Origin: Escherichia phage pEC-M719-6WT.2 | Direction: 5' to 3' (one strand) | Length of the DNA: 64,000 bases | Sequence record: OQ845958.1 | Shown: positions 1 through 64,000 of the stretch, piece after piece | Layout: every line of letters begins with the position of its first letter | Position numbering within the stretch: position 1 is the stretch's first letter | Notes under the pieces: generated by a model | Database searches by the model: none | The model's input: the letters and a program-made list of their open reading frames with translations, nothing else | What the model was told of the DNA's origin: nothing | Translations under genes and position numbers: made by a program

Positions 1-1
1 T

Positions 2-733
2 AACTCTCTGAATGATTACTGCCGCCGCCCTGCGTTTTTGTTTGGTGCCACAGTTCGTAAGAGCATTAAGGAAATCCTGGCTGCAGGGCTTCGTATTCGC
101 AAGGCTCCGGTTAACATCAAGAACTATAATTTTAACTCCAGTAACTTGATTATCAATATCAAGAATGATGGTATACAGATTAAGTTCAAACCAACCACCA
201 AGGGCGACGTTGCTCTTTGTGATACCTTTAAAGAGGTTATGGGTATCGCACTGTTTTATATGCGCCATGCTGTTGAAGCATACACGTTTGAAGAAGATAC
301 AAATTATATCCACCAAACGGAAAAATTCCTTAAAACTATAGTCATTGATATTAAATTAACTAAAGAATATCTTTTGTCTTATGCACCTTATCAAGAGAAA
401 AAGGAACCAGAAATGGCAGAACATATCCCTACTGCGACATATAACCCAGCAGTTACAGGTCAGTTTAAATCTTACGACCAGGCTAAAATTTCACCACTGG
501 AAGTTAAAAATATGTATCAATGGAAAATCCAGCCAAACAGCTCTCTTGAAATCTTTAACCCACCAATGAAGCCTATTGAGAGCTATCATGCTGATGCTAT
601 CCAGGAATCAGTCAACCGCTTAAACGGTCTGATTGAAGATGAGAAAAAGGGTATCCAGGATGTTCTGAATCGCATCAAGAACATGGAAAAACAACGCAAT
701 AAATTGCAGGCGGCGATTTTAGCATTAAAATAA
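2..733 (+). CDS. hypothetical early protein, 5'-truncated at window edge
   Basis: Frame open from position 2; first in-window start is TTG-38; head of a tightly packed ORF chain upstream of nrdC. Confidence 0.4.
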   Translation, partial: NSLNDYCRRPAFLFGATVRKSIKEILAAGLRIRKAPVNIKNYNFNSSNLIINIKNDGIQIKFKPTTKGDVALCDTFKEVMGIALFYMRHAVEAYTFEEDTNYIHQTEKFLKTIVIDIKLTKEYLLSYAPYQEKKEPEMAEHIPTATYNPAVTGQFKSYDQAKISPLEVKNMYQWKIQPNSSLEIFNPPMKPIESYHADAIQESVNRLNGLIEDEKKGIQDVLNRIKNMEKQRNKLQAAILALK

Positions 734-791
734 TGTTTACTTCCAAGGATGGAGGGGGTATAATGAATTCCTACTTTATGAGGAGAACACT

Positions 792-1781
792 ATGACACGT
801 AATGAATATATCCAGGCCTTTAACACCACTATCGATGCAAAAGTAAAACCATTAATAGGTGAATCGGCTATCCTTTTAATTATCAATTACTGGTTAAATC
901 AGATTGACTCGACGATTGTTGCATCCGGTCGCTTCAAGAAAGACATTGCGACTATTGCGAGTCGTGCCGGTAAAGATGATATCAAGAAAACTTTTAAAGG
1001 TTCCCGAGTCCTGGCATACCTAGTTAATAAAGACCTTCTTAATAAGTTTGGTGTTGAATCCAGACGTGGTAAAGGTACAATTGGATATCATTGGTTTGGT
1101 GATGTTGAAAAATACTACCTTGATAAACAAGGCTATACTGTTTCTGAATTCGCAAATTGTTGGGCTCGTGAATTCAGAGATAACAAAATGTCTATCATAA
1201 AATCAGCGACAAAATTGATGGGCAGCGATTATCGCACTATCTCCCATTTGGCTGAGCACATGATAAATGTTAAAGAGTCTGGTGAAAACCAGGTAATTAT
1301 TACAGTTAAGTATGAATTCTTTACGCCGGTGGCTACTCCAGAAAATGTCAAAAAGTATCTTGATGCCGCGAGCACGCTTACTTCACAGCTGCAGTGTGCC
1401 CTTAATTATATGCGCACTGTTGAAAAAATTAAAGTAGACCCTATCACCAGTACTCATGGTTGGAAAGGTTGGAAAATTGTGGTGACATTACGCGAAGTTA
1501 AATGTGCAAAGCAACCAACTGTTGCAGAAATTTATAAAAAGAAAAGTGAGGAAATTATGAATGCTCCGCAAGAAACCACCCTTGAAGACCTGATTGATAA
1601 TCTGAATAATGAGCCAGTGGAACAAAAAGCGCCTGAAATTGTTGCTCTGGAAATGGCGTATAATAAAGCTCTTGCTGTTAATAAAAAGGCAACTGAAGAC
1701 TATACCAAAGCCAAGCGACTTTGGGAAGAATCAACTAATCGTCTGGATAAACTGGAACAGGCTCTGGAGCTGCTGAAATGA
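792..1781 (+). CDS. hypothetical protein (nrdC-distal early ORF)
   Basis: 329-aa ORF with ATG start; stop overlaps next start; no motif recognised. Confidence 0.55.
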   Translation: MTRNEYIQAFNTTIDAKVKPLIGESAILLIINYWLNQIDSTIVASGRFKKDIATIASRAGKDDIKKTFKGSRVLAYLVNKDLLNKFGVESRRGKGTIGYHWFGDVEKYYLDKQGYTVSEFANCWAREFRDNKMSIIKSATKLMGSDYRTISHLAEHMINVKESGENQVIITVKYEFFTPVATPENVKKYLDAASTLTSQLQCALNYMRTVEKIKVDPITSTHGWKGWKIVVTLREVKCAKQPTVAEIYKKKSEEIMNAPQETTLEDLIDNLNNEPVEQKAPEIVALEMAYNKALAVNKKATEDYTKAKRLWEESTNRLDKLEQALELLK

Positions 1782-2116
1782 AACAACGTTTAGCTGAAGA
1801 TATTGCAGAAACTGCATTTCCAGAATGGACCCCCGCAGCGGGGGTTAATAAAGGTCTTTTAAAATTTATTGAAAACGCTGAGGGTGTTGACCTTGTTCAG
1901 TTAGGAAAGATTCATGGCTGTGATGATTATAGTCAGGTTCCTGATTGGGATATGGTAATGGCTATGGTTCGTCGGCGTGAACGTGCTTCTAAACGTGTTC
2001 CAAACTGTCCAGAATGCGGAACTGAACAGGTCCAGTTAGTCCATTGGCAGACTAGTAATCTTCGTTATAAATGCAGACATTGCAAACACAAATTTGAGCG
2101 AGAAGAAAATGAATAA
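1778..2116 (+). CDS. zinc-ribbon hypothetical protein
   Basis: CPECG...CRHC paired CxxC motifs; start overlaps upstream stop. Confidence 0.5.
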   Translation: MKQRLAEDIAETAFPEWTPAAGVNKGLLKFIENAEGVDLVQLGKIHGCDDYSQVPDWDMVMAMVRRRERASKRVPNCPECGTEQVQLVHWQTSNLRYKCRHCKHKFEREENE

Positions 2117-2420
2117 TTTAAACCCATTTAAAAGTCAAAATATCATTGAGACTGATGAGATGAAAGGCTTGTTTAAAGAACTTCAGGAATTAACGACCCG
2201 AATATGTCTCCAATACGTTGAAGATTGCGGTACAACAGTTAGTATAGATTCCATCCATCGTAATATTCAATCTTCAATTGATTATGCCATTACTGTTTTT
2301 AAAATCCGGGCTAATTCGGCTTTAATAAACCAACCAAATACAAATTTACCGTTAGAAGAGTGTATTGCAATAGCGGCCTATACAGCTTATAATGAGATTG
2401 TAGATAATGACAAAGCGTAA
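2109..2420 (+). CDS. hypothetical protein
   Basis: ORF in gene chain; ATG-2109 chosen over TTG-2094. Confidence 0.4.
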
Positions 2421-2649
2421 AGAATATCTTGAGACTGCTGATAAGGCGGTCCGTGAATTAACTCTGGCCTATTATAAAGAACACGGTAAACTTCCGGATA
2501 GTTATTCAGTATTGAAATCTGCTTTAACTCGTTCATATAATAATATGCGTTCAGAAGTTTATGGTATTATGGTCAAACATAAAGAACAAACCGGTCAATA
2601 CCCCGATTATACTGAGACCTTCAAACAAGTATTAGGAATTAAGGAATAA
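2407..2649 (+). CDS. hypothetical protein
   Basis: 80-aa ORF, ATG start, overlaps neighbours. Confidence 0.45.
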
Positions 2650-2650
2650 T

Positions 2651-2914
2651 ATGTTTAAAGTATATGGTTATGATTCATCTATTCATCGCTGTGTATTCTG
2701 CGATAATGCAAAACGTTTTTTGGATGTTAAAAAACAACCTTACGAGTTCATCAACGTTATGCCAGAAAAAGGTGTGTTTGATGATGAGAAGATTGCCCAA
2801 CTCCTGGCTGCACTTGGTCGCGAATCTCAAATTGGTTTGACCATGCCGCAAGTATTTGCTCCTGACGGAAGTCATATTGGCGGATTCACTGAACTGCGAG
2901 AATATTTTAAATGA
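2651..2914 (+). CDS. nrdC: NrdC thioredoxin (glutaredoxin-like)
   Basis: 87 aa, MFKVYGYDS...CVFCDNAKR...MPQVFAPDGSHIGGF; near-identical to remembered T4 NrdC. Confidence 0.88.
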   Translation: MFKVYGYDSSIHRCVFCDNAKRFLDVKKQPYEFINVMPEKGVFDDEKIAQLLAALGRESQIGLTMPQVFAPDGSHIGGFTELREYFK

Positions 2915-3078
2915 TTGAATTATTGTTGGGTATTTTGTATCTTATCATCGGTATTGGTTATGCTAAGACCCTAGCTAAAATAGATGATTTCGGTGCGGGT
3001 GACTTTTGTTGGTGGCTGACGTCTATGATTTGTTGGCCTTTATTTCTGGTTGGTGCTTCATTCTGGAACTTTAAATGA
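2911..3078 (+). CDS. small hydrophobic membrane protein
   Basis: 55-aa ORF MIELLLGILYLIIGIGY..., ATGA overlap with nrdC stop; below ORF-track size cut-off. Confidence 0.35.
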   Translation: MIELLLGILYLIIGIGYAKTLAKIDDFGAGDFCWWLTSMICWPLFLVGASFWNFK

Positions 3079-3247
3079 CCGAATTTGATATGGCCTATAA
3101 AACCTGCGCAAGAGAGTTTGATACTCCTGCGCCTAGTAAAGAAACCGTATTGGCAAATCTCCCGGATTGGTTAAAAGAAGAAGCCAACGAATGGGGTTGG
3201 ACTGATACTTGTGTACGCGACCAGTTATTTGAATTTATGGTGGAATT

Positions 3248-3556
3248 ATGAGTGAATTAGACGGACAAACAATTTATCTGGGCGATGGCAACGAAGACGA
3301 CCTGGAATATAAACTATACGAATACATGGTCGCCCTGGCAAAGGAAGAAGGTATTGACTTTGCTGTGGCTAACCCGTATGGTGAGAACACTGTTGTAATT
3401 GGTGGCACTGCTTATGAAGTCCAATGGCAATACGTTGGGCTTGAATCTATAGAATATGAAGAAGATAAGCATGGCGATTGGCATCCGGTGGGTCCCTGGT
3501 ACTGGGACGACGGTGAGCCTGATTTTGAAGTATCAAGCTATTGGAGTGACCAATGA
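3248..3556 (+). CDS. hypothetical acidic protein
   Basis: 102-aa ORF, overlapping stop/start with next ORF. Confidence 0.45.
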   Translation: MSELDGQTIYLGDGNEDDLEYKLYEYMVALAKEEGIDFAVANPYGENTVVIGGTAYEVQWQYVGLESIEYEEDKHGDWHPVGPWYWDDGEPDFEVSSYWSDQ

Positions 3557-3873
3557 CTATTGAAAATGAATTAGATGTTGATGCTGTTTTAAGCGAAATC
3601 ATTGAAGACCATGATGCGTTTACTGAATCATACGAGTTTGAATTTTCGGACTACCTGGTTCCGGTTGAATTAGGCGAATGGACACAATCTGGCAAATACC
3701 AATATCGCCAGGCAATTTATTTCAGCAAAAAACATAATGTACATGTGGCTGTAAACGAAACTCGTACCGGCTCTTATCATACCGACTGGGACCATATGGT
3801 CCCGACTGTTGAACTGGTCAAGCTCCAAGAACGTGTCGTAACCCAAACTATCAGAGAATGGATTACGCTATAA
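3553..3873 (+). CDS. hypothetical protein
   Basis: 106-aa ORF in coupled chain. Confidence 0.45.
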   Translation: MTIENELDVDAVLSEIIEDHDAFTESYEFEFSDYLVPVELGEWTQSGKYQYRQAIYFSKKHNVHVAVNETRTGSYHTDWDHMVPTVELVKLQERVVTQTIREWITL

Positions 3874-4163
3874 AACCATGGTACACCGCTCGATGGGAAA
3901 CCGTCGAGCCAGAGGAACCTGTTTACAACGATTCCGAAATAGATTATAATGAACCTTCAAACAATGATTTAATCGATATGGAGTTTGGATATGAGTACCA
4001 AAATTGAAATTGGCCGTCATAAAGGCCGCCTGATTGAAAAATCACTTTATGAACTGTCGGATTCCCGTAAGTTACCCGATGAAGAATCTGCTTTAATTTT
4101 TGCCGCGGCGGATTATATCCATTGGCTTGAAGCTCAACTTCGCTTTGCTGATAAGGCCTTTTA

Positions 4164-4436
4164 ATGTTTTTAGAAATTGTTAATATTCATGCGGCTGCTC
4201 AATCAGGTTTTATGAAAGAGCTTCAAGACGCAGGATTTAAAAATGGTGATGTTATCCATGCGTTAAGACAACGTTTTGACCCTGACGTTGAATGTAATGT
4301 TTGGGACGTTGTTGAAACGGATGAATACCTTTTTGATACCATAGAAATTGAAGGGTCATGGACCTGTATCACTGAGTATATGATAATTGATAATGGTAAC
4401 GTTGAATGCCATTATCCTTGTTTTAGGATTGTTTAA
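4164..4436 (+). CDS. hypothetical protein
   Basis: 90-aa ORF, ATG overlapping upstream stop. Confidence 0.4.
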   Translation: MFLEIVNIHAAAQSGFMKELQDAGFKNGDVIHALRQRFDPDVECNVWDVVETDEYLFDTIEIEGSWTCITEYMIIDNGNVECHYPCFRIV

Positions 4437-4647
4437 TGAAAACTGCATTAGTCTATACCGAAAAGTTAAACGGTGACAAGGTCTGGAAACTTCTTATCAA
4501 AGGAAGCCCTACTGACCAGTTTATGGCCACCTGTGTGGGATTGTATACTCGTCCTACTAAAAAGATGATTCGTCAATTTAAACGGTTACACCGCGCGTTT
4601 TATAAGATTTAATAAATACCCTTATCTAATAATGGTAAGGGTTTATT

Positions 4648-5121
4648 ATGTTGTTGACTGGCAAATTATACAAAGAAGAAAAACAAAAACTTTATGATGC
4701 ACAAGCTGGTAAGTGTCCAATTTGCCACCGTGATTTGGACTCCGATGTTCAGGCCAACCATCTTGACCATGACCACGAATTGAACGGGCCAAAAGCCGGT
4801 AAGGTTCGCGGGTTACTATGCAATCTGTGCAATGGGACAGAAGGACAAATGAAGCATAAGTTCAGCCGTTCGGGTCTGAAAAGTCGCGATGTTGACTACC
4901 TGGAATGGTTAGAGAGTTTGCTTGTCTATCTGAAATCTGATTATACCGAAAACAATATTCACCCCAATTTTGTAACAGACAAAGCCAAAGAGTTCGGTCG
5001 TCTGGGGAAAGAAGAAATGATTCGGGAAATGCTTTTGAATGGTATGACTTATAATGAATCTGACACCAAAACACAATTAATGGCTTCATTTAAGAAGCAG
5101 CTTAGAAAGAGTTTAAAATGA
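4648..5121 (+). CDS. 49: endonuclease VII (Holliday junction resolvase)
   Basis: 157 aa, MLLTGKLYKEEKQK...HLDHDHELNGPKAGKVRGLLCNLCN; near-identical to remembered T4 gp49. Confidence 0.92.
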   Translation: MLLTGKLYKEEKQKLYDAQAGKCPICHRDLDSDVQANHLDHDHELNGPKAGKVRGLLCNLCNGTEGQMKHKFSRSGLKSRDVDYLEWLESLLVYLKSDYTENNIHPNFVTDKAKEFGRLGKEEMIREMLLNGMTYNESDTKTQLMASFKKQLRKSLK

Positions 5122-6935
5122 CAATTGAAAACGAAATTGAAGGATTGATTCATAAAACTAATAAAGACCTTTTAAACGAGAATGCTAATAAAGATTCTCG
5201 TGTTTTTCCAACTCAACGGGACCTTATGGCTGGTATTGTATCTAAACACATTGCCAAAAATATGGTTGCGCCTTTTATTATGAAAGCACATGAAAGTGGA
5301 ATTATTCATTTCCATGATATTGATTATTCCCCTGCTCTTCCATTTACTAATTGCTGTTTAGTAGATTTAAAAGGAATGCTTGAGAACGGATTTAAGCTTG
5401 GTAATGCACAGATTGAAACTCCTAAATCAATCGGTGTTGCTACTGCAATTATGGCACAAATTACTGCACAGGTTGCTTCTCACCAATATGGCGGAACGAC
5501 TTTTGCTAATGTAGACAAAGTATTTTCTCCTTATGTTAAACGTACATACGCAAAACATATTGAAGATGCAGAAAAATGGCAAATCACTGATGCATTGAAT
5601 TATGCCCAATCTAAAACAGAAAAAGACGTATACGATGCATTCCAAGCTTATGAATATGAAGTAAATACTCTCTTTAGTTCAAACGGACAAACGCCTTTTG
5701 TAACCATTACATTTGGTACGGGAACTGACTGGACTGAACGAATGATTCAGAAAGCAATTCTGAAAAATCGTATCAAAGGTCTTGGTCGCGATGGGATAAC
5801 TCCTATTTTCCCTAAACTTGTTATGTTCGTTGAAGAAGGTGTTAATCTTTATAAAGACGACCCGAACTATGATATTAAGCAGCTTGCTCTAGAGTGTGCA
5901 AGCAAAAGGATGTATCCTGATATTATTTCAGCTAAGAATAATAAAGCTATCACTGGTTCATCTATTCCTGTTTCTCCAATGGGTTGCCGTAGTTTCTTGG
6001 GCGTATGGAAAGATTCGACTGGTAATGAAATTCTTGATGGACGTAATAATCTTGGTGTTGTAACACTGAATCTTCCTCGCATTGCGTTAGATTCTTATAT
6101 TGGAACACAGTTCAATGAACAGAAATTTATCGAATTGTTCAATGAGCGAATGGATTTGTGTTTTGAAGCTTTGATGTGTAGAATTAATTCCTTAAAAGGA
6201 GTTAAAGCGACTGTTGCTCCTATTCTTTACCAAGAAGGTGCATTCGGGGTTCGTCTTAAACCTGATGATGATATAATTGAGTTATTTAAAAACGGTAGAA
6301 GTTCAGTGTCTTTGGGATACATTGGTATTCACGAATTGAATATTCTTGCCGGTCGTGATATTGGGCAAGAAATTTTAACTAAAATGAATGCTCGTCTTAA
6401 GCAGTGGACTGAAAGAACCGGTTTTGCTTTTAGTTTGTATTCTACACCTGCTGAAAACCTTTGTTATCGCTTCTGTAAACTTGATACTGAAAAATATGGA
6501 AGTGTAAAGGATGTTACTGATAAAGGCTGGTACACTAATAGTTTCCATGTTTCAGTAGAAGAAAATATCACCCCGTTTGAAAAGATTTCCCGCGAAGCTC
6601 CATATCATTTCATTGCGACAGGTGGTCACATTTCTTATGTTGAACTTCCTGATATGAAAAATAACTTAAAAGGTCTTGAGGCTGTATGGGATTATGCTGC
6701 GCAACATTTAGATTATTTTGGTGTTAACATGCCAGTAGATAAATGTTTTACGTGTGGAAGTACCCATGAAATGACTCCTACTGAAAACGGATTTGTTTGT
6801 TCTATTTGTGGAGAAACTGACCCTAAAAAGATGAACACAATAAGAAGAACTTGTGGTTATTTGGGAAATCCGAACGAACGCGGATTTAATCTCGGCAAAA
6901 ATAAAGAAATCATGCATAGGGTTAAACACCAATGA
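5118..6935 (+). CDS. nrdD: anaerobic ribonucleoside-triphosphate reductase
   Basis: 605 aa, C-terminal glycyl-radical motif RRTCGYLG and Zn-ribbon cysteines; one uninterrupted ORF. Confidence 0.92.
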   Translation: MTIENEIEGLIHKTNKDLLNENANKDSRVFPTQRDLMAGIVSKHIAKNMVAPFIMKAHESGIIHFHDIDYSPALPFTNCCLVDLKGMLENGFKLGNAQIETPKSIGVATAIMAQITAQVASHQYGGTTFANVDKVFSPYVKRTYAKHIEDAEKWQITDALNYAQSKTEKDVYDAFQAYEYEVNTLFSSNGQTPFVTITFGTGTDWTERMIQKAILKNRIKGLGRDGITPIFPKLVMFVEEGVNLYKDDPNYDIKQLALECASKRMYPDIISAKNNKAITGSSIPVSPMGCRSFLGVWKDSTGNEILDGRNNLGVVTLNLPRIALDSYIGTQFNEQKFIELFNERMDLCFEALMCRINSLKGVKATVAPILYQEGAFGVRLKPDDDIIELFKNGRSSVSLGYIGIHELNILAGRDIGQEILTKMNARLKQWTERTGFAFSLYSTPAENLCYRFCKLDTEKYGSVKDVTDKGWYTNSFHVSVEENITPFEKISREAPYHFIATGGHISYVELPDMKNNLKGLEAVWDYAAQHLDYFGVNMPVDKCFTCGSTHEMTPTENGFVCSICGETDPKKMNTIRRTCGYLGNPNERGFNLGKNKEIMHRVKHQ

Positions 6936-7402
6936 ATTATGATAGAATTTATCCTTGTGATTTTATTAATGGCCCTGGATGCAGGGTCGTTCTTTTCGTC
7001 ACAGGTTGTTTGCATAAATGCGAAGGGTGTTATAATAAATCAACATGGAATGCTAGAAATGGTGTTCCATTCACTGGTGAAACACTAGAACAATTAATTG
7101 AATGTTTGGATAATGATTATATAGAAGGATTAACTATAACTGGAGGAGACCCTCTCTATCCTGATAACCGAGATGTTATTCAATCTGTGGTTCAAACTGT
7201 TAAAAATCTTTATCCAAATAAAAGCATTTGGATGTGGACAGGATATAAGTTTGAAGATATTAAACAACTAGAAATGCTTAAATATGTTGATGTTATTATT
7301 GATGGGAAGTATGAGAAAAATCTTCCGACCAAAAAACTGTGGCGAGGGTCAGATAATCAGCGACTTTGGTCAAATACCGATGGGGTGTGGAAACATGATT
7401 AA
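6932..7402 (+). CDS. nrdG: anaerobic RNR activating enzyme (radical SAM)
   Basis: 156 aa, CLHKCEGC radical-SAM cysteine triad; ATGA overlap with nrdD. Confidence 0.9.
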   Translation: MNYDRIYPCDFINGPGCRVVLFVTGCLHKCEGCYNKSTWNARNGVPFTGETLEQLIECLDNDYIEGLTITGGDPLYPDNRDVIQSVVQTVKNLYPNKSIWMWTGYKFEDIKQLEMLKYVDVIIDGKYEKNLPTKKLWRGSDNQRLWSNTDGVWKHD

Positions 7403-7516
7403 ATTTAATTATATTATGGATACTATAAATGATATGATTTTTCATTTTGGTCCAGAATTTTATTCGCAGTATAGTTTAGTGCTTATCAATGCTTGGTTAA
7501 TCAATTAAGGGTAAAT

Positions 7517-7732
7517 ATGAATAAATTTCGTAATGCTGTTTCTGATATCCTGGCCAATATTACATTTGTCCTGTTTATTGTGTGCCTTTTAATCCTGGTT
7601 ATCCCATTTGGATTGCTGTTTGTGATGATTGGTGCCCTGAGTACTGAAAAGGGCCTCGAAGGGTCTGAGTTCGACAAACGAATCCAGGCTGTGCATAGTG
7701 TTATTGCTAAAATGATGAAGGTGAAAGAATGA
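7517..7732 (+). CDS. small membrane protein
   Basis: Hydrophobic core ITFVLFIVCLLILVIPFGLLFVMIGAL; ATG-7517 preceded by AAGGG. Confidence 0.4.
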   Translation: MNKFRNAVSDILANITFVLFIVCLLILVIPFGLLFVMIGALSTEKGLEGSEFDKRIQAVHSVIAKMMKVKE

Positions 7733-8028
7733 AACGTTTTGAAGAATATGTAGCTACTAATTGGACCGCGTGGGACAAGTTCGGTGATGAATGGTACTTC
7801 CACGACTGTGACCTGGACCCGAAATTCTTTGCTGATAAAGAAGAAGACCTTAAAGATATCTATGCTCTATCTGAGATTCATGGAATCAAACCGACGGTTT
7901 ATTTCTCTTTCGATGACACAGGTTTCCTTATTCAGATTTATGTCCCGTATGCAACCGCCAGCGATGAAGAAGTTATTAAAACCTGGAACTACCAAGGAGT
8001 GATTTCCTGTGGGCCAAAACTCGACTAA
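7729..8028 (+). CDS. hypothetical protein
   Basis: 99-aa ORF, coupled. Confidence 0.45.
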   Translation: MKRFEEYVATNWTAWDKFGDEWYFHDCDLDPKFFADKEEDLKDIYALSEIHGIKPTVYFSFDDTGFLIQIYVPYATASDEEVIKTWNYQGVISCGPKLD

Positions 8029-8326
8029 GATTGAAATCTATGGTATCCCCGAAGAAGTCGGTCGATGCCCTGGTTGTATGCACGTCAGGGGCCTTCTGGG
8101 CTCCTTAAACCTTCCTTATACATTCTATTCAGTCCTTAACAAACAAGGCTCTGAAATCGCTTATGACAGGCCTTTAATCGTGTCTTTGGCTAAGCGTGGT
8201 GGATATCCTACTCTTAACATTCGTTACCCGGTGATTTTTGTCAATGATGAAAAAATGACCAATATTCCTGCCTTTAAAACAAAACTGATATCCCTGGGGT
8301 ACGACCAGGACTTAATTGAAGATTAA
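8009..8326 (+). CDS. nrdH: glutaredoxin-like protein (NrdH-like)
   Basis: CPGC redox motif, size and position between nrdG and gp55 as in T4; non-ATG start. Confidence 0.55.
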   Translation: MGQNSTKIEIYGIPEEVGRCPGCMHVRGLLGSLNLPYTFYSVLNKQGSEIAYDRPLIVSLAKRGGYPTLNIRYPVIFVNDEKMTNIPAFKTKLISLGYDQDLIED

Positions 8327-8334
8327 AAAAGGGG

Positions 8335-8363
8335 TGTACAAGCCCCTTTGAACGGTGTATCAT
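8335..8363 (+). promoter_or_regulatory. early sigma70-type promoter (-35 TGTACA in hairpin loop, -10 TATCAT)
   Basis: Hairpin AAGGGG-tgtacaag-CCCCTT after nrdH; 17-nt spacer to TATCAT. Confidence 0.4.
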
Positions 8364-8394
8364 TATCCCATCAACTACTGATGAGGAAAACAAA

Positions 8395-8571
8395 ATGGTT
8401 ATTGAAGATAAAGAAATTAAAGTCAACCAGTATTATTCAATCAACGGCAAAGCTGTTTTAGTAACTGAAATATCTAGCCTGGATGTGTGGTATACCATAA
8501 TTGACCTTGGTATTAAAATGATTTGTGACCGTGGAGTGTTTTGTTCGATAGCTAAGGAAATTAAATTATGA
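8395..8571 (+). CDS. hypothetical small protein
   Basis: 58-aa ORF following promoter and SD-hairpin motif. Confidence 0.35.
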   Translation: MVIEDKEIKVNQYYSINGKAVLVTEISSLDVWYTIIDLGIKMICDRGVFCSIAKEIKL

Positions 8572-8822
8572 GCCTGAAATTACACTCAATGAAAAATATC
8601 ATTACCCTTAATCTGGATGATGAGCGCCTAATTTTTCTCACCGTCACTGATAAGAATATTGAAATTGCAAATGGTCCTAAGACTTATTGCTGCCCAGTGA
8701 AGAATTGGAAGCATGTAACCTTTTTGACCCTGTGCGACCGTCTGAAAGACCTTAAGTTGGATTTGGATGTCAAAGATATCCAGTACATTAAAAATCTTAT
8801 TGGATACAAACTGTTGAGGTAA
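8568..8822 (+). CDS. hypothetical protein
   Basis: 84-aa ORF. Confidence 0.4.
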   Translation: MSLKLHSMKNIITLNLDDERLIFLTVTDKNIEIANGPKTYCCPVKNWKHVTFLTLCDRLKDLKLDLDVKDIQYIKNLIGYKLLR

Positions 8823-8824
8823 CT

Positions 8825-9118
8825 ATGGGTAAAACTATCCGTCGTAAAGAATTGTCTTCTAAAGATTTTAATTGCATAGCTAGACGTAAAGCACCTGACG
8901 GTGTATCAGAAGAAACTTTGAATAAAAATATCTTCCGTTCGGACAAATGGAAACGTTTTTGTGGTGTTGATTCTGAAGTCAAGAATGAGATGAATCGTCA
9001 ACTGCGCAAAGAAGTTCGTCAGTTGAAAAAAGATGTATACGTTGAGGATGATTTGGATTATAATACTTCTCACCGTGTTGCAAAACGTAAATCAAACGAA
9101 TGCTATCGTTACAGCTGA
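8825..9118 (+). CDS. hypothetical basic protein
   Basis: 97-aa Lys/Arg-rich ORF. Confidence 0.4.
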   Translation: MGKTIRRKELSSKDFNCIARRKAPDGVSEETLNKNIFRSDKWKRFCGVDSEVKNEMNRQLRKEVRQLKKDVYVEDDLDYNTSHRVAKRKSNECYRYS

Positions 9119-9257
9119 GGAAAATATGAATATCAAACGTATGCTTTTTAAACAAGGGTTATACACTTTAAATTCTGCTCCAAAAGGCGATACAACCAAG
9201 TGGTCAGTAAATGACTGGATTGAATTTATTGATGAAAACGGTAACTGGAAAATTTAA

Positions 9258-9455
9258 ATGAACCCTGAATCTAAATTATCACAACGAATTGCTGAAGCCC
9301 GTCGCCAGTTCTTTGAAAATATGATAGCTCAAGGCATTGATGACGAAGTTTTTCTGAACTGGTTTTGGAATCACAAATATTCAAGTTGCTCAGGAGCAAT
9401 ATTGATATCAGCCGCAATGATGTATGAAGGCTGGAAAGCGGCTAAAGCGCAATAA
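9258..9455 (+). CDS. hypothetical protein
   Basis: 65-aa ORF. Confidence 0.35.
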   Translation: MNPESKLSQRIAEARRQFFENMIAQGIDDEVFLNWFWNHKYSSCSGAILISAAMMYEGWKAAKAQ

Positions 9456-9527
9456 AAATCAACGGGGTCATGGTATAATGACCCCAGGATAATAAAATTT
9501 TAATTTAATGAGACTGAGGAATATATC

Positions 9528-9854
9528 ATGACTGCATCTATCACTAACATCATCGCTAATTTCGCATTTGCTAAAGTTAACACTCTGATGAAATCTGGTT
9601 TTGTTACCCCTGAGATTCTGGACCAGTGGGAAGGCGATGTACAGAAACTGATTATTGCAGAAGGTCAGACAATGGGTAAAGCGCGTATTCGTGAAAGCCT
9701 TGTCCAGTATATCCTGAATGAATTTGATGTAGCAGCGTTTGGTCTGCCGCTTCTGCGCGAAAACAAAGAAGTTTCTGATAAAGCTATCAAGCGTATGAAG
9801 TCCCAGCGCAAGAAAGGTTTTGTTGACCTGAAAATTGTTAAGGGTGCAAAATGA
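9528..9854 (+). CDS. hypothetical protein
   Basis: 108-aa ORF with SD GAGGA; preceded by hairpin carrying extended -10 TGGTATAAT. Confidence 0.45.
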   Translation: MTASITNIIANFAFAKVNTLMKSGFVTPEILDQWEGDVQKLIIAEGQTMGKARIRESLVQYILNEFDVAAFGLPLLRENKEVSDKAIKRMKSQRKKGFVDLKIVKGAK

Positions 9855-10114
9855 TGTGCCCTGCTATTGAATTACCTGAAGGTGTTGCGGTAATAGTATC
9901 TTACAAACATACGTATGCTAATGGAATTCGCCGAGCTCATAAAATTAGTCACGGTTACTATTTACAAAGGACTTTAAATTATTTCATTTCAATGGGATAT
10001 GAATTCAGAATCTATCCTATGTGTACTAAAACCAAGTACACTAAAATCGATGCTTGGGAAGCTTGGGCGGAAGGCATGACATTAGACGAATTCCTGGACT
10101 ACTTAAATGATTAA
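9851..10114 (+). CDS. hypothetical protein
   Basis: 87-aa ORF, coupled. Confidence 0.4.
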   Translation: MMCPAIELPEGVAVIVSYKHTYANGIRRAHKISHGYYLQRTLNYFISMGYEFRIYPMCTKTKYTKIDAWEAWAEGMTLDEFLDYLND

Positions 10115-10373
10115 AATAAAACTCTCTAATTACGATAAAAACCTGGAAATGATTACTATGAAAGAAGAACTCCTGAATGATGTACGTCTGGCGGGTTATG
10201 CAGTTCAATTTAATGATGTTGGTGTTCTCCAGATTGAAGGTGACCACTTTATTATTGAATATGAATTCCATCAGTATTGGTTGTATGCCAAAGATGAAGT
10301 AGGTGGGATTGATTATGTTGACCAGTTTGATAAGCTTGACGATGTTTTAGAAGCTGCTCAGATGGTGTACTGA
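10107..10373 (+). CDS. hypothetical protein
   Basis: 88-aa ORF, coupled. Confidence 0.4.
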   Translation: MIKIKLSNYDKNLEMITMKEELLNDVRLAGYAVQFNDVGVLQIEGDHFIIEYEFHQYWLYAKDEVGGIDYVDQFDKLDDVLEAAQMVY

Positions 10374-10639
10374 TGCACATCAATCATACAATGATATCCG
10401 TCCAGGACCTGGGAACGTTTTGGGTGGATGAATTTATGAAAATAACATTCTTCCCGCACGCAGAAGGGTATGGCTCTTGGGAGTCCCATATTAGTATGCT
10501 GAATGAAGGGCAATACCGCAACAAACATGACCGCCTGATGGAATTCATTAGCGATGCCGAGGTTATCCCTTATATTGACATTCATGAATTTAAGGCAATT
10601 ATGGAGAAGGTCTTTCAGGCTTACTGTTTACTTCGCTAA
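10373..10639 (+). CDS. hypothetical protein
   Basis: 88-aa ORF, coupled. Confidence 0.4.
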   Translation: MHINHTMISVQDLGTFWVDEFMKITFFPHAEGYGSWESHISMLNEGQYRNKHDRLMEFISDAEVIPYIDIHEFKAIMEKVFQAYCLLR

Positions 10640-10664
10640 TGCTTTGTATTAAGGATGATATAAT
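10638..10664 (+). promoter_or_regulatory. MotA-dependent middle promoter (aaTGCTTTG box, 12 nt, TATAAT)
   Basis: MotA-box-like TGCTTTG about 12 nt upstream of TATAAT, just upstream of gp55. Confidence 0.4.
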
Positions 10665-10687
10665 ATTCATATACTAAGCGAGGCGAT

Positions 10688-11245
10688 ATGAACGAAATTA
10701 AATTAACCAAGAATAACTATGTAAATAATAAAGAGCTTCTGAAAGCTATTTCGGAGTGGAAACAGAAGCTGAATGCGAACACCGACCCGAATAAAATTAT
10801 TCGCCAGAACGATGTTATTGGTCTGGCAATTATGCTTATAGCCGAAGGTCTTAGCAAACGTTTCAACTTCTCCGGATATACCCAATCCTGGAAGCAAGAA
10901 ATGATTGCAGACGGAATTGAGGCCGCAATAAAAGGTCTTCATAACTTCGACGAAACAAAATACGATAATCCACATGCTTACATAACAATGGCTTGCTTCA
11001 ATGCTTTCGTTCAGCGTATCAAAAAAGAACGTAAAGAAATGGCAAAGAAATATAGCTACTTCGTTCATAACGTGTATGATTCACGTGACGACGATATGGT
11101 GGCTCTGGCTGATGAAACATTTATCCAGGACATCTATGACAAAATGACACAGTACGAATCCTCTTTAGTTAAAGCGCCAGGGTCTGATAAGAGCGCCAAA
11201 GATAAAGAAGGTGATTTGGATTTTTTATATGGAACATCAATTTGA
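10688..11245 (+). CDS. 55: late-transcription sigma factor gp55
   Basis: 185 aa; long identical runs to remembered T4 gp55 ([35 protein letters not shown]). Confidence 0.92.
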
Positions 11246-11462
11246 TATTACCGATTTTTTAGATAAAATCGAGGAAGACTTTACTGCGCTCCCATATTTC
11301 ATTAAACTTTATCTGCGAGACATAAAAGGTCTTCCAATTGATATCGACCCTTTAAACGTCCGGAATCTGGAATTTACTTCGCCGGATAATAACGTTGATT
11401 ACCGTTATCATGTGGATAATGCTAATCTATATTTTACAATTGAGTTAACTCCCAAGGATTAA
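11229..11462 (+). CDS. hypothetical protein
   Basis: ORF from internal ATG of track ORF 11211. Confidence 0.4.
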
Positions 11463-11463
11463 T

Positions 11464-11775
11464 ATGCAAGCTCCAGATATTTCTCAACTGACCGATAAGC
11501 AGATTGAAGAAGCACAGGAACGTCTCGAAGAAGCGAACGCGCTCGAAGCACAGAGTCAAGCGGCAAAGATTCTGAAAAAGAATGCTCGTGAAATTGCACG
11601 ACTGAATAAGCATGCTCAAGGGGCAGTGCTGGAAAACAATTTTGAAGCATACAAATATGCTTTAGTTAAACTGCGTGGAATTTACCGCCAACCAGTTACG
11701 GAAGACCTGATTAAGTTGATGTGGGAAACTACTCGCAAACAAATTTGGGAAATCGTAAATGGCATTAGTAAATAA
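11464..11775 (+). CDS. hypothetical protein
   Basis: 103-aa ORF. Confidence 0.45.
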   Translation: MQAPDISQLTDKQIEEAQERLEEANALEAQSQAAKILKKNAREIARLNKHAQGAVLENNFEAYKYALVKLRGIYRQPVTEDLIKLMWETTRKQIWEIVNGISK

Positions 11776-12278
11776 ACCTTTTAAACGGCTTCTTGTTGGA
11801 GCCGCTTTCAGACTTCGCTCATATGGTAATATCTGTATCAAGCAGACTGAAACCGAATATAAAATGGTTGGGCAGTATTCCGATGAAATTTTTCGGATTG
11901 AGCCTGTAGCCAAGGTTTGGGTGGATTCACATCAACTTAAGAAGTGGTGGCAACGATGATAACATGGACTGCTGGTTAATGAATGACGAATACGAAAAAG
12001 TTTAAGAGGTGTATTATGACTATTGATGATGTAGATATTCTTACTTCCGACGAATTAAAACGATTGGGTAATATATTTCAAGACGAACATCCTGATTTTT
12101 AAGAGGTCATATGAATGACGAATTCGACGGATTTTGATAAGATTAAATCTGATAAAAATGAGATGATACTTCAATTTGAAGCCGCTCGTATTAAAGCAGA
12201 AAATGAAGGTACTATTAAATATAAGCCTATCAAGTTCAGGTCTTCTCATGAACCTCTGTATGGTGTATTAATTGGAAA

Positions 12279-12302
12279 GGAAGCCTAGTGCTTCCTTTTT
12301 TG
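12279..12302 (+). terminator. intrinsic terminator hairpin GGAAGC-ctagt-GCTTCC + T-run
   Basis: Perfect 6-bp stem followed by TTTTTTT. Confidence 0.55.
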
Positions 12303-12325
12303 CTTTATATTCGGGATGATAAAAT
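12301..12325 (+). promoter_or_regulatory. MotA-dependent middle promoter (TGCTTTA box, 12 nt, TAAAAT)
   Basis: Canonical MotA box at about -30 with TAAAAT -10, directly after terminator and upstream of gp47. Confidence 0.5.
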
Positions 12326-12345
12326 GAACCAACTGAGGAGAGTAT

Positions 12346-12489
12346 ATGGTATTATTTTTAGGATATGTCGTGTTATTCATGGCATTCTACACATTCACAC
12401 GAGCTTGTTGGATAGGATTCTTTTCTACTCCCGACGGGTTCATTTCAATAATTTTATTTTGCACTGCGATAACGGCGCTTGGCTTATGA
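12346..12489 (+). CDS. small membrane protein overlapping gp47 start
   Basis: 47-aa hydrophobic ORF with SD GAGGAG, ATGA overlap with gp47 start. Confidence 0.3.
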   Translation: MVLFLGYVVLFMAFYTFTRACWIGFFSTPDGFISIILFCTAITALGL

Positions 12490-13505
12490 AAATTTTAAAT
12501 TTAGGCGATTGGCACTTGGGTGTCAAAGCTGACGACCCATGGGCTCAAAACATTCAACGTGATGGTATTTTACAGGCGATTGCATATTCCAAAGCGAATG
12601 GAATTAAAGTCTGGATTCAATATGGTGATATTTTTGACGTCCGTAAGGCCGTAACGCATAAGACAATGGAATTCAGCCGCGAGATTATGGAACTCCTTCG
12701 TGAAGCAGGAATTACTATGCACACGATAGTCGGGAACCATGACATGAATCTGAAGAATAAGATTCATCCTAATGCTATCACTGAACTCCTGAATAAGTAT
12801 GACCATGTTAAAATCTACGACAAGCCAACGACTGTTGATTTTGACGGTTGTCAGATTGATATGATTCCATGGATGTGTGACGAGAACGCGACTGACATTC
12901 ATCAACACATCAAAACTTCTGGTGCCGAATATTGCATCGGTCACTGGGAATTAACCGGGTTTTATTTCTATAAAGGATTGAAATCCCATGGGCTTGAGCC
13001 CGATTTCCTTAAGAAGTACAAGCAAGTTTGGTCTGGGCACTTCCATACCATTTCGGAAGCTGCGAACGTTAAGTACATAGGGACACCATGGACATTAACA
13101 GCAGGTGATGAGAATGACCCGCGCGGATTCTGGGAATTTGATACAGAAACCGAAGAGATGAAATTTATTCCGAATGAAACCACCTGGCATCGGAAGATTT
13201 TTTATCCAAACGAAACTATTAACTACGACGACTTCAAAGACTTATCAGTCCGTGTTATTGTAGAAAAAGTCGATAAAGACCTGACCAAGTTCGAATCTGA
13301 ATTAGAAAAGCGTGTACATGAATTGCGTGTTGTCAATAAGGTTGATAACAGTGTTGATACGACTGACTCCGAAGAAGAGTTAGACATAAAACGCTTAACT
13401 GATATGATGGCAGAATATATTGATGCATTACCTGACACCAATGAGAAAGAATCAAAAGCTCTTAAAGCATTGGCCAACAAATTATATCTTGAGGTGCAAC
13501 CGTGA
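12486..13505 (+). CDS. 47: recombination nuclease subunit gp47 (Mre11-like)
   Basis: 339 aa from MKILNLGDWHLG..., phosphoesterase motifs GDIFD, GNHD; matches remembered T4 gp47 length and N-terminus. Confidence 0.9.
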   Translation: MKILNLGDWHLGVKADDPWAQNIQRDGILQAIAYSKANGIKVWIQYGDIFDVRKAVTHKTMEFSREIMELLREAGITMHTIVGNHDMNLKNKIHPNAITELLNKYDHVKIYDKPTTVDFDGCQIDMIPWMCDENATDIHQHIKTSGAEYCIGHWELTGFYFYKGLKSHGLEPDFLKKYKQVWSGHFHTISEAANVKYIGTPWTLTAGDENDPRGFWEFDTETEEMKFIPNETTWHRKIFYPNETINYDDFKDLSVRVIVEKVDKDLTKFESELEKRVHELRVVNKVDNSVDTTDSEEELDIKRLTDMMAEYIDALPDTNEKESKALKALANKLYLEVQP

Positions 13506-13765
13506 AACTTTATGATTTTAATGAAGCGGGTCTTGAACATATCCGCGAATGTGATGTGGTCGACGACGATAATCAACCGAATACTATTAAGTATTGGTTT
13601 GAAGCTATCACTGACCGGGAAACCGGTCAACTTATCAAAGTCTATGTAGTCACCGATTGGGCCGTGGAATTTAGCTTTAATGTAATGGTAGATGATACTC
13701 CAGAAACATTAATTCATATGGCTGAATCATGCATCAAGGATGCTTATAATGATGAAAATGTATAA
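13502..13765 (+). CDS. hypothetical protein
   Basis: 87-aa ORF between gp47 and gp46. Confidence 0.45.
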   Translation: MKLYDFNEAGLEHIRECDVVDDDNQPNTIKYWFEAITDRETGQLIKVYVVTDWAVEFSFNVMVDDTPETLIHMAESCIKDAYNDENV

Positions 13766-13964
13766 ACATGATTTTCATATTGGCGATGGCTGGTTCGGTA
13801 ATGTAGAATGGGACGTGGATGGTTCTTGGTATACCGGAACTATGTATGTCACTTCTGAATATTCTGAAGGTGTTTCATGGGCCATGGAACTTGACGACGT
13901 GTTTGCTTCTTCCGAAGAAATGCTAGAATATGCTGAACAAACAATTCGTGAGAACAATACATGA
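13740..13964 (+). CDS. hypothetical acidic protein
   Basis: 74-aa ORF. Confidence 0.4.
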   Translation: MLIMMKMYKHDFHIGDGWFGNVEWDVDGSWYTGTMYVTSEYSEGVSWAMELDDVFASSEEMLEYAEQTIRENNT

Positions 13965-15643
13965 AAACGTTTAAGCTAAAGAAAGTCATCTACAAAAATA
14001 TTATGTCGGTTGGTGCTCAACCGATTACTGTTGAACTGGATAAAGTCCAAAAAACTCTGGTCACCGGCAAGAATGGTGCGGGTAAATCTACGTTCCTTGA
14101 AGCGGTTACCTTTGCTATGTTCGGTAAGCCTTTCCGTGATGTAAAGAAAGGCCAGTTGATTAACTCGAGCAACAAAAAAGATATGCTCGTTGAATTGTGG
14201 ATGGAATATGATGGAAAAGAATACTATATCAAACGCGGGCAAAAACCCAATGTTTTTGAAATCTCTTGTGGCGGTAAACGTCTTGATGAATCTGCCAGCA
14301 GTAAAGACTTCCAAGCGGAATTTGAACAGCTTATCGGAATGTCATACGCCAGTTTCAAACAAATTGTCGTACTCGGCACAGCTGGATATACCCCTTTTAT
14401 GGGCCTATCCACTCCTGCCAGAAGAAAGCTTGTCGAAGACCTTTTAGAGGTTTCTGTACTGGCCGATATGGATAAGCTGAACAAATCTCTTATCCGCGAA
14501 GTCAATAGCCAAATCCAGGTAATGGATGTGCAGCATGATGGTATCGTTCAACAGATTAAAATCTATCAGGACAACGAAGACCGTCAAAGAAAATTGTCAG
14601 GTGATAATCTGTTGCGACTGCAAACGATGTATGATGAACTTGCTACAGAAGCACGTGGAATCAAGGCAACTATCGAAGAAGCAACAACAAGACTGACCGA
14701 GATAATTTTGGGAGAAGACCCCGAGCACGAACTCACAAAGTTAAAGCAGGAATCATTCCTGATTAAATCGAAGATTGACGATTACCGAAAGGTTGTTGGT
14801 CTGTACGAGAAGGGCGGTTGTTGTCAGACTTGTGCCAGTCAGTTACATCCAGGAGACCCTATTGTCGCCAGGATTGAGTCAAAGATTGAAGAATGTAATG
14901 CATCAGCTGATAAGCATAAAGCTCGCCAGAATGCTGTTCAAGAGCAATTTGATGCGTATACCAAGGCAAGACAAAACCAGCGTACAATAGCTCAAGACAT
15001 TCAAACTAAGAAACAAACCTTAGTCCAGACTGTCGAAAAAGCTAAAAAGGTTAAAGCATTAATTGAGCAGGCCAAGTCAGAATTCATTGACCACGCAGCA
15101 GACATTAAAATGCTTCAAGACCAGCTTGATAAAATAGTCAAACAGAAATCTGACCTTGTGATGGAAAAATATCAACGTGGTATCCTAACGGATATGTTGA
15201 AAGATTCTGGTATCAAGGGCGCGATTATTAAGAAATATATTCCCATCTTTAATAAGCAGATAAACGCTTATCTTAAAGTTATGGAAGCTGATTATAGCTT
15301 TACGTTAGATGAAGAGTTCAACGAAACGATTAAATCTCGTGGGCGTGAAGACTTTAGCTATGCATCATTTAGCCAGGGTGAAAAAGCTCGTATAGATATT
15401 GCATTGCTGTTTACATGGCGCGATATTGCGGCAAAAGTATCTGGTGTTAATATTAACACATTGATTCTGGATGAAGTTTTTGACTCGGCCACAGATGTAG
15501 AGGGTGTTAAAGCAATTGCTACCATCCTGAACAAATTGGAAGACACCAACATCTTTATCATCAGTCACCGAGACCATGACCCGGAAGCATACGGACAACA
15601 TCTCCAGATGAAAAAAGTTGGTCGATTCACTGTTATGGAATAA
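13961..15643 (+). CDS. 46: recombination ATPase gp46 (Rad50/SbcC-like)
   Basis: 560 aa, Walker A GKNGAGKST, coiled-coil middle, CxxC hook (CCQTC), C-terminal signature. Confidence 0.9.
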   Translation: MKTFKLKKVIYKNIMSVGAQPITVELDKVQKTLVTGKNGAGKSTFLEAVTFAMFGKPFRDVKKGQLINSSNKKDMLVELWMEYDGKEYYIKRGQKPNVFEISCGGKRLDESASSKDFQAEFEQLIGMSYASFKQIVVLGTAGYTPFMGLSTPARRKLVEDLLEVSVLADMDKLNKSLIREVNSQIQVMDVQHDGIVQQIKIYQDNEDRQRKLSGDNLLRLQTMYDELATEARGIKATIEEATTRLTEIILGEDPEHELTKLKQESFLIKSKIDDYRKVVGLYEKGGCCQTCASQLHPGDPIVARIESKIEECNASADKHKARQNAVQEQFDAYTKARQNQRTIAQDIQTKKQTLVQTVEKAKKVKALIEQAKSEFIDHAADIKMLQDQLDKIVKQKSDLVMEKYQRGILTDMLKDSGIKGAIIKKYIPIFNKQINAYLKVMEADYSFTLDEEFNETIKSRGREDFSYASFSQGEKARIDIALLFTWRDIAAKVSGVNINTLILDEVFDSATDVEGVKAIATILNKLEDTNIFIISHRDHDPEAYGQHLQMKKVGRFTVME

Positions 15644-15678
15644 TGTTTTAAAACAAGGATGTTATAATAGAGGCTATT

Positions 15679-15870
15679 ATGGCTGACTTCTTAACCGGGC
15701 AGCATTTATTGGCTGTCCCTGAAATTAAACGGTATGTGTTAGTTAATACCTTTTCGAAAGATGAACACCTTGTCACTGAACGTGACTTGCAAAACGCTTT
15801 CGGTGAAGAATATGTTAAAATAATCGCGAACAGACACAATGCCTGGTTCGCATATGAATACTTTGATTAA
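15679..15870 (+). CDS. hypothetical protein
   Basis: 63-aa ORF. Confidence 0.4.
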   Translation: MADFLTGQHLLAVPEIKRYVLVNTFSKDEHLVTERDLQNAFGEEYVKIIANRHNAWFAYEYFD

Positions 15871-15894
15871 TTGATAATGAATAGAGAGAATATT

Positions 15895-16302
15895 ATGAAC
15901 AACGTAACTGCTAAAGATATCCAAGTTAAAACCATCCGCACCGACGCTAACCCGCATAACCAAAACCGTGTTCGTAAATCCTGGGTTCTGGCCTGTGATG
16001 AAGCATCTGCTACCCGTCTGCAGTCTCTGCCGCAAGAAATTAAATTTATGCTGTATGGTGTGATTGATACTGATGTATCTGATAAGTGGATTGAACTGAT
16101 GCGTAATCACTATAACGATTCACTGGCTGCTGGTGCTAAACTGGTTATCGACCGTGACGGTTCCGAACGTCTTGAAGATGATTATTGCGTTAACTCTGAT
16201 GACCATCTGGTGCAAGCTGGTTCTATTATTGCTGCACAACTTCCAGAGTATATTGAATCTCTTCCGGAAGCTATCCGCAAACAAATGGCAGTTGTTGCTT
16301 AA
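15895..16302 (+). CDS. RpbA-like RNA polymerase-binding protein (by position)
   Basis: 135-aa ORF between gp46 and gp45 where T4 carries rpbA; SD GAGAG before ATG. Confidence 0.4.
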   Translation: MNNVTAKDIQVKTIRTDANPHNQNRVRKSWVLACDEASATRLQSLPQEIKFMLYGVIDTDVSDKWIELMRNHYNDSLAAGAKLVIDRDGSERLEDDYCVNSDDHLVQAGSIIAAQLPEYIESLPEAIRKQMAVVA

Positions 16303-16329
16303 TTTTTGATTTGAATAAAAGGTAATTAA

Positions 16330-17025
16330 ATGAAATTCTCTAAAGACACTATCGCAGTTCTGAAAAACTTCACTTCCATTTACTCTGGCATTATGCTTAA
16401 GCCAGGTAATACCATCCTGACTCGTTCCGTAACTGGAGCGTCATATGGCGAAGCCGAAATCAATGATACAATTGACTTTGAAGCTGCAATTTATGACCTA
16501 AACGGCTTCTTAAGTATCCTGGGCCTGGTAACTGACCAAGCTGAAGTATCTCTGGCTGAAGATGCATCAAACATCATTATCAAAGACCAACGTTCAACGA
16601 TTCACTGGCCTGCTGCAGACCCGAGCACTATCGTGTTCCCTGCTAAGAAGATTCCTTTCCCGGTAGCTAAGGTTATTTTCGACCTGAAAGGTAGTGACCT
16701 GCAACAGCTTCTGCGTGTGGCTGGTGGTTTGTCTCTGGATACTTTTGCAATCACCAACAAAGACGGTAAGATTGTTATCCATGGTTATAATCAGCTCGAA
16801 GATAAAGAGTTAGCGCGTCCATTGTATTCCCTGGTGTGTGGCGATTACGAAGGTGATGCAGCGTTTAAATTTATCATTAACAAACTGAACATGAAAATGA
16901 TTCCGGCTGATTATCGTGTTATGCTTTGGGCAAAAGATGATAAATTTGCTACGAAGTTTGAAGGCACACAAGCAAGCTATGTGATTGCAATGGAACAAGG
17001 CTCTAGCCACGAATTCCAAGATTAA
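16330..17025 (+). CDS. 45: sliding clamp gp45
   Basis: 231 aa; MKFSKDTIAVLKNFTSIYSGIMLK... strongly matches remembered T4 gp45. Confidence 0.95.
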   Translation: MKFSKDTIAVLKNFTSIYSGIMLKPGNTILTRSVTGASYGEAEINDTIDFEAAIYDLNGFLSILGLVTDQAEVSLAEDASNIIIKDQRSTIHWPAADPSTIVFPAKKIPFPVAKVIFDLKGSDLQQLLRVAGGLSLDTFAITNKDGKIVIHGYNQLEDKELARPLYSLVCGDYEGDAAFKFIINKLNMKMIPADYRVMLWAKDDKFATKFEGTQASYVIAMEQGSSHEFQD

Positions 17026-17081
17026 TAAATGGGGCTTCGGCCCCATGGAGTACAAAGTAGAAACTAATATGAGGAAAATAT

Positions 17082-18041
17082 ATGTTAACGGTTAATGACA
17101 AAGAATTCATGTGGGAACAAAAATACCGTCCAGGTACATTATCAGAGTGTATTCTCCCGGCTCATGATAAAGAAACATTAGAGGCGATTGTTAAAAAAGG
17201 TTTAATTCCTAACTTGATTCTGGTCAGTAGTTCCCCTGGTACTGGTAAGACAACAGTTGCAAAAGCTATGTGCGCAGATACGAATTCTGATATGCTGTTT
17301 GTTAACGGCTCCGATTGTCGAATTGACTTTGTGCGTAATGAATTGACTCGCTTTGCATCATCTAAATCAATCGAAGGTCGCCGCAAGGTAATTGTTATCG
17401 ATGAGTTCGACCGCGCGGGTCTGGCTGAATCACAACGACACCTTCGTAGCTTTATGGAAGCTTATTCGAGCAACTGTTCAATCATTATGACCGCGAACAA
17501 TATCGATGGCATCATCACTCCGCTGCAGTCTCGTTGTCGCGTAATTAAGTTTGGTGAAGCAACTCCAGCTGACCAGACCACTATGATGAAAGAAATGATT
17601 CATCGTGCAGTCGCGATATGTAAAAACGAAGGCGTTGAAATCGAAGACCTGAAAGTTGTTGCTGCTCTGGTTAAGCATAACTTCCCGGACCTGCGTAAGA
17701 CAATTAATGAGCTTGACCGTTACTCTGCAAAGGGTGTTATCGATTCCGGTATTCTGAGCATCGTGACAAACAATCGCACGCCAATTGATGATGTGATTGA
17801 TGCCCTTAAGGACCGTAACTTTAAAGTTCTCCGTGGCCTGGCTCCTAAGCATGCAAATGATTATTCAAGCTTCATTGCAAAGCTGGCTGATGAAATGTAT
17901 GGCAAACTGACTGGTGCAAGCATCATCCGTATGTATGAGATTGTGGGTGAGAATAATCAGTACCATGGCATTGCAGCCAATACCGAAGTTCACTTGACTT
18001 ATCTGTTTGCTCAACTGGCTGGGGAAATGAAATGGCTGTAA
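17082..18041 (+). CDS. 44: clamp loader ATPase subunit gp44
   Basis: 319 aa AAA+ with Walker A SSPGTGKTT and DEFD. Confidence 0.93.
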   Translation: MLTVNDKEFMWEQKYRPGTLSECILPAHDKETLEAIVKKGLIPNLILVSSSPGTGKTTVAKAMCADTNSDMLFVNGSDCRIDFVRNELTRFASSKSIEGRRKVIVIDEFDRAGLAESQRHLRSFMEAYSSNCSIIMTANNIDGIITPLQSRCRVIKFGEATPADQTTMMKEMIHRAVAICKNEGVEIEDLKVVAALVKHNFPDLRKTINELDRYSAKGVIDSGILSIVTNNRTPIDDVIDALKDRNFKVLRGLAPKHANDYSSFIAKLADEMYGKLTGASIIRMYEIVGENNQYHGIAANTEVHLTYLFAQLAGEMKWL

Positions 18042-18610
18042 GTCTCTTTGATGATGACGTTCAATTAAACGAACATGAGGTTGCGTGGAAATCACGCGAC
18101 TTTAACAAAATTCAGGAATTGTCCGATTCATACAAAGAGAAAGCAGAAAATGAATTGTTCGCGATTCTTAATGATATAACCGTTAGTAAAAAACCACGAA
18201 ACCTGATTCAATCGGAAAACTACAATAAATTCTGGTTAGAAAACGCATTGAGCCAGCATGTCGATTGCATCATGCAGGTGAACGTGATGAACTTAATCGG
18301 TTCCGGGTTAACAGACCAACAGCATTATAATTATTTGCTGCATGCGGTTCCACAAGGCAAGCGTTATGGCAAATGGGCTAAGGCTGAGCCGGATGTAGTC
18401 AGCGTCCAGCTTGTGTTAAAGCTTTTAATGAAATATTATACAATTAATGCAGATGATGCTTTGATGTATATGGAAACATTGAAAGTCAAAGGTAGTCTTA
18501 AAGATGTTTTGAAAAAGACAAAAGGTCTGGTAACGGATGAATTCTTAAAGACCGTTACCAGTAATGTGAAAGAACAAAAAGAAATTAAAAAACAAATATT
18601 GGAATGGTAA
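18032..18610 (+). CDS. 62: clamp loader subunit gp62
   Basis: 192-aa ORF overlapping gp44 stop, before regA. Confidence 0.8.
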   Translation: MAVSLFDDDVQLNEHEVAWKSRDFNKIQELSDSYKEKAENELFAILNDITVSKKPRNLIQSENYNKFWLENALSQHVDCIMQVNVMNLIGSGLTDQQHYNYLLHAVPQGKRYGKWAKAEPDVVSVQLVLKLLMKYYTINADDALMYMETLKVKGSLKDVLKKTKGLVTDEFLKTVTSNVKEQKEIKKQILEW

Positions 18611-18611
18611 A

Positions 18612-18980
18612 ATGATTGAAATTACATTAAAGCAACCTGAAGACTTCCTGAAAGTTAAAGAAACTCTGACCCGTATGGGCATCGCAAATAATAAAGACCG
18701 TGTACTGTACCAGAGCTGCCACATCCTCCAGAAGCAAGGTCGTTACTATATTGTTCACTTCAAAGAAATGCTGCGCATGGATGGTCGCCAGGTGGATATT
18801 GATGGTGAAGACTATCAGCGCCGTGATTCCATCACTCAACTGCTCGAAGACTGGGGCTTAATCACTATCAAAGAAGAAGAGCGTAATGAATTGTTCGCAG
18901 TAACAAACAACTTCCGTGTTATCTCCTTTAAACAAAAAGACGACTGGAAGCTCGTAGCCAAATATACAATTGGTAATTAA
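18612..18980 (+). CDS. regA: translational repressor RegA
   Basis: 122 aa, MIEITLKQPEDFLKVKETLTRMGIANNKD... near-identical to remembered T4 RegA. Confidence 0.93.
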   Translation: MIEITLKQPEDFLKVKETLTRMGIANNKDRVLYQSCHILQKQGRYYIVHFKEMLRMDGRQVDIDGEDYQRRDSITQLLEDWGLITIKEEERNELFAVTNNFRVISFKQKDDWKLVAKYTIGN

Positions 18981-18990
18981 TTTAAAGCAA

Positions 18991-19009
18991 AGGGACTTCG
19001 GTCCCTTTT
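18991..19009 (+). terminator. hairpin AGGGAC-ttcg-GTCCCT with short T-run
   Basis: UUCG tetraloop hairpin after regA; only 4 T. Confidence 0.4.
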
Positions 19010-19040
19010 GTAGTATAATAGCGTCAAGTCATAAAACAAA

Positions 19041-19064
19041 AGTCAATCACTCGACTATAAAGGA
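19041..19064 (+). promoter_or_regulatory. putative gp43 translational operator (hairpin + SD)
   Basis: AGTC-aatcactc-GACT hairpin then UAUAAAGGA SD region before gp43 ATG; resembles the T4 gene 43 operator. Confidence 0.45.
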
Positions 19065-19070
19065 AACCAA

Positions 19071-21785
19071 ATGCAAGAATTTTATTTAACTATCGAACAA
19101 ATCGGTGACAATCTGCTCGAACGATACATTGACAAGAACGGTCATGAACGTGTTCGTGAAATCCCTTATGCTCCATGCTTGTTTATGCATGCTCGCGAAG
19201 ACCAGGCTGCAAAGTATACAGACATCTATAATAAAGGTTGTGTGAAAAAAGAATTCGATTCCATGCGTGATGCATCCCAGTGGATGAAGCGAATGAATGA
19301 CATGGGTCTCGAAGCTATGGGTATGGATGACTTTAAACTCGCATACTTGTCCGACCGTTACCCGCACGAAATCAAATACGATTCAAGTAAAATCCGTGTG
19401 GCTAACTTCGATATCGAGGTGACATCTCCTGATGGGTTCCCTGAGCCGTCTGAAGCACGTCACCCTATTGATGCCCTGACGCACTATGATTCGGTAGACG
19501 ATAAATTCTATGTCTTTGACCTTTTGAGCTCACCATACGCCACTGTGGAGCAATGGTCTATCGATATTGCTGCTAAGCTGCAAGAAGATGGCGGTGATGA
19601 AGTCCCTGAAGAAATCCTGGAAAAAATTGTTTATATGGCTTTCGATTCAGAAGAAGAAATGCTCCAGCAGTATTTGGTATTCTGGAACGAGAAAACTCCG
19701 GTTATGTTAACTGGTTGGAACATCGAGAAGTTTGATATTCCATATATCTACAACCGCCTTAAAAATGTATTTGGTGAAGCTACAGCAAAACGACTGAGTC
19801 CACATCGTCGTACAAAAGTTAAGGTCATTAACAATGGCTTCGGTGAAGAACAAGAAATCATTCAGATTCTGGGTATCTCTGTTCTGGATTATCTGGACCT
19901 GTACAAAAAGTTCAGCTTCACAAACCAACCGTCTTATTCGTTGGATTATGTTGCGGAATCTGAACTTGGTGTTGGTAAACTCCCGTATGATGGTCCGATT
20001 TCTAAACTGCGTGAATCAAATCACCAACGGTATATTTCTTATAACATCATTGATGTTTATCGTGTTGTGCAGATTGACCGTAAGCGGCAGTTTATTAACC
20101 TGAGTCAGTCAATGGGTTATTACGCAAAAATGCAGATTCAGTCTGTATTCAGCCCAATCAAAACTTGGGATGCGATTATCTTTAACAGCCTGAAGACTCA
20201 AAACAAAGTCATTCCGGAAACCAAATCGCATGTTCGCCAATCGTTCCCTGGTGCATTTGTTAAGGAACCGATTCCGAACGCATACAAATACGTTATGAGC
20301 TGTGACTTAACATCTCTGTATCCGAGCATCATTCGACAGATTAACATCAGTCCAGAAACGATTGCCGGGTCATTTGCACCAGCGCCGATGTACGAATACA
20401 TTGCAGGAACTGCTGACCGTCCATCTGATACATTTAGTTGTGCTCCAAACGGTATGATGTATTTTAAAGATGTTGCGGGTATTATTCCGACAGAAGTCAC
20501 CAAGGTGTTTAATCAGCGTAAAGAGCATAAAGGTTATATGCTTGCGGCTCAACGTAATGGTGAACTGATTAAGGAAGCCCTGCGTAATCCAGGAACTGGT
20601 ACAACCGAGCCTGAAGTTGATTATCGTTATGACTTTGATGACAATATGAAAACAACCTTGCATGGTCTGAATCAAACAGTTCTGAATGGTATGTTGTACA
20701 AAGCGCAAATGGAAGAAGTTGCAGGCATGACCGCACAGATTAACCGTAAACTGCTTATCAACAGTTGTTATGGCGCTCTGGGTAATATCTGGTTCCGTTA
20801 CTTTGACCTGCGAAATGCAACCGCGATTACATCTTTCGGACAACTTGCATTGCAGTGGATTGAGCGTAAAGTTAACGAATATTTTGATAGTGTTTGCGGT
20901 ACAAGTGGTGAAACATATGTATTCTATGGTGATACTGACTCCATTTATATCCAGTGCGATAACCTGATTAAAAAGGTTGGTGGTGAATCTAAATTCCGCG
21001 ATACAAACCACCTGGTTGACTTCATGGACAAGTTTGCGAAAGACCGTCTGGAACCGGCAATCGATAAAGCTTTCCGTGAGCTGGCTGAATACATGAACAA
21101 CAAACAACACCTTATGTTTATGGACCGTGAAGCGATTGCATGTCCTCCGCTGGGTTCTAAAGGTGTTGGTGGATTCTGGACAGCGAAGAAGCGTTATGCT
21201 CTGAACGTGTACGATATGGAAGGCACACGATACGCTGTTCCGAAACTGAAAATCATGGGCCTGGAAACTCAAAAGTCGAGTACACCAAAAGCATGTCAGA
21301 AAGCTCTGAAAGAATGTATCCGCCGTATGCTGCAAGAAGGTGAAGAATCTCTGCAGACATACTTCAAGGAATTCAACAAGGAATTTAATGAGCTTAACTA
21401 CATGACCATCGCAGGTGTATCATCAGTTAACAACATCCAGAAATATAATGAGGGTGGTTTCCCTGGATTTAAGTGCCCAGCTCATATCAAAGGCGTGCTC
21501 GCTTACATGCGTGCAACTAAAGGTATGAAGACTGTTCCACAAATCATGGAAGGGGAAAAGGTGTATGTACTTCCTCTTAAAGTTGGTAACCCGTTTGGCG
21601 AAACCGTGATTGCATGGCCATCAGGGATTGAACTCCCGATTGAAATCCGTGACCAGGTTCTGCAGTGGATGGACTACAACACACTGTTCCAGAAGACTTT
21701 TGTCAAACCGTTAACAGGGTTCTCTGAAGCGGCTAAGGTTGATTACGAGAAAAAAGCATCTCTTTTTGATATGTTTGATTTTTAA
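19071..21785 (+). CDS. 43: DNA polymerase gp43 (family B)
   Basis: 904 aa; exonuclease and polymerase motifs (FDIE, YGDTDS), N-terminus matches remembered T4 gp43. Confidence 0.97.
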   Translation: MQEFYLTIEQIGDNLLERYIDKNGHERVREIPYAPCLFMHAREDQAAKYTDIYNKGCVKKEFDSMRDASQWMKRMNDMGLEAMGMDDFKLAYLSDRYPHEIKYDSSKIRVANFDIEVTSPDGFPEPSEARHPIDALTHYDSVDDKFYVFDLLSSPYATVEQWSIDIAAKLQEDGGDEVPEEILEKIVYMAFDSEEEMLQQYLVFWNEKTPVMLTGWNIEKFDIPYIYNRLKNVFGEATAKRLSPHRRTKVKVINNGFGEEQEIIQILGISVLDYLDLYKKFSFTNQPSYSLDYVAESELGVGKLPYDGPISKLRESNHQRYISYNIIDVYRVVQIDRKRQFINLSQSMGYYAKMQIQSVFSPIKTWDAIIFNSLKTQNKVIPETKSHVRQSFPGAFVKEPIPNAYKYVMSCDLTSLYPSIIRQINISPETIAGSFAPAPMYEYIAGTADRPSDTFSCAPNGMMYFKDVAGIIPTEVTKVFNQRKEHKGYMLAAQRNGELIKEALRNPGTGTTEPEVDYRYDFDDNMKTTLHGLNQTVLNGMLYKAQMEEVAGMTAQINRKLLINSCYGALGNIWFRYFDLRNATAITSFGQLALQWIERKVNEYFDSVCGTSGETYVFYGDTDSIYIQCDNLIKKVGGESKFRDTNHLVDFMDKFAKDRLEPAIDKAFRELAEYMNNKQHLMFMDREAIACPPLGSKGVGGFWTAKKRYALNVYDMEGTRYAVPKLKIMGLETQKSSTPKACQKALKECIRRMLQEGEESLQTYFKEFNKEFNELNYMTIAGVSSVNNIQKYNEGGFPGFKCPAHIKGVLAYMRATKGMKTVPQIMEGEKVYVLPLKVGNPFGETVIAWPSGIELPIEIRDQVLQWMDYNTLFQKTFVKPLTGFSEAAKVDYEKKASLFDMFDF

Positions 21786-21787
21786 GT

Positions 21788-21817
21788 GTTTACAACGGCA
21801 ATGGATTGCCGTATGAT
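21788..21817 (+). promoter_or_regulatory. early promoter (-35 GTTTAC, -10 TATGAT) with embedded hairpin
   Basis: GTTTAC, 18-nt spacer containing CGGCAA-tgga-TTGCCG, then TATGAT. Confidence 0.4.
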
Positions 21818-21857
21818 TACCTCATCAACTACTGATGAATAACTTAAGGATATTAAA

Positions 21858-22100
21858 ATGGAAACATTAATTGCAGGTACTGTTGTTCTTGGTGCTGGTT
21901 CTTTCTTCCTGGCTGCACTGGCATATTTTCTGCCGTGGATTATCGCGCTACTGCGAGGAACCAAAAGTAATTGCGGAATCTTCTTTGTTAACCTCCTGTT
22001 AGGTTGGACAATGGTCGGATGGTTTATTGCATTTATTTGGGCACTCGTTGCTGAGCGTAAATCAAATGCACATGTAATTATCATCAAGGAAACCAAATGA
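21858..22100 (+). CDS. imm: superinfection-immunity-type membrane protein (Imm-like)
   Basis: 80 aa, two TM helices, LLLGWTMVGWFIAFIWAL motif; sits after gp43 as T4 imm does. Confidence 0.5.
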   Translation: METLIAGTVVLGAGSFFLAALAYFLPWIIALLRGTKSNCGIFFVNLLLGWTMVGWFIAFIWALVAERKSNAHVIIIKETK

Positions 22101-22240
22101 AGATAATTACAATTATTGTACTGATTGCATTTTTTAGTATGTCAATCTATTGGGCAATAATGACTCCGCATATGATTCCAACTTTAATTTTGGGTTGGAT
22201 ATTTTTGGGACTCCAAGCTCGCTATGAATGTTTTAATTGA
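22097..22240 (+). CDS. small membrane protein
   Basis: 47-aa hydrophobic ORF, ATGA overlap with imm-like stop. Confidence 0.3.
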   Translation: MKIITIIVLIAFFSMSIYWAIMTPHMIPTLILGWIFLGLQARYECFN

Positions 22241-22250
22241 GGAAAATACA

Positions 22251-22754
22251 ATGAAAAAGTTAGCTATCGCAGCTGTTATGCTGCTATCCGGTTGTGCTTA
22301 CCAGGGTGATGTAGTTAATGCCAGTGAGATTGGTAAAGCAAGAATTGCTGCAGACCGTCAGGTGCATAATGGTTCCTTTGATTTCAAAGGTGGTACTGGA
22401 CTTATCTACAAACGCGACAACAATCAATGTGGAAATAACTGCGCAAAATATGCTCAACAAGAAATTGAGTACAAACGCGAGCAAGCTGCAAAGCATGACG
22501 AAATCATTGCCAAGCTGGAAGCAGAAACTAAGCGACAAAATGACCTGGACACTGTTAACCAGATTTCACAGGTATGCATGTCATATATCAATATGCAGAT
22601 AAACATCATGCGTGCAGAAGCTTATCAGGCAGCGGAGACGGGTTCTCCAAAAGCCAATGAGTATCGCGATATGTATCAGCGTTCTGCTCAAAACCGTCTG
22701 AGCTATATTAATAAATGTATAGCTAAAGAGAAAGCACGCCAAGGTATTAACTGA
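22251..22754 (+). CDS. putative lipoprotein
   Basis: Signal peptide with lipobox LLSGC; SD GAGGA before ATG-22251. Confidence 0.5.
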   Translation: MKKLAIAAVMLLSGCAYQGDVVNASEIGKARIAADRQVHNGSFDFKGGTGLIYKRDNNQCGNNCAKYAQQEIEYKREQAAKHDEIIAKLEAETKRQNDLDTVNQISQVCMSYINMQINIMRAEAYQAAETGSPKANEYRDMYQRSAQNRLSYINKCIAKEKARQGIN

Positions 22755-23096
22755 TGCTATTATTACTTCTGATTGTTGGAACAGTAATTGGTTTGCTGCT
22801 ATTAGAAAAGCGTAATAAGCATTTGGCTGAAGAAAACTGGAAACGTGGAAACGTTTACTAAATTACTCTGAACTGCGAGAAAAATATTATGATTGATATG
22901 CTATTGATTAGTCTGTGGCTGTTGTCTGCATTTGGTATTGGTTTTATGTACTGGTGGGACAAACGTCAGACCCGGAAGATTGTTGAACGTGCAATTAATC
23001 GTGGATTTAATCGTTAATTGCTCTAAAAATACAGTGATATAATTATCCTATCTTAAACCTGTGAGAAAAATATAATGGTGCCTATGGAAAAAATGA

Positions 23097-24275
23097 ATGT
23101 CTATTGCAGATTTGAAATCCCGTTTGATTAAAGCTTCTACATCCAAAATGACTGCGACTCTTACCAAGTCCAAGTTCTTTAATGATAAAGATGTAGTTCG
23201 TACAAAAATCCCAATGCTGAACATTGCAATCAGCGGTGCACTAGATGGTGGTATGCAGTCAGGTTTGACTATTTTTGCTGGTCCGTCAAAACACTTTAAA
23301 TCCAATATGGGTTTAACGATGGTCTCTGCATATATGAACAAATACCCCGATGCAATCTGTTTGTTCTATGATTCAGAATTTGGTATCACAGAAGCATATC
23401 TTCGTGCAATGAAAGTTGACCCGGAACGTGTTATTCACACACCAATCCAGTCGGTTGAACAATTGAAAGTTGATATGGTTAACCAGCTTGAAGCAATTGA
23501 GCGTGGTGAAAAAGTCATTATCTTCATTGACTCAATCGGTAACATGGCGTCTAAAAAAGAAACAGAAGATGCGATGAACGAAAAAGTCGTTGGCGATATG
23601 ACTCGTGCTAAATCCCTGAAATCTCTGTTCCGTATTGTTACCCCATATTTTAGTATCAAGGATATTCCTTGTGTCGCGGTTAACCATACAATCGAGACGA
23701 TTGAGATGTATAGCAAAACCGTTATGACCGGTGGTACAGGTGTTATGTATTCTGCGGACACCGTATTCATTATCGGCAAACGCCAGATTAAAGAAACTGG
23801 TAAAGAACTTGAAGGTTTCCAATTTGTTCTGAACGCCGAAAAATCTCGTATGGTCAAAGAGAAAAGTAAATTCTTCATTGATGTAAAATTCGATGGGGGT
23901 ATTGACCCGTATTCTGGCCTGCTTGATATGGCAATGGAAATCGGATTTGTGGTGAAACCGAAAGTTGGTTGGTATAACCGCGAATATCTTGATGTTGAGA
24001 CCGGTGAAATGGTCCGCGAAGAAAAATCATGGCGTGCAAAAGATACTAACTGCACCGAATTCTGGGGACCGTTGTTCAAGCACGAACCTTTCCGTGATGC
24101 AATCAAACGCCATTACCAACTGGGTGCAATCGATAGCAATGCTGTTGTTGACGCCGAGGTTGATGCGCTTATTGCCTCCAAGGTTGAAAAATACTCTGCT
24201 CCTGAAGGTAAGGTAAAACCATCTGCAGCAGATATCGAAAATGATTTAGATATGATGGAAGACCTTGATGAATGA
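23097..24275 (+). CDS. uvsX: RecA-like recombinase UvsX
   Basis: 392 aa; Walker A GPSKHFKS; long identical runs to remembered T4 UvsX. Confidence 0.95.
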   Translation: MSIADLKSRLIKASTSKMTATLTKSKFFNDKDVVRTKIPMLNIAISGALDGGMQSGLTIFAGPSKHFKSNMGLTMVSAYMNKYPDAICLFYDSEFGITEAYLRAMKVDPERVIHTPIQSVEQLKVDMVNQLEAIERGEKVIIFIDSIGNMASKKETEDAMNEKVVGDMTRAKSLKSLFRIVTPYFSIKDIPCVAVNHTIETIEMYSKTVMTGGTGVMYSADTVFIIGKRQIKETGKELEGFQFVLNAEKSRMVKEKSKFFIDVKFDGGIDPYSGLLDMAMEIGFVVKPKVGWYNREYLDVETGEMVREEKSWRAKDTNCTEFWGPLFKHEPFRDAIKRHYQLGAIDSNAVVDAEVDALIASKVEKYSAPEGKVKPSAADIENDLDMMEDLDE

Positions 24276-24609
24276 TATCGATTTATCTGATTTAGATAAT
24301 TTCGAGAAAGATGCGGAGGGAGCTAAGGCTCCTTCTGTACCTTACTACGAAAAAAGTTTGGAGATTATCCGGCAATCCATGGGAACTGTGCGACAGGAAA
24401 TTCTGTTATCACTCCCCGATGGGTCCAATCACATCGTGTACGTAACCGGAATTAAAATTGAACCATCTGGAAAAGTTTCAGTTGATTTCGGCACCCCTTC
24501 TGAAGACCGCAAAGCGGAGCTTGCAGTGCATGTAGAAAAGTGTGTTACAATGCAAATACAAGATGAAATTGATAAGATTAAAATGAAAAAGAGGTGGTGG
24601 AAGTGGTAG
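24265..24609 (+). CDS. 40: gp40-like protein (by position)
   Basis: 114-aa ORF between uvsX and gp41 as in T4; size-compatible. Confidence 0.55.
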   Translation: MMNDIDLSDLDNFEKDAEGAKAPSVPYYEKSLEIIRQSMGTVRQEILLSLPDGSNHIVYVTGIKIEPSGKVSVDFGTPSEDRKAELAVHVEKCVTMQIQDEIDKIKMKKRWWKW

Positions 24610-26033
24610 AAACTATTTTATCCCAGCTACTCTTTAACAAGGAATATTTTGTTAAAGTCTGGCCATATCTGAATAGCACATATTTTGAAAAGGGTCCAGC
24701 GAAGACCCTTTTTAATACGATTAACGAACACGTAAAAGAATATCAGGCGGTGCCAACTAAGACTGCACTTGATATCGCGCTCGACAGTTCTGACCTTTCT
24801 GAAGTTGAATATGAAGGCACCAAGAAACTCTTAGGAGTCCTTGCTGATACTCCAGAAGACCAGGAATGGTTGGTTAGAGAAACCGAGAAGTATGTACAGA
24901 AGTCTGCGATGTTCAATGCCACATCCCGGATTATCGAAATCCAGAGTAATGCCGAACTTCCGAAAGATAAACGTGATAAACGAATCCCGGATATTGGTGC
25001 TATCCCTGATATCATGCGTGATGCATTATCTATCTGTTTTGACTCTGCACTGGGCCATGACTGGTTAAACGATTACGAAGCTCGATTCCAGACTTATCTG
25101 AACAAATCGAAGAAAGTTCCGTTCCGCATTAATATCCTGAATAAAATCACGAAGGGTGGAGTTGAGTATGGTACAGAAAACGTTTTACTGGCCGGGACCA
25201 ACGTCGGGAAATCTCTAGGACTTTGTTCGTTAGCGGCTGACTATCTTCAGACTGGTCATAACGTTCTTTATATAAGCATGGAAATGGCCGAAGAAGTATG
25301 CGCCAAACGTATTGATGCCAACTTGCTGGATGTGTCTCTGGATGATATTGATGAAGGTCATATATCATGGGCAGAATATAAAGCTAAGATGGAAAAATGG
25401 CGTGCTTCCGGGACTCTTGGGACTCTGAAGATAAAACAATATCCAACTGGTGGTGCTCATGCGGATACCTTCCGCGCGTTGCTGAATGAATACAAACTGA
25501 AGCAAGGGTTTGTGCCGGATGTGATTATTGTCGACTACCTGGCAATCTGTGCAAGCTCAAGACTGAAAACGTTTACCGAAAACAGTTACGGCCTGATTAA
25601 GATGGTTGCAGAAGAACTTCGTGGTCTGGCAGTCGAGAAAAATGTGGTCTTGTGGACTGCAGCGCAGACAACCAGGGGCGCGAACGTTGCAGCCGAGATT
25701 GATATGGCTGACATTGCAGAATCCTTTGGTATTGCTCACACGGCTGACTTTATGTTGGGTGTTGTTGAGACCGAAGAATTCGCTCAAATGGGGCTGCAGT
25801 TAATCAAACAGCTTAAGTCTCGTTATGGTGATAAGAACTACTATAATAAATTCAAGATGGGTGTTAAGAAAGGTAATCAGCGCTGGTATGAGGTTGATGA
25901 TGATTCGGCTCCTAAACAAGGCCCTACGGTTAAAGAAGCCACCGGTGAGATGAATCGCCAGGCTGAAATGAATAGACAAACCAGGGTCAACAGGAGCGAC
26001 CTGGACGACCTTGCTGCTCAAATGAAATTTTAA
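24594..26033 (+). CDS. 41: replicative DNA helicase gp41 (DnaB-like)
   Basis: 479 aa, GTG start, Walker A GTNVGKS, strong match to remembered T4 gp41. Confidence 0.95.
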   Translation: MVEVVETILSQLLFNKEYFVKVWPYLNSTYFEKGPAKTLFNTINEHVKEYQAVPTKTALDIALDSSDLSEVEYEGTKKLLGVLADTPEDQEWLVRETEKYVQKSAMFNATSRIIEIQSNAELPKDKRDKRIPDIGAIPDIMRDALSICFDSALGHDWLNDYEARFQTYLNKSKKVPFRINILNKITKGGVEYGTENVLLAGTNVGKSLGLCSLAADYLQTGHNVLYISMEMAEEVCAKRIDANLLDVSLDDIDEGHISWAEYKAKMEKWRASGTLGTLKIKQYPTGGAHADTFRALLNEYKLKQGFVPDVIIVDYLAICASSRLKTFTENSYGLIKMVAEELRGLAVEKNVVLWTAAQTTRGANVAAEIDMADIAESFGIAHTADFMLGVVETEEFAQMGLQLIKQLKSRYGDKNYYNKFKMGVKKGNQRWYEVDDDSAPKQGPTVKEATGEMNRQAEMNRQTRVNRSDLDDLAAQMKF

Positions 26034-26045
26034 AATATTTAAAAA

Positions 26046-26068
26046 GGGGCTTACAGCCCCTTTTTCTT
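26046..26068 (+). terminator. intrinsic terminator GGGGC-ttaca-GCCCC + TTTTTCTT
   Basis: GC stem plus T-run immediately after gp41 stop. Confidence 0.6.
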
Positions 26069-26078
26069 ATGTTATAAT
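26051..26078 (+). promoter_or_regulatory. early promoter overlapping terminator (-35 TTACAG in loop, extended -10 TGTTATAAT)
   Basis: 17-nt spacing between loop hexamer and TATAAT. Confidence 0.4.
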
Positions 26079-26104
26079 GACTCTATCAACTACTGGAGAA
26101 TAAA

Positions 26105-26422
26105 ATGAAAACCATTGATTGCAAGGCAGAATACAAAGTTTATTATCATGGGTCAAGCTCTAATGCTGGAATCCAAAATATGCTTTGTCCTCCTGATGCA
26201 ACTGGTGTTCTGTCAGAAGTTGGACGTAAGAAAAATTTAGGGCGTGTGTTTTTTACTGAAGATATTGGTTTGGCGCGTATCTATGCAGGAAGAGCAGCTC
26301 GCTCATATGGAGGAGAGCCCCGTCTTTATCGTGTGATTGCACCGGTTGACGTGGTTTGTTTAAATGATACTAAAGGCGCAACAGTTTATCACGCTGCCTG
26401 GGCCTTCTGCGAGGAAATCTAA
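26105..26422 (+). CDS. hypothetical protein with PARP/diphtheria-toxin-like H-G-S motif
   Basis: 105 aa; VYYHGSSSNAGIQNM then GRVFFTED; first ORF of the island after gp41; SD GGAG. Confidence 0.45.
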   Translation: MKTIDCKAEYKVYYHGSSSNAGIQNMLCPPDATGVLSEVGRKKNLGRVFFTEDIGLARIYAGRAARSYGGEPRLYRVIAPVDVVCLNDTKGATVYHAAWAFCEEI

Positions 26423-26626
26423 ATGTATAAATTAGAAAACGTAGTATTTATTGGTTGGTTTGAAAATGGTAATATGTTTACCAAAGAAACCGCGCTGGAT
26501 GTTAGTGACCAAAATATGATTGAATGGGTTACAGTGCAGTATGCAGAAGTGAATAATGCGCTGGTTAAAGCCTTTGTTAATGACAATAAAGTTTTTGAAT
26601 ATGATGCCCGCATTGAGGAAATTTAA
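26423..26626 (+). CDS. Dmd-like small protein (tentative)
   Basis: 67-aa ORF in the gp41-gp61 island where T4 has 61.5/dmd; similarity recalled from memory only. Confidence 0.4.
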   Translation: MYKLENVVFIGWFENGNMFTKETALDVSDQNMIEWVTVQYAEVNNALVKAFVNDNKVFEYDARIEEI

Positions 26627-26866
26627 ATGAATATCACATTAATGAAACCTACCCCTAGTTCTTTTTGGAATAAATCTTTTGGTAAGCATAATATGTTTAT
26701 CCAACGCACCGTAAGCAGCTGGGAACTAGTTCTTTCAGTCGGCCACAATGATTATGAACAAGAATACGTAGAGTTCTTCGAATTTCCTGTGAAACCTACC
26801 AAGCGTCAGATTCGTCAGACAAAACGCAAATTCCGCAAAATTTATCTGGAAGATGCATTAAAATAG
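26627..26866 (+). CDS. hypothetical basic protein
   Basis: 79-aa ORF. Confidence 0.4.
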   Translation: MNITLMKPTPSSFWNKSFGKHNMFIQRTVSSWELVLSVGHNDYEQEYVEFFEFPVKPTKRQIRQTKRKFRKIYLEDALK

Positions 26867-26895
26867 TGTACAACAAAGGGATAATGCTGTATATT
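26867..26895 (+). promoter_or_regulatory. early promoter (-35 TGTACA, -10 TATATT) with hairpin GGGATAAT/ATTATCCC
   Basis: 17-nt spacer; 8-bp stem encloses -10. Confidence 0.4.
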
Positions 26896-26923
26896 ATCCC
26901 TATCAACTACTGAGGAGATTGAA

Positions 26924-27217
26924 ATGAAAAAGTTATTAATCGCGGCAATTCTTACCGTAGCATCATGTGGTACAGCTCCAGTTACTGCTGGACTTGATAA
27001 AGACCTTTGTGAGTGGTCTATGACTGCTGACCAGACTGATGTTGAACATCAGATTTATGCTGATATTATGAACATAACTAAACGTGACCGCCCTGATATG
27101 GTTAAAGAAGTATCTGACAAATTGACTTCTGGTGACGTTATGCAGTATAACTATGTTCTGTATTGCGATGCTTCATTTGACAATAGCAAAATTGTTCAAT
27201 GGGTTACAGGTGAATAA
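26924..27217 (+). CDS. sp: Spackle-like periplasmic protein
   Basis: 97 aa with signal peptide MKKLLIAAILTVASC; size and position (61.3-like) fit T4 spackle. Confidence 0.55.
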   Translation: MKKLLIAAILTVASCGTAPVTAGLDKDLCEWSMTADQTDVEHQIYADIMNITKRDRPDMVKEVSDKLTSGDVMQYNYVLYCDASFDNSKIVQWVTGE

Positions 27218-27218
27218 A

Positions 27219-27656
27219 ATGATTAACAGAAATTTAGTTATCAAAAAACTTCGCTGTAAAAATCCAAATGCACAGGCATACCGGGTGTTTTGGAGCGACG
27301 AAATTCAATACCTGGGTTATTTTCTTGTTGATAGTGATGATAGAATTACGTTTGCTCATAAGCTTCTTAACAAAGAATTAAACCATTGGCAAGAACTTAT
27401 TGCAGTCAAGTCTAAATTATTTTCGCGCAATACAATGCACCAATTGGTTTATTTTTTCGCTGATGGTATTCCTGACAAGGTTGAGTTTGATGGGTTTGAA
27501 TTTAAAGACATCAATCCTAACAATGAATTGAATGACAGTATTGTTAATATGGGTATTCCTGGTAAGTACATCAAAAACAGTCTTTTGAAAATTCTGGAAA
27601 CCCCTGTATATTCAGTTGACGACCAAATTTTTAATGCCTTTATGAAGCGAGATTAA
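27219..27656 (+). CDS. hypothetical protein (paralogous C-terminus)
   Basis: Ends ...DDQIFNAFMKRD, same tail as next ORF. Confidence 0.45.
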   Translation: MINRNLVIKKLRCKNPNAQAYRVFWSDEIQYLGYFLVDSDDRITFAHKLLNKELNHWQELIAVKSKLFSRNTMHQLVYFFADGIPDKVEFDGFEFKDINPNNELNDSIVNMGIPGKYIKNSLLKILETPVYSVDDQIFNAFMKRD

Positions 27657-27657
27657 T

Positions 27658-28026
27658 ATGTATATTCAAAGCGATTTGTCTTATCTGAATTTTGAATTAG
27701 TTAAAAATAATGATGGTAATGCTCATTATGAATTCCGCGAGCCTCGTTATAATCAGGCGATTGGTTATATTATTGTTAAAGATGGCGTTATCATAAAGGC
27801 TCGCTCATTTATGGTAATGAATGGGCCTTATGAAGATACTCGTGGCTATCCATTTGATAAAAAGAATGTACGCGATTGTGCAGCGTGGATAACCGGAAAT
27901 CCTGAAATTGGGGTCATGCTATCTACTGAAGCAAATGACATTCTGGATGCTGGCTGGGTTAAATCTCAAGAACCGCCTACTGATATTGATGACCAGATTT
28001 TTAATGCTTTCATGAAGCGAGGTTAA
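27658..28026 (+). CDS. hypothetical protein (paralogous C-terminus)
   Basis: Ends ...DDQIFNAFMKRG. Confidence 0.45.
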   Translation: MYIQSDLSYLNFELVKNNDGNAHYEFREPRYNQAIGYIIVKDGVIIKARSFMVMNGPYEDTRGYPFDKKNVRDCAAWITGNPEIGVMLSTEANDILDAGWVKSQEPPTDIDDQIFNAFMKRG

Positions 28027-28027
28027 T

Positions 28028-28219
28028 ATGACTGCAATGTGTACGGGCTCTAAGATTTCGGTCTTCCAGATTTTTGAAGAATATGAAATCGTGTCGCAAG
28101 ACCAAGAAGCAATCCATGTTATCGCTGATGATGGTGTTACCTGGATTATTCCGTTGTATCATGAAGACACCTATGAAGTGACTGATGCAAATGGCGATAA
28201 AGCTATCTTCGTTGTATAA
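28028..28219 (+). CDS. hypothetical acidic protein
   Basis: 63-aa ORF. Confidence 0.35.
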   Translation: MTAMCTGSKISVFQIFEEYEIVSQDQEAIHVIADDGVTWIIPLYHEDTYEVTDANGDKAIFVV

Positions 28220-28222
28220 ATA
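28215..28222 (+). promoter_or_regulatory. late promoter TATAAATA
   Basis: Exact T4 late consensus 18 nt upstream of ATG-28240. Confidence 0.45.
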
Positions 28223-28239
28223 GCGGAAAGGGGGGTGTT

Positions 28240-28407
28240 ATGAAAACATTCAAAGATTTTATCAATGAAGATATGGTTGCCGGTGATGCAGGTGGAAACC
28301 CAACTAATATCGCAACAGGTACCACTTCCGGGGCAGTTGTCAATAAAGGTCCTGAACAAATCCCATCAAAAAAGCGTAAGAATAAAGACGATAAACCTAC
28401 AGTATAA
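28240..28407 (+). CDS. small Gly/Thr-rich protein with basic tail, late-promoter driven
   Basis: 55-aa ORF with SD AAGGGGGG; followed by hairpin ATGGTCC-tccg-GGACCAT. Confidence 0.35.
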   Translation: MKTFKDFINEDMVAGDAGGNPTNIATGTTSGAVVNKGPEQIPSKKRKNKDDKPTV

Positions 28408-28439
28408 TGGTCCTCCGGGACCATTGAAATGAGGAAACT

Positions 28440-29468
28440 ATGTCATATATTGATAGAGAATTTGCAGTCAAAGCTTTATCGTATCAACCACGTTACAGAG
28501 AAGTCACCGGGAGCACATTTAAGGCAAACTGTCGTTGTAAGGTTTGTGGTGACTCCCAGAAAGATTCGCACAAGGCTCGATTCTGGGCGTATACCAATCC
28601 ATCTGATGGTGCGGTTTACGTGAAATGTTTTAACTGTGACTACTCCACGCATATAAGCAAATACATAAAAGAGTTTGAGCCGGATTTGCACCGGGAATAT
28701 ATGGTTGAGAAGTACAAGGAAAACGCCTTCGGTCGACAACGTAATGAAGTTGCAGAAGCTCCGAAAGAACCAGAAAAAACTCCGGTTATTGAAGAGCTTG
28801 CTTTTTGTGAAAGAATTGATACTTTACCAGAAGAGCATCCGATAGTTAAGTATGTAAAAAGTCGGTGTATTCCGAGCAATGTTTGGAACCGGTTATGGTT
28901 TACAAACAAATGGCCTGCATTAGTTAACTCCGTTAATCCTGGGACGTATAAGAATGAAACGAATGAACCACGCTTGGTTATTCCTATCTTCAACGGCAAA
29001 AAAGAAATCGAATCTTTCCAAGGACGAGCTCTTCGCAAAGATGCACCACAAAAATATATCACAATCAAAGCTCACCCAGAAGCTTCCAAAGTCTATGGCG
29101 TAGACAAGATTGATGAGCGCAAGCGCGTGTGGGTAATGGAAGGTCCGATTGATAGTTTGTTTATCCCTAACAGCATTGCGATAACTGGTGGAACATTAGC
29201 ATTGGAAGCCGTTCCTTATGCTGAAACCCGAGTATGGGTAATGGACAACGAGCCAAGACATCCGGATACGATTAAACGTATGAAGAAGCTCGTTGAAGCG
29301 GGTGAAGCCGTTATGTTCTGGGACAATGCACCATGGCATACGAAAGACATAAATGAGATGGTTAAATCGGAGGGCGCAACCCCTGAACAAATCGAATCAT
29401 ATATGGCCGATAACATTGCTCAAGGGTTGATGGCGAGAATGCGACTTTCGAAGTACGCAAAAGTTTAG
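28440..29468 (+). CDS. 61: DNA primase gp61
   Basis: 342 aa; N-terminal zinc ribbon (CRCKVCGDS...CFNCDY); same length as T4 gp61. Confidence 0.92.
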   Translation: MSYIDREFAVKALSYQPRYREVTGSTFKANCRCKVCGDSQKDSHKARFWAYTNPSDGAVYVKCFNCDYSTHISKYIKEFEPDLHREYMVEKYKENAFGRQRNEVAEAPKEPEKTPVIEELAFCERIDTLPEEHPIVKYVKSRCIPSNVWNRLWFTNKWPALVNSVNPGTYKNETNEPRLVIPIFNGKKEIESFQGRALRKDAPQKYITIKAHPEASKVYGVDKIDERKRVWVMEGPIDSLFIPNSIAITGGTLALEAVPYAETRVWVMDNEPRHPDTIKRMKKLVEAGEAVMFWDNAPWHTKDINEMVKSEGATPEQIESYMADNIAQGLMARMRLSKYAKV

Positions 29469-29586
29469 GAAGGAATTCCGGTAAGTTCCGCAGAAAAACA
29501 TCAAGAGCTAAAAAGCCCATGATGTTTCTTGTCTTTCTTACTGGTTAATTTCCAAATCCGATGGAATAATATTCACATTATTCCAT

Positions 29587-29784
29587 CTATATAAGGCCGA
29601 TTAATGCCAGTAAAATATCTACAACTGATTCGAGTGCAATGACTGGTAATATAACACCATGTGTCAATGCAACAGGGGCAACAACGAAGTTCCATAGTAG
29701 AACTAAACAGAGTATCGAAAGGACCAGAATCGTTCGCTTACGACTGCCTTTGATGGCTTGAATTAGACTAGATAGTTTGAGCAT
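29587..29784 (-). CDS. small two-TM membrane protein (reverse strand)
   Basis: 65 aa from internal Met with strong SD GGAGGA 5 nt upstream; hairpin downstream of stop. Confidence 0.45.
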   Translation of the reverse strand: MLKLSSLIQAIKGSRKRTILVLSILCLVLLWNFVVAPVALTHGVILPVIALESVVDILLALIGLI

Positions 29785-29869
29785 ATATCCTCCTTCCGTG
29801 TATTTATGCTTCAAACCAATATGATATAATTAACATACAAAATAACATGAATTGATAAGGAAAAATATA

Positions 29870-30388
29870 ATGGCTCATTTTAATGAATGTTCACAACTGA
29901 TTGCCGGTGTTGATAAAGCTGCTCTGGCTTATGACAATGCAATTACAAAAGGTACTGACCCGCTGCAGATTATGCTTGATATGCAGAAATCATTGCAAGT
30001 TCGTCTGGCTACTGAAAAACCAGAATATAACTCACATCCAGATGAATTGGCTACTGCAGGTGATGTTGTTGCATGGCTTCGTAACCAGAAAGATTATATC
30101 GACGACGAATTCCGTGAACTTCTGACTTCTCTCGGTGGTATGTCTAATGGCGAGAAAGCTGCATCTAGTGTATGGAAACCATGGAAAGTCCAACATGCTG
30201 AATTCCGTAATCGTCGTATTGATGAGTTGTCTCCCGAAGACCAGCTCGAAATTAAATTTGAGATGATTGATATCCTGCACTTTGTTCTGAACATGTTCCA
30301 TGGCCTTGGACTGACTGCAGAAGAAATCTTTAAATTGTATTACCTGAAAAACGCTGAGAACTTTGCTCGTCAGGACCGGGGTTATTAA
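29870..30388 (+). CDS. 56: dCTP pyrophosphatase gp56 (MazG-like dCTPase/dUTPase)
   Basis: 172 aa, MAHFNECSQLIAGVDKA...IDDEFRELLTSLG...FARQDRGY; strong match to remembered T4 gp56. Confidence 0.88.
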   Translation: MAHFNECSQLIAGVDKAALAYDNAITKGTDPLQIMLDMQKSLQVRLATEKPEYNSHPDELATAGDVVAWLRNQKDYIDDEFRELLTSLGGMSNGEKAASSVWKPWKVQHAEFRNRRIDELSPEDQLEIKFEMIDILHFVLNMFHGLGLTAEEIFKLYYLKNAENFARQDRGY

Positions 30389-30390
30389 GT

Positions 30391-30398
30391 TATAAATA
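30391..30398 (+). promoter_or_regulatory. late promoter TATAAATA for soc
   Basis: Exact consensus 32 nt upstream of soc ATG. Confidence 0.6.
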
Positions 30399-30429
30399 CA
30401 CCCGTAATTAAACAACAAAGGAGTTAATT

Positions 30430-30663
30430 ATGGGTGGTTTCGTTAATATCAAAACCTTTACGCATCCAGCTGGTGAAGGTAAAGAAGTTAAAGGTGTTGA
30501 AGTATCTGTTCCGTTTGAAATCTATTCAAATGAGCATCGTATTGCGAATGCACACTATCAGACTTTTCCTTCCGAAAAGGCCGCTTATGTCACCGTAGCG
30601 TCTAGTGCAGCTGATTGGCGAACTAAGAACGCGGCGATGTTTACGCCTACCCCAGTAGTTTAA
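30430..30663 (+). CDS. soc: small outer capsid protein Soc
   Basis: 77 aa, FVNIKTF...AHYQTFPSEKAAY matches remembered T4 Soc; late promoter upstream, terminator downstream. Confidence 0.85.
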   Translation: MGGFVNIKTFTHPAGEGKEVKGVEVSVPFEIYSNEHRIANAHYQTFPSEKAAYVTVASSAADWRTKNAAMFTPTPVV

Positions 30664-30668
30664 TTATA

Positions 30669-30691
30669 GGGAACCTTCGGGTTCCCTTTTT
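30669..30691 (+). terminator. intrinsic terminator GGGAACC-ttcg-GGTTCCC + TTTTT
   Basis: 7-bp GC-rich stem, UUCG loop, T-run. Confidence 0.65.
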
Positions 30692-30714
30692 GCTTTTAAT
30701 AGAAGCGGTATAAT
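30691..30714 (+). promoter_or_regulatory. putative middle promoter (TGCTTTT box, TATAAT)
   Basis: MotA-box-like motif 11 nt upstream of TATAAT after soc terminator. Confidence 0.35.
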
Positions 30715-30739
30715 TATTTCAATTACAGAGGAGAATACT

Positions 30740-30937
30740 ATGTTAAACCGTTGGATTAAACCAAACAAAGCTTTAGATGAAATTATTGCTCATGATGTCC
30801 ATTTTAAGTATGGCCTGGGTGTGTTTGATGAAGTCATCGTACATTCATTCATGATGCATGACGATGACTCTTTAGAATTCAATATTGAAATCCGTTATGA
30901 TGATGGTCAAGTTGAATTTAAACGAGGTTTCCTATGA
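30740..30937 (+). CDS. hypothetical protein
   Basis: 65-aa ORF with SD GAGGAG. Confidence 0.4.
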   Translation: MLNRWIKPNKALDEIIAHDVHFKYGLGVFDEVIVHSFMMHDDDSLEFNIEIRYDDGQVEFKRGFL

Positions 30938-31287
30938 TTAGTTGGCTCAAGAATTTGTTCAAGACCAAACCAAACGAGGGTGTGGTTCCGGTTAGCCTGC
31001 CGGATGTTAAGCTAAGAGAATATGTTTACATGGGTGACGGCATGATGGAAGAAGTGGTCAAATCGAAATCAAAAGACCTATATTCTACAATGTCAGAAGA
31101 AGACTTACAAAAACGTTTAACTCGACTGCAAGAACAAAGAGCTCAAGCTCAAGCCCAAGCGCAAAGTAGTATCGATACTACTTCGATTGTGGTCACCGCC
31201 GCCGCAGTTAGTTCGTGGACCGGTGATTCGTCTTATTCCTCCTATGATTCGGGAAGCTGTGATTCGTCTTCCAGCTCGTGTGATTAA
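30934..31287 (+). CDS. hypothetical protein with Ser-rich low-complexity tail
   Basis: 117 aa; QAQAQAQ then Ser/Asp/Cys-rich C-terminus. Confidence 0.4.
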   Translation: MISWLKNLFKTKPNEGVVPVSLPDVKLREYVYMGDGMMEEVVKSKSKDLYSTMSEEDLQKRLTRLQEQRAQAQAQAQSSIDTTSIVVTAAAVSSWTGDSSYSSYDSGSCDSSSSSCD

Positions 31288-31482
31288 ATGAGAATTACAA
31301 GTTGGCTTAAAGATTGGTTGGTTACTCCAGGGATTGATGATTCCTGGGTAGCCAGGGCCGAGGAAGAAATGCAACGTGAAGCCGAAGAATGGGCCGTTAA
31401 CGGGCTTAAAGCCATGCAGGAAAAGAAGACTGAACGAGCAGCGCTTAAACTGATGCGTGATATCTACGGAGATAAATCATGA
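31288..31482 (+). CDS. hypothetical protein
   Basis: 64-aa ORF. Confidence 0.35.
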
Positions 31483-31624
31483 CACAAGAAGATGCTGAAC
31501 GCCGAGCAAAAGAAGCACTGGATTTGCTTTTGAAAATTGGCAGTAAAATGATGGAAGAAAACGAAAAGTACATCAAGGAAAATAAAGTTCCTGATGGTCC
31601 ATTAGTCGGTAAGAGGAAATCATT

Positions 31625-32107
31625 ATGAAAGTATATGAATTAGAATTCTATGTCCGTGATTCCGCTGGACAGACACGTCCTTACGATGCAACAGCCTGTC
31701 TTATCTTGCCATATAATGGCATGGATTCAGTTACTGAGTTGGAAACAAAATTAATGAACCTGACGATGCCAGAAAACGTTATGCTGAAGGTATTTCATAG
31801 AAAAAACGTTGATGTTGCCGAAGGGTGTCCGTTTACTGTTTCTGAAGCTCTGCACATCAAAGGCTATCGCCACCCGGACCTTTATGGCGAAGATACCATT
31901 TTCTATAAAGATAGAGATAAAATGGCCACTGAACGACTTAAAGGTCGCACATATCTGATTTCTGCACCTGAAGACCTTGCTGAAGTTGAACGTCAGATTT
32001 GGAAGCACTTTGATATTGGCCTACGCTTTACTTTAACAGAAGAAGCTATGCACGATACTAAAGTCCGAGCTCGTATGTATGGTTACGGCCCTATCGGTGG
32101 TTACTAA
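31625..32107 (+). CDS. hypothetical protein (Mrh-like by position and size)
   Basis: 160-aa ORF between soc and the mod genes; T4 mrh sits here. Confidence 0.35.
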
Positions 32108-32261
32108 TGGATTTATTTGAACTTTTTGAAGAGCCTAAAGCTCCTACGGAAGCCCGTGTGGACCTAGTTGACGAACTTGATGCGATTATACAGAAGCACG
32201 GTTTTAGCCTCCCAATGGAAGTTCTACGCGACCTGGCCTCATATTACGACGACCCACCTCC

Positions 32262-32531
32262 ATGGGCACCATGGGTGAAACAATGAACTGGTTAACAAAT
32301 ATTCCCACATCGGCGCTGGATATCGACCGTAAACATGCTCATAAGGAAATCGAGCAACAAAAAATTAATCGTTTACAAAGGCTTAAGACTGAATCCGAGA
32401 CAATTAAAGTCGAAACCCCGATAAAATCGAAAAGTTCTTACTCATCATATCAATCTCCATCATATCAATCTCCGATTGGTATGGCCGTAGACATTGCAGT
32501 CTTTGGCGTTCCACTTGGAGTGTTTAAGTAG
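32262..32531 (+). CDS. hypothetical protein
   Basis: 89-aa ORF with SSYSSYQSPSYQSP repeat. Confidence 0.35.
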   Translation: MGTMGETMNWLTNIPTSALDIDRKHAHKEIEQQKINRLQRLKTESETIKVETPIKSKSSYSSYQSPSYQSPIGMAVDIAVFGVPLGVFK

Positions 32532-32587
32532 TTTACTTACTCCCCTCCTAATGACATAATGGTCTTTCTTACAACAGAGAGACCATT

Positions 32588-33148
32588 ATGAACATCATCA
32601 AATCTGATACCGAACCCAACCAGTTAAAATTTAGTGAAATGGAGATAGCTTCATTATTTGAATGCCGTACATCAAAGGTTGATAAGACCTTGCATTCAAA
32701 TGTCAACTCAATCATCAAGTCAAGGTTGTCTATACCCGATACAGTCTTGTGGCGCGGGGTAACCCAGCAAGAGATTGATTTATTAGATGAAGCAAAAGAA
32801 TCAATGCAACCTTTTGAATTTGGACGGGTAACCTCCTTTACAGAAGACTATGGTATTGCCAGGGATTTTGCTGCAATGGAATATGTGACAAGGACTATCG
32901 TCAGATTGAATCAGACCAAAGCTTTTTGTTACCATGATGCGATGCGCAAAATCGCACTTGATGTTCCACTTGAATTCTTCAATACAGCTTCTGGTTCCGC
33001 CCAGGCAGCTACATTAAGGCGTGAAGAATACATGGACATGATTGATTCTGAGCTTGAATGGTTTGTTCCAGTTGACCAGAAATTCGTGGTAGTTGATGCT
33101 GGATTTATTGATGATTATTATGTTCTTGACTGTGTACAAGAGCAATAA
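32588..33148 (+). CDS. mono-ADP-ribosyltransferase, ModA/ModB family
   Basis: R-S-E ART signature: LWRG, VTSFTED, ELEW; tandem with next ORF. Confidence 0.6.
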   Translation: MNIIKSDTEPNQLKFSEMEIASLFECRTSKVDKTLHSNVNSIIKSRLSIPDTVLWRGVTQQEIDLLDEAKESMQPFEFGRVTSFTEDYGIARDFAAMEYVTRTIVRLNQTKAFCYHDAMRKIALDVPLEFFNTASGSAQAATLRREEYMDMIDSELEWFVPVDQKFVVVDAGFIDDYYVLDCVQEQ

Positions 33149-33192
33149 GACACGTTAAGATGTTCCTATCAACTACTGATGAGGATAATAAA

Positions 33193-33807
33193 ATGCTGTA
33201 CACTGATGACGTTTTGAATGGAATTATTAACACTGCCGCTTCTAGTGAGTCTTTTCGTAACCAATGTCAAGCGGAGATTGATGCTCTTTATACAGATAAT
33301 GAGCAATCAGTACTCTGGCAGTGTATGGAAAATAAACCTGACCTGATTCAAGAAGACTTGTCCAGGATTATCCGCAACAATCTGAATACTGCACCGCCGG
33401 CAGCATTGTTCCGTGGTATATCAAAGAAAACCATGGAATACCTGGAAGATTTAAGATATGTTGGTGCAACAATTGAATTCAATCGTGTAATGAGTTTTTC
33501 CAGGGACTGGCAGGTTGCAAGAAATTTCGCATCATACAGTTTCTATGGAACAAGGAACATTTTCTGTATAAACAATGCACCATATGCGTATAACTATCAG
33601 GAAGCAATCTTCAAAATGATTTGTGGTGCTCCTCCTGAAGAGTTCAATGGTGCATATCCAGAAGCAACCAGGAAGTCAAACTTGCACCTGGTTAATGATG
33701 AAGATGAGTTTATGTTTCCCGCTGGGACTACGCTCCGCGTAGACTTGATTGAAACACACCCATTGAATAACCTGTATACTGTTTGGCATTTAACTGTTTT
33801 GAACTAA
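33193..33807 (+). CDS. mono-ADP-ribosyltransferase, ModA/ModB family
   Basis: ALFRG, MSFSRD, EDEFMFP motifs; paralogue of preceding ORF. Confidence 0.6.
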   Translation: MLYTDDVLNGIINTAASSESFRNQCQAEIDALYTDNEQSVLWQCMENKPDLIQEDLSRIIRNNLNTAPPAALFRGISKKTMEYLEDLRYVGATIEFNRVMSFSRDWQVARNFASYSFYGTRNIFCINNAPYAYNYQEAIFKMICGAPPEEFNGAYPEATRKSNLHLVNDEDEFMFPAGTTLRVDLIETHPLNNLYTVWHLTVLN

Positions 33808-33859
33808 CCAAAGACCTTAGAACCATTATACACAATAAAAATAAAAGCGTTAAAGGTGA

Positions 33860-33912
33860 AAAAGTAGTGTACATAAAAGATGAATAGTATATAATGATTC
33901 CGTACTGAGTTA
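33860..33912 (+). promoter_or_regulatory. early promoter cassette (A-tract, -35 TGTACA, -10 TATAAT, conserved downstream GATTCCGTACTGAGTTA)
   Basis: One of three copies of the AAAAAGTAGTGTACA...ATAATGATTCC(A/G)TACTGAGTTA cassette. Confidence 0.5.
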
Positions 33913-33940
33913 TTCACGTCCGTAAGATGAGAAAAATATC

Positions 33941-34684
33941 ATGAATATGTCAAAAGAAGAGTTTGAATTAAAAGTTTACAAACGTCGCGAGCATACCAAA
34001 ACGTCTGCAAAACGTCGTAACAAGGATTTCAATCTGTCTAGTAAGTATATTGCCAATCTTTTGAAACAAGAATTCTGTGCGTATTCTGGTGAACGTTTTG
34101 ATGAAAATTCAACTCAAGATAAAGTTTCCTTTGAACGCTTTAACAATGATATAGGTTATATTGAAGGCAATGTTATCCCTGTCAAAACTAAGTACAACGG
34201 TTTACGTGCTGATTTATCTCTTGATGAACTTAAACGTGCACAGACTCGTTTGGCGGTGCGTATTAATGGCGGTTCTAAGATGCCCAATAGTTTTAAAGTA
34301 ACTCCCGCTGACTATTATAAAATTCGCAAAATTGTTAAAAATATTAAAGATACCGAACGTGGAATCAAGAAGCGTCAAAAACATTTAAAAGAGCTTTATA
34401 AAAGTGGCGCTAAAGATACCACCCCTTCTGTGATTGCAGTCAAGGCTCGTATCCATGGACAAATGGCTTCCATCGGAACTAGTCAACGTGGGCTGAAAAT
34501 GGTTATGGGTGGTCCTGACTGGCGTCTGAAAATGAAATCATCTGACGCTGAAACGCGTTACGATATGTATGATAAAATTATTCAAGGTCTGGAGCGTTTA
34601 GATAAGTTGTCATTCATTGACCGCCTTAAACTGAAACGTGGTCTGCCTTTGAACGCGTCAATTTTTAAACTGATTAGAGGTTAA
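33941..34684 (+). CDS. Srd-like protein (by position); carries HNH-like SFERFNNDIGYIEGNV motif
   Basis: 247-aa basic ORF between mod genes and dda where T4 has srd. Confidence 0.4.
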   Translation: MNMSKEEFELKVYKRREHTKTSAKRRNKDFNLSSKYIANLLKQEFCAYSGERFDENSTQDKVSFERFNNDIGYIEGNVIPVKTKYNGLRADLSLDELKRAQTRLAVRINGGSKMPNSFKVTPADYYKIRKIVKNIKDTERGIKKRQKHLKELYKSGAKDTTPSVIAVKARIHGQMASIGTSQRGLKMVMGGPDWRLKMKSSDAETRYDMYDKIIQGLERLDKLSFIDRLKLKRGLPLNASIFKLIRG

Positions 34685-34685
34685 T

Positions 34686-34985
34686 GTGATGTACTACGCA
34701 TATGTGCTGGTCCACAAAGATAAAGATGGTTTTGAACACCCATTGGAGTATGATGGAAAGGTTACCTTATACACCACAAAAGTGGGCGCAGAATATGAAC
34801 TTGCCAACTATTCATATACTACAAGCCGCTATTTACGCATGGGACGTATTGAAACAGTATGCACACCTAGAAAATGGTGGTTTGATAAGTGGGAAACAAA
34901 AACTGTTTTTCCTACTGAAGAACACGCACGAGAATTGAAATTAATTTTAGATACTTTATATGTTAAGCGAGTAAAATTGGCATGA
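34686..34985 (+). CDS. hypothetical protein (dda.1 position)
   Basis: 99-aa ORF overlapping dda start. Confidence 0.45.
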   Translation: MMYYAYVLVHKDKDGFEHPLEYDGKVTLYTTKVGAEYELANYSYTTSRYLRMGRIETVCTPRKWWFDKWETKTVFPTEEHARELKLILDTLYVKRVKLA

Positions 34986-36310
34986 TTAAATTTGAAGACT
35001 TGAACACAGGACAAAAAGAAGCTTTTGATTATATTACTGAAGCTATTCAGCGACGTTCAGGGGAATGTATCACTCTGAATGGTCCAGCTGGCACAGGTAA
35101 GACCACTCTGACAAAATTTGTCATTGACCACTTAGTGCGTAATGGAGTTATGGGAATTGTGCTTGCTGCACCAACTCACCAGGCGAAAAAAGTTTTATCT
35201 AAATTGTCTGGTCAAACAGCGAATACAATCCATAGTATCTTGAAGATTAACCCAACGACATATGAAGACCAAAACGTTTTTGAACAGCGCGAAATGCCTG
35301 ACATGTCAAAATGCAATGTTCTGGTTTGTGATGAAGCAAGTATGTATGACGGGTCTCTGTTTAAGATTATTCTTAACTCTGTTCCTGAATGGTGCACTAT
35401 TCTTGGAATTGGTGATATGCACCAGCTGCAGCCGGTTGACCCAGGAAGCACACAGCAAAAGATAAGCCCGTTCTTTACGCATCCTAAGTTCAAACAGATT
35501 CATCTGACTGAGGTCATGCGAAGCAATGCTCCTATCATTGAAGTGGCGACAGAAATTCGCAATGGCGGCTGGTTTCGCGACTGTATGTATGAAGGCCATG
35601 GTGTGCAAGGTTTCACCTCACAAACCGCTTTAAAGGATTTCATGGTAAACTATTTCAGTATTGTAAAAGATGCTGATATGTTGATGGAAAACAGGATGTA
35701 TGCATACACGAATAAATCAGTTGAAAAACTGAACAATATTATTCGTCGCAAGCTCTATGAAACGGATAAAGCATTTTTACCGTATGAAGTCCTGGTTATG
35801 CAAGAGCCGCACATGAAAGAGTTGGAATTTGAAGGTAAGAAATTCAGCGAAACCATTTTTAATAATGGTCAGTTGGTTCGCATCAAGGATTGCAAATACA
35901 CTTCCACCATTCTCCGTTGTAAAGGCGAATCGCACCAGTTAGTGATTAATTACTGGGACCTGGAAGTTGAGTCAATTGATGAAGATGAAGAATATCAGGT
36001 TGACCGCATCAAAGTTTTACCAGAAGACCAGCAACCAAAATTCCAGGCATATCTGGCGAAAGTTGCTGACACATACAAACAGATGAAAGCCGCTGGTAAA
36101 CGTCCAGAGTGGAAAGACTTCTGGAAAGCGCGCAGGACCTTCTTGAAAGTCCGTGCTCTTCCGGTCAGTACAATCCACAAGGCCCAAGGCGTTTCAGTGG
36201 ACAAAGCATTCATCTATACTCCATGCATCCATATGGCCGAAGCTTCATTAGCGAGCCAGTTGGCTTATGTAGGAATCACACGAGCGAGGTACGACGCATA
36301 TTATGTATAA
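34982..36310 (+). CDS. dda: DNA helicase Dda (SF1B)
   Basis: 442 aa; Walker A GPAGTGKTT, DEASM; strong match to remembered T4 Dda. Confidence 0.95.
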   Translation: MIKFEDLNTGQKEAFDYITEAIQRRSGECITLNGPAGTGKTTLTKFVIDHLVRNGVMGIVLAAPTHQAKKVLSKLSGQTANTIHSILKINPTTYEDQNVFEQREMPDMSKCNVLVCDEASMYDGSLFKIILNSVPEWCTILGIGDMHQLQPVDPGSTQQKISPFFTHPKFKQIHLTEVMRSNAPIIEVATEIRNGGWFRDCMYEGHGVQGFTSQTALKDFMVNYFSIVKDADMLMENRMYAYTNKSVEKLNNIIRRKLYETDKAFLPYEVLVMQEPHMKELEFEGKKFSETIFNNGQLVRIKDCKYTSTILRCKGESHQLVINYWDLEVESIDEDEEYQVDRIKVLPEDQQPKFQAYLAKVADTYKQMKAAGKRPEWKDFWKARRTFLKVRALPVSTIHKAQGVSVDKAFIYTPCIHMAEASLASQLAYVGITRARYDAYYV

Positions 36311-36542
36311 AGTACATAAAGAAGATTTAGATAATCTTATCTATGGTATTCAGGACGCGGTTGAATTTTTCGAAGATAATCCGACTATCGTCGTGCAGGG
36401 TAATTACGTTTTGCTGGAACTGAATCTTATTCGGAAACGTATGGCCGCGATTGAATATTTTAACAATGAAGAGCCAGGGATTTTTATCTCCGACTATGTT
36501 GCTGGTGAAATTCAAAAATTAAAAGAGATGTGCGATGATTGA
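36303..36542 (+). CDS. hypothetical protein
   Basis: 79-aa ORF coupled to dexA. Confidence 0.45.
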   Translation: MYKVHKEDLDNLIYGIQDAVEFFEDNPTIVVQGNYVLLELNLIRKRMAAIEYFNNEEPGIFISDYVAGEIQKLKEMCDD

Positions 36543-37218
36543 TGCTATTATTGACTTTGAAACTCTGGGAAACGGCTCGAAGGGAGCCGTTATTGACCTG
36601 GCTCTGATTACATTCGAATCTGACCCTGCTATTGTGGAATCATTCGAAACCCTGGTTAATCGCGGCAAACGTATCAAGTTTAGCCTTGAATACCAAAAAG
36701 GTAAGCGTCTGTTCGATACAACAACCATGGGTTGGTGGAAAAAGCAATCAGCAGAAGCCCGTGTTAACTTGGCTCCTTCTGCGCAAGATGTTGATACTCT
36801 GACCGGTATCCAACAGGCAATTGATTATCTGAATGGTAATGGAATTAACAAATACGAAAGCCTTATGTGGTGTCGTGGAATGTCTTTTGACTTCCCGTTG
36901 TTTGTTGACCTTATCCGTGACCTACAGCGCAATGAGGGTATTCCCGAGCGTGAATTGAATACCTATGGCCTGGAGCCAGTTGTATTCTGGAACCAGCGAG
37001 ATATCAGGACAGCAATCGAAGCCCTATCACTCGTCCGTAAGATGTGTGAAACTCCATTACCAAAGGGGACTTTAGATGGATTTGTGGCGCATGATTCGGT
37101 GCATGACTGCGCGAAAGATATTTTGATGCTTAAGTATGCCCAGCGCTATGCTCTTGGTTTGGATGAAGTTCCTTCCGAAGAAGATGCAGACCCGTTATCT
37201 TTACCGAAAAAACGATAA
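36535..37218 (+). CDS. dexA: exonuclease A (DnaQ-like 3'-5' exonuclease)
   Basis: 227 aa, N-terminal DFET exonuclease motif, same length as T4 DexA. Confidence 0.8.
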   Translation: MIDAIIDFETLGNGSKGAVIDLALITFESDPAIVESFETLVNRGKRIKFSLEYQKGKRLFDTTTMGWWKKQSAEARVNLAPSAQDVDTLTGIQQAIDYLNGNGINKYESLMWCRGMSFDFPLFVDLIRDLQRNEGIPERELNTYGLEPVVFWNQRDIRTAIEALSLVRKMCETPLPKGTLDGFVAHDSVHDCAKDILMLKYAQRYALGLDEVPSEEDADPLSLPKKR

Positions 37219-37225
37219 AAAGTAG

Positions 37226-37254
37226 TGTACAAGGCCAATGGAAAGAGACATAAT
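37226..37254 (+). promoter_or_regulatory. early promoter (-35 TGTACA, -10 CATAAT)
   Basis: AAAAGTAGTGTACA, 17-nt spacer, CATAAT, then SD-hairpin motif. Confidence 0.45.
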
Positions 37255-37285
37255 CATCTCATCAACTACTGATGAGGATAACAAA

Positions 37286-37543
37286 ATGATTACTTCTTTT
37301 GAAATTGGCCAACAATATGAAATGTCTGCTCTTCAAGCTGCTGAAGCAGGTCTGACTGAAGCGTTTGAATGTGCATTTACAAATATTCGTGGTAAAATCT
37401 TTACTGTCAATAAAATTGCGGTATATGATAAAGAAACAGACATGAACAAAGGCATCTACTTGAACGTGTCAAACGCAAAAGGCCGTCGTGAAATTATGGT
37501 TGTACAACCTAACCAACTGGCGATGTTCAATAAGGTTACATAA
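37286..37543 (+). CDS. hypothetical protein
   Basis: 85-aa ORF from ATG after SD GAGGA. Confidence 0.45.
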   Translation: MITSFEIGQQYEMSALQAAEAGLTEAFECAFTNIRGKIFTVNKIAVYDKETDMNKGIYLNVSNAKGRREIMVVQPNQLAMFNKVT

Positions 37544-38295
37544 TGAAACCAGAATTTATTGACTTTGATGTTGTAAGCATGTATGTTCGCCCAATTAAAC
37601 CATTAAAACTTGAGAAACAAAATATGACTATTGAAATTAACAAAACTTATCAACTGATTGAACCTATTATTCAAAACGCAGCTATGGTTTCTGGGTATAA
37701 TACTCTGACTGATGCTTTAGGCGAAGGTGAATTTATTGTTGAAACTTTTGTAAAAAGTAACTGGTTTGATAAAGCATATATTTTGCATGCACGTCGCCTT
37801 GATACAAATGAAGTAGAAAAAATTATGGTTTATGAAGCTGAGATTGAACTCTTCAAAGAAGTTGAAGAAACTCCTATCAAAGTTGACAAAACCTATCAAC
37901 TTGTTGGATATGGTGATTTTGATAATACTAATGCATTGAATGCCGGTTGGCGCGTACTGAAAGGTATTTTTGGATTTGCTCCATTTACCGTTAAAACAGT
38001 TAAGTACCACAATCACCAAAGCATCTTTGAATTTACTGCGGTCAATGAATCAGGTGACAATCTTGAAGCCATCCTTTATCCGCGTGAATCTGTACTGCTG
38101 GAAGAAGTTAGCGAACTGGGTGACCCTATTGACTTGTTATGCAAACCAGTTCAAATCAAACGCCCATTTAACAGTTCCATTTGTGGTTGGGTAACAGACC
38201 AGTGGATTGAAGATGGTGTTGAACTCCTGAACGTTGTCCATGCTGGTGAATTTACTGTTGTACCACGTTCTATGGTTGTTGAAATTTTTAATTAA
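37543..38295 (+). CDS. hypothetical protein with internal repeat; C-terminal domain shared with next ORF
   Basis: 250 aa; (N/D)KTYQL repeated twice; C-terminus GWVTDQWIEDGVELLNVVHAGEFTVVP. Confidence 0.5.
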   Translation: MKPEFIDFDVVSMYVRPIKPLKLEKQNMTIEINKTYQLIEPIIQNAAMVSGYNTLTDALGEGEFIVETFVKSNWFDKAYILHARRLDTNEVEKIMVYEAEIELFKEVEETPIKVDKTYQLVGYGDFDNTNALNAGWRVLKGIFGFAPFTVKTVKYHNHQSIFEFTAVNESGDNLEAILYPRESVLLEEVSELGDPIDLLCKPVQIKRPFNSSICGWVTDQWIEDGVELLNVVHAGEFTVVPRSMVVEIFN

Positions 38296-38300
38296 ATTTA

Positions 38301-38345
38301 AAGTGTACAAACTCTTGGGGTCAGAGTATAATGACCCCACTGGAG
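38301..38345 (+). repeat. promoter/stem-loop cassette copy A
   Basis: AGTGTACAAACTCTTGGGGTCAGAGTATAATGACCCCACTGGAG; 44/45 identical to copy at 49511. Confidence 0.7.
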
Positions 38346-38374
38346 AATAAACTTATTAACCAAGAGAGAAAATT

Positions 38375-38929
38375 ATGAAAGTTGAAGCTGGTGATATTGT
38401 ACGTGTTTCTAAAGAATCTCGTTCTAAAGCTGCTGGTCGTTTTGTTGAGGTTGCGGGTCTTCGCACTAATTTAGTAGGTGGAATTAAAGAAGTTAAAGTG
38501 CGTATCATTCCTAAAAATGGTCAGACTGAAACTCAATTGGCTTATGTGCATCCTAAATTCCTGGAATCAACCGAATTTACTGGATATATCGCTCCTGTGT
38601 CTGAGGAAGTTGAATCCCATGATGGATATGTGTGCGAAAGCAATGATATCCGTGGTGTAATTGCTCAAGACGTTGAAACCATTGACCAGTCTCATGTTGG
38701 GGTTGATTTTAAATGGAAATTGGGCAAAGGTGTCTTTTTTGTTTCACCTAAACCGTTTGAATACAATTGCATGTACGGTCCGACTTATGAAACCACTAGC
38801 ATGTCTGGTTACATCACAGACCAGTGGGTTGAAGAAGGTGTCAAACTGTATAATATCGTATTCCTTGGAACCTTTAAGGTTGTTCCTGAGAGCTTTATCG
38901 TTGAGTATGCCGATATTCATTTTGCCTAA
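38375..38929 (+). CDS. hypothetical protein; C-terminal domain paralogous to 37543 ORF
   Basis: 184 aa; C-terminus GYITDQWVEEGVKLYNIVFLGTFKVVP. Confidence 0.5.
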   Translation: MKVEAGDIVRVSKESRSKAAGRFVEVAGLRTNLVGGIKEVKVRIIPKNGQTETQLAYVHPKFLESTEFTGYIAPVSEEVESHDGYVCESNDIRGVIAQDVETIDQSHVGVDFKWKLGKGVFFVSPKPFEYNCMYGPTYETTSMSGYITDQWVEEGVKLYNIVFLGTFKVVPESFIVEYADIHFA

Positions 38930-38977
38930 ATTATAAAAATGATAGGGTAATTTTGCCCTATCAATGAGGAGAATATT

Positions 38978-39202
38978 ATGTTTAATGAAGATTGTGTGAC
39001 CACTTCCCTGACTGCTGAAGAGTTTTGGGACACTGCCGAAAGTGATAAAGTGATTGTGAAGAAAAACATCAATGAATTTCTTTGCACCACTGATATCATT
39101 TATGTGTATGCAGACAAAGACGCAGAACTACCTAGCTATGCGCTGTTCCGCGAAGAATCAGAAGATGGTACAGATTTTTGGAAGGAGATTTATAATGTCT
39201 AA
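38978..39202 (+). CDS. hypothetical acidic protein
   Basis: 74-aa ORF with SD GAGGAG. Confidence 0.4.
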   Translation: MFNEDCVTTSLTAEEFWDTAESDKVIVKKNINEFLCTTDIIYVYADKDAELPSYALFREESEDGTDFWKEIYNV

Positions 39203-39566
39203 ATTTGAAACTGATAAGTGGTATTATTTTAAAGATAATGTTGCTGAAAGCAGATTCCGTTTGTTATGCACAGATAATGATAATATAGCCAATGCTATAA
39301 TCAATGGCGAGGGATTTAGACCAGTCAGAATTGAAGATGGTGATGTGTATAAAATGGAATTATCAACTGGTGAATTTGTGAGCCTATTCATAAAGGAAGA
39401 CGAATTCCGTTTCTTTGAAGAAGAAAAAGATGACGATACTGAAGATGAATGCGAAGACGCAGCTCCATCTGAGCCAAGCGAATTCCCTTTGACTAAAATC
39501 ACCATCTCTAATAACTCCGAAGCCTGGACCGTTTACCAGATGTTGAAAGCACACTTTAAGGAATAA
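39195..39566 (+). CDS. hypothetical acidic protein
   Basis: 123-aa ORF from internal ATG. Confidence 0.4.
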   Translation: MSKFETDKWYYFKDNVAESRFRLLCTDNDNIANAIINGEGFRPVRIEDGDVYKMELSTGEFVSLFIKEDEFRFFEEEKDDDTEDECEDAAPSEPSEFPLTKITISNNSEAWTVYQMLKAHFKE

Positions 39567-39567
39567 C

Positions 39568-39744
39568 ATGCCACTTTATGATTACAAATGTCAATCCAAT
39601 GACTGCGCGAAAGAATACGAAAAAATCAAGAAAATCTCTGAAAGAGATAATGATGTTTGTCCTGATTGCCATCGGCTGGCTGTTCGGTTAGTCTCGGCCC
39701 CTAAACATGTTAATGGCGGTTTTTACGACCTGCTGACTAAGTGA
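39568..39744 (+). CDS. zinc-ribbon protein (FmdB-like)
   Basis: 58 aa, YDYKCQSNDC...CPDCH paired CxxC motifs. Confidence 0.45.
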   Translation: MPLYDYKCQSNDCAKEYEKIKKISERDNDVCPDCHRLAVRLVSAPKHVNGGFYDLLTK

Positions 39745-39750
39745 GAAATT

Positions 39751-40011
39751 ATGAAATACATTAATCGTTCTATTGCAGCGCTGGTGCTGGCGGTTTCATT
39801 AGCTGGTTGTACTGATGCAGATAACGCCATTCGTGTATTAGATGCAAACGGCTATGAGCAAATCCAAATCACCGGATATAATTGGTTCTCTTGTGGTAAA
39901 GATGATTTCCAACACACAGGCTTTACGGCCGTGGGTCCAACTGGTAAGAAAGTTGAAGGAACTGTTTGTTCTGGTTTGTTGTTCAAGAATTCAACCATCC
40001 GATTTGAATGA
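39751..40011 (+). CDS. putative lipoprotein
   Basis: Signal peptide with lipobox LAGC. Confidence 0.45.
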   Translation: MKYINRSIAALVLAVSLAGCTDADNAIRVLDANGYEQIQITGYNWFSCGKDDFQHTGFTAVGPTGKKVEGTVCSGLLFKNSTIRFE

Positions 40012-40018
40012 GGATATT

Positions 40019-40420
40019 ATGTTTAAAATTGGAAAGAGTTATTGCATTAAAGATTTAGATGGCTTCCTTAAACATGTCGGTATGCCCGGTTGCATTTTGA
40101 ACCAGCAAGGAACCTCTATCATTGATTTGATTACTACCAAAGAGTTTTCAGTCACCAAGATGGAAGCAAATGTTGTGACGGAATTTAGTACTATCGATGG
40201 AACTGGATTTTCTTTCCATAGTCGTAATGGAACCGGTCTTATTTTTGGTGATGAATTTAAATATTTTGAAGAAACCCCAAAGGAATGTGATTCTGAAATA
40301 ACCGAACAGGAATCAAAAGAGGATATTGTTGTTACCGGTGGCGATGTTATTATTACGGTTAAAACTGAAGCCGGGCGCCTACAAGCTATTAAAATGTTAG
40401 AGCAGCTTCGATTCAAATAA
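40019..40420 (+). CDS. hypothetical protein
   Basis: 133-aa ORF with SD GAGGA. Confidence 0.45.
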   Translation: MFKIGKSYCIKDLDGFLKHVGMPGCILNQQGTSIIDLITTKEFSVTKMEANVVTEFSTIDGTGFSFHSRNGTGLIFGDEFKYFEETPKECDSEITEQESKEDIVVTGGDVIITVKTEAGRLQAIKMLEQLRFK

Positions 40421-40439
40421 AAGGCCTTCGGGCCTTTTT
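40421..40439 (+). terminator. intrinsic terminator AAGGCC-ttcg-GGCCTT + TTTTT
   Basis: UUCG hairpin plus T-run. Confidence 0.6.
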
Positions 40440-40463
40440 GCTTTAAAATATGTGACTTATAAT
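40439..40463 (+). promoter_or_regulatory. MotA-dependent middle promoter (TGCTTTA box, 12 nt, TATAAT)
   Basis: Canonical MotA box upstream of gp39. Confidence 0.5.
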
Positions 40464-40485
40464 ACCTCCATACACAAGAGGAAAG

Positions 40486-42318
40486 ATGATGATTAATAAT
40501 GAAATTAAAGTACTCTCGGACGTCGAGCATATCAAAAAACGTTCCGGGATGTATATTGGTTCCAGTTCAAATGAAGCGCATGAGCGATTCTTGTTTGGTG
40601 AATATAAGTCCGTAAGCTATGTTCCTGGTATTGTAAAACTGATTGATGAAATTATCGATAACTCTGTTGATGAAGCAATTCGCACCAGTTTTAAATTTGC
40701 CAATAAAATTGATGTCCAAATTAAAGATAATCAGATTTCGGTTTCCGATAATGGCCGTGGTATTCCACAAGCAATGGTTACAGACCAAAACGGTGAACAA
40801 ATCCCTGGCCCGGTTGCAGCATGGACTATTCCAAAAGCAGGTGGTAACTTCGGTGATGATGCTGAACGTAAAACTGGTGGGATGAATGGCGTCGGGTCTT
40901 CTCTGACCAATATTTTCTCTGTATTGTTCACCGGGATTACTGCCGACGGCACAAATGAAATCACCGTTAACTGCTCCAATGGTATGGAAAACAAAGGTTG
41001 GTCTACCAAGAAATCTAAGGGTAAAGGTACAACTGTTATTTTTGTTCCGGACTTCAGTCACTTTGAAGAAAATAGCCTGTCCCAGATTTATCTGGATATT
41101 ACATTGGACCGTCTGCAGACTCTTGCGGTTGTTTATCCGGATATTCAGTTTACCTTTAATGGTAAAAAGGTTGATGGCAATTTCAAGAAGTTCGCCAAGC
41201 AATTCGGAACCGAAGTTGTTATCCAGGAAACTGATACAGTATCGATGGCCTTTACGACTAGCCCGGATGGTTTCCGCCAGTTGACTTATGTCAACAACAT
41301 TCATACAAAGAATGGTGGGCACCACGTTGAATGTGTTATGGATGATATCTGTGAACATCTTCAGCCAGCCATTAAACGCAAATATAAAGGCATTGAGGTG
41401 ACAAAGGCACGAGTTAAAGAATGCCTCACCATGCTTATGTTCATTCGCGATATGAGCAACATGCGATTTGATTCCCAGACTAAGGAGCGATTGACTTCTC
41501 CGGCTGGTGAAATTCGAAATCACATTAAGATTGATGCCAAGAAAATCGCACAAGCTATTCTGAAAAATGAACCACTGATTATGCCGATTGTTGAAGCTGC
41601 ATTAGCCCGTAAATTGGCTGCAGAGAAAGCAGCAGAGACCAAGGCGAATAAGAAAGCTTCAAAGGCCAAGGTGCAAAAGCATATCAAGGCCAACGAATGG
41701 GGCAATGATAAGCTGGAAACGACTCTATTCCTGACCGAAGGTGATTCTGCAACCGGTCCATTTATCAAGGTCCGCGACCGTGAATTACAAGGTGCTTATC
41801 CGTTACGTGGTAAGTTCAAAAACACATGGGGTCTGAAAGCTGTTGACGTTATGAAGAACGCCGAAGCCTTTGATGTGTGTGCGATTACTGGTTTAACGAT
41901 TGGACAACCGGCCGAGAATATGAATTACCGAAACATTGCTATCATGACAGATGCGGATGTGGATGGTGTCGGTAGTATCTATCCATCGTTATTGGCGTTT
42001 TTCAGTAACTGGCCAGAGCTGTTCCATGAAGGACGAATTCGCTTTGTGAAAACTCCTGTTATTATTGCGCAGCTCAAAGATAAACAAGAATGGTTCTATT
42101 CTCTTCCTGACTATGAAGAAGCTAAGGATAAACTTCCGAAGCACACCATCCGATATATCAAGGGGCTTGGTTCTCTGGAAGATGCCGAGTACAAACGCGT
42201 ATTGCTCGAACCAGTATTCGAAGTTGTTCAATTGCCCGACAACTGGAAAGAACTGTTCGAAATGCTCTTCGGTAAAGATTCCCAGCAGCGTAAAGATTGG
42301 ATGAATGCGACACTATAA
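40486..42318 (+). CDS. 39: DNA topoisomerase II large subunit gp39 (GyrB-like), fused 39+60 form
   Basis: 610 aa single ORF with GHKL ATPase and TOPRIM regions; no separate gene 60. Confidence 0.93.
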   Translation: MMINNEIKVLSDVEHIKKRSGMYIGSSSNEAHERFLFGEYKSVSYVPGIVKLIDEIIDNSVDEAIRTSFKFANKIDVQIKDNQISVSDNGRGIPQAMVTDQNGEQIPGPVAAWTIPKAGGNFGDDAERKTGGMNGVGSSLTNIFSVLFTGITADGTNEITVNCSNGMENKGWSTKKSKGKGTTVIFVPDFSHFEENSLSQIYLDITLDRLQTLAVVYPDIQFTFNGKKVDGNFKKFAKQFGTEVVIQETDTVSMAFTTSPDGFRQLTYVNNIHTKNGGHHVECVMDDICEHLQPAIKRKYKGIEVTKARVKECLTMLMFIRDMSNMRFDSQTKERLTSPAGEIRNHIKIDAKKIAQAILKNEPLIMPIVEAALARKLAAEKAAETKANKKASKAKVQKHIKANEWGNDKLETTLFLTEGDSATGPFIKVRDRELQGAYPLRGKFKNTWGLKAVDVMKNAEAFDVCAITGLTIGQPAENMNYRNIAIMTDADVDGVGSIYPSLLAFFSNWPELFHEGRIRFVKTPVIIAQLKDKQEWFYSLPDYEEAKDKLPKHTIRYIKGLGSLEDAEYKRVLLEPVFEVVQLPDNWKELFEMLFGKDSQQRKDWMNATL

Positions 42319-42321
42319 ATA
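42314..42321 (+). promoter_or_regulatory. late promoter TATAAATA overlapping gp39 stop
   Basis: Exact consensus, then palindrome ACGGGAGAAT/ATTCTCCCGT and SD AGGAGAAG. Confidence 0.45.
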
Positions 42322-42360
42322 GATACGGGAGAATATTCTCCCGTCTTATAGGAGAAGTCC

Positions 42361-42513
42361 ATGAAAAAGTGGTGGGTTACGTTGTCAAATGGCGAATACG
42401 GTTATCTGTGGGCCGATACTAAACCTCTGTTTGCATCCTTTGTCACCATTATGTGCGAGACTTGGGATGGCGAATACTATACCGCATATGGGCAAGTCTA
42501 TAAAGTTGAGTAG
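42361..42513 (+). CDS. small Trp/Tyr-rich protein, late-promoter driven
   Basis: 50-aa ORF flanked by TATAAATA and intrinsic terminator. Confidence 0.35.
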   Translation: MKKWWVTLSNGEYGYLWADTKPLFASFVTIMCETWDGEYYTAYGQVYKVE

Positions 42514-42516
42514 CCA

Positions 42517-42539
42517 AAAGGACCTTCGGGTCCTTTTTT
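42517..42539 (+). terminator. intrinsic terminator AAAGGACC-ttcg-GGTCCTTT + T-run
   Basis: 8-bp stem, UUCG loop, TTTTTT. Confidence 0.65.
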
Positions 42540-42589
42540 ATTATGTACAAGCCACAAAAATTGCGTTAAGATATCCTTGAGGTGAACAT

Positions 42590-42874
42590 ATGATTATGTC
42601 TGACGGAAGTTTAGTTAATCTGCAGAATGTTGCACGTTGTATTATGGAAGCAGGTCTGAGGAAGGTACAGGAGCTCCCAGATAGCGACAGGAAGCGAAGT
42701 TACTTGTTGGCTGTAAGAGCATCAGCCATGAGCATTAAGGCTGGCCAGAAGGTTCCTGAGGAGCGAATTGAAGCACTCCTTGCATTGATATACCATGGCC
42801 AAGAACATAAAGCTACCATGCGTAGTATGAGAAAAATATTGCAGGAGATTGGAAATGACAAACTTCAAAGTTAA
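42590..42874 (+). CDS. hypothetical protein
   Basis: 94-aa ORF with SD GAGG. Confidence 0.4.
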   Translation: MIMSDGSLVNLQNVARCIMEAGLRKVQELPDSDRKRSYLLAVRASAMSIKAGQKVPEERIEALLALIYHGQEHKATMRSMRKILQEIGNDKLQS

Positions 42875-43058
42875 TATGGAACTGTTTGATAAAGCTGTCC
42901 ATAAAGAATACCGTGTTATCCAACGATTTTTTGATATAAGAGAAGCTGAAGAGTTTAAAGAACGCTTCAAAGAAATCCGTATTAAAATAGCTTCAGACAC
43001 CGCAACAAAGGATGAACTTCTTGAAGTTGCAGAATTAATCAAACGTAACATAAAGTGA
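42855..43058 (+). CDS. hypothetical protein (rIIA.1 position)
   Basis: 67-aa ORF. Confidence 0.4.
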   Translation: MTNFKVNMELFDKAVHKEYRVIQRFFDIREAEEFKERFKEIRIKIASDTATKDELLEVAELIKRNIK

Positions 43059-43065
43059 GAAAAAC

Positions 43066-45300
43066 ATGATTTTAGAAACTGAAAAGGAAACAATCCTTGG
43101 TAATGGTGCCAAGGCATCAGCATTCACAATCCAGGCATCTCCAAAGGTGTTTAAGATTCTGACCAGCGACCTTTACACAAATAAGGTGCGTGCAGTTGTT
43201 CGTGAGCTGATTACCAATATGATTGATGCTCATATGCTCAATGGTTGTCAGGATAAATTCATTGTTCAAGCTCCTGGTGAACTGGACCCACGCTTTGTGT
43301 GTCGTGACTTTGGTCCAGGTATGAGTGATTTCCAGATTCGTGGTGATGAAAATACCCCAGGTCTGTATAACAGTTTCTTTGCATCATCCAAGGCTGAATC
43401 CAATGATTTTATTGGTGGCTTTGGTCTGGGTTCTAAATCTCCGTTCAGTTATACAGAGACGTTTAGCCTGATTTCGTATCATGATGGTCAAGTTAATGGT
43501 TATGTCGCTTATATGGATGGTGATGGTCCACAGATTAAGCCAACCTTTAGCGAACCAATGAAACCTGGCGACCGCACAGGGATTGAAGTTGTTGTCCCGG
43601 TTGATAGTAATGATTTTGGTAAGTTCCGCCACGAGATTGCATATATCATGCGTCCATTTGCTGGACTGGCTGAAGTACAAGGCGTAGGCGAAATTAATTA
43701 TTTCCCGGAATTTGATGATTATTATGCTCCAGAGCGTATTAATTATAGCAGCCCAGAACGTTATGGTCTTTATGCAATTTACGGTGGAATTGTTTATCCA
43801 ATTGCCGACGGTTATACAAAGAAAACCTGGATGACTGCCAAAAATGATGTTGTCTTTATTAAGTTCCCGATGGGTTCGTTGGATATTGCACCTTCTCGCG
43901 AAGCATTATCACTGGACAAACGTACGGTCGCAAATATCGTTGAACGTATCGAATCCCTTGATAAGAAAGTCATGGAAGATGATTGTAAGAAATGGCAGGA
44001 ATCAGAATGTATCCGCCACACGTATCGCGAATTACAGAGTCTGAGTTATGAAGCTCGTAATTTTCTGAAAGCTCGTAATGCTGAAACGAAATTTACGAAA
44101 TCGCAATTGACCTTTAACCAGATGTATGAAATGTTCGAGCTGGACAAAGACCTTATTAATGCCGGGGTTGTCTATGATATCTATAGCACTACCCGTCTGA
44201 AACGTCTGCGTAACTCAAGCTCGAACACGAATACTGCAAGCCTGACGAGCATGTTTGGTATTCAGAATAATACCTTGAACATTGTTATTGACGATGCTAA
44301 AGGGCGAATTGCGATGATTCGGGGCATCAGTTCAATGCTGTATGACACCAGCGCGAAAGCCAAAAAGCTCAAAGCATCTGGTAAAGTCCCGACTGTACAA
44401 GGTAGTAGTCTATTGTTCGTTGACCCAACCAGCGAAATTCAAACACGTCTGATGGTTCAACTTCAAGAACGATTTAAAGGCGATACAGTTAATATCTATC
44501 GTACGTCTGAACTGACCGCCCTTGTAAAAGACTGGATTCCGGTTGCTGACCCGAAAGCGCGCGTTAAGTCAAAGACTCCATCATTGATTCGTTGGACTAA
44601 AACCAATGGCAAATGGCAGTCTGTTGAAGAATTTACATGTGCAGCTGATGCAGAGGAAATCGATGGTTATGCTGTATTCATTAACCGCAGTAGCATTTCC
44701 CCGTTGAATCAGGATTATGGCGTCACGAACTTCGGGACCCAGACATTGTGTAAACTGGCAAACCTGTTGGAAATCAATGAATTCTGTGTTATTCGTCCAC
44801 AGCTTCAGAAAAAGATTACCAAGCTGGCGCAGTGTGATTGTCTGATTGAAGCTGCAGTCAATCGTTATGTGGAATTGATTGATGCGGTTGATGCGGACCA
44901 GTACATTGCCGCTTCAAGCCGTTCGCGTTATTATATTCCTATCCTGTCTGAATATGCAGAACTGAATTTTATGTTCAAGTATTTTTATGCAAAAGATGTT
45001 CAGAAAGATGTGAATACTGACTATGCCGAATTAATGCAGTTCAATAAGTTCTTTGCTTATAACGCATATAACAGTGGAACAGTTGATAAGACCATGCAGG
45101 AAACTCTGGTCCTTTGTAATAAGATTTATGACGACCTGACCAAAAACGCTTCGGTAACAAGCGATAAAATGGTTTTTGAATTTGAAAAGAATCACCCGAT
45201 TGTTTCACACTTTTTATATAACCGTAACGCCATGTCAACTGAACAAGTACAGAACGTTGCTCAAATCATGAAGGCCGTGGAAGCGGCCAATAAGGAATAA
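43066..45300 (+). CDS. rIIA: rIIA membrane-associated protein
   Basis: 744 aa, N-terminal GHKL-like motifs, adjacent to rIIB as in T-even phages. Confidence 0.88.
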   Translation: MILETEKETILGNGAKASAFTIQASPKVFKILTSDLYTNKVRAVVRELITNMIDAHMLNGCQDKFIVQAPGELDPRFVCRDFGPGMSDFQIRGDENTPGLYNSFFASSKAESNDFIGGFGLGSKSPFSYTETFSLISYHDGQVNGYVAYMDGDGPQIKPTFSEPMKPGDRTGIEVVVPVDSNDFGKFRHEIAYIMRPFAGLAEVQGVGEINYFPEFDDYYAPERINYSSPERYGLYAIYGGIVYPIADGYTKKTWMTAKNDVVFIKFPMGSLDIAPSREALSLDKRTVANIVERIESLDKKVMEDDCKKWQESECIRHTYRELQSLSYEARNFLKARNAETKFTKSQLTFNQMYEMFELDKDLINAGVVYDIYSTTRLKRLRNSSSNTNTASLTSMFGIQNNTLNIVIDDAKGRIAMIRGISSMLYDTSAKAKKLKASGKVPTVQGSSLLFVDPTSEIQTRLMVQLQERFKGDTVNIYRTSELTALVKDWIPVADPKARVKSKTPSLIRWTKTNGKWQSVEEFTCAADAEEIDGYAVFINRSSISPLNQDYGVTNFGTQTLCKLANLLEINEFCVIRPQLQKKITKLAQCDCLIEAAVNRYVELIDAVDADQYIAASSRSRYYIPILSEYAELNFMFKYFYAKDVQKDVNTDYAELMQFNKFFAYNAYNSGTVDKTMQETLVLCNKIYDDLTKNASVTSDKMVFEFEKNHPIVSHFLYNRNAMSTEQVQNVAQIMKAVEAANKE

Positions 45301-45301
45301 T

Positions 45302-46273
45302 ATGTTTAATATCAAATGTATGTCTAAAGCCGAACAAGCTGATGTGGTCCAGATGTATTCAACGGGCAATTATACCCAGCCTGAATTGGCAGAATATTTT
45401 GCTGTGTCCGTTGACACCATTCGCCGCGTTTTGAAAAATGATAAAGAATCAAAATTAGCTAAAACCATTTCTGCATCACTGAAAGCAGCTGTTGGTGTGG
45501 CGATTAATGCTCCGGTGACAGTAACGGTTGAAGTCCCGGTTGCTGATACAATCGGCGGTAGCCGCCCGGAAATCGTATGGAACGCATCAAGCAAATTCGT
45601 TTCCATCACCGAAGGTCGCACGGTCTGGAACGCAACAAAAGACCATAAACACTTTAATGATATTATTCAGGCACTCAAAGAATCTCGTTTTGACGATGCT
45701 ATCGAGTTTATCTCAATCAAAGCTGCGGTGCAAAAATATGTGAAAGGTGATGTGCGTATTGAAGGTGGTAGTCTGTTCTATCAGGGAATTGAACTGCGCT
45801 CTGGTTTGGTTACTCGTATCATTGATTCAATGCAAAATGGTGAAGATTTTGAATTCTATCTGCCGTTCCTTGAGAATCTCCTTGAGAACCCGAGTGAAAA
45901 AGCAGTACAGCGTTTGTTTGACTTCCTGGTTGCTAACGATATCGAAATCACCGAAGATGGTCATTTCATCGCCTGGAAAATGGTTCGTTCAACCTACAAA
46001 GATTGTCACTCAAACACATTCGACAACAGCCCTGGCCAATATGTTAAAATGCCACGCTCTCGTGTGAATGACAATGACGAACAAACCTGTTCAACTGGGC
46101 TGCACGTTTGTTCTAAAGGTTATATCGGAAGTGGCTTTGGTCATGGTGATGGGCGCATCGTATCCTGTAAAGTTCACCCGCGCGATGTTGTAAGTATCCC
46201 GGTGGATTATAATGATTCAAAAATGAGGGTTTGTGGTTACCTGGTTCTTGATGATGTAACTGAACAATTCTAA
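45302..46273 (+). CDS. rIIB: rIIB protein
   Basis: 323-aa ORF immediately after rIIA. Confidence 0.82.
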   Translation: MFNIKCMSKAEQADVVQMYSTGNYTQPELAEYFAVSVDTIRRVLKNDKESKLAKTISASLKAAVGVAINAPVTVTVEVPVADTIGGSRPEIVWNASSKFVSITEGRTVWNATKDHKHFNDIIQALKESRFDDAIEFISIKAAVQKYVKGDVRIEGGSLFYQGIELRSGLVTRIIDSMQNGEDFEFYLPFLENLLENPSEKAVQRLFDFLVANDIEITEDGHFIAWKMVRSTYKDCHSNTFDNSPGQYVKMPRSRVNDNDEQTCSTGLHVCSKGYIGSGFGHGDGRIVSCKVHPRDVVSIPVDYNDSKMRVCGYLVLDDVTEQF

Positions 46274-46306
46274 ATTAATCGGGGCTTCGGCCCCTAATGA
46301 GGCTTT

Positions 46307-46504
46307 ATGTTAGGTTTCCAAGCACGTGTAGTTGAAGAATATGACCAGCTGGTTTTGAAAATCAATGCTCTTGAAGAGTTTATTAAGGGTGGTGTTTTTG
46401 AAACTCTTGATATCCGTCAACAAGGTCTTTTGATTGCCCAACTGGATGCGATGGGCGCATATGCTCATGTACTGGCAATCCGTATCTCTTATTTTGGTGA
46501 ATAA
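46307..46504 (+). CDS. hypothetical protein
   Basis: 65-aa ORF after GGGGC-ttcg-GCCCC hairpin. Confidence 0.4.
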   Translation: MLGFQARVVEEYDQLVLKINALEEFIKGGVFETLDIRQQGLLIAQLDAMGAYAHVLAIRISYFGE

Positions 46505-46507
46505 ATT

Positions 46508-46828
46508 ATGATTAACTATATGAACGTTGGCGATGAATCTATTAACGAAATCCGGTTGCATGGTAATCATGTTGCGGATATTGTTTATTGTGTGGATTGT
46601 CATTATGCTTCTACAAAGTCAACTGGGCGGTTATATGCGAGGGACATCATTCTTGCAACGAAAGAAGAACTTCGTAGTCTGGACCATTCTACACTAGCCG
46701 AAAGTGCCAGAATTTATTATGGCGTCGTTCATGTGGACAAAGTTTATATTGGCAGCGATTATCAAGAGCAAGCTGAGCAAAATTCTTTAGATATTGTCGA
46801 AAAATCCGATATGTATTTTAAAGGATGA
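46508..46828 (+). CDS. hypothetical protein
   Basis: 106-aa ORF. Confidence 0.4.
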   Translation: MINYMNVGDESINEIRLHGNHVADIVYCVDCHYASTKSTGRLYARDIILATKEELRSLDHSTLAESARIYYGVVHVDKVYIGSDYQEQAEQNSLDIVEKSDMYFKG

Positions 46829-46832
46829 CATT

Positions 46833-47426
46833 ATGATTCAGAAGAGTAAAACATGGGAGCATCTGAAAAAGATGCCCTCCTTTCTTTATACAAAAGAAGA
46901 CTTAACCCCCGAATCCCTGCAAAAGATTGTAGACACTGCCAGGTATTCATTGCGTAAAGACCCTGGTCAGGACCGTGAGCAAGTCATGCAAAGATGTATG
47001 GTGGCTACAATGGCTGAACAAGCTATTGCTAAATGGACCTCCGGTTTTTTATGTGGTGGCGATGAAGATTACGATAATCCTTATTCCTTTGCATTTGATG
47101 TAGTTTCGAAGGAAGGGGTAAGAATCGAAGTCAAGACCCATCAGTCTGGTTCCAAATGGATATCCGTGCACACTGGCAGCCATGGCGATTACCCACACGG
47201 TTACGGAGTTAATCTTGGCCCTTTTATGCAGCACAAGCTTGCTGACCTTATGATTATGTTTAATGTAAAAGAGACTATCAAAGGTTATAGATTTAAACCA
47301 AAATTCCTTGCTGGGCCGGGTGCTTTCGTTCCTGAGTCTGGTCTTGTGCAGAAGTCACAAGGGGATGGCTGGTACCTCCGTTCTTGTTCAGAAGAAAAAT
47401 TTCCCTATCACCGGTTTACAAGCTGA
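46833..47426 (+). CDS. putative PD-(D/E)xK-like nuclease (DenB position)
   Basis: 198 aa; AFDVV...RIEVKT resembles D...ExK motif; lies between rIIB and ndd where T4 has denB. Confidence 0.35.
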   Translation: MIQKSKTWEHLKKMPSFLYTKEDLTPESLQKIVDTARYSLRKDPGQDREQVMQRCMVATMAEQAIAKWTSGFLCGGDEDYDNPYSFAFDVVSKEGVRIEVKTHQSGSKWISVHTGSHGDYPHGYGVNLGPFMQHKLADLMIMFNVKETIKGYRFKPKFLAGPGAFVPESGLVQKSQGDGWYLRSCSEEKFPYHRFTS

Positions 47427-47473
47427 ACCAACCATGTAATAATGTCCTCACACCAACAAATGAGGACATTATC

Positions 47474-47749
47474 ATGGAACACGTTACTACTAATAACATC
47501 AAACAAATTCTTATTCAAGCACTCAAAAACAACAACATCAATTTTCCAACCCATGAAATTTTTGATGTAGTATTCAACGAAGTCCAGGGACAAGTTGCCT
47601 ATTATGACGTTATCATTTATCTTTCAGAATTTGAAGTCTACCACCTGACTGAAATCGCTTTCTATCTCTATCGTGGAACAGCAGATTTTACTGGGGTCGT
47701 GAATGCAGTTGGTGCATATAAAGAAGTTAAAGAACAAATGCACAATTAA
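47474..47749 (+). CDS. hypothetical protein
   Basis: 91-aa ORF preceded by 9-bp hairpin ATGTCCTCA/TGAGGACAT. Confidence 0.4.
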   Translation: MEHVTTNNIKQILIQALKNNNINFPTHEIFDVVFNEVQGQVAYYDVIIYLSEFEVYHLTEIAFYLYRGTADFTGVVNAVGAYKEVKEQMHN

Positions 47750-47752
47750 TCA

Positions 47753-47806
47753 AAAAGTAGTGTACATCAGTATGGAGTCTATGTATAATGATTCCATACT
47801 GAGTTA
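47753..47806 (+). promoter_or_regulatory. early promoter cassette (-35 TGTACA, -10 TATAAT, hairpin CAGTATGGA/TCCATACTG)
   Basis: Copy of the AAAAAGTAGTGTACA...ATAATGATTCCATACTGAGTTA cassette; 17-nt spacer. Confidence 0.5.
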
Positions 47807-47991
47807 CCAAATACTGGAGAATAAAATGAAACCTGCTCAATATGCAATGACTTTATACCTTGAAGTTAATGGCGATATTACTGAATTTTTTAAATTAATG
47901 CAACAGCGTGGAAAAAGTTTTGCAGTTACTGAGCGTCAATTTTACGCATGTCGCAAAAATACATACAATCGTTATGCATGAGGAAAATAAA

Positions 47992-48258
47992 ATGGATATT
48001 AAATTATACTACGCCAAACACAAAGTTACAGGTATGGTTGTTGCTGCTATGTATGATGCATCAGGTGATGGTGATGATGTTACCACAGAATTGTCTCTTT
48101 CTGATTGTAAATTTCTTCGTCCATTGATTGCATCAAAGGAAGATTTAAAAAAGCTTATTGATGGAAAACTGGATAATGTTGATGGCATAGATATTCTTTA
48201 TGACCTTCGCACTGCATTGTACAGAGGATTGATTGAAATCAAAGAGGTGATATTTTGA
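47992..48258 (+). CDS. hypothetical acidic protein
   Basis: 89-aa ORF. Confidence 0.4.
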   Translation: MDIKLYYAKHKVTGMVVAAMYDASGDGDDVTTELSLSDCKFLRPLIASKEDLKKLIDGKLDNVDGIDILYDLRTALYRGLIEIKEVIF

Positions 48259-48349
48259 GCAGCAAAACCTGGTGCCTTATCTGGATGCTGTGTATCCCAG
48301 TAATTTGCGTTTGTTTTAGTTTATTATTAATGAAACTTGCATAAAAGAG

Positions 48350-48377
48350 TGTACATCTCCAGTGGTTGTAGTATAAT
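48350..48377 (+). promoter_or_regulatory. early promoter (-35 TGTACA, -10 TATAAT) within hairpin ATCTCCAGT/ACTGGAGAT
   Basis: 9-bp stem pairs the post -35 sequence with the SD region. Confidence 0.45.
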
Positions 48378-48530
48378 GAACCTATCAACTACTGGAGATG
48401 ATTATGAAAAAGTTACTTAAAGCCATTTGGAACATGTTTGTACTGTTTGTTGTCCTGAGCATTTTCCCAATTGTTTTTATGATTGACCATGTGCGTGTTT
48501 ACTTTAACTATTTCTTTTGAGGATAATATT

Positions 48531-48737
48531 ATGAATTACAATTCACAATTTCAGAAATCCAATCGTCGCTTTGACTTTATGTTCAAGTTTATTGTGGCGA
48601 TGATTATCCTGATTTTCATTGGTGCCATTGCAATGATTGGTTTCCAGCTCTGGATTGCTGCTGAAGTGTTCACACAAATCCAGGATAATGGTTTGAAGTC
48701 TGTTGTTGATGTAATTTGGAATGGAGCTAAGCAATGA
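48531..48737 (+). CDS. small membrane protein
   Basis: 68 aa with one TM helix; SD GAGGA. Confidence 0.4.
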   Translation: MNYNSQFQKSNRRFDFMFKFIVAMIILIFIGAIAMIGFQLWIAAEVFTQIQDNGLKSVVDVIWNGAKQ

Positions 48738-48979
48738 AACTTTTTAAAGACATTGCAGTTGGTGAAAAATTTGTCCTTGGTAATGGTCAACAACTGATTC
48801 GCATTTCGCCTTTAATGGATAACAGCGAGCGCCCTGTGCGCACTGAAAACTGTTTGGATTATCCTTTTTATCAGAAGCGTTTTGCAATTGAAAATAATAC
48901 TGAGTGCTTCACGGTTGATGAACTGATGGAATCATCAGAAGAAGTTGACTTGTGGGATGGCGCGGTAGACCCTGAATAA
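48734..48979 (+). CDS. hypothetical protein
   Basis: 81-aa ORF, coupled. Confidence 0.4.
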   Translation: MKLFKDIAVGEKFVLGNGQQLIRISPLMDNSERPVRTENCLDYPFYQKRFAIENNTECFTVDELMESSEEVDLWDGAVDPE

Positions 48980-49168
48980 ACTGAGGAAAATATTATGGAC
49001 AATAGAATTTATAAAGTAAAGCTTCATGGTAAAGTGATTAAAACTCTTAGTTTTAATGCGTATATTAGCGCAAATTGTGCGCGGGATATCCTCATTGAGG
49101 AAGGTTACAGCAAGTACATTCAGATTGAAGAAGTTCTTTAAAAAGGTTTACTTACTGGGGAAAATATT

Positions 49169-49513
49169 ATGTCTAAAGTATTTTTTGGTAATGCTAAAGT
49201 TATGTTCTTTAAACAGATTAGCCTTCAGGAGGCGTCGGAGGCATTCAATCAAAGTATGATTCCTGACGTACATCCAAAAGTTATGACGAGTGCTGATTTC
49301 GTTTTCGTCCAAGACCCGGAAACAGGCTTTTATCGGTTCATTAAATTTCGTATGAGTATGGAGCCAGGTTATCATAGTGCTTACTACGTGAGTTATGAAA
49401 ATGTTATCAAAGAATTGCGTAATACCTATAAGCGCGCTTTGACCCCGCTGAATAAGGTGTATAATGCTTCCTTTTATACGAGCGGATTTATTTTAGAACA
49501 GCTTCAAAAATAG
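49169..49513 (+). CDS. hypothetical protein
   Basis: 114-aa ORF. Confidence 0.4.
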   Translation: MSKVFFGNAKVMFFKQISLQEASEAFNQSMIPDVHPKVMTSADFVFVQDPETGFYRFIKFRMSMEPGYHSAYYVSYENVIKELRNTYKRALTPLNKVYNASFYTSGFILEQLQK

Positions 49514-49555
49514 TGTACAAACTCTTGGGGTCAGAGTATAATGACCCCACTGGAG
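49511..49555 (+). repeat. promoter/stem-loop cassette copy B
   Basis: TAGTGTACAAACTCTTGGGGTCAGAGTATAATGACCCCACTGGAG; drives ndd. Confidence 0.7.
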
Positions 49556-49586
49556 CAAAAAACTTTAACTTACTGAGGAAATTAAT

Positions 49587-50036
49587 ATGACTACTTACAT
49601 GACCCGTCGTGACGTACTGAATGCTGGTGCTACCACTGTTGCTTATATCCATAATGGTAATTATGTTGCCGGTCGCCCAACTAAAGAAGCTATCACTCAA
49701 CCAGGTTTTTATTTCGTGGTTAAAGGTGAAGGTGAATCGCGTATTGTTGCCGCACGTTTTTATGTTGGTAACCAACGTTCACAACAAGGGTTTGACACTG
49801 TATTAAGTCACATCCGCAAACAGCGTTCTCAACTGTCTCGCACAATGGCGAACAATGGGGTTATCTATGAAGTCCTGTTTGTCCCAGTTTCTAAAATGAA
49901 ACCTCTGACAACTGGTTATGGTAAAGGTCAAATTGCAATGGCGTTCACTCGCTCGCATAGTTCTGATTGCCAGACCCTTTCAGAAATGAATCGCATGCTT
50001 GCTGATAACTTTAAATTCATTCTGCAGAGCTATTAA
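49587..50036 (+). CDS. ndd: nucleoid disruption protein Ndd
   Basis: 149 aa; [23 protein letters not shown]...MKPLTTG.GKGQ...[12 protein letters not shown] matches remembered T4 Ndd. Confidence 0.85.
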
Positions 50037-50037
50037 T

Positions 50038-50118
50038 ATGAGTAATTTCCATAATGAACACGTGATGCAATGGCATCGTCATAATCTGAAATTAACTGGC
50101 GTCTTTGGACGCCCTTGA
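50038..50118 (+). CDS. stp: Stp peptide (26 aa)
   Basis: [26 protein letters not shown] closely resembles remembered T4 Stp; between ndd and ac-like ORF as in T4. Confidence 0.65.
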
Positions 50119-50125
50119 GGAAAAT

Positions 50126-50278
50126 ATGAAATTTGTTCATGGCGTAGCTTTTTTCTGTTGGTCATTTTTATTTGTTGGAACATTAATAACTGGAGAAACT
50201 TCAGTATTTCTGCAGTCAACAGCTCAAGGTGTATTAGCGACTTTAACACTATTTAAATTATTGGATAAAAATGATTAA
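50126..50278 (+). CDS. small membrane protein (Ac-like by position)
   Basis: 50-aa hydrophobic ORF with SD GAGGA, between stp and gp52. Confidence 0.4.
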   Translation: MKFVHGVAFFCWSFLFVGTLITGETSVFLQSTAQGVLATLTLFKLLDKND

Positions 50279-50419
50279 GAAAATCTTGGGCTACTCGTTA
50301 GCCCTTGCTACTTTGTTGGTGGCGCTGTATTACGGAGTTGTGTTTGCATTAGTGCAGGTTGTGCTTTTTATTTCTGATGCTATAATGGCAGTACATTCGT
50401 TAATTTGGTAAGGTGATAT

Positions 50420-51799
50420 ATGTCTGACGTTTTAAGTATGATGTCCAAACAGTTCAGTGATTCCATGGGGACCCTTAACCCACGCAGTCTAAAAGACATT
50501 ATTGATGTGGAAGCATTGTCATATGCTATCTACACTGTGGAAGGTCGTGCCATCCCAAACATGATTGATGGTTTTAAACCAGTTCACAGATTTGTTATGG
50601 CGAGAGCATTAGACCTGGCACGTGGTGATAAGAATAAATTCCATAAGGTTGCATCCATTGCAGGTGGCGTAGCTGATTATGGTTATCACCATGGTGAAGC
50701 ATCAGCTGAAGAAGCAACTTCTGGGTTGGTCGCAACATATAAAAATGAATATCCCATGTTTGATGGGCAAGGTAACTTTGGTTCCAGAATGGTGCCAGAA
50801 GCATCATCGGCTCGTTATGTATTCGCAAGGGTTTCAAAGAACTTTTACAACTTGTTTAAGGATACAGAATATGCTCCGGTCCATCCTGATGAAGAACATA
50901 AGCCTCCTGCTTTTTATCTTCCTGTTATTCCTACTGTATTACTTAACGCCACTTCTGGGATTGCTGTTGGCTTTGCTACTGATATCCTTCCTCATTCGTT
51001 CCAGGACGTCAAGGAAGCTGTTAAAGCTATCGTGGAAGGTCGTGAGCCGGTTGCTCCGAAAGTAAAATATCCAGAATTCCGTGGTAAAGTTGTTGAGCTG
51101 GAAGAGCCTGGTAAGTATGAGCTTCACGGCACATACAAAATGACCTCAAGGACTCAAATGGAAATTACTGAAATCCCGGTCCAATGGAACCTGGAAAAAT
51201 ATACAAGTAAAATCCTGGACCCACTGGAAGAGAAAGGTTTTATCACCTGGAAAGATAACTGCGGCGAGCATGGTTTTGGGTTTAAGATTAAATTCCGCAA
51301 AGAATACAAGTTGGATGGCACTGAAGAAGAGAATCATGAGAAAATCATGAAAGACTTTGGTCTGATTGAGAAACTCTCCCAGAACTTAACTGTGCTTAAT
51401 CACAAAGGCAAATTAGCTGAATACACCAACACGCTTGACCTGATTCGCGATTTCGTTGATGTCCGTAAGACTTATGTTCAAGTGCGAATTGACAGTAAGA
51501 TTAAAGAAACTGAAGCGGCATTTAAACTGGCCCGGGCAAAAGTCTTCTTTATTAAAGAAGTGATTGATGGTAAGGTTGTTATCCAGGGGAAACCTCGTAA
51601 GAAGTTGATTGAGGAGCTCCAGGCGAGTGAAATATATGGCGATTATGCAGAGAAGTTAGTGGCGATGAACATCTACCATATGACCTCTGATGAAGCTAAG
51701 AAGCTTGCGGACGAAGCTAAGGCTAAGAAAGCTGAGCATGAGTACTGGAAGACAACTGACGTTAAAACTGAGTACCTTAATGATTTGGAGGCTCTATGA
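50420..51799 (+). CDS. 52: DNA topoisomerase II medium subunit gp52 (GyrA-like)
   Basis: 459 aa with GyrA-type N-terminal region; position after ndd/stp. Confidence 0.92.
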   Translation: MSDVLSMMSKQFSDSMGTLNPRSLKDIIDVEALSYAIYTVEGRAIPNMIDGFKPVHRFVMARALDLARGDKNKFHKVASIAGGVADYGYHHGEASAEEATSGLVATYKNEYPMFDGQGNFGSRMVPEASSARYVFARVSKNFYNLFKDTEYAPVHPDEEHKPPAFYLPVIPTVLLNATSGIAVGFATDILPHSFQDVKEAVKAIVEGREPVAPKVKYPEFRGKVVELEEPGKYELHGTYKMTSRTQMEITEIPVQWNLEKYTSKILDPLEEKGFITWKDNCGEHGFGFKIKFRKEYKLDGTEEENHEKIMKDFGLIEKLSQNLTVLNHKGKLAEYTNTLDLIRDFVDVRKTYVQVRIDSKIKETEAAFKLARAKVFFIKEVIDGKVVIQGKPRKKLIEELQASEIYGDYAEKLVAMNIYHMTSDEAKKLADEAKAKKAEHEYWKTTDVKTEYLNDLEAL

Positions 51800-51893
51800 G
51801 TTTTGGAGTTGAGTTTGCATTGCTTTGTATTTTCGCGGCAATCGCAGGTGTGATTGTTGGTATGTTTATTGGTAATAAGATAGATAAAGACTA

Positions 51894-51916
51894 GGACCCT
51901 TCGGGGTCCTTTTTTA
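51894..51916 (+). terminator. intrinsic terminator GGACCC-ttcg-GGGTCC + TTTTTTT
   Basis: UUCG hairpin plus 7 T after gp52 and a 32-aa overlapping membrane peptide ORF. Confidence 0.65.
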
Positions 51917-51932
51917 TTTTAAAATATTTTAA

Positions 51933-51986
51933 AAAAGTAGTGTACATGACCCTTGACCTGATGCATAATGATTCCATACTGAGTTA
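51933..51986 (+). promoter_or_regulatory. early promoter cassette (-35 TGTACA, -10 CATAAT, conserved GATTCCATACTGAGTTA)
   Basis: Third copy of the AAAAAGTAGTGTACA cassette; 17-nt spacer. Confidence 0.5.
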
Positions 51987-52018
51987 CAAACTGAATCACA
52001 AAAACTTTGGAGAATAAA

Positions 52019-52234
52019 ATGTTTACTGCACAACAGAATGAAGGTCAAGAATACATTAACGCTAAATTCAAATCTAATAAAGAAGCTTGCTATTATTACT
52101 TTGACATGTTCAAACTGGCGAATTCTAAAGAAGAACGTAAACAAGCGATTGATGTTATTGTTTCTACTTCCCATATGAAACGTACTGTGGTACAATCATA
52201 TGCATCAAATTACATGAAATCTATTAAGGGATAA
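52019..52234 (+). CDS. hypothetical protein
   Basis: 71-aa ORF after SD GGAG. Confidence 0.4.
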   Translation: MFTAQQNEGQEYINAKFKSNKEACYYYFDMFKLANSKEERKQAIDVIVSTSHMKRTVVQSYASNYMKSIKG

Positions 52235-52236
52235 TT

Positions 52237-52845
52237 ATGAACAAGCTAAATTATATCGTTAAATGCTCCCAGAACGCTCTACATGAGACTGATGTTAATG
52301 CTCTGGTGTTTGTATACAAAAACAACTTCGTGCGTCCTGAGGTTGTTTTAGGCCAGCAGAACACGTCAATTGATAGCGTGCAGACATTGTTGAATAACAA
52401 CTATGTTGAAGCTTCTGGTGATGGTTTGATGGTTACAGAAAAAGGTGTTGACCTTATTCTGGATGCAGCTGAACTGTGGGCGAATGAAAATAATCCTGAC
52501 CTTCTGGAAGTGAAGAAGACAAGAACAAAACGCGGTGTGACTGATGAAATGGAAGCGACTGCAGAATATATCAAAGAGCAATTATTGTCTATTGGTATTG
52601 ACTTTAAGAGCATTTCAGAAGACCGCAGCAATCTGATTGTGAAGTTCAAGCGTATCAAGACATTAAAACAGATTGATGTACGTCGTGATGGTCAGATTCG
52701 TGTGCATGCGTATAATACTGAACAAAAGATAGTAAAACAGTTTACAGACGTGGGATTTAGCGTTAAAGTAGGTGGATTGAATACCTACATTGACAATCAT
52801 ATGTCAACTGAAAACATTCAACATGTTATTAACATCTTAAAGTGA
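52237..52845 (+). CDS. motA: middle-transcription activator MotA
   Basis: 202 aa; segments (ASGDGLMVTEKG, VKQFTDVGFSVKV) match remembered T4 MotA; position after gp52. Confidence 0.78.
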   Translation: MNKLNYIVKCSQNALHETDVNALVFVYKNNFVRPEVVLGQQNTSIDSVQTLLNNNYVEASGDGLMVTEKGVDLILDAAELWANENNPDLLEVKKTRTKRGVTDEMEATAEYIKEQLLSIGIDFKSISEDRSNLIVKFKRIKTLKQIDVRRDGQIRVHAYNTEQKIVKQFTDVGFSVKVGGLNTYIDNHMSTENIQHVINILK

Positions 52846-52852
52846 GGAAATT

Positions 52853-53182
52853 ATGAATAAGCTGAATATTGTTAATGAATTGCGTGCTTGTGTAGAACCC
52901 ACTCAAGAGGGTTGGGATGTTTGGTATCATGGCGCTTACCTTGGAACTATTGTCAAGGTCAAAGCTGGTCAGTATCTTATCCATCGCCAAGATGATACAG
53001 CACCATTTGGTGCTCGCAAGAACTTCATGGCAGCGATTGGCGCCTTTGTTCCAGCAGCATATGAAGTCTATAAAGCTGACTATAAAGAATACCTGGAATC
53101 ACAACCAGTTATTCGCTCAATTGGTGTTAATAAAGCTCAACAGAAAAGTCTGTGGCAACGTGTTAAAGGTTGGTTCAAATGA
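52853..53182 (+). CDS. hypothetical protein
   Basis: 109-aa ORF. Confidence 0.4.
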   Translation: MNKLNIVNELRACVEPTQEGWDVWYHGAYLGTIVKVKAGQYLIHRQDDTAPFGARKNFMAAIGAFVPAAYEVYKADYKEYLESQPVIRSIGVNKAQQKSLWQRVKGWFK

Positions 53183-53517
53183 TTCCTATGGAACTAAACT
53201 GGGATGGCGAAGGTCATTCCCTTAAATTGATTGAAGAACAACGTAACGCTTGGGATGAGCGCTGTGCCCTGGTGAATGGTATTAAGAAAACTTATCAACT
53301 TAACCTCCAGATTGATAATGTTACTCTTGAATTTGGTATGCAGCTATTGCGATTTCTTGAGCTTATTTTTACGGAAAAAGTGAATATAACTTCGTATGGC
53401 GAAGGCAAAACAGTTGATATTAAATTATCATCCTATTATAAAGGTGATTTAATTGAAACCGCCGCTAAAATTCAAGAATTCGCTAAAGATAACGGTTATA
53501 AGGTGATTTTCAAATGA
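53170..53517 (+). CDS. hypothetical protein
   Basis: 115-aa ORF. Confidence 0.4.
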
Positions 53518-54125
53518 ATCCATTAAAAGGTAAAGCGTTATCCTTTAAAGACCGTATGGCCTTGTTAGATAAAGCTCTTTCTCGGGAGACTCCTGAAAGT
53601 CTCGCTGCTAAATTACATGCATACGGTGATTACACCGAATATAATGAAGAAGGTAATTGTGAAATGAATCCGTTTATCACTCGTTTAGAAATGTTACCAG
53701 CACCAGAATCGCGTGAAACCCCCAAAAGCCTCGCTGAAAAATTTAAAGCACATGGATACACATGCGATGAAAAAGATATTCTGGAAGAAGTCCCGGAAAT
53801 CTGTTGGCAGATTGCGCATTGGAATAACAATGAAAAATATCAGCGACGGATTGTATGTGCCGCCAACCGATTTAAGTTAAAAGATGGTGGGACTCTGGTT
53901 ATTCCTGGTGCCAGACATTATTCCAAGGATATGGCAGAAGTGCTTGACCAAGTAAGTGATAAACTTGTGTCAGACCATGTTTGTGGTGATAATCAAGGAT
54001 TCATTGACCAGTACAGCAATTACTGGACCCGCGAAGAAGCAATGATTATTGCGACTTATGCAAATCAAGTGCGTATTGAACGTGGCGGTAGTGAAAAAGA
54101 ACTTTATTCAGAGGACCTTTATTAA
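53514..54125 (+). CDS. hypothetical protein with internal tandem repeat
   Basis: 203 aa; [16 protein letters not shown] and [16 protein letters not shown] repeats; C-terminal CAAN...GARH motif. Confidence 0.45.
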
Positions 54126-54403
54126 TGAACCTTAAACAACTCCAGATTGATGCAATCGAAACCCATATCAATCATATCAAACGTCTGAACACTATGATGG
54201 AAGACAACTGGGGAACTTATGTTAACCAGCCGGCTTGGGATGCTTTAGACCATGAATATATAAAGGATATTAGTGATAACACGTATAGAGTTAGAGAAGG
54301 TCTGAAACCCTTCCTACGTGATATGTATATTGCAACTAATAAAGAAATTATCAGTTCTCTTGAATATCAATTAAGGAAATTGCATGAACAATCTGGTAGC
54401 TAA
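54125..54403 (+). CDS. hypothetical protein (T4 arn position)
   Basis: 92-aa ORF upstream of asiA; size equals T4 Arn but no sequence recognised. Confidence 0.4.
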   Translation: MNLKQLQIDAIETHINHIKRLNTMMEDNWGTYVNQPAWDALDHEYIKDISDNTYRVREGLKPFLRDMYIATNKEIISSLEYQLRKLHEQSGS

Positions 54404-54715
54404 GCACGATTTCAATAAGGCGTCTGTCCATAAGGACAAGAAGAAAACCAAAATGCAGTCCAAACGTAAGCAGAAGCACAAAGGGAATCATTATGAGTCA
54501 TAACTTAGAGAACACCATCACCGGTCAACGTACGCACGAGCAGGCTTGCTTTGAGGAATTCCTTGGAGCTGATTTTAAGTTCCAGGAACCAGTTGAACAG
54601 ATGTATCAGGAATATGTTGTACAGATGGAAAATCATGTGTACAACCCAGAGGAATAATAGTATAATACCCTTACTGAATAATTGAATGTCTTATTGAATA
54701 CTTGAGTAAATTAAA

Positions 54716-54991
54716 ATGACTAAATTTGAAATCGTTTCTGAAATTGTTACTATAACTTCAATTTTGATTAAAACCGACCGGGAAGATATTACGATGAAGC
54801 GCGATGTGTTTATCGCGTTTTTGAATGAGTTGGGATTGAGAAATGAGAATGGGAATGAGTTAAACAATGTATCGTTTAACAAATTGTTTAAAAGTTTATC
54901 TGAAGATGAAATTGAACAAATCATTGAACAATTTAACGAAGGATTCGAAGATATACACCGTTATCTTATGATGTATACCTCCGGATTCTAA
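54716..54991 (+). CDS. asiA: anti-sigma70 factor AsiA
   Basis: 91 aa; EIVTITSILIK...FIAFLNE...EQFNEGFE..HRYL.MYT matches remembered T4 AsiA. Confidence 0.85.
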   Translation: MTKFEIVSEIVTITSILIKTDREDITMKRDVFIAFLNELGLRNENGNELNNVSFNKLFKSLSEDEIEQIIEQFNEGFEDIHRYLMMYTSGF

Positions 54992-55641
54992 CGTGTACGC
55001 CCGAGCGTACGACCTGCTTGTCCACACATAGAAGAAAGCCTATCAAAACCAAGGTCGGGTTTTTGCTTATACCAGTACAGTGAGACTGTGCCTGCATAAA
55101 CGTTTTCCAAATTAAAGAATGGGCAGCTGAACATATATGTGAAGCTGCTTTTTTTCTTTGTTGGTAAGAATACAGATTCCACACTGGATTCAAAATAATT
55201 ACCATTAACCCCCGCCAAATATTCCGCTGAAGTCTTATCTATTGGAAACCCACCTAAATTTTTTTCGTCGACTGTATCAGGCAATATCCCCTCGTAACCC
55301 ACCATATCCACAAAGTAGTTAAGGTTAGTTGGTCTAAAAGAATATATTGCTGTAAAGTCTGCCCCACTTGACGAGTGGACTATCTGGATTTGCTCGATAG
55401 CTGCAATTTTAAATCTGTTATCCTGGTCTTGCCTTATCATTTCAGTGTATGAGGCATATGAAGCATCCCTGTACGCATCTAAAAGTGCATCACCTTTATA
55501 CCAGATTACCGCCATTAAAAATAATAGAACAATAACTAGTACCCGGGAAAAAACAACTTTCCCGGTCGCATTATCTTTAAAAATTCTATCAAGAAGTCCA
55601 AAAAGTAGGTCAGGTATTGATATTCCTACTTTTGGTTCCAT
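54988..55641 (-). CDS. t: holin T
   Basis: 217 aa; LDR.FKDNATGKV..SRV, HSSSGADFTAIYSFRP.NLNYFVD matches remembered T4 holin; late promoter and SD upstream. Confidence 0.92.
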   Translation of the reverse strand: MEPKVGISIPDLLFGLLDRIFKDNATGKVVFSRVLVIVLLFLMAVIWYKGDALLDAYRDASYASYTEMIRQDQDNRFKIAAIEQIQIVHSSSGADFTAIYSFRPTNLNYFVDMVGYEGILPDTVDEKNLGGFPIDKTSAEYLAGVNGNYFESSVESVFLPTKKKSSFTYMFSCPFFNLENVYAGTVSLYWYKQKPDLGFDRLSSMCGQAGRTLGRTR

Positions 55642-55659
55642 ACTTTTCTCCTTTAAAGA

Positions 55660-55667
55660 TATTTATA
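55660..55667 (-). promoter_or_regulatory. late promoter TATAAATA for t
   Basis: Reverse complement of TATTTATA on + strand; SD AAGGAG follows. Confidence 0.6.
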
Positions 55668-55678
55668 GCGCTTATGTA

Positions 55679-56458
55679 CTATAACCATGAGCCGTAAATT
55701 GTGCCTGTAGCACCCCATGATGGAGAGGAACCGAATACTGCTCTACCAGGAGCACCACCACCCGACCTGGATAAGTTATTACCCCATCCAGCGCCACCAG
55801 CGCCACCAGCATCACCGCCATTGCCACCGCCAAATTGGTTTGCATTACCACCGCCACCTGGACCATCATAACTAGCATTGCCGCCTGGCCAATTAACACC
55901 ACCGCCGCCGAGACCAAATGGTCTGCCGCCGCCGCCACCTGCTGTAGCATTTGCAGGCCAACTATTCTGTAATGATGCGGCACCGCCGCCACCACCACCG
56001 GAGGCTATCACACCATAATTCCAAATGCGAAGTCGTCCACCAATATCATTTTGGATTACGTCACCACCATTAGTGCCTGGGCTTCCATTTACTGTACCGT
56101 TGCCACCTCGGCCCCACATATGAACACCACCATGAATATTCAAAGTAACATATTCGTTAGGGGTATCACCGTACATAAAGAACAACGGAACATCTTTAGT
56201 ATATGATACTAAGTTGCCTGTGATATTAAACACTATAGGAGCACCGCCGGCTTCAAAGCAACGGTCTCTAAACCATTGTCCGTTAAAGTTGTGGTCTGCT
56301 CCAAGTGTGTGAATAATTTCTCTTGAGCGGCCCGCGAATTGGGACATCCAAGATGGGTTCCCTAGACGTAATTCTCTAGAGGCCGCTGTCATCCAACGTT
56401 GACCTGTTTCAGCCACCGCTGATGTTCCAATCCAACCAGGAATTCCTACTACTGCCAT
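55679..56458 (-). CDS. 38: long tail fibre adhesin gp38 (T2-type, glycine-rich motifs)
   Basis: 259 aa; N-terminus [11 protein letters not shown]...[31 protein letters not shown] matches remembered T2 gp38; poly-Gly motifs. Confidence 0.9.
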
Positions 56459-56487
56459 AAAAACCTCCAGGGCCCGAAGGCCCTTTC

Positions 56488-59400
56488 TTATAATAATGAT
56501 TTAATTAATGCCTTCAACTCAGCAATTTCAGATTTCAATTCCTTGATTTCGTCAGTATGCTCGTTGATAGTAGCAGTATTTAAACCGATAATACCGTTAT
56601 AGTTCAAACGAAGTAAGCCAGTCTCTTTATCTTCAGTCACAAGTTCAGGCAATACCTCTTGAACTTCCTGGGCAATTAAACCGGCAGACGGTTTAACTTC
56701 ATCTGTGACAGAGTTTTTAAGCAGATAAGTATAACCACCTAAGAGTTTAGATTTCTCTTGGGCATTCTCGATAAGCTTAATTTCCGACTTACAACGAATA
56801 TCGGAACGAATATAAACGTCGTTAACATCAATGTTATCACGAACATACATACCTGCATTACAGTGTAAGTTAACACCACCGAATGTCTGAGCAAGTCCGG
56901 CTCGAATACTGAATACACCTTGCCCGTTAGCATACATGTTGTATATGCCATCGCTTTCCCAGACCAATCCGGTGTCATTGTCACCAATAGCAATACACGG
57001 CGTAGTCCAGGCGGGTTCAACACCTACACCCATACCTGCCCATCCTGAAACAATTCTTCCCGGGGAAGTAAACTGCCCGTTGGCCAAAAATTGATAAACC
57101 GCTGCAGGATGTCCTTGTTCTGGTGTATTTTCAGCTGAACGAACAATTATACAACCGGTGGCCCAGGCTGCGGTACCTGAACGTAAAGTACCTAGCTCTA
57201 CGGAGGACGTGTATCCAAACCCTGTAGAAGAACTTCGGCCTTTAACAATCGGGTAATAAACGTTACCATTCAGGTCGCCGTGTTCTACAAATAAAGGAGC
57301 CTCAAGTGCGAATTGTCCGCTAATAGCGCCTGGATTTGTAGCAACCCATCTTGTTCCATTAATCCACAGGCGGTTTTCACTCATTTGAGCTAAATTAAAT
57401 GATTTAGGACTAAATGAAATTACTCCATTATCACTCAAATCTAGACCGGTTGTTGTTTTGTAGTTATAAAAAGATACCGTATCACTTTCACCGCCTTTAC
57501 CAACAAACCAGCTATTAGCACCAGCGACTTCTGAACGGATATGAGAACTATTATTGGCATTTGGGGCTTTAATCAATAAAGCATCATCCGCAGCGGCAAT
57601 AGTCAATTTTCCAGTCATCGTGTCGCCTTCTTTAGCCACACGGGAGGCAATAGCATCATGGATGTTGGTTATATCACCGGCAGAGGTAAATACTTTCCAA
57701 ATATCAGAGAAGATGTTACCATTGCGGGCAATAGTAGCTTCACCGCCACCAACCTGCACGTTATCCGGGAAGTTAACTGTACCGTCAGCATTAAATCTTG
57801 AGGTATGGCCCTGGGTCCCGTCTTCTTTTAAATGGTGTAAAACAAAAGTACCTGAATTAATTTCAGTACCTAAAGACCAAACAGCTTTTCCTTGTAAGAA
57901 TTTCTGCTTAACAATAGGATAATATTTGCTTACAGCGTCATCATCAATTTCCTGAAAAATAGGAGCGGCTTGTGAATATTGAATATCATAACCGCCTGCA
58001 CCAGCACCATGACCACCAAATTTAATAAAACCATTTGCTGCAAAAGTGGTATGGGATAAATCTAAGTCAGGAATAACCACCTTACCTGTATCTAAAGCTA
58101 AACTAAATGGACGAAGGGGTCCGATATCACCGTTCTGTCCTTCGCCAAAAGCAGTAGGAATAATATGAAGACTTCCTTCTGAACGGCGGAAAATAGCACC
58201 GTAATCGTTATTCCAGATGCGGAGCCCATTAACGGCATTTGTAGTAATTTCACCTAATGTATGGACCGCTCTATCAACCCGAATATCTTTTTTAACAATA
58301 AGATTTTCATTAATAGTTTGCTGGCCATTTAATACGGCCTCAATGGTATTATCTGAATTACGCTGAATATATTGCATCCAGCTAATGGCATCAGAAATTT
58401 CCATAATGTTTTTACGGATACCTCCGCTTGGATCAACAAACGTATTACCCCAAACTTTAATATCCATATTATCAACCGAGCTGTATCCTGTTGTGTTGCC
58501 TCTAAACAAAAGAGTCGAAGCGTTGTTGCGGCCATCAATATTAACTGAACCACCAACAACATCAATATTACCAGGAGTAACTAACAAACCGCCAGCGGTG
58601 TTAACGTTTGTAGTGCCCTTACCACGGAAATAGTGGTGATAATTACCGCCTTGATAATACCCTAAAAGAGTTTGACCGTCACCGTACGCGTTATTATCAT
58701 GGTAAGTAACAACAGTGGCTAATGCGTAGTTTTCTGCCGGTGGCGTTGTCATAAGAACTCCGTCCGGAGAATAGCCCATAACCATTTTTCTAAGGCTTTG
58801 CGTTTCTTCTGGTCCGTAGATGAAAGTTCTCGTGCCGTTGTTTACTGTATGGAAATATCCATCCTGATGCCATTTTAACCCGGTGTCATTATCTCCAAGA
58901 GCAATTGAAGCTGTTCCTAATTCAGAATATCCTTTAGAGCCACCTGGAAGACCTACAGAAATAGAATGACCGGCTTTCAATCCACCTGACCATGTAAATG
59001 ACCAAAGATAAGCGTCCAATCCATCTCCAGCATACCAGGTTAACCCGTCATTATCTTTAACTTCATGGAATACACCAGCACCTACGGCATTTCGCATAAC
59101 ACGAAGGTGGTTAATAGCTGTTTCGCTTTCAGACAATGGGCTATTATCAGCCATTGAATAGATATCATAATCGCCGGCCTTCTTCCCGTTTGTAATAACT
59201 TTATCGGTCAAAATTTGTGGGGACGAAATAGATTTCCATGCTGATACTTCAGGTGAAGTGAACAAACCATTGCCTGAAAATGCATAAGTGCTTTCGCTTG
59301 CAGTAGAATAATCTTGTACGCGAATATTAACTACTTGGTTGGTTGCTCCTGCGTTATTAGGAGAAAAGATAATACCACGTTCACGGTCATTGCCATCAAA

Positions 59401-59769
59401 GAAACGAAGGTGAGAAGTTGAGGCACTCTTAGAAATAAGTTCGCCACCGTGGGTCATTATCTGCCCGGCTGCAATGATGTCACGAGTTACACGAGCAATG
59501 CCATTGAGATTGAAATCACCAATTTGAGTAAATACACCGTTAAGAGTATAATCACCAGTTTGATTGTAATTACCGTTATGAATAACATTACCATCAATAT
59601 TACCGCCTTTGGCAAAACCAAGGTCGATAATGGCGCCGGTGTCATCTTTAGTAAAAAGTAAGCGGTCTTTCAGGTTGATAGCCAGTTCACCTTCAGCAAG
59701 AACTGTTGGCGCCGGACGAACGCCGGCAACCTTACTTCTTTTAAATTGTATTTGTTTTAAAGTAGCCAT
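56488..59769 (-). CDS. 37: long tail fibre distal subunit gp37
   Basis: 1093 aa, Gly/Thr/Asn-rich fibre repeats; C-terminal SDIRCK...GGYTY...[15 protein letters not shown] chaperone-like domain. Confidence 0.88.
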
Positions 59770-59777
59770 AATGCCTC

Positions 59778-60425
59778 TTAATAATATCCAAAATCTTGTA
59801 CGGAGTCTTTAAGAACGATTTGGTCAAAACGAGGCACATGGGCCGGGTCTGATGCTGGGTTCCTAGAGAAGAAATTAGGTGCTGACAAGTTACCTGTCAT
59901 TGTTTGCAATGTACTATTATTTAGTTCTACCTGTTGCTGGTTAGTTACATTACCAAGACCAACTTGAGCTTTTGACGGAGTATTCCCTGGAGAAAATACA
60001 CGACCTGTTTCATCATAAATTTGTCGAGCTAACGTATCACCCATAACAGTAAGACGTTTTGCTCCCGTCGTAGTGTCAGGGTCAAAAATAACGAATGGTG
60101 TTCCTGTTTCAGTCTCAAATCCGAATGGTCCTTTAATACGGAAAGATGCGGTAAATGGTGCACCGCCTGTTCTCGCTCCTAACTTAATCCCGTAACCATT
60201 TGAATCGTTAAATGTCAGGCCTTGTTCGAAATATACATTTGCTTTATAATTACCACCAAGAGCTTTAGAAACAAAATCGTTATCGACTGCTTGTGGCTTG
60301 TTATATTCGGAATAAATTTTATAAGTTTTGAAATATAAGTCATTACTGACTGGTGTTAATGGGAAATTACCCTGGTGCCAGAGGACCGAACCTCCGGCTG
60401 TTGAGCCTAGTTTTAAATCTGCCAT
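59778..60425 (-). CDS. 36: long tail fibre subunit gp36
   Basis: 215-aa ORF between gp35 and gp37 with own late promoter. Confidence 0.8.
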   Translation of the reverse strand: MADLKLGSTAGGSVLWHQGNFPLTPVSNDLYFKTYKIYSEYNKPQAVDNDFVSKALGGNYKANVYFEQGLTFNDSNGYGIKLGARTGGAPFTASFRIKGPFGFETETGTPFVIFDPDTTTGAKRLTVMGDTLARQIYDETGRVFSPGNTPSKAQVGLGNVTNQQQVELNNSTLQTMTGNLSAPNFFSRNPASDPAHVPRFDQIVLKDSVQDFGYY

Positions 60426-60462
60426 TTCTTCAAGTCCTCTTCAACCGGCATATGATATTTTG

Positions 60463-60470
60463 TATTTATA
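60463..60470 (-). promoter_or_regulatory. late promoter TATAAATA for gene 36
   Basis: TATTTATA on + strand 38 nt upstream (minus sense) of gp36 ATG; SD AGAGGA. Confidence 0.55.
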
Positions 60471-60473
60471 ACG

Positions 60474-60495
60474 AAAAAAGGACTCCGAAGAGTCC
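60474..60495 (-). terminator. intrinsic terminator (minus sense AGGACTC-ttcg-GAGTCCT + TTTTTT)
   Basis: Hairpin abuts gp35 stop, followed on minus strand by T-run and the gene 36 late promoter. Confidence 0.55.
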
Positions 60496-61625
60496 TATTG
60501 TTTTTCTCGTAGTTCGGCTGCATATATCTTGCCGGCTCTCGGAGCTTGCGCATCCGGGAATGTTACAATTGTATTGCCTGTATTTGTTGTATCGTTTGCA
60601 TATGACATCCTTATGCCGTTGACACCAAATTCAGCTGGTTTGAATGCCGAGTCACCTCTGGTTATCTCACCAATAACAATATTACGTATTGACCCAGTTC
60701 CCACAGCTACAGTCCTTGATGTTACTACTGTAAAGCCATCGGCTCCCGCCGGAATCTCAACATATCTTTCGAAACTCGCCCATGCACCAGCTGGAACGTT
60801 TGCTGCAATATCGATGTTCGTATTTGATATTGGAGCAGTGCTAGGACTTTTAAAGAATCGAATCGAAGTCCTTACGGTCCCCGCGGCTTTCAGTGCAGCG
60901 TCAAATGACATCTGAAACTTCAAGTAAAGCACATCCAAAGGTAAAAGGTTATAGGTGTCCATAGGAGTCACCAGGTCCTCTGTGGGGAACCTTTTAATTG
61001 TGGTTGGTGTTCCATCACCTGTTGATGAATACGTGCTCTCGTCTTCCGTTATGCGCACAGGATAGCCTGTTGCTCCTATATCACTAAAGGTATCATAAAC
61101 GACTTCAAGCGGAGTCGAAACATCCTCAACTAACTTCCCGTCATTATACTTAACATGCTCCGAAACAATTACATTCCGGCCGGTTATGTAAAAAGCCGAG
61201 TACGATGTATCAACTTTATCAATCAGCCATTTCTCTGGGAATGCTCTTGAACCACATTTACGGAACCAATCAATTAATGTCTGTGATGCGTTTAGTTTCC
61301 CTGAAGAAATAAAAGCAATCAATCTTCCGGCTGGAACAGATTCCACAAAGGTGATTAATGCCTGACTGATTGCATCATGTGTGCTAGTTAATGAATAGTT
61401 TTTCGTGTTAACAATTTTATTCGTAGTTGTATCAATTTCCAATAGAGTCAGACCATTACCAAAAGTAGTTGGTCCAATTCGTTCATCCTGAAATTTGATA
61501 TACGATTTCACCGTGGAAAGAGTACAGCTCCCTGCTATACTCATTTTAAATTTAACGGCATTATTTTCTGATATAACTGGCGTTTGGACGTATCCTTGTC
61601 CAAACTCTGCCATAAATTTTTCCAT
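60495..61625 (-). CDS. 35: long tail fibre hinge subunit gp35
   Basis: 376-aa ORF in 34-35-36-37-38 order. Confidence 0.8.
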   Translation of the reverse strand: MEKFMAEFGQGYVQTPVISENNAVKFKMSIAGSCTLSTVKSYIKFQDERIGPTTFGNGLTLLEIDTTTNKIVNTKNYSLTSTHDAISQALITFVESVPAGRLIAFISSGKLNASQTLIDWFRKCGSRAFPEKWLIDKVDTSYSAFYITGRNVIVSEHVKYNDGKLVEDVSTPLEVVYDTFSDIGATGYPVRITEDESTYSSTGDGTPTTIKRFPTEDLVTPMDTYNLLPLDVLYLKFQMSFDAALKAAGTVRTSIRFFKSPSTAPISNTNIDIAANVPAGAWASFERYVEIPAGADGFTVVTSRTVAVGTGSIRNIVIGEITRGDSAFKPAEFGVNGIRMSYANDTTNTGNTIVTFPDAQAPRAGKIYAAELREKQ

Positions 61626-61633
61626 ATTACCTC

Positions 61634-64000
61634 TTATTCAATCCATTCAAACTTAACGGATTTAGTGGTCGGGTCTGGGATGATACGTACGTTACCGATA
61701 CGTAACCAATCAAGAATGGTTAAGTTCCCCATCGTTGTGTTGTCAGCCGGTAATGCGCCAACATCCTCTGCAGACGGAGGGTTATCCGCGGTGTAAACCA
61801 TTGCGAAAGTCGTCCATGCAGATTTATTTTTCTGCCACGTACGAGTATAACGAATAGTACCACCGTTCAATCCAGTTGGATAGCAAACCCAATCTTGATA
61901 GCACGAATCCAGCGTATTACCAAACTGAGTCAATGTACCAGGATATTTAATTTGTTTATCACGAACTGAATAGTCAAACCAGGTTCCACGCAGTTTCTGC
62001 CCAGAGCTACCTAATACTTCATCACCAAGTGTACCATCATCATTACGATAACGAATAGCGGGCGAGGCAAAAGTTCCGTTTTCAGTTAACCAACCAGAAG
62101 CATTCCAAACTTCATCAGTTACACCAGCAGGTTTAGTTTGAACCGTATCAATGTTTACTTGACGTTTTAACTTCATTGTCCAATAACCAGGGAACTGGCT
62201 ATAAGTCGGTTCATCATTGATATCGACAGACCAGAAGCCAACAGTATCTGCAGTCGGAGCTTGCGCGATAAGACTTGGTTTCGTACCAAATACACGGACC
62301 GGAGCATTCACACGGAGCACACCAGACATTGTATCACCGGCTTGGTTAACAAAGTTTCTATCAACAATTTCTATTGCGTTTTTCTCGGTCAGAACTTTAA
62401 ATGCACCGCCACCATTTGCTATGATATTGCCAGCATCAAGAGTTTTGAGCACTAAATTCTGTGAGTTATCACCCAGAGACAAAGTTGCACCAGAAACTTC
62501 ACCCGTCGTGGTTGCGATAGTACGACCATTTAGAACATAATTATTTTTGGCTTGAACATCGTTTCCGGCGCTGAGGTTGTTCAATACAGCAGCATTACCC
62601 GAGGCGGTGTTTAATGTCAATACGTTAGTCGTATCACCAATAGTCATTGTCGTTCCGGTGGAAGGAGCAGTGATTTTCCACTTGTTAGTTCCGTTAACAA
62701 CATTCACAGTTCCGAACGTCGAAGTACCAGCCGTTACATCAGTAAACACCGCAGTGCTCGTCGATACAACCGGAGCAGAGATATTTGTCTGCTTAGTAAG
62801 GGATAATACACCTTCAACAGTCTGAGCAATATCACGACGAATAAACTGGGTCGAATCGAGGTTATCCAGTTTTTCAGCATTAACAGCCATCGCATTTATC
62901 GGTAAGAAGTTTTGCAATACGCGGTTTAATTCGTAAGGCGAAACTGCATATCCAGATTTCGCATAGCTAACCAGTTTACTTGGGTCCGGGGTATACACAC
63001 CATTTTCATATGTAAATCCCGCGCCCGTCGTTGTAGTTGCGGCCGAAGTAGCTGCACCGGAAGATAAACGAACAAATCCACGCAGTGTTTCAGATGCTTC
63101 CCAAGTTGTTTCCGTTTGGGCAATATATTTCAGCGCAGACGGACTAATGGCCAAGACTTTTGATGTGCCTGCTGTTGCTTCTGTGTTTGTCGCGATGCGA
63201 ACAATACCTTCGGCGTTTTCAGTGGCTTTTTTCGACATCAATTTAAGCGGGGTAACGATTGTTTTATCGTCAGTGCCGGTATTGACTTCACCCTGAGTCG
63301 CTAATCTTGCTGTACCACGTTGAGTCTCATTTGCTTCAAGAATATTCAGGCTATAATGGTCCCAGAGCGTCCCTGTTTCTACTAAACCACTTAATGCATT
63401 AACAGAAGTACGAGCAGTATTATTAAATCTATTTTTAATTTTTAATGGAGTTGAGATACGAGTATCATCAGTTCCAGTATCAAATTCTGATTGCGTAGCA
63501 ATCTCGGCTATGCCGGTCAACGTTTCTGATGCTTTACGGTCATTTAACGTTTTAGGAGTCACAGCTCTGGTATAATCGGTTCCTGCATCTGTTTCAACCT
63601 GAGTCGCAATCTCGATTAAACCGATACGAGAATCAAGAGCAGTTTTGCGATGCAACATTTCTGGGGTAACGACTGCGTTTGCCCAGCCAGATTGAGAAGT
63701 ACCAGCGATTACTTCACTTTCAACCGCAAGAATAACCGCGCCTTGCTGGGTGTAAGTAGCTTTGTACTGGTCAAGAGCTTTCGGAGAAACAACCAGATTA
63801 ACCGTATTTTTATTATAAACGTTTGTACCATTTAATTCACGCGAAGCAGCAGGAGTTGCACCAGTCGTTGAAACGTAAGTTACAATACCGGATAGCGATT
63901 CTGAGCCCTGGCGAGCTTGCAGTTTCTTTGGAGTTATAATTGTGGTATCATCTACACCCGCATTGGTTTCTTGCTGTGTGGCGAGTTCTGCGAGCCCACG
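61634..64000 (-). CDS. 34: long tail fibre proximal subunit gp34, C-terminal part (N-terminus beyond window)
   Basis: Frame hand-checked open from 61634 to the window edge; repeated ATQ/GTDD fibre motifs. Confidence 0.85.
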   Translation of the reverse strand, partial: RGLAELATQQETNAGVDDTTIITPKKLQARQGSESLSGIVTYVSTTGATPAASRELNGTNVYNKNTVNLVVSPKALDQYKATYTQQGAVILAVESEVIAGTSQSGWANAVVTPEMLHRKTALDSRIGLIEIATQVETDAGTDYTRAVTPKTLNDRKASETLTGIAEIATQSEFDTGTDDTRISTPLKIKNRFNNTARTSVNALSGLVETGTLWDHYSLNILEANETQRGTARLATQGEVNTGTDDKTIVTPLKLMSKKATENAEGIVRIATNTEATAGTSKVLAISPSALKYIAQTETTWEASETLRGFVRLSSGAATSAATTTTGAGFTYENGVYTPDPSKLVSYAKSGYAVSPYELNRVLQNFLPINAMAVNAEKLDNLDSTQFIRRDIAQTVEGVLSLTKQTNISAPVVSTSTAVFTDVTAGTSTFGTVNVVNGTNKWKITAPSTGTTMTIGDTTNVLTLNTASGNAAVLNNLSAGNDVQAKNNYVLNGRTIATTTGEVSGATLSLGDNSQNLVLKTLDAGNIIANGGGAFKVLTEKNAIEIVDRNFVNQAGDTMSGVLRVNAPVRVFGTKPSLIAQAPTADTVGFWSVDINDEPTYSQFPGYWTMKLKRQVNIDTVQTKPAGVTDEVWNASGWLTENGTFASPAIRYRNDDGTLGDEVLGSSGQKLRGTWFDYSVRDKQIKYPGTLTQFGNTLDSCYQDWVCYPTGLNGGTIRYTRTWQKNKSAWTTFAMVYTADNPPSAEDVGALPADNTTMGNLTILDWLRIGNVRIIPDPTTKSVKFEWIE

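Follow-up and report, generated by a model that had tools for sequence, protein, structure and literature searches.

A 105-residue protein encoded between gene 41 and dmd of a T4-like coliphage is very probably an ADP-ribosyltransferase-fold relative of Arr

Introduction

What is encoded by the small open reading frame (ORF) that lies between gene 41 and dmd in Escherichia phage pEC-M719-6WT.2, and is the ADP-ribosyltransferase (ART) signature that can be read in its translation a genuine one? The window analysed here, a stretch of 64,000 nucleotides of that phage (OQ845958.1), is part of a T4-like coliphage of the Gaprivervirus type; its positions 24594-27700 are 98.4% identical to Escherichia phage ECML-359 and 96-97% identical to SP18/VR-type Gaprivervirus phages. 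Phage ADP-ribosylation is best known from T4, whose Alt, ModA and ModB are the textbook example, and to our knowledge these three R-S-E-type enzymes are its only ARTs. The protein considered here would be a fourth, unrelated ART, present in ~600 sequenced T4-like phages and absent from T4.

That the protein is an ART has been predicted before. Iyer, Burroughs, Anantharaman and Aravind (2022; PMC9503650) predicted an ART directly 5' of dmd in T4-like phages of Escherichia and Shigella and assigned their 'p0068-family ART' to the H-Y-[EDQ] clade, taking it for a toxin that Dmd would neutralize; several genome annotators also recognized it, and GenBank labels on homologues read 'putative ADP-ribosyl transferase' or 'rifampin ADP-ribosyl transferase' in several records. 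Judging from its description, the 'p0068' family is almost certainly the same as the family of the gene studied here. Our literature searches found no experimental work on the 105-aa protein. New in the present analysis are the specific link to Arr, the presence of Phe in place of the triad Tyr, the lack of a family-wide catalytic acid and the finding that pairing with Dmd is not general.

Results

The ART gene is conserved and is an insertion relative to T4

An earlier note on this DNA had claimed a 105-aa ORF at 26105-26422 and had likened two of its segments to elements of the H-Y-E type ARTs. The ORF was borne out, on the plus strand and with an ATG start; the two segments, VYYHGSSSNAGIQNM and GRVFFTED, are residues 12-26 and 46-53 of its product, respectively, and 34 residues separate H15 from F49. 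The features of the locus are as follows.

24594-26033: gene 41 (replicative helicase), the upstream neighbour of the ART gene
26041-26065, plus strand: intrinsic-terminator-like hairpin AAAAAGGGGCTTACAGCCCCTTTTT, with 11 pairs and then a T-rich tail, which ends the gene 41 transcript
26050-26078, plus strand: predicted sigma-70-type (early-type) promoter with an extended -10 (CTTACA-17 nt-TATAAT, 10/12 consensus positions; TG before the -10 hexamer)
26095-26099, plus strand: Shine-Dalgarno GGAGA, 5 nt 5' of the ART ATG, read from the sequence
26105-26422, plus strand: ART gene (105 aa, Arr-related ADP-ribosyltransferase-fold, PHROG 2110), ATG start, assigned from the ORF, profiles and a structural model
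26423-26626, plus strand: dmd (phrog_2102 'Dmd discriminator of mRNA degradation', E 2e-33)
26924-27217: spackle (phrog_1586)

The ART stop codon and the dmd start codon abut (TAA ATG), and dmd is followed by a 61.4-like ORF, spackle and two small ORFs. The terminator-like hairpin starts 8 nt past the gene 41 stop codon and overlaps the promoter, which is the best promoter-like site within 25800-27300; we infer that this promoter drives the ART gene and probably also dmd and later genes. In T4, dmd comes 58 bp after gene 41 with nothing between the two and the genome is without this ART, so the ART gene is an insertion relative to T4 and, as its absence from that phage shows, the T4 way of life can do without it. 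The region from gene 41 to gene 61 in T4 also holds other anti-defence genes, for example adfA (61.2).

The 105-aa protein matches phrog_2110 end to end (E 1.3e-58), a family whose PHROG label is 'unknown function'. A tblastn search found homologues in 609 phage records, 605 of which cover at least 80% of the protein, and the phages concerned infect Escherichia, Klebsiella, Acinetobacter, Aeromonas, Enterobacter, Vibrio and other hosts; in the protein database the homologues form 121 clusters. Comparison with relatives gave dN/dS values of 0.04-0.14, with synonymous sites near saturation, and the ORF is a genuine gene, held under strong purifying selection. In most loci the ART is more conserved than the neighbouring helicase gp41, the identities of ART and gp41 in the same loci being 87 vs 69%, 85 vs 67%, 74 vs 60% and 71 vs 58%. 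The relationship is reversed at two loci (L027 and L028), where gp41 is 99% identical and the ART only 79%, which indicates allele exchange at the ART site.

The predicted fold is that of an ART and is closest to Arr

Structure prediction followed by a fold search, which the earlier note had proposed as a check, returned ARTs alone as top matches. An AlphaFold2 model was built on an alignment of 37 close homologues (mean pLDDT 87.1, pTM 0.79; confidence dips to pLDDT 71 over residues 31-40 and 82 over residues 41-50). It comprises a strand (13-18), a short helix (30-33), a second strand (48-51), a helix (54-68) and then four strands, and structure comparison recovered the split beta-sheet ART fold. 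The restriction of the top matches to ARTs held for both fold-search programs. Against the PDB, Foldseek placed Arr entries 9iaf and 2hw2 on top (probability 1.00, TM 0.61-0.62, 103 columns), and among the viral structures of BFVD the first match outside the family is a 94-aa siphovirus 'Rifampin ADP-ribosyl transferase' (TM 0.73-0.81).

At the sequence level, the single 105-aa sequence has no Pfam match at E <= 10 and no NCBIfam match, and a profile of its close homologues (A1) has no PDB match at E <= 10, so that Arr is reached only by way of the wider family or the structure. Only 5 of the 37 close homologues match the Pfam family Arr-ms, weakly (best E 0.084). When 1.84 billion representatives were searched exhaustively with a profile, 243 relatives came up at E <= 1e-3. 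When 65 diverse domain sequences of this wider family were compared with Pfam, 33 matched Arr-ms (PF12120) at E <= 0.01, with a best value of 8.7e-11, and none matched another ART family; many of the more distant relatives exceed the Arr-ms gathering score (25 bits), reaching 26-38 bits. These matches fall on exactly the stretch that matches the family profile, and they always span model positions 1 to 66-71 of 99. The same 65 domains gave no match at E <= 1 to the PADLOC defence models (DarT, CmdT and the like). A profile built from them (A2) and searched against all PDB sequences with hmmsearch hit only Arr-ms (E 1.1e-3) and Arr-2 (E 0.027), and hhalign aligned columns 6-84 of A2 with Arr-2 (95.3%, E 2.4e-8) in a match that ends at Arr-2 residue 89 of 150; residues 21-89 of the Arr-2 sequence used agree with the 9iba sequence.

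Taken with the model, these results make it very likely that the 105-aa protein is an ART-fold homologue of Arr. The window protein itself lies below the Pfam gathering threshold, and its predicted relationship to Arr is thus one by transitivity and not direct membership in PF12120. The alignments suggest a divergent offshoot of the Arr lineage that is homologous to Arr through beta-4 and is without Arr's last third. The earlier reading of the protein as an ART therefore stands by fold and homology, but its nearest relatives are Arr and Tpt1, as judged from the ranking in the structure search and from the sequence matches to Arr, and not PARP or diphtheria toxin.

The domain is a phage module that also occurs in polyvalent proteins

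The wider family was sampled as 107 representatives that are mutually <50% identical, and a slightly stricter filter leaves 103. Among the 103, 48 are solo proteins of <=150 aa; in the larger proteins the domain is C-terminal in 30, internal in 20 and N-terminal in 5. Phage polyvalent proteins, the largest of them 3924 aa long, contain this ~95-residue domain together with tape-measure, ART-PolyVal (PF18760), NUDIX, GNAT, Toprim and DUF7178 domains, and at one of the related loci (L066) an 850-aa protein carries the Arr-like domain. The earlier note had worried that 105 aa is shorter than known ART domains; the recurrence of this ~95-residue unit as a self-contained module in multi-domain phage proteins removes that objection. 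Polyvalent proteins have been argued to be injected with the DNA and to act early on the host (Iyer et al. 2017, PMC5512222).

Outside phages the domain is nearly absent. A tblastn search of 72,556 plasmids found no homologue, and a scan of 185,579 species genomes, for which the A2 profile proved too broad in its diversity, found only 3 loci, all of them on phage-like contigs (167-178 kb or short). The T4-like subgroup thus appears to be without a cellular reservoir, and the family as a whole seems to be essentially phage-only.

The predicted NAD+ pocket is conserved, and no classical catalytic acid is evident family-wide

The elements of the predicted active site were located on the window, and their conservation was counted in the 107 wider-family representatives.

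26147-26155, plus strand: H15-G16-S17, predicted beta-1 NAD+-site motif; H and G in 107/107, position 17 T in 95 and S in 12
26216-26236, plus strand: E38-V-G-R41-K-K-N44, acidic and basic loop between beta-1 and beta-3, family-specific
26246-26257, plus strand: V48-F49-F50-T51, beta-3 strand with F49 at the ART 'Y' position; position 49 F in 105 and Y in 2 of 107, T51 in 104/107
26282-26284, plus strand: Y60, in the helix after beta-3 and 11 residues past F49; Y in 107/107
26411-26413, plus strand: E103, in the last strand, candidate catalytic acid of the T4-like subgroup only; near-invariant in the 37 close homologues

The earlier note had named loss of the H-G-S residues among homologues as what would speak against its reading; H15 and G16 are kept in every representative, and residue 17 is S or T throughout. 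We estimate roughly that an H-G-[ST] tripeptide occurs by chance in ~2% of proteins of such length, and the tripeptide alone is weak evidence; its conservation cannot be put down to chance. In the alignment of A2 with PDB sequences, H15 falls on H19 of the H-G-T of Arr-ms, and the beta-3 strand falls on I-Y49-I-T of Arr-ms and I-Y-F-S of Arr-2, with F49 on Y49 of Arr-ms. Nicotinamide-stacking tyrosines lie 11 residues apart in PARP1 (Y896/Y907) and diphtheria toxin (Y54/Y65), which is also the spacing between F49 and Y60, the comparison being one of spacing only. A57 is present in 106/107 representatives, and P29-P30, G69-G70 and G91 are nearly invariant. The most distinctive signature of the family is the loop from beta-1 to beta-3, LLPPxxTGxxSExGRKKNL, in which E38 is found in 102/107, R41 in 104/107, K43 in 89/107 and N44 in 85/107 representatives; the E38-N44 segment may bind phosphate, substrate or NAD+.

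The third residue of the classical triad is a different matter. E103 occurs in 13/107 representatives (13 E and 5 D of 103 under the stricter filter), mostly in small solo proteins that end in AF[VIL]E, and the others end in a hydrophobic 'SAK[VI]' strand. As it is conserved in one subgroup only, E103 is unlikely to be the catalytic Glu of the family as a whole. No other acidic residue past beta-4 is conserved family-wide, and E38, which is conserved, precedes beta-3; on these alignments, the family appears to have no universally conserved equivalent of the beta-5 catalytic Glu. The resemblance to H-Y-E enzymes that the earlier note had seen thus holds for the H-G-S of beta-1 and for GRVFFTED, which is beta-3 and aligns with Arr, but it does not extend to the triad Tyr, which is Phe, and no catalytic Glu shared by the whole family can be made out.

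Invariant pocket residues beside an unconserved catalytic acid and a Tyr replaced by Phe could also describe a protein that binds NAD+ or an ADP-ribose derivative without transfer, whether as an immune-signal sponge, a decoy or an NAD+ glycohydrolase. In its very small size and strong conservation, the protein resembles known phage sponge proteins. We nevertheless consider this explanation unlikely: its closest relatives, Arr and Tpt1, are active transferases without a classical Glu, the domain sits among the enzymatic ART-PolyVal, NUDIX and GNAT domains in polyvalent proteins, and the H-G-[ST], invariant here, is what catalytically competent members typically carry.

Pairing with Dmd is not general

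Dmd is the antitoxin against host RnlA/LsoA, its established target in T4, and homologues in the related loci are 55-58% identical to T4 Dmd. The second alternative, that of Iyer et al. (2022; PMC9503650), makes the ART the type II toxin of a phage-borne pair in which the adjacent Dmd binds and restrains it. The TAA ATG junction and the common predicted promoter fit such a pair. We examined the neighbourhoods of 65 related loci from IMG/VR and found a dmd homologue within 4 kb in only 10 of them, always immediately downstream and likewise arranged. The other 55 have no Dmd within 4 kb that tblastn detects at E 1e-3, a search in which so short and fast-diverging a protein may be missed. The next gene in those 55 loci varies, being a 41-46-aa Cys-rich acidic peptide, a 55-60-aa membrane protein, a lipoprotein-like ORF or an unrelated protein; in Acinetobacter, Vibrio and Klebsiella phages the ART gene stands at other places, without dmd. 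Clustering of all ORFs within 3 kb across the 65 loci revealed no conserved partner gene, the commonest neighbours being T4 core genes in at most 23 loci, and no macro, NADAR or ARH reversal genes lie beside two distant solo homologues.

An obligate ART-Dmd toxin-antitoxin pair is unlikely because dmd is present in 10/65 loci, no partner gene is conserved and T4 has dmd without the ART. The domain also occurs inside polyvalent proteins that lack Dmd, and Dmd has a target of its own in RnlA/LsoA. Moreover, the junction is unremarkable, since dmd abuts its following ORF as well and abutting genes are the norm in this genome. We therefore hold restraint of the ART by Dmd to be quite improbable; the adjacency of the two looks like that of independent accessory genes in the hypervariable early stretch from gene 41 to gene 61.

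The protein is probably not an equivalent of Arr in function

A third alternative takes the homology at face value and makes the protein a true equivalent of Arr, one whose inactivation of rifamycin-type RNA-polymerase inhibitors, or of some other small-molecule toxin, would protect phage transcription by host RNA polymerase. Arr is the only solved family matched by sequence and the top match in Foldseek, one Klebsiella phage record names a homologue 'rifampin ADP-ribosyl transferase', and bona fide Arr genes have been noted in some actinophages (Iyer et al. 2022, PMC9503650). Against it, the match is limited to Arr-ms positions 1-67 of 99, with the C-terminal third of Arr absent, W59 of Arr is Ile in the phage protein and is followed by the invariant Y60, and the family is essentially phage-only, with no member on the plasmids where resistance genes would be expected; such a role strikes us as highly improbable. 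The last alternative, a chance H-G-S motif in an unrelated small protein, could appeal to the single sequence having no Pfam, NCBIfam or PADLOC match and to the 'unknown function' label of PHROG 2110, but it is so improbable that it can be set aside, as two fold-search programs, the profile-to-PDB search, hhalign and the Pfam matches of relatives converge on ARTs and on Arr especially.

Proposed mechanism

The explanation that we prefer, and regard as reasonably probable, is that the protein is a minimal stand-alone ART-fold enzyme of the Arr lineage (PF12120), which serves as an early, NAD+-dependent effector of host takeover or counter-defence and whose target is probably conserved. Host RNA polymerase would transcribe the gene early from its own sigma-70-type promoter just past the gene 41 terminator, as the consensus match suggests. 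In the product, the H15-G16-S17 strand, F49 and T51 of beta-3, and Y60 would form the pocket for the nicotinamide and ribose of NAD+, a prediction drawn from the homology to Arr and the invariance of these residues. ADP-ribose would then be passed to a target that is probably shared among gammaproteobacterial hosts or part of the T4-type core machinery, given that the ART is more conserved than the adjoining replicative helicase. The breadth of the host range (phages of E. coli, Klebsiella, Acinetobacter, Aeromonas and Vibrio) and the conservation speak against the target being one rapidly evolving defence protein. The ART would act alone, as a host-takeover or counter-defence effector and not as half of an obligate Dmd pair, which fits the occurrence of the same domain inside polyvalent proteins proposed to be injected with the DNA.

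As to chemistry, we can only speculate. Instead of a protein side chain, the acceptor may be a small molecule or else a phosphate or hydroxyl of a nucleic acid, because there is no universal beta-5 Glu, Arr and Tpt1 use a hydroxyl or phosphate of non-protein substrates, and the basic loop is conserved; E103 in the T4-like subgroup, or E38 family-wide, might assist catalysis. Carried further, this line of thought would make the protein the smallest natural ADP-ribosyltransferase, with an acceptor that is the hydroxyl or phosphate of an RNA or DNA end or base, of a nucleotide-derived immune signal or of a small molecule that inhibits host RNA polymerase, an extension that we find conceivable though doubtful. 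If it were true, a universal acceptor would explain why the ART is conserved above the helicase, and the protein would represent a fourth, mechanistically distinct T4-type ADP-ribosylation activity.

Discussion

A ~95-residue ART core that is more conserved than a helicase and is reused in polyvalent proteins points to an important early target. Knowledge of that target would extend the catalogue of phage takeover and counter-defence chemistry, and a minimal ART scaffold would be of use for engineering.

Comparison with known systems

The protein differs from the 'p0068' ART as read by Iyer et al. in that Phe replaces the Tyr, conservation of the third residue does not extend to the whole family and dmd is adjacent in only 10/65 loci. 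No sequence-level relationship was detected to AcrIF11, the phage anti-CRISPR that ADP-ribosylates Cas8f (PDB 6KYF). Tpt1/KptA has an N-terminal RNA-binding lobe with a catalytic Arg-His-Arg, whereas the 105-aa protein has 12 residues before beta-1; membership in Tpt1 was rejected, as beta-1 starts at residue 13 of 105 and there is no N-terminal lobe. Neither Pfam nor the PDB profile searches with A1 and A2 gave a sequence-level match to Tpt1, and the second His of Tpt1, in its 'VHLS' strand, is Phe in the phage protein. ART-PolyVal (PF18760) is likewise a module of polyvalent proteins and is sometimes found in the same polypeptide (P0131 and P0152), but the two families are distinct: their domains lie in different stretches of the protein, and the Arr-like domain matches Arr-ms and not PF18760.

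Like the protein described here, Alt, ModA and ModB of T4 are ARTs of T4-type phages that act early on host proteins or RNA. However, they belong to the R-S-E clade, are ~200 aa or more in length, have no detectable similarity to the 105-aa protein and carry an Arg motif where it has H-G-S. Mod homologues are present in the window ~6 kb downstream of the ART gene; as the earlier note had stated, these R-S-E enzymes are encoded separately, by ORFs at 32588-33148 and 33160-33807 that match phrog_832 'RNA polymerase ADP-ribosylase'.

Arr (PF12120; 2HW2, 9IAF, 9IBA) is the closest system both by sequence and by Foldseek (TM 0.62). It is ~140-150 aa long against 105 aa here, a difference of 35-45 residues, and roughly its C-terminal third is without a counterpart in the phage protein; a direct Arr function was rejected on the ground that this third is missing. 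Arr has Tyr49 where the phage protein has Phe, the position of its W59 is Ile, with the invariant Y60 as the next residue, and its D83-D84 stretch, which lies after the aligned region, has no conserved acidic counterpart in the phage family. Conversely, three features set the phage family apart: Y60, the PP motif and the RKKN loop. What the two have in common is the H-G-T/S of beta-1, an E-x-G-R loop, the x-[YF]-x-[TS] of beta-3 with the helix that follows it, and the 'V-E-P-x-G' of beta-4, and both are small single-domain ARTs without a classical catalytic Glu.

Indications of allele and cassette exchange downstream of gene 41

Comparison of the window with two related IMG/VR loci, L027 and L028, indicates that alleles and cassettes are swapped directly 3' of gene 41, the replicative helicase gene. 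In both loci gp41 is 99% identical to its window counterpart, but the allele of the Arr-like ADP-ribosyltransferase-fold protein (ART) is just 79% identical and has an N-terminus 10 residues shorter than that of the window protein; in L028, moreover, a 188-aa lipoprotein-like ORF stands in place of dmd.

L027 and L028, 4001-4285: ART

The dmd position is also occupied by other genes elsewhere. Directly 3' of the ART, four loci (L010, L020, L021 and L022) carry a 41-46-aa, Cys-rich and very acidic ORF with the pattern MEEVECVVC…C.DC..EQEEY…EEE, which looks like a zinc ribbon. In loci of the Klebsiella and Enterobacter type, the gene at this position encodes a membrane protein of 55-60 aa. A longer ART homologue is recorded in BFVD for Shigella phage Shf125875 (A0A088FVK8; 85% identical, 149 aa versus 105 aa in the window), its extra length probably reflecting an over-extended annotated start codon. 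Upstream of the ART, the gene 41 terminator hairpin, which is terminator-like when read on either strand, overlaps the following promoter (window 26041-26078 for the two together), such that the -35 element CTTACA lies within the loop and descending stem.

Other ADP-ribosyltransferases

The phage that carries the Arr-like ART also encodes a tandem pair of Mod-type (R-S-E class) enzymes and therefore has at least two unrelated ART classes inside 8 kb. Neither Mod protein was recognised by Pfam.

32588-33148: Mod-type ADP-ribosylase (phrog_832), first of the pair
33160-33807: Mod-type ADP-ribosylase (phrog_832), second of the pair
33941-34684: Srd anti-sigma-factor homologue (phrog_1400), after the pair

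At related locus L066, the Arr-like domain (segments …TFYHGTSSALGL…KVFFTKDLGSAKIYAGRA…) is internal to a polyvalent-type protein that had no Pfam match at E <= 1e-3. Two more of its segments contain 'YH[GA]T' and may be extra ART-like domains. Neighbouring genes encode an SNF2-type helicase and a protein like thymidylate synthase.

L066, 3455-6007: 850-aa polyvalent-type protein

A C-terminal peptide shared with T4 gp61.2

Two adjoining window ORFs and T4 gp61.2/AdfA, encoded at equal map position, share the C-terminal peptide [SI][VI]DDQIFNAFM[KN]R[GD].

Window, 27234-27656: phrog_8539 ORF
Window, 27658-28026: phrog_4122 ORF
L003, 3633-4259, minus strand: T4 gene 61.2

Outside this peptide the three proteins are unlike one another. 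Their common tail could be a recombination junction at which cassettes are exchanged, or it could serve as a functional tag at the C-terminus.

Follow-up and report, generated by a model that had tools for sequence, protein, structure and literature searches.

We analysed a window of 64,000 nucleotides (64 kb) from Escherichia phage pEC-M719-6WT.2 (OQ845958.1), in which two consecutive small genes, ORF1 and ORF2, lie between the spackle and primase genes (Table 1). The gene order sp, ORF1, ORF2, 63-aa ORF, 61.1, gp61 is that of the slot of adfA, the gene of anti-DarT factor A (AdfA; T4 gp61.2, PF23813). The slot is part of the anti-toxin island dmd-tifA-sp-adfA, described for T4-like phages by Srikant et al. 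2022 (PMC9391042), which gives Dmd as an inhibitor of the RnlA/LsoA toxins and T4 TifA (gp61.4) as a ToxN inhibitor, and terms the remaining genes of the island "attractive anti-toxin candidates". A gene of the same type as the 63-aa ORF also lies 3' of adfA in RB69-type phages, where it is gene fragment 5 of PMC11257639.

Directly 3' of the helicase gene, a sigma-70 early-type promoter-like site (CTTACA-17-TATAAT with TG) overlaps a stem-loop, and to judge by these motifs the early transcription unit holding ORF1 and ORF2 likely starts there. The last tail codons of ORF2, CGA GGT (Arg-Gly), supply a GAGG 5 nt 5' of the next ATG; the Shine-Dalgarno-like match of the last ORF1 tail codons, CGA GAT, is weak (GAGA only).

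Table 1. Features of the AdfA slot and its surroundings (window coordinates).
Feature	Coordinates	Strand	Remarks
Promoter-like site and stem-loop	26041..26078	+	G+C-rich stem-loop, then T-run; found by consensus scans only
dmd, the first of the island's named genes	26423..26626	+	Pfam Dmd 1.6e-20; PHROG 2e-33
gp61.4/TifA-like gene (DUF7279)	26627..26866	+	Pfam DUF7279 8.6e-20; T4 tifA in same position
Spackle (sp)	26924..27217	+	Pfam T4_Spackle 4e-43; upstream border of AdfA slot
ORF1, 145 aa, body type B (phrog_8539)	27219..27656	+	
ORF1 tail SVDDQIFNAFMKRD, residues 132-145	27612..27653	+	
Junction TAA-T-ATG: ORF1 stop, one base, ORF2 start	27654..27660	+	
ORF2, 122 aa, body type C (phrog_4122)	27658..28026	+	
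ORF2 linker, residues 103-109	27964..27984	+	pLDDT <50; length and sequence differ among homologues
ORF2 tail DIDDQIFNAFMKRG, residues 109-122	27982..28023	+	Pfam AdfA match at profile positions 198-211 of 211
Junction TAA-T-ATG: ORF2 stop, one base, start of 63-aa ORF	28024..28030	+	
63-aa ORF (phrog_3249)	28028..28219	+	
gp61.1 homologue (phrog_1823)	28240..28407	+	
gp61 primase	28440..29468	+	Downstream border of locus

The shared C-terminal tail

As the preliminary description had reported, ORF1 and ORF2 both end in DDQIFNAFMKR(D/G), followed in each case by TAATATG. When the 64 kb were scanned in all six frames with as many as 4 substitutions tolerated, the 11-mer turned up solely at 27618-27650 and 27988-28020. 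BLASTP of ORF1 against ORF2 aligned the tail segment alone (12/18 identical, E = 3e-6 for the single comparison), and the pairwise DNA comparison of the two 3' ends, which had been proposed as a check, restricted the similarity to ~45 nt around the tail. The 11 identical codons differ at 4 nucleotides, all of them third-position and synonymous; with ~5.3 synonymous sites in 33 nt, the probability that 4 random differences would all be synonymous is ~7e-4. The BLASTP E-value and the all-synonymous differences thus show that the match is real, lies far beyond chance and is maintained at the peptide level.

The same pattern was seen among relatives. In tail-bearing loci selected with a search pattern in which the QIFNAFM residues were fixed, the codons for D, D, Q, I, A and F showed synonymous variants (GAC/GAT, CAA/CAG, ATT/ATA, GCC/GCT/GCA, TTT/TTC), and homologues found by protein search retained the tail core save for rare single substitutions. 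Absence of the tail from orthologues had been named as fatal to the observation, but every full-length orthologue found carried it. While body identity dropped to 21-41% or less, type C proteins kept 11-13 of 13 tail residues and type B proteins 9-11 of 13. The consensus comprises 12-14 residues, [S/D][I/V]DDQIFNAFM[K/N][R/K][G/D], in which the polar residues D, D, Q and N are no less invariant than the hydrophobic ones. Among the tail variants seen, NAFLKRGE alone extends the C-terminus, and it sits in a frameshifted copy. The helical hydrophobic moment of the tail did not differ from that of shuffles. These sequence comparisons show that selection acts on the tail peptide, not on the DNA. 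A duplicated 3' gene end, one of two origins first suggested for the repeat, found no support as a recent DNA event: the tail's synonymous sites are close to saturation although the encoded residues are the same, which excludes a recent copy, and orthologues from different T4-like genera of enterobacterial phages end in the same tail.

The C-terminus of T4 AdfA is SIDDQIFNAFMNRG, and the RB69 adfA reverse primer given in PMC11257639 encodes IFNAFMNRG followed by the stop. The signature ...DDQIFNAFM[NK]R[GD] stands at the extreme C-terminus of both ORFs, as it does in T4 and RB69 AdfA, and at the level of sequence these results show that the tail is a signature of the AdfA family. Term searches of the AdfA literature consulted, PMC11257639 and PMC9391042 among it, found no mention of the tail.

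In this slot the tail occurs, singly or in tandem, on no fewer than three types of body: A (AdfA, ~210 aa), B (~145 aa) and C (~120 aa). Wherever the layout of a locus was examined, the tail-bearing genes began immediately 3' of sp; this includes four divergent metagenomic variants (P0022, P0014, P0024 and P0029). The layouts are sp-A-61.1 in T4, sp-C-61.1 in T2 and sp-B-C in SP18; VR26 (L023) has B and then directly the next gene, and A+C tandems occur in L026, L035, L036 and L046. T2, reported to be without adfA, has an ORF2-type gene in the same slot. The half-size type C form was present in 332 phage records and the 145-aa type B form in 85.

When IMG/VR and the JGI/ENA metagenomes were scanned at the DNA level with a degenerate pattern, the C-terminal tail was found on types A, B and C only, in contigs of T4-like phages. 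Further occurrences of QIFNAFM, in unrelated ORFs of IMG/VR and metagenome contigs (among them L003, L004, L006, L008, L009, L013, L016, L017 and L019), lay inside the protein instead of at its C-terminus and were discounted as chance matches. A scan of 185,579 GTDB representative genomes for DQIFNAFM returned 3 matches, all in unrelated MAGs; this is about the number estimated by chance, and mimicry of a host protein by the tail was rejected.

The bodies upstream of the tail

The type C profile matched AdfA at E = 1.4e-9 in a search of 1.84e9 proteins, with query positions 20-117 aligned to AdfA 113-210, and matched a second AdfA stretch as well; further matches to AdfA had E-values of 2.6e-5 to 6e-4 at 96% query coverage. 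T4-type ORF2 orthologues, with bodies 41% identical, passed the PF23813 threshold (32.4 versus 27 bits) and aligned over residues 21-118 to profile positions 112-211. ORF2 itself stayed below this gathering threshold (20.7 versus 27 bits), its score coming from the tail alone (residues 109-122). Since the T4-type orthologues pass Pfam and the type C profile finds AdfA, ORF2 is a remote AdfA member by transitivity. With a tail-less AdfA profile, ORF2 was the top match among 464 ORF segments of the window. Two other matches of the type C profile, P0062 (Big_2 repeats) and P0063 (DUF285), were summed weak repeat matches and not relatives. As judged by profile comparison, ORF2 consists of one domain that is homologous to AdfA's C-terminal half.

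The predicted fold of ORF2 consists of a four-stranded sheet, a helix (68-79), a strand, a second helix (90-104), the linker and the tail helix. In the AlphaFold2 model, pLDDT was ~90 for the body, <50 for the linker and ~50 for the tail helix. The body corresponds to AdfA residues ~112-195, the part with the R164H specificity site. AdfA binds the DarT1 toxin when residue 164 is His (R164H, RB69 numbering), and adfA deletion in T4 gave no phenotype against DarTG1, as described in PMC11257639. The site reads NNIN[H/R]IAS (H165 in T4) and was aligned to D73 of ORF2, in predicted helix 68-79; the comparison gave no counterpart in ORF1. Since ORF2 carries an Asp in place of the His on which DarT1 binding by AdfA depends, the targets of the two proteins may differ.

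The kinship of ORF1 is weaker. Tail-less hhalign comparisons scored 23.6 for B-A, 19.6 for B-C and 31.9 for B2-A, against column-shuffle nulls of ~12 +/- 2.4, and 0 of 150 shuffles reached the observed score in any pair; the hhalign probabilities of B versus A or C were low (2-7%). Type B matched subfamily B2 at 98% probability, and B2 bridges B to AdfA (E = 4e-4 and 3e-3). ORF1 was predicted to consist of four or five strands, a helix, a strand, a disordered stretch, the helix SKYIKNSLLKILE and the tail helix, the same order of secondary structure as in ORF2, in a poor AlphaFold2 model (pLDDT 57). Foldseek at E <= 1e-3 matched, in both directions, families A, B and C only, with TM scores (query-length normalised) of 0.39-0.59 that include the identical tail and lie in a range (TM ~0.5) that unrelated small proteins also reach. 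In the tail-less HMM search the ORF1 body did not stand out from the background, ranking 29th for the AdfA profile and 55th for that of type C, and ORF1 had no match to Pfam AdfA at E <= 0.1. These sequence profiles and models suggest that ORF1 is a probable, very divergent member of the AdfA superfamily. The preliminary description, which held the bodies of ORF1 and ORF2 to be unrelated, was thus probably wrong; for ORF1, the claim is challenged by the shuffle controls, the predicted fold and the B2 bridge, and keeps on its side the HMM search that misses the body.

Proposed role of the tail

We consider it rather probable that ORF1 and ORF2 are ancient, extremely diverged AdfA paralogues, each combining a fast-evolving toxin-recognition domain, a linker and a tethered, invariant partner-binding helix. 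Both sit in AdfA's fixed slot, within the anti-toxin island that T4-like phages of enterobacteria transcribe early, and the body of ORF1 would be homologous too. The first part of each protein would be a fast-evolving alpha/beta domain, which in AdfA holds the R164H site that switches DarT1 binding on; the second, a linker of variable length; and the third, the invariant C-terminal helix of 12-14 residues. Both proteins may inhibit defence toxins, DarT variants or others, with the variable domain setting target specificity and the tail, a tethered short linear motif, docking on a single conserved partner. The second origin first suggested for the repeat, a shared C-terminal interaction peptide, is therefore the one we favour. 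In order of preference, the candidate partner would be the toxin itself, bound at a conserved groove (for example the catalytic or DNA cleft in DarT-type ADP-ribosyltransferases); some conserved protein of phage or host; or a second copy of the tail, leading to oligomerisation. As a secondary effect, the repeated tail and the stop-N-ATG junction would form ~45 bp of portable homology, which can account for whole cassettes being gained and lost between phages (T4 A, T2 C, AR1-type A+C, present phage B+C), and the tail's last codons would also provide the next gene's ribosome-binding site.

A bolder version of this model, which we put forward tentatively, makes the tail a universal adaptor through which interchangeable, rapidly evolving toxin-recognition domains (those of AdfA, the ORF1 type and the ORF2 type) plug, by a tethered helix, into one conserved partner. 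That partner may be the catalytic or DNA cleft shared by DarT-type toxins or, alternatively, a conserved replisome or host protein that places the inhibitor where the toxin acts, and the 45-bp handle would also serve as a recombination site shuffling heads between phages.

We regard it as unlikely that the tail is the ordinary last helix of a shared fold, packed on the domain as part of its structural core without a separate partner. The tail is helical in both predicted models and present in every intact member found, and its low pLDDT could stem from shallow alignments (10-14 sequences). However, the linker before it is predicted to be disordered and varies in length by up to ~13 residues between homologues, and in the ORF1 type domain and tail are set apart by a further helix and ~20 disordered residues. 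Moreover, the would-be packing surfaces have diverged to ~21% identity or less, whereas all tail residues are invariant, including polar ones that a packed helix would expose to solvent.

It is highly improbable that the repeat is kept mainly as a cassette-boundary or recombination handle and as the translation-initiation region of the next gene, with the peptide as a by-product. Every tail is followed by a stop, one base and an ATG, the Arg-Gly codons put a GAGG 5 nt ahead of the following start, and cassette content switches between phages exactly at the tails (T4 A, T2 C, AR1-type A+C, SP18 B+C, VR26 B). In T4-type lone A genes the tail DNA is identical to that of the type C tail, and in A+C tandems the A tail ends in NKG; this fits deletion by recombination between two tails, and T4 is described as recombining at short homologies (PMC9391042). 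In the tails, however, third codon positions are free and amino acids fixed, the opposite of what a DNA or RNA constraint would produce. RNA structure was not detected at the two tails (z = +2.2 and -0.1 versus shuffles), and the Shine-Dalgarno argument is limited to the last 2-3 codons. Nor did the tails contain a canonical MotA-box middle promoter: none of the six canonical matches in the window (TGCTT(T/C)A, with TAnnnT 11-13 bp on) fell within them, and the key T that such a box would need lies at a synonymous position free to vary (GCC/GCT/GCA). The nucleic acid role is taken as a real secondary consequence and not as the reason for conservation.

We give equally little credence to truly unrelated bodies, with the 3' end copied between genes or the same interaction peptide captured independently: BLASTP as well as the Pfam and PHROG cross-matches between families see the tail alone, and the tail-less HMM search does not tie ORF1 to the other types, but ORF2-type proteins align with AdfA across nearly their entire length, the tail-less profile-profile scores exceed all shuffles in every pair, B2 bridges B to AdfA, the slot, the predicted order of secondary structure and the reciprocal Foldseek matches are common to the types, and synonymous saturation excludes a recent copy.

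AdfA is among the few known phage inhibitors of DarTG defence, and its mechanism is not understood. Our results indicate that the family is wider than currently described, with half-size and 145-aa forms and some phages carrying two forms in tandem, and that a single invariant, apparently tethered peptide is common to all of them, which offers a concrete experimental handle. The anti-toxin island thereby gains two candidate counter-defence genes. Should the tail prove to be a shared element for docking or inhibition, this would explain how these phages can diversify the recognition domain rapidly at constant mechanism; if the adaptor reading is true, phage counter-defence would have a modular architecture of variable head and constant handle.

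Relation to known systems

Within the anti-toxin island, ORF1 and ORF2 lie near dmd, the tifA-like gene and sp, and like these neighbours they encode small early proteins. Dmd and TifA are unrelated to these two candidates in sequence and do not have the tail.

The gp45-binding tails of T4-family gp43 and gp55 provide a precedent for a short hydrophobic C-terminal peptide that docks different proteins to one partner. The gp43 of the present phage ends in SLFDMFDF, and the tail core IFNAF shares [ILMV]F[DN]xF with its LFDMF; the AdfA-type tail runs 4 residues past this motif. The motif occurred 4 times in the window versus ~1.3 expected, which is within chance, and 2 of the 4 were the homologous tails. 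The gp45-binding tails vary by lineage (T4 gp43 SLDFLFG, gp55 SLDFLY), whereas the core of the AdfA-type tail is identical in T4 and the present phage, whose gp45 proteins share 61% identity. A clamp (gp45)-binding reading of the tail was set aside, as it comes down to resemblance, with neither enrichment nor co-variation with the clamp.

The T4 internal proteins IPI, IPII, IPIII and Alt share an N-terminal capsid-targeting sequence that is cleaved off. The logic is alike: hypervariable anti-defence cargo, a plastic locus and a short conserved terminal peptide serving one common purpose. The capsid-targeting sequence is N-terminal and found in late-expressed proteins, whereas the tail described here is C-terminal and encoded by early genes; we know of no sequence similarity between the two.

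The closest counterpart is AdfA itself. At ~210 aa it apparently contains two copies of the domain, as two of its stretches match the type C profile, whereas ORF2 has one domain and lacks the two-repeat ~210-aa architecture, and ORF1 would have one very diverged copy with an extra helix before the tail. ORF1 and ORF2 share with AdfA the same C-terminal tail, the same slot after spackle and before 61.1 and primase, and the same early-gene context.

A C-terminal peptide shared by two adjacent ORFs

The preliminary description had reported that two adjacent ORFs, ORF1 and ORF2, share a C-terminal tail, DDQIFNAFMKR(D/G). The shared tail is real: a six-frame search of the whole window, tolerating up to four substitutions, recovered its 11-mer from these two ORFs alone. 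BLASTP of ORF1 against ORF2 returned the tail segment as the sole alignment (E = 3e-6), and DNA similarity was confined to about 45 nt. After each stop codon, a single base precedes the next ATG. The 11 shared codons differ at four nucleotides, all four synonymous (about 5.3 synonymous sites per 33; P ~7e-4 for the all-synonymous pattern). From the window alone, the constraint looks to lie on the peptide, not the DNA.

Coordinates of the features discussed
Feature	Record	Position	Detail
ORF1	window	27219-27656	145 aa; C-terminus SVDDQIFNAFMKRD
ORF2	window	27658-28026	122 aa; C-terminus DIDDQIFNAFMKRG
Tail end and junction after ORF1	window	27645-27660	
Tail end and junction after ORF2	window	28015-28030	
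tifA/61.4-like gene	window	26627-26866	
Region lacking the 73-aa gene	window	28026-28240	
73-aa gene region in SP18	L051	1423-1644	
MotA-box pattern matches	window	12301, 12682(-), 15111, 29807, 40439, 63332	
178-aa ORF	window	29852-30388	
Radical-SAM activase-like gene	window	6932-7402	156 aa
gp43 C-terminus	window	21750-21785	KKASLFDMFDF
gp55 end	window	11210-11245	
Clamp gp45	window	16330-17025	
T4 adfA	L028	1940-2566	C-terminus SIDDQIFNAFMNRG
T2 ORF2-type gene	L057, PV958097.1	1501-1857	118 aa
Frameshifted ORF2-type gene	L061, Logan SRR21291449 contig	2937-3294	63-aa and 68-aa pieces; tail DDQIFNAFLKRGE

We scanned IMG/VR, metagenome contigs and one genome per prokaryotic species with the back-translated tail. 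The results showed C-terminal matches in T4-like phage contigs only, and on three body types only: type A, which is AdfA (208-223 aa), type B, represented by ORF1 (~145 aa), and type C, represented by ORF2 (116-125 aa). Protein searches additionally gave a subfamily near type B, B2 (143-144 aa), and divergent type C subtypes. Full-length orthologues without the tail, which would have counted against the preliminary description, were not encountered in the scans or in the protein searches. The cellular genomes (one per prokaryotic species) gave 3 matches, about the number estimated by chance; the remaining pattern matches were internal chance matches in unrelated ORFs and were set aside. The ORF2-type cluster P0004 has one member that NCBI assigns to a Limosilactobacillus reuteri MAG; mis-binning of a T4-like coliphage contig is the most likely explanation.

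The 20 different tail DNA sequences vary in the third position of the D, D, Q, I, A and F codons; the QIFNAFM amino acids were fixed by the pattern used for scanning. As an independent check, homologues from the protein search kept the tail core, rare single substitutions aside. Body identity fell to 21-41% in type C while the tail kept 11-13 of 13 residues, and to 29-31% in type B with 9-11 of 13 kept. In L061, an ORF2-type gene downstream of a B2-type gene is frameshifted, and its tail (NAFLKRGE) carries M->L and one extra residue, the sole C-terminus-extending variant among the tail variants seen. No RNA structure was found around the two tails, and no canonical MotA box within them. The last two or three tail codons (CGA GGT) place a GAGG 5 nt upstream of the following start codon, and the stop-N-ATG junction does not vary; translational coupling thus probably constrains the very end of the tail, not DDQIFNAFM. 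Judged from sequence comparison, selection on the tail is demonstrably at the peptide level.

The AdfA slot and its cassettes

The sole Pfam match of ORF2 was AdfA (PF23813, anti-DarT factor A), below threshold and aligning residues 109-122 alone with profile positions 198-211 of 211. PHROG cross-matches among ORF1, ORF2 and a 210-aa family were likewise tail-only. T4 AdfA is gp61.2, encoded between spackle and 61.1/primase, and the reverse primer used for cloning RB69 adfA encodes IFNAFMNRG-stop (PMC11257639).

The window phage is T4-like. Over this region it shares 99% identity with the Escherichia phages ECML-359 and EAWsc9, and 86-94% with Gaprivervirus phages, SP18, VR20 and VR7 among them. 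Helicase gp41 is followed by a 105-aa ORF, dmd, a tifA/61.4-like gene and spackle, then by ORF1, ORF2, a 63-aa ORF, 61.1 and primase, an order that places ORF1 and ORF2 in the slot of AdfA within the region named the anti-toxin island by Srikant et al. (PMC9391042). Between spackle and 61.1, T4 carries A and T2 carries C; four loci (L026, L035, L036, L046) carry A-C tandems; SP18, VR20, VR25 and the window carry B-C after spackle; and L061 carries B2 with the frameshifted C. Dhakavirus-type contigs (e.g. JS10) have B without C after it, their loci being partly incomplete. The divergent members P0022, P0014, P0024 and P0029 each begin directly after spackle. Tail-less tblastn matched 487 phage records for type A, 332 for type C and 85 for type B. 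These comparisons establish the family, its slot, its tail signature and the modular presence or absence of its cassettes.

Island content differs gene by gene among close relatives. In SP18, VR20 and many other relatives, the ORF2-type gene is succeeded by a 73-aa gene (JS98 gp029-like, starting MFV) that is missing from the window, and its absence explains an indel of about 180 bp. The tifA/61.4-like gene is absent from SP18, although the window has one. The MotA-box middle-promoter pattern (TGCTTYA, 11-13 bp, TAnnnT) gave 6 matches in the window against 1.5 expected by chance, one of them directly upstream of the 178-aa ORF.

At the DNA level there seems to be a real secondary consequence, in that the tail and junction, being repeated, can act as short homology for cassette gain or loss. 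In A-only T4-type genomes the A tail DNA is exactly that of type C (NRG); A in A-C tandems ends NKG. In VR26 (L023), B is followed directly by the next gene with no C, and the SP18 annotators likened B to a JS98 gene and C to an RB32 gene. In all eight tandems (window, L010, L011, L042, L026, L035, L036, L046), the upstream copy ends KRD (B+C) or NKG (A+C), whereas copies that are terminal or stand alone end [K/N]RG, with one exception, the solo B of VR26 (KRD). The KRD and NKG endings change GAGG or AGAGG to GAGA or AAAGG before the downstream ORF2-type start, and thereby weaken the Shine-Dalgarno sequence of the downstream C gene.

Probable homology of the bodies to AdfA

The preliminary description had also called the two bodies unrelated. 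This fails for ORF2, and for ORF1 the relatedness is weaker but consistent. Searched against 1.84 billion representatives, the type C profile matched AdfA (E = 1.4e-9; query 20-117 against AdfA 113-210, plus a second AdfA stretch), and a word-seeded search gave E = 2.6e-5 to 6e-4, covering 96% of the query at 26-27% identity. T4-type C proteins, whose body is 41% identical to ORF2, exceeded the Pfam AdfA threshold (32.4 vs 27 bits; 21-118 vs 112-211). Without tails, hhalign aligned C to each AdfA half (E = 3e-4 and 1.3e-3), and ORF2 was the best, though weak (E = 0.11), match of the tail-less AdfA profile among 464 window ORF segments. These matches indicate that ORF2 very probably belongs to the AdfA superfamily. 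The C and B2 profiles each match both AdfA halves (T4 AdfA residues ~35-75 and 111-172). AdfA appears, from such alignments, to be an internal duplication of a domain present once in ORF2-type proteins; its self-alignment was weak (E = 0.08).

ORF1 is a likely member of the same superfamily. B showed clear kinship with B2 (98% probability), B2 aligned to the two AdfA halves (E = 4e-4 and 3e-3), and B was collinear with A over 76 columns and with C over 58. All four tail-less comparisons scored above all 150 column-shuffled controls (19.6-31.9 vs ~12 +/- 2.4). AlphaFold2 gave ORF1 and ORF2 an identical element order (four or five strands, helix, strand, helix, tail helix), the ORF1 model being poor (pLDDT 57). 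With either ORF as query, Foldseek against viral models returned families A, B and C only at E<=1e-3, with query-length-normalised TM-scores of 0.39-0.59 that include the identical tail. A plain tail-less HMM search did not raise ORF1 above background. The tail-less ORF1-family profile also matched 51 residues (...GYKFEDIKQLEMLKYVDVIIDGKYEKN) of a radical-SAM activase-like protein (Pfam Fer4_12, 4e-49) at E ~3e-4 among 464 segments, probably a chance likeness to the ORF1 stretch GFEFKDI...SKYIKN.

Putative function and relation to known systems

In the ORF2 AlphaFold2 model, an alpha/beta body (pLDDT ~90) is joined through a low-confidence linker (103-109) to a helical tail (~50); ORF1-type proteins have an additional helix and a long disordered stretch ahead of the tail. 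The linker differs among homologues by up to ~13 residues and in composition, and every tail residue is invariant, polar ones included. A variable linker with an invariant tail fits a tethered short linear motif that would be recognised as a whole. R164H switches RB69 AdfA to DarT1 binding (PMC11257639). This site, the H/R of NNIN[H/R]IAS, aligns with ORF2 D73 in helix 68-79, so ORF2 retains the AdfA part known to decide target binding. ORF1 and ORF2 would be putative defence-toxin inhibitors whose variable domains may set specificity, with the tail as a common putative binding helix; candidate partners are a conserved toxin cleft, a conserved phage or host protein, or the tail itself through self-association.

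A role as gp45 clamp-binding peptide was examined because the SLFDMFDF end of gp43 resembles the tail core IFNAF, but this is a resemblance only. The gp43 end is the same as the clamp-binding peptide of RB69 polymerase. True clamp tails differ between T4 (SLDFLFG in gp43, SLDFLYEAND in gp55) and the window phage, whose gp45 is only 61% identical to that of T4, whereas the AdfA-type tail is unchanged; nor is the clamp-like motif enriched in the window. A tail helix packed on the domain surface fits poorly, since that surface has diverged beyond recognition.

Records name ORF1 orthologues 'serine/threonine protein kinase' (EAWsc9) or 'transcriptional regulator' (vB_YenM_P8), the EAWsc9 ORF2 orthologue 'DUF2528 domain-containing protein', and some neighbouring genes 'major capsid domain-containing protein' or 'exonuclease'. 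Pfam and NCBIfam gave no kinase, regulator or DUF2528 match for ORF1 or ORF2; as judged by these searches, the automatic annotations of their orthologues are inconsistent and unsupported.

T2 is said to naturally lack an adfA homologue (PMC11257639). Its adfA slot holds an ORF2-type gene with the AdfA tail, in the order spackle, gene, 61.1, primase. In the searchable literature we found no description of such a half-size form in phages said to lack adfA, of at least three body types with one invariant, apparently tethered tail, of two body types in tandem, or of ORF1-type proteins grouped with AdfA. Already known are AdfA itself, the idea of an anti-toxin island, and the capture of T4-type C proteins by the Pfam AdfA model.

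Follow-up and report, generated by a model that had tools for sequence, protein, structure and literature searches.

Predicted late promoters precede two conserved mini-genes in the early region of a T4-like phage, one of which resembles the cleavage site and N-arm of the major capsid protein

Introduction

Why do exact copies of the late-promoter consensus stand before two very small open reading frames (ORFs) in the middle of early gene clusters of a T4-like phage, and what might such genes encode? We addressed this question in a window of 64,000 nucleotides from Escherichia phage pEC-M719-6WT.2 (OQ845958.1), a T4-like myovirus of the genus Gaprivervirus that shares 96–99% identity with Escherichia phages EAWsc9, ECML-359 and UPEC07, and about 93% with VR20 and SP18. 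The early and replication genes of the window form a cluster on the + strand in the order 41, dmd, sp, 61.x, 61, 56, soc, ..., 39, rIIA, and beyond about 54 kb the − strand carries late genes. It is ordinary for T4-like phages to have late promoters ahead of small genes within their early regions. For the two ORFs considered here, a preliminary description had proposed self-contained late units that could encode virion-associated or late regulatory peptides.

Results

Late-promoter boxes in front of two mini-genes

The first box, an exact match to TATAAATA, is located on the + strand at 28215–28222 with a predicted late start near 28228, and overlaps the TAA stop (28217–28219) of an upstream 63-aa ORF. 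The second, equally exact and also on the + strand, spans 42314–42321 with a predicted late start near 42327, and overlaps the TAA stop (42316–42318) of topoisomerase gene 39. The box-to-ATG distance is 17 nt for the first ORF (ORF1, gene 61.1), close to the 18 nt at the holin t box, and 39 nt for the second (ORF2). Both ORFs have early-type flanks: ORF1 has 61.2-like ORFs on one side and primase gene 61 on the other, and ORF2 lies between gene 39 and the rIIA cluster. The preliminary description was therefore accurate in putting exact boxes before the two ORFs, in its coordinates, and in setting both ORFs within early clusters.

In terms of raw numbers, TATAAATA is not enriched in the window (5 copies seen versus 5.4 expected from shuffles). 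As this count gave no excess, we replaced it with a positional test. All five exact boxes stand 8–45 nt before a same-strand Shine-Dalgarno sequence (SD), ATG and ORF of at least 45 aa, a placement for which 4.4% of all window positions qualify (binomial P = 1.6e-7 for 5/5 boxes), and none of the five falls inside a coding region of the window. Of the other three boxes, one each stands before soc, holin t and a tail-fibre gene. The T4-type late box spans −13 to −6, with A or T at −13 being usual outside T4 (Nolan 2006). Both mini-gene boxes are exact copies of this gp55-type sequence, and both are in sense orientation shortly 5′ of an SD and start codon and outside coding sequence.

Both boxes are also kept at the orthologous place in diverged relatives. 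The ORF2 box, in the form (T/A/G)ATAAATA, holds its position in all 13 genomes compared, which represent 10 genera. The 61.1 box was found in about five lineages and at least four distinct upstream contexts. Gaprivervirus, Dhakavirus and Kanagawavirus-like phages have kept it, and in the Kanagawavirus-like ones another gene lies upstream; in Acinetobacter phages it is spelled CATAAATA and follows other upstream genes; and at one further locus (L025) TATAAATA comes directly after a terminator and is followed by a long form of 61.1. In RB69-like and PM2 phages the equivalent site reads ATTAAATA, and T4, RB16 and AS-zj have no late box before 61.1.

It could be argued that the boxes are non-functional, with AT-rich stop contexts (xTA-TAA-ATA) spelling the consensus by chance and both genes being expressed by read-through from early or middle promoters. 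The chance-level box count would fit, as would the TAA stop of the upstream gene contained in both boxes, the ATTAAATA variant of RB69-like and PM2 phages and the missing box at T4 61.1. Chance spelling does not, however, account for five of five exact boxes in promoter position with none in coding sequence, nor for the three that sit before classic late genes. Moreover, the 61.1 box is kept despite different upstream genes and stop contexts, and the ORF2 box is kept in 10 genera while the sequence of the adjacent hairpin varies. We consider non-functional boxes very unlikely. The comparative evidence makes working late promoters at both 61.1 and ORF2 very probable; each mini-gene has its own predicted gp55-type late promoter, overlapping the stop codon of the early gene before it.

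ORF2 forms a closed cassette with a covarying 5′ hairpin

ORF2 (42361–42513, + strand) encodes a small, 50-aa predicted beta protein that matches phrog_4369 (E = 4e-29). Its neighbouring elements were as the preliminary description had them, with a palindrome before the gene and a strong terminator after it. The 5′ hairpin, a perfect palindrome of 8 bp with an AUAU loop, occupies 42325–42344 on the + strand between the box and the SD (GGAG, 42351–42354, + strand), which lies outside it; the leader region folds at −16.4 kcal/mol (z = −3.4). Downstream, an intrinsic terminator at 42516–42543 (+ strand) was called by terminator scan and fold, and consists of a GGACC-UUCG-GGUCC stem reaching to 42537 and the U-run TTTTTTATT.

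A tblastn search with ORF2 retrieved 307 phage records, comprising Escherichia, Klebsiella, Enterobacter, Serratia, Yersinia, Citrobacter, Erwinia and Aeromonas phages. Throughout the 13 genomes that we examined, ORF2 directly follows gene 39 and lies upstream of rIIA, and in each of them the stop codon of gene 39 is contained in the box and is followed by a hairpin, GGAG or GGAA, and ATG. In all 13, the ORF2 stop is immediately followed by a GC-rich stem and a T-run. The protein alignment has nine invariant columns, and the codon changes show the same pattern of purifying selection as those of 61.1 (see below).

MAFFT with RNAalifold yielded no consensus structure for the ORF2 leader, because the stems differ in sequence among genomes. 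We therefore counted loop-anchored pairs and used an arm-swap control. The stems form 8.9 contiguous bp on average with their own arms, versus 1.16 bp when 3′ arms are exchanged among genomes, and 3–5 pair types occur at each stem position, indicating covariation. The hairpin begins no more than 4 nt past the box, and in three genomes it overlaps the last 1–3 box bases. Applying the rule of box + 6 (Nolan 2006), the predicted late start falls inside the 5′ arm in 13/13 genomes, so that on the predicted late RNA the hairpin would be shortened. The full hairpin would form only on read-through RNA from gene 39.

The T4 genes e, soc, 49 and I-TevI are known for late promoters in early regions combined with hairpin control of early read-through RNA. 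ORF2 resembles this type in having a late box directly 5′ of a stable hairpin and, as in the class of elements that sequester the ribosome-binding site (RBS), a predicted late start inside the 5′ arm. It differs in that neither SD nor start codon is held in the hairpin: the stem ends 12–19 nt before the ATG in 13/13 genomes, leaving the SD free. In the window, the ORF2 hairpin ends 6 nt before the SD, whereas the hairpin of gene 49 (4611–4650, with AATAAATA at 4611) includes the SD in its 3′ arm. As the SD is left free, the ORF2 hairpin is not a classic RBS-sequestration element. An Rfam scan of the whole window matched no family.

The best of five AlphaFold2 models of the ORF2 protein has four beta strands and a pLDDT of 92, in a single-sequence prediction (a word-index homologue search gave one protein) whose five models scatter from 52 to 92. 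Compared with the PDB, this fold has no significant neighbour, with only weak generic matches to small beta-sheet folds of the Sm/Hfq-like kind (E ≥ 0.3, TM about 0.4). We also considered ORF2 as the counterpart of T4 rIIA.1 and rejected this assignment, since there is no similarity and rIIA.1 is a separate gene further downstream. Taken together, box, covarying hairpin, SD, ORF and terminator make ORF2 a closed and insulated cassette with predicted late activity.

ORF1 is gene 61.1 and is not closed in the window

ORF1 (28240–28407, + strand; 55 aa) is the orthologue of T4 gene 61.1, both by sequence and by its position beside primase. It shares 86% identity with T4 gp61.1 (UniProt P39228, 54 aa) over aa 1–42, matches phrog_1823 (E = 1e-32), and its counterparts in SP18 and VR7 are annotated as gp61.1. 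It is thus not a new gene but an already known conserved hypothetical one, which was named among the conserved ORFs without known function when five T4-like genomes were compared with T4 (Nolan et al. 2006). Relative to T4, its codons show 18 synonymous and 6 non-synonymous differences (1 and 23 in the other frames), and 61.1 is under purifying selection in the stated frame. Both mini-ORFs are real conserved genes. Pfam and NCBIfam gave no match for 61.1, its long form or ORF2, and a PHROGs search of the three returned only families without assigned function.

A G-rich SD region, GGGGGG, precedes 61.1 at 28230–28235 (+ strand), and no hairpin lies between box and SD. The hairpin that the preliminary description placed after the gene is present at 28405–28426 (+ strand; 9 bp, UCCG loop, −14.4 kcal/mol, z = −2.4), between 61.1 and gene 61. 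The latter (28440–29468, + strand) is a listed ORF, is annotated as DNA primase in SP18, EAWsc9 and T4, and is the conserved downstream neighbour of 61.1. T4 and the window agree in the position of 61.1 directly upstream of gene 61, but in T4 the ATG of 61.1 overlaps the stop of 61.2 and there is neither a late box nor a downstream hairpin, whereas in the window the 63-aa ORF (phrog_3249) is inserted between a 61.2-like gene and 61.1, which comes with a TATAAATA of its own and a hairpin on its 3′ side. Box-bearing lineages also carry a hairpin 3′ of 61.1, with differing stem sequences (Dhaka, PM2, Kanagawa and Acinetobacter phages compared).

The 28405–28426 hairpin lacks a U-run, and the terminator scan did not call it; the next terminator on the + strand follows soc, at 30668. 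Transcripts could therefore read through into gene 61, and 61.1 is not a closed unit here. A Rho-independent terminator, that is a GC-rich stem-loop with a U-run, follows ORF2 and does not follow 61.1, and of the two proposed self-contained late units only ORF2 stands as such.

This arrangement suggests that the box at 28215 could be a working late promoter for the downstream block (primase 61, dCTPase 56 and onwards), with 61.1 as merely its first cistron and an early-type accessory gene without a role in the head, as in T4. The distant terminator favours this reading, and so do the universal synteny of 61.1 and 61 and T4 61.1 itself, which has no late box and an early RNA. In Kanagawavirus-like and Acinetobacter phages, however, the hairpin between the boxed 61.1 and gene 61 carries a T-run, and with a terminator in this position the box would serve 61.1 alone. 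The order at L025, in which a terminator precedes TATAAATA and the long form of 61.1, also counts against it, as does the fact that soc has a late box of its own. A promoter for the downstream block would, in addition, leave the likeness of gp61.1 to gp23 and to the capsid-targeting sequence (CTS) unexplained. In our assessment the downstream block is an unlikely explanation for the box.

gp61.1 resembles the maturation site and N-arm of gp23

Some database sources name the 61.1 family ‘major capsid domain-containing protein’, and because of this name we compared gp61.1 with gp23, T4's major capsid protein. The two align over gp23 aa 57–101 with 44% identity in 45 residues (E = 2e-10). In gp23 the aligned segment reads QAFGSFLTE up to the Glu65/Ala66 maturation site and AEIGGDHGYNATNIAAGQTSGAVTQIGPAVMGMVRR after it; in gp61.1 it reads KTFKDFINE up to the position of the gp23 maturation site and DMVAGDAGGNPTNIATGTTSGAVVNKGPEQIPSKKR after it. 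Both proteins thus have F-[LI]-x-E at the cleavage site, together with the pattern GD.G.N.TNIA.G.TSGAV...GP.

Using tblastn with gp61.1, we found 2,920 places in 1,517 phage records, two per genome in most. Where the best-scoring of the listed places was gene 23, it is annotated as a major capsid or head protein gene. A profile of the 61.1 family searched against 1.8 billion proteins brought up no full-length gp23 at E ≤ 1e-3, and the homology of gp61.1 and gp23 therefore rests on the pairwise and tblastn alignments over about 45 residues. When 61.1 was compared with the gp23 of the same phage, this stretch of gp23 was nearly invariant in close genera, and the motif was missing from distant gp23s. 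Among the papers covered by our literature search, none connects 61.1 with gp23 or the CTS.

Maturation cleavage removes 65 residues from gp23 (PMC9546572). In the unexpanded head, the adjoining aa 66–105 are disordered, point inward and probably touch the scaffolding core; after expansion they form an arm and the N-fist, make inter-capsomer contacts and contribute part of the Soc site (PMC9546572). Head-length mutations (A66D, A94V and G97S) map to this region (PMC9546572). AlphaFold predicts gp61.1 alone to be disordered (pLDDT 62), in likeness to the disordered gp23 segment of the unexpanded head. At 55 aa versus 521 aa, gp61.1 lacks the HK97-fold body of gp23 and therefore cannot be a shell subunit; its match is confined to gp23 aa 57–101, it has no Pfam capsid domain, and it does not belong to the gp23 family as defined by a complete HK97-fold body.

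The N-terminus of gp61.1 resembles the capsid-targeting sequence

The layout of gp61.1 comprises a CTS-like and protease-site-like stretch at aa 1–10 (MKTFKDFINE), a gp23 N-arm-like stretch at aa 11–42 and a Lys-rich tail at aa 43–55. Its first ten residues are close to those of the T4 internal proteins (IPs), namely MKTYQEFIAE in IPII and IPIII and the beginning MKTFKEF of IPI, and close to MKTYQEFI[NT]E, with which ip-cluster genes of VR7 begin. Searching the window together with 100 kb of its sister phage VR7, we found starts of the form MK[TS][FY]x[ED][FY] only in 61.1 and in four genes of two ip clusters, which are ip6, ip10 and two adjacent hypothetical ORFs of VR7.

For IPIII, its first 10 residues are enough for packaging, with residues 4 and 7 acting in targeting and residues 8 and 10 in processing (Mullaney & Black 1996, via PMC9026906). 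At all four of these positions gp61.1 agrees: it has the aromatic targeting residues F4 and F7 (Y4 and F7 in IPIII; F4 and F7 in IPI) and the processing residues I8, where Ile or Leu is expected, and E10. The gp23 site follows the same pattern at P7, P4, P3 and P1, with F59, F62, L63 and E65. Because of this shared pattern at the defined CTS positions, we infer that the CTS, the N-terminus of gp61.1 and the gp23 site are one motif family.

Like the IP class, gp61.1 has a CTS-like decapeptide and then a basic tail. It differs from IPI, IPII and IPIII in being far smaller and in having its gene beside primase rather than in the ip clusters; past the predicted cleavage site, gp61.1 is a copy of gp23, whereas the IPs have a unique cargo domain. 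The real ip genes of VR7 and T4 have sigma-70-type upstream regions and no late boxes, and a late box is thus no hallmark of the IP class.

Short and long forms of the 61.1 family

Our profile search of 1.84 billion representatives returned 56 clusters, among them 20 short forms (≤75 aa) and 29 long forms (100–260 aa). Long-form ‘61.1’ proteins of 149–254 aa (phrog_2086) are present in RB16, Acinetobacter phage Abraxas, Aeromonas phage AS-zj and loci L023–L027. They consist of an N-domain of about 110 aa without Pfam match, and have the gp23-like module at or near the C-terminus; unlike the IPs and the short forms, they have no N-terminal CTS. Primase comes immediately after the long-form gene in Abraxas and AS-zj; in RB16 one small ORF separates the two. 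We did not find the long-form N-domain encoded elsewhere in the window, the T4 loci compared or VR7.

Of 30 family representatives that could be assessed, 25 have the motif [LIVMFY]-x-E immediately before the MVAGD core, versus a background of 4.7%; this count includes long forms, where the site is internal, and as the 30 representatives are related, the nominal P-value overstates the significance.

A possible path of gp61.1 into the prohead

Building upon these likenesses, we tentatively favour a scheme for gp61.1 in three steps. The peptide would be made late in infection, would join the prohead scaffolding core via its targeting or N-arm-like sequence, and would then be cut after Glu10 by the prohead protease gp21, with a peptide of about 45 residues staying with the head or DNA. 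In this scheme, gp21 cleavage would be expected to yield the peptide DMVAGDAGGNPTNIATGTTSGAVVNK, with Asp11 as its N-terminus. We infer late transcription, prohead entry and gp21 cleavage of gp61.1 from its sequence and that of its relatives. Uptake into the prohead followed by gp21 cleavage is the fate that we consider most likely, although we put it at slightly less than an even chance; the same tentative weight applies to the whole picture in which this fate is joined to an origin of gp61.1 as a miniature paralogue of the capsid-protein cleavage-site and N-arm region with a CTS-like N-terminus. For the preliminary description this means that its observation is confirmed and its interpretation partly supported: the proposed virion-associated peptide gains unexpected support for ORF1, given the resemblance to the gp23 cleavage site and N-arm and to the CTS. 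No function could be assigned to ORF2.

Expression data come from T4. In a T4 time course, 61.1 is classed as ‘early’ for RNA and ‘NA’ for protein (PMC9697503, supplementary file 4), and gp61.1 of T4, an orthologue without late box, was undetected in the whole-cell proteome time course (PMC9697503). IPI to IPIII are early for RNA and late for protein in the same data (PMC9697503, supplementary file 4), and the early RNA class of 61.1 is thus compatible with head cargo. Nevertheless, T4 gives no positive support for gp61.1 as head cargo, and 61.1 is not named in the papers on T4 head composition that we consulted. In the genomes compared, 61.1 is always beside primase in the replication cluster and never with head genes. 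The lack of a U-run after the 61.1 hairpin also counts against a role in the head, since the box may mainly serve downstream genes.

The likeness to gp23 could also be read as mimicry, with gp61.1 acting as a free-standing, cytoplasmic imitation of the gp23 cleavage site and N-arm that is not packaged as cargo. Such a mimic could be a competitive substrate or regulator of gp21, or could compete with the gp23 N-arm for docking to scaffold, neighbouring capsomers or Soc. Several of the observations above are in keeping with this idea. The likeness spans both the cleavage site and the arm, and the gp23 region concerned touches the core, holds head-length mutations and helps to build the Soc site (PMC9546572). 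In the long forms the module is C-terminal in a larger protein that has no CTS at its N-terminus, and the disorder predicted for gp61.1 would be expected of a docking mimic. The position of 61.1 among early accessory and anti-defence genes (dmd, sp), together with its early RNA in T4, would suit a pre-emptive decoy. On the other hand, the Gol/Lit determinant of gp23 lies mostly downstream of the stretch copied in gp61.1, and our analysis identified neither a host sensor nor a phage partner of gp23 aa 57–101. The recurrent gain of late boxes fits co-expression with head proteins, but fits packaging equally well, and mimicry leaves unexplained why the short forms retain exactly the CTS targeting positions 4 and 7. 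We regard cytoplasmic mimicry as doubtful, and are similarly reserved about its extension to the whole family, according to which gp61.1 would be an ancient capsid-mimic module across Straboviridae that tunes head maturation or decoys capsid-sensing host systems. Prohead uptake and cleavage by gp21 thus remains our tentative choice for gp61.1.

Discussion

Our analysis of two mini-genes in the early region of a Gaprivervirus genome points to different answers for the two loci. The ORF2 cassette is a clean, deeply conserved and insulated unit of predicted late expression within an early cluster, and its covarying 5′ hairpin suggests a role that differs from the classic scheme of RBS sequestration. 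Gene 61.1, one of the few conserved ORFs without known function across the T4-like phages compared, receives a new and specific hypothesis, namely that it may encode a head-associated peptide or a mimic of the capsid arm that is processed by the prohead protease. If this is true, a virus assembly pathway that ranks among the best studied would gain a component or regulator, and there would be a hint at the origin of the CTS, which is used for packaging foreign proteins into T4 heads.

Relatives of gene 61.1 and of its upstream neighbours

Larger proteins carrying a gp23-like 61.1 module at or near the C-terminus (long-form 61.1; phrog_2086; 149–254 aa) were found in RB16 (L125), Abraxas (L126), AS-zj (L127) and the comparison loci L023–L027. 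Their conserved N-domain of ~110 aa (Y..RFIRL..K.F.EW.A...IID..G.V.K.P.T.EE..Y.PFH) had no match in Pfam and was not found in the window, in the T4 loci compared or in VR7. The best match of the 61.1 profile search, P0023 (1,126 aa), aligned in 18 separate short stretches at profile positions 29–48 and is probably a repeat protein unrelated to 61.1. Within the window, two adjacent plus-strand ORFs (27132–27656 and 27658–28026) share a C-terminus, ...DDQIFNAFMKR[D/G], that resembles the T4 gp61.2 C-terminus, and judged by their sequences they look like tandem 61.2 paralogues.

Sequences upstream of ip and ip-cluster genes

The MKTYQEFI[NT]E start, which resembles a capsid-targeting sequence, occurs in four genes of the two ip-gene clusters of the sister phage VR7: ip6, ip10 and two hypothetical ORFs next to them, 127c and 153c (minus strand; 7320, 7648, 18129 and 18462 in L043, VR7 50–100 kb). 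Sigma-70-like TATAAT boxes, and no late boxes, lie ≤70 nt upstream of these four genes, and no late box was found within the same distance upstream of T4 ipII and ipIII.

Hairpins and late boxes elsewhere in the window

The hairpin 5′ of the 50-aa ORF2 (42325–42344) is a perfect palindrome; in the terminator scan it also scored as terminator-like on the minus strand, where ATCTATTTAT follows the stem.

On the plus strand, AATAAATA and a hairpin precede gene 49, which encodes endonuclease VII (4611–4650). The hairpin, CCCTTATCT...GGTAAGGG, lies directly 3′ of AATAAATA, and the gene 49 Shine–Dalgarno sequence (ATG at 4648) falls inside its 3′ arm. In the classic T4 arrangement, the ribosome-binding site is hidden in early read-through RNA, and late RNA starts within the hairpin. 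The leader described here, with its box, hairpin and Shine–Dalgarno sequence in the 3′ arm, is an instance of that arrangement.

Between primase gene 61 and dCTPase gene 56, antisense to the early genes, lies a hydrophobic 65-aa minus-strand ORF (MLKLSSLIQAIKGSRKRTILVLSILCLVLL...; 29784–29587), annotated in EAWsc9 as a 'holin family protein' and with no match in NCBIfam. A CATAAATA box on the same strand (29808–29801) stands 16 nt 5′ of its ATG, with a GGAGG Shine–Dalgarno sequence in between. The ORF and its box are a candidate for a third late mini-gene of the window.

Follow-up and report, generated by a model that had tools for sequence, protein, structure and literature searches.

Class II holins, or pinholins, such as S68 of phage 21, are proteins of about 65–70 aa with two hydrophobic segments that contain polar residues. 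They have a charged cytoplasmic C-terminal tail and are encoded in a lysis cassette beside a SAR endolysin. In T4, the genes known to act in exclusion, imm and sp, are early ones. The T4 late genes, which depend on gp55, gp33 and gp45, carry on their own strand, some 10 bp ahead of the point where transcription begins, the TATAAATA-type box that defines the class. In late promoters of the T4 family, −13 is the least conserved position, and variants there are tolerated (PMC2988020; PMC1524935). T4 lyses with holin T, and its t knock-outs never lyse (PMC6832632). The gene described here belongs to a family of small T4-type ORFs, phrog_2024. Our literature search found nothing that names this ORF family (RB69ORF029w and similar), nor any T4 ribosome profiling of small ORFs.

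The window analysed here is a stretch of 64,000 nucleotides from Escherichia phage pEC-M719-6WT.2 (OQ845958.1). The interval between gene 61 and gene 56 is 401 bp long. No plus-strand ORF over 40 aa is listed in this interval, and no Dam homologue was found within the whole window. A previous sequence-only reading of the window had described an interval of about 400 bp with no dam-sized plus-strand ORF and with a reverse-strand ORF of 65 aa. Both descriptions are correct, and the ORF encodes exactly the protein that was quoted. This ORF is called copy A here, and the remnant of a second tandem paralogue is called copy B (Table 1). The product of copy A is identical to the deposited hypothetical proteins QUL77728.1 and WCD43570.1. 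Copy A and gene 61 are separated by 118 bp and a hairpin. A TTG alternative start, which gives 75 aa in the CJ20 annotation, was rejected: the Shine-Dalgarno sequence belongs to the ATG, and the late box would fall within the extension.

Table 1. Features of the interval between genes 61 and 56 and its flanks, in window coordinates.
Feature	Coordinates	Strand	Basis and details
Gene 61 (gp61, DNA primase), convergent neighbour	28440..29468	+	phrog_47, E = 1e-94
Copy B, pseudogene remnant of a second tandem paralogue (66 aa if intact)	29470..29586	-	Alignment with P479 and JS98; tblastn fragments
Inverted repeat/hairpin GATGGAATAAT(G)/(T)ATTATTCCATC	29560..29587		Perfect 11–12 bp stem, 4–6 nt loop
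Copy A, small membrane-protein gene (phrog_2024, 65 aa)	29587..29784	-	ORF list and sequence; ATG at 29784, last sense codon to 29590, TAG at 29587–29589
Shine-Dalgarno AAGGAGG	29788..29794	-	Read from sequence; 4-nt spacer (ATAT) to the copy A ATG
Late-promoter box CATAAATA	29801..29808	-	End of box 16 nt upstream of the copy A ATG
Gene 56 promoter, probably middle (MotA-type): TATGCTTCA + 11 nt + TATAAT	29803..29828	+	Sequence
Gene 56 (gp56, dCTPase)	29870..30388	+	phrog_173, E = 3e-45

The copy A protein matches phrog_2024 over its full length (E = 6.4e-26, residues 1–65 on profile positions 1–65 of 65). Matches to the profile are also given by 20 of 20 diverse family members (best E = 4e-31). 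By tblastn, the family is seen in about 824 phage records from at least eight Tevenvirinae genera. Clustering at 50% identity gives only 15 clusters among 1.84 billion representatives, all of them 45–72 aa long. The arrangement is found in Tequatrovirus, Mosigvirus, Gaprivervirus, Dhakavirus, Jiaodavirus, Mosugukvirus, Gelderlandvirus, and Kanagawavirus, and also in metagenomic contigs. In a single non-T4 context of the family, the contig P0078, a possible lysis cassette was not confirmed: the 179-aa neighbour has no lysin signature, and no recognisable endolysin adjoins.

In every genus examined, the window included, the family gene lies directly downstream of gene 61, on the opposite strand and convergent with it. 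In most lineages its stop overlaps the stop of gene 61 by 4 nt, leaving no room for a terminator. The sequence-only reading had taken such an arrangement to be unusual; it is the rule in at least eight genera. The same reading had placed the gene where T4 carries dam, as if one stood for the other. T4 in fact has both dam and a 66-aa orthologue, which is unannotated and lies at 17738..17938 of NC_000866, in the 310-bp gap between dam and 61. The comparison of these loci indicates that dam is the lineage-specific insert and the small gene the conserved resident. The distribution likewise indicates that the gene family is specific to T-even-type phages of enterobacteria, and that the gene in the window is their resident copy. 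Among close relatives, copy A is intact in 16 of the 16 gapriverviruses examined. The dN/dS ratio is 0.38 for copy A, 0.09 for copy B, and 0.15 between T4 and RB14. Judged by these alignments, copy A is a genuine gene under purifying selection.

The expression signals of copy A are conserved, too. The sequence-only reading had pointed to GGAGGA 5 nt before the ATG and to a late-promoter-like sequence about 17 nt upstream; both signals are present, with trivial differences in the spacing or the extent of the motif. A GGAGG-type Shine-Dalgarno sequence is seen at the same place in all lineages compared. The sole deviation of CATAAATA from the gp55 consensus TATAAATA is at the position −13. In every lineage a NATAAATA box begins 20–30 nt before the ATG of the family gene. 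Its variants are TATAAATA in L020 and L026, AATAAATA in RB14, Mosigvirus, and JS98, and GATAAATA in T4 and PM2. The box is of the type that defines T4 late genes, is on the strand of the family gene, and is perfect in some lineages. Both strands of the 64-kb window together hold only eight NATAAATA boxes, seven of which precede an ORF start by 16–39 nt, so that in this genome the motif is both rare and predictive. One gene preceded by TATAAATA is the holin gene t of the window; 18 nt lie between this box and the ATG, a spacing similar to that of copy A, and the two genes share a strand. Conservation of the promoter box in all lineages makes late transcription of copy A very probable, as had been proposed. 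The box in every lineage and dN/dS ratios of 0.09–0.38 together argue, therefore, that copy A is a real late gene. We have high confidence in its status as a conserved membrane-protein gene that is transcribed late. By this comparison, it is the standard small, late-expressed gene that almost every T4-type coliphage has next to the one for primase.

The late box is overlapped on the opposite strand by the candidate middle promoter of gene 56. The assignment of this promoter to the MotA type is probable, and is based on what we take to be the T4 middle-promoter consensus. At the equivalent place, the T4 record is annotated with oriA and the region of the gene 56 transcript start.

Late transcripts of most lineages must enter gene 61 antisense, given the 4-nt overlap of the two stops, and both strands are transcribed at several sites of T4 (PMC2988020). 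The main function of the locus could thus lie at the RNA level, with late antisense transcription into the 3′ end of gene 61 shutting down the primase and the ORF being secondary. This explanation is very improbable, as the dN/dS ratios, the motifs kept at 25–45% identity, and the strong conserved Shine-Dalgarno sequence show that the protein itself is selected. Besides, the hairpin and 118 bp part copy A from gene 61 in the window.

The sequence downstream of copy A is explained by its paralogue. Two fragments of copy B, LFHRIWKLTSKKDKK and IMGFLALDVFLRNL, are detected by tblastn. Relative to P479, copy B has a nonsense mutation at codon 2 (ATG GGA to ATG TGA), a 2-bp deletion, and an internal deletion of about 85 bp. 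Copy B is intact in P479, MN01, UPEC01, VR25, and VR26. It has been lost repeatedly where copy A is present, and at least one intact copy is found in every phage examined. No separate late box precedes intact copy B, whose start is 8 nt beyond the copy A stop; this fits an operon. The alignments indicate that the window formerly carried two tandem paralogues, A and B, of which B has decayed.

The hairpin that the sequence-only reading had noticed after the stop does exist. It overlaps the copy A stop and covers the former Shine-Dalgarno sequence and start of copy B. When folded as minus-strand RNA, it has a stem of 12 bp and a dG of −13.7 to −15.8 kcal/mol (z = −2.5), and 6 of 200 shuffled sequences are equally stable. 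Where copy B is intact, the stem at this site is imperfect and weaker (−9.4). The stem is perfect only in the lineage with dead copy B, and its loop is inverted in EAWsc9. The hairpin lacks a U-tract and was not called in a terminator scan with the consensus; the sole terminator-like site in that scan is at 29518..29505 (−), with a weak 5-bp stem. The search against Rfam gave only a chance hit to SpF11, with 29 bits against a gathering score of 54 bits. The idea of a conserved terminator is abandoned: the position on the dead start of copy B and the restriction of the perfect stem to one lineage indicate that the hairpin is not one.

The AF2 model of the copy A protein (mean pLDDT 82.7) contains helices at residues 2–11, 15–41, and 51–64. 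The second is a 27-residue helix with a mean hydropathy of 2.39, so that the small protein has at least one TM domain, as holins do. It is followed by a non-helical linker of 9 residues and a C-terminal helix of 14 residues, which is amphipathic across the family according to hydropathy and hydrophobic moment. In the family alignment W31 and P37 are invariant, and N32, A39, G43, and P47 are nearly so. The core motif of the family consists of a basic patch, W-N-[FYL]-x3-P-x-A, and [HQFY]-G-x2-L-P-x3-[LIM]-[ED]. Copy A has all of these elements (K12–R17; W31, N32, F33, P37, A39; H42, G43, L46, P47, L51, E52). Its charged patch is N-terminal, there is no basic residue beyond R17, and the protein ends in ...LLALIGLI. 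Scans of the copy A protein against Pfam and NCBIfam gave no match, and a Foldseek search matched family members alone in BFVD and nothing in the PDB.

The AF2 model and the hydropathy analysis favour an N-terminus in the cytoplasm and a single true TM helix, with a short C-terminal helix that is amphipathic, over a clear two-TM hairpin. Of the two-TM membrane protein described in the sequence-only reading, the membrane protein is thus retained, and the second TM segment is not secure. On insertion into the inner membrane, the protein is predicted to keep its basic N-terminus (K3, K12, R15, K16, R17) in the cytoplasm. The single long TM helix would bear the W-N-x4-P motif, in which Trp and Pro are invariant and Asn is nearly so. 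The conserved His/Gly...Leu-Pro linker and the short, acidic-capped amphipathic helix would lie on the periplasmic face.

The counterpart of copy A in Bas37 appears to be dispensable. This counterpart, bas37_0144, was assigned by position, size, and strand, with the support of the sequence-verified bas42_0142 and not of its own sequence; in the Tn-seq table lines covered, 20 of its 24 TA sites are hit, and it is classed "Non-essential" (10.1101/2025.11.20.689424). Its log2FC is +0.33 and +0.20 (q = 1) in two condition comparisons there, and the main text and table lines covered mention no phenotype for it in the Bas37 transposon screens (10.1101/2025.11.20.689424). As far as these parts of the preprint go, the tolerance to insertions makes a strongly toxic or essential role unlikely.

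The copy A protein is short and very hydrophobic (GRAVY 1.64), features that could also suit a membrane poison akin to type-I toxins or a chance ORF without function. Such an origin is extremely improbable. Synteny over at least eight genera, purifying selection, and the conserved promoter box and Shine-Dalgarno sequence exclude a chance ORF. T4 t-mutant infections, reportedly in work of Josslin from 1970, keep making phage long after late-gene expression has set in, and this speaks against a potent membrane toxin. A membrane toxin at native levels is also disfavoured by the absence of lysis in these infections (PMC6832632).

A faint resemblance to holins is seen in diverged members of the family. 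Three of them match PF11351 (GTA_holin_3TM) in the same register, at positions ~66/74–117 of 123, with 13–15 bits, where the gathering threshold is 24.8 bits. The copy A protein itself has no hit to PF11351, and the best family member reaches 15.3 bits (E = 0.03), below the threshold. Among holin-labelled PHROGs, matches are found to phrog_3427 (E = 5e-4, from P0083) and phrog_11161 (E = 0.012). Some submitters label family members "holin". These matches and labels, the late promoter, and the conserved polar residues N32, E52, and D56 in the hydrophobic segments would suit a true accessory holin or pinholin, that is, a two-helix relative of TM2–TM3 of 3-TM holins that itself permeabilises or depolarises the inner membrane. 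We consider this rather improbable. All the scores are below threshold, the labels are automated, and the AF2 model has one long helix and one 14-residue helix in place of the three TM segments of PF11351. The copy A protein lacks the charged hydrophilic C-terminal domain of holins. There is no adjacent endolysin: the neighbours of copy A are the primase and dCTPase genes, and the holin gene t is about 26 kb off, at 54988..55641. Insertions in the Bas37 counterpart are neutral in the table lines covered. The lysis defect of T4 t knock-outs implies that no second protein substitutes for T, so the family protein is unlikely to be a self-sufficient holin (PMC6832632).

It is tentatively proposed, as a possibility that falls short of being probable, that copy A encodes a non-essential accessory factor of the late-phase inner membrane that tunes envelope or lysis events and is not a stand-alone holin or toxin. 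It would act by helix-helix interaction or oligomerisation within the inner membrane. T-holin-dependent lysis, in its timing or its robustness, would be a possible target, as would lysis inhibition. It can be speculated further, with little probability, that T4 and essentially all enterobacterial T-even phages have in this protein an overlooked late inner-membrane component of the T/RI/RIII machinery for lysis timing or lysis inhibition, with a distant origin in the two final helices of 3-TM holins. As an example within that same improbable reading, it might be a membrane partner that relays or stabilises the superinfection signal. To our knowledge, genetic mapping has never placed an r or t phenotype in the dam–61 gap.

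A small inner-membrane protein of this kind, with a counterpart dispensable on laboratory K-12 in the Bas37 data covered, could alternatively be a superinfection, exclusion, or host-range factor. Late in infection it would keep secondary phages from getting their DNA in or damaging the envelope, or it would counter a membrane-acting defence found only in some natural hosts. The family is restricted to Tevenvirinae that infect Enterobacterales, and the locus is in a hypervariable accessory region near sp. The second copy has been lost or gained repeatedly, and such paralogue turnover is typical of host-interaction genes. This alternative is nevertheless unlikely. Copy A has a late promoter box, unlike the early genes imm and sp, and its position and presence are far more conserved than those of typical anti-defence cargo. 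PADLOC gave only a chance-level hit to a restriction enzyme model (E = 0.049, 10.7 bits). In the main text of the HIDEN-SEQ preprint, the gene is not named among those conditionally essential on uropathogenic isolates or defence-expressing hosts.

The gene in the window matters little by itself, being a catalogued hypothetical protein identical to deposited sequences. What it reveals is that T4, the best-studied phage, has a conserved and probably late-expressed membrane-protein gene in the dam–61 gap that is absent from the reference annotation. Being unannotated, the T4 gene has therefore been left out of annotation-based screens: CRISPRi-ART targeted only annotated CDSs, and HIDEN-SEQ relied on a T4D gene table that lists nothing in the dam–61 gap, where the interval concerned is 90474..90674 of T4D. 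The strict linkage to the 3′ end of the primase gene, the turnover of paralogues, and the faint holin-like signal make the family a cheap and well-defined target for study.

Compared with known systems, the copy A protein resembles class II holins in size and in having two hydrophobic segments with polar residues inside. It differs from them in that its charge is N-terminal and its C-terminus hydrophobic, its gene is not in a lysis cassette, and no sequence similarity is detected. PF11351, phrog_3427, and phrog_11161 are likewise small phage membrane proteins, and diverged family members align to the C-terminal ~45–50 positions of PF11351. In contrast to these, family members are about half as long, contain two hydrophobic helices at most in place of three, and are not encoded beside an endolysin, and the phage already carries a T holin. 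With the T4 holin T and the antiholins RI and RIII, copy A shares a TATAAATA-type box at a similar spacing (18 nt for t and 16 nt for copy A), the strand, and the predicted inner-membrane location (PMC6832632). It is distinct from T in its length (65 aa against 217 aa), in the lack of a large periplasmic domain, and in its distance from t, and no similarity to the T holin of this phage emerged when profiles were compared. The closest relatives are the other phrog_2024 genes, such as RB32ORF030w, RB69ORF029w, and VR7ORF033w. Copy A has the length, strand, convergent position, late box, and Shine-Dalgarno sequence of these genes and no essential difference from them, except that this phage adds a decayed second paralogue and a strengthened hairpin.

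The window phage belongs to Gaprivervirus (Tevenvirinae), and its gp61-gp56 region is 99% identical to that of the Escherichia phages UPEC07, TH22, and TH55. The interval between gene 61 and gene 56 is 401 bp long and contains no plus-strand ORF of more than 40 aa, which bears out the sequence-only reading that a dam-sized ORF is missing there. The minus-strand ORF, its Shine-Dalgarno sequence (SD), the promoter-like box, and the hairpin described in that reading are all present, with the protein sequence exactly as quoted and only trivial corrections of spacing. Upstream of this ORF (copy A), the minus strand reads 5' to 3' GAAG-CATAAATA-CACGG-AAGGAGG-ATAT-ATG.

The protein matches phrog_2024 of PHROG over its full length (E = 6e-26), and no Pfam or NCBIfam family is assigned to it. 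An identical protein was previously deposited as a hypothetical protein. A phrog_2024 gene is found in about 824 phage records by tblastn, and when 1.84 billion representative proteins were searched exhaustively with a profile, only 15 clusters came up, all of 45–72 aa. Nearly all members with readable context are in T4-type genomes, where they are encoded against the direction of the early genes and converge on gene 61 from immediately downstream of it. This layout is seen in T4, RB14, Mosigvirus, Jiaodavirus, Dhakavirus JS98, Mosugukvirus PM2, Gelderlandvirus, Kanagawavirus, and two metagenomic contigs, and in most of these genomes the stop of the small gene overlaps that of gene 61 by 4 nt. 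The opposite-strand placement, once considered unusual, is the norm across T4-type genomes, and the family is already catalogued. A conserved, T-even-specific small membrane-protein gene linked to the primase gene 61 is firmly established. Added here are the late-promoter box kept in every lineage, the turnover of paralogues in a tandem cassette with a dead copy beneath the window hairpin, a faint holin-like signal in the family, and an orthologue missed by the T4 reference annotation.

Two members, P0078 and P0083, are exceptions to the gene 61 context. On a contig of 2.2 kb, the distant member P0083 (59 aa) lies 17 nt upstream of a gene for a 352-aa RelA_SpoT-domain protein (PF04607, E = 2.5e-19). 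P0078, the sole member outside T4-type genomes, is on a siphovirus-like contig between a tail-tip gene and a serine recombinase gene. Beside it are genes for a 94-aa protein, which combines an N-terminal transmembrane (TM) segment with a coiled coil, for EndoVII, and for a 179-aa protein. The position between tail genes and recombinase resembles a lysis cassette; no recognisable endolysin or lysin is beside P0078 on its contig region.

Coordinates of the features (window positions unless a retrieved locus, L, or an accession is named)
Feature	Position	Strand	Remark
gp61.1	28240..28407		phrog_1823; perfect TATAAATA box 28215-28222 (+), 17 nt before
Gene 61 (primase)	end 29468	+	upstream flank
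Copy B remnant	29470..29586
Hairpin	29560-29587
Copy A	ATG 29784, TAG 29587-29589	minus	65 codons
Putative middle promoter	29803-29828	+
Gene 56 (dCTPase)	start 29870	+	downstream flank
soc	30430..30663		single
50-aa ORF	42361..		phrog_4369; perfect TATAAATA box 42314-42321 (+), 39 nt before
Holin gene t	54988..55641	minus	T-type; phrog_860, E = 6e-93; TATAAATA box 18 nt from ATG
Long-tail-fibre connector gene	59778-60425	minus	TATAAATA box
T4 orthologue	NC_000866 17738..17938 (L004 3739..3939, +)		66 aa
Homing endonuclease, RZ	L033 1266..2015
Homing endonuclease, YenM_P8	L035 1266..2033
Homing endonuclease, KP1079	L007 1762..2316
soca, socb, SP18	L003 3520..3985
UPEC01 QQG30882.1	L032 1266..1466		'DNA packaging ATPase'
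YenM_P8 XAO54517.1	L035 2003..2104		'DNA packaging ATPase'
gp61.1, mislabelled	L001 1341..1508		'major capsid domain-containing protein'
Loop inversion, EAWsc9	L002 ~2660-2690
P0083	L014 129..308
RelA_SpoT-domain gene	L014 325..1383
P0078	L039 9260..11082		region including its neighbours

Two tandem paralogues are present in the gapriverviruses P479, MN01, UPEC01, VR25, and VR26. Of these, copy A (65 aa) is orthologous to the window ORF, and copy B encodes a JS98-type protein of 66 aa. The copy B ATG is 8 nt past the copy A stop, and the stop of copy B overlaps gene 61. Alignment of the window to P479 reveals the remainder of copy B, in which codon 2 has become a stop (ATG GGA to ATG TGA), 2 bp have been deleted, and an internal stretch of ~85 bp is gone. 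When the interval is compared across relatives, as had been proposed, copy A is intact in all 16 gapriverviruses, and at least three kinds of event have disabled copy B: the nonsense change at codon 2, alone or accompanied by more deletions, loss of residues 1–27 through a 5' deletion (SP18, P896, and YenM_P8), and insertion of a homing endonuclease (RZ and YenM_P8). Dhakaviruses retain copy B alone, and none of the phages examined lacks both copies. In the records, copy B or its remnant (UPEC01, YenM_P8) and gp61.1 are mislabelled (Table), and copy A or B is left unannotated in SP18, JS98, IME08, and VR20.

The dead copy B explains the spacer and the hairpin of the window interval. The hairpin after the copy A stop, GATGGAATAATGTGAATATTATTCCATC, has a 12-bp stem (dG −13.7 to −15.8 kcal/mol; z = −2.5 against shuffles) and covers the site where copy B once had its SD and ATG. 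In phages with both copies, the stem at this site is no more than imperfect (−9.4 kcal/mol) and would occlude the ribosome-binding site of copy B. The perfect stem is confined to the lineage with the dead copy B, and the hairpin is not a conserved family feature. The hairpin lacks a U-tract and goes uncalled in a terminator scan; it may stabilise the 3' end or stop transcription weakly in both directions. In EAWsc9, the identical 11-bp arms enclose the 6-nt loop in the opposite orientation (ATTCAC versus GTGAAT, both read on one strand); the inverted repeat mediated this micro-inversion.

By the Nei-Gojobori method, copy A gives a dN/dS of 0.38 within the genus, copy B one of 0.09 across Dhakavirus and Gaprivervirus, and the T4 and RB14 orthologues, compared with each other, one of 0.15. 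That the gene is a toxin or a chance ORF is hardly credible, and a role mainly as antisense RNA against gene 61 is very improbable.

A NATAAATA box precedes the first gene of the cassette in every lineage and starts 20–30 nt before the ATG, and the sequence around it has diverged between lineages. Its variants are CATAAATA (all gapriverviruses and Jiaodavirus), AATAAATA (RB14, Mosigvirus, and JS98), GATAAATA (T4 and PM2), and TATAAATA (two IMG/VR phages). In T4-family late promoters, conservation is lowest at −13 (PMC2988020; PMC1524935). Counting both strands, the 64-kb window has only eight NATAAATA boxes, seven of them 16–39 nt upstream of an ORF start; soc, the holin gene t, and a tail-fibre gene are among the genes behind them. 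Since t and the tail-fibre connector gene are on the minus strand with TATAAATA boxes, minus is the late-gene strand in the window, and the small gene shares it. A box is lacking before copy B, so the two copies, where both exist, would form an operon. From these sequence features, we strongly infer that the small gene is transcribed late.

On the plus strand upstream of gene 56, TATGCTTCA and TATAAT separated by 11 nt resemble a middle promoter of the MotA-dependent type. The TG of this element overlaps the opposite-strand late box at its first base, similarly to JS98, and the C at −13 of the window late box may be due to this overlap. Perfect TATAAATA boxes are also found on the early-gene strand before gp61.1 and the 50-aa ORF, and these 'early-cluster' genes may likewise be transcribed late. 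The window soc is single, and the Shigella phage SP18 has a tandem duplicate.

Copy A protein has five basic residues within positions 3–17 and none beyond, indicating a cytoplasmic N-terminus by the positive-inside rule. AF2 with a 17-sequence alignment (mean pLDDT 82.7) predicts a helix at 2–11, a 27-residue helix at 15–41, a non-helical linker at 42–50, and a 14-residue helix at 51–64. The long helix has high hydropathy (2.39) and almost no hydrophobic moment (0.09). In every branch, the C-terminal helix is amphipathic (moment 0.95–1.64) with a conserved acidic residue at its start, and in most branches it is only weakly hydrophobic (mean hydropathy 0.4–1.7). W31, N32, P37, A39, G43, P47, and the acidic residue at 52 are invariant or nearly so. 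Based on AF2 and these values, the family would have one true TM helix and a C-terminal helix that is interfacial or re-entrant. For the window branch itself, a two-TM hairpin is possible but not secure.

P0083 and two other diverged members, P0079 and P0081, align in the same register to positions ~66/74–117 of 123 of GTA_holin_3TM (Pfam), with E of 0.03–0.1 and 13–15 bits, below the 24.8-bit cutoff. P0083 also matches the holin-annotated phrog_3427 (E = 5e-4), and two family members match phrog_11161 (E = 0.012). This sub-threshold similarity probably accounts for sporadic automated 'holin' labels, and could be taken as a lead, not as membership. It speaks for a true accessory holin or pinholin, but the window protein itself has no such matches, and the family has neither a charged C-terminal tail nor an endolysin neighbour. 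Besides, the window phage encodes a T holin of its own that is not similar to the family, and T4 gene t knock-outs never lyse (PMC6832632), which indicates that no other protein can form the lethal hole. An accessory holin is thus improbable.

The transposon study HIDEN-SEQ (bioRxiv 10.1101/2025.11.20.689424) lists bas37_0144, the Bas37 counterpart by position, size, and strand, as 201 nt on the opposite strand with a 4-nt primase stop overlap, which is the layout of the sequence-verified bas42_0142. According to its entries, 20 of 24 TA sites are hit, the class is 'Non-essential', and log2 fold changes are +0.33 and +0.20 (q = 1) in two condition comparisons; the gene is not among the conditional hits named in the main text. 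Tentatively, the copy A product might be a non-essential accessory inner-membrane factor tuning late envelope or lysis events, which would run through TM-helix interactions. A late exclusion or host-range factor is a less likely assignment.

The T4 orthologue (49% identity) sits in an unannotated 310-bp stretch between dam and 61, with AAAGGAGG and GATAAATA upstream. No NCBI protein accession exists for the exact T4 protein, and the T4D gene table of HIDEN-SEQ does not contain it; its counterparts do carry annotation in RB14/RB32 and in the majority of newer Tequatrovirus records. CRISPRi-ART libraries target annotated CDSs only (PMC11879866). The window has no Dam homologue, and its gene had been placed where T4 carries dam, as if in replacement. 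However, T4 has both genes, and dam is a variable insert on the far side of the small gene, not its alternative. T4 and Bas37 carry dam as such an insert; RZ, YenM_P8, and KP1079 carry homing endonucleases. The endonuclease insertion points differ within the interval, and in RZ and YenM_P8 the insert directly follows gene 61, parting it from the copy B remnant. The 61-56 interval is an insertion hotspot, comparable to dam and segF in T4.
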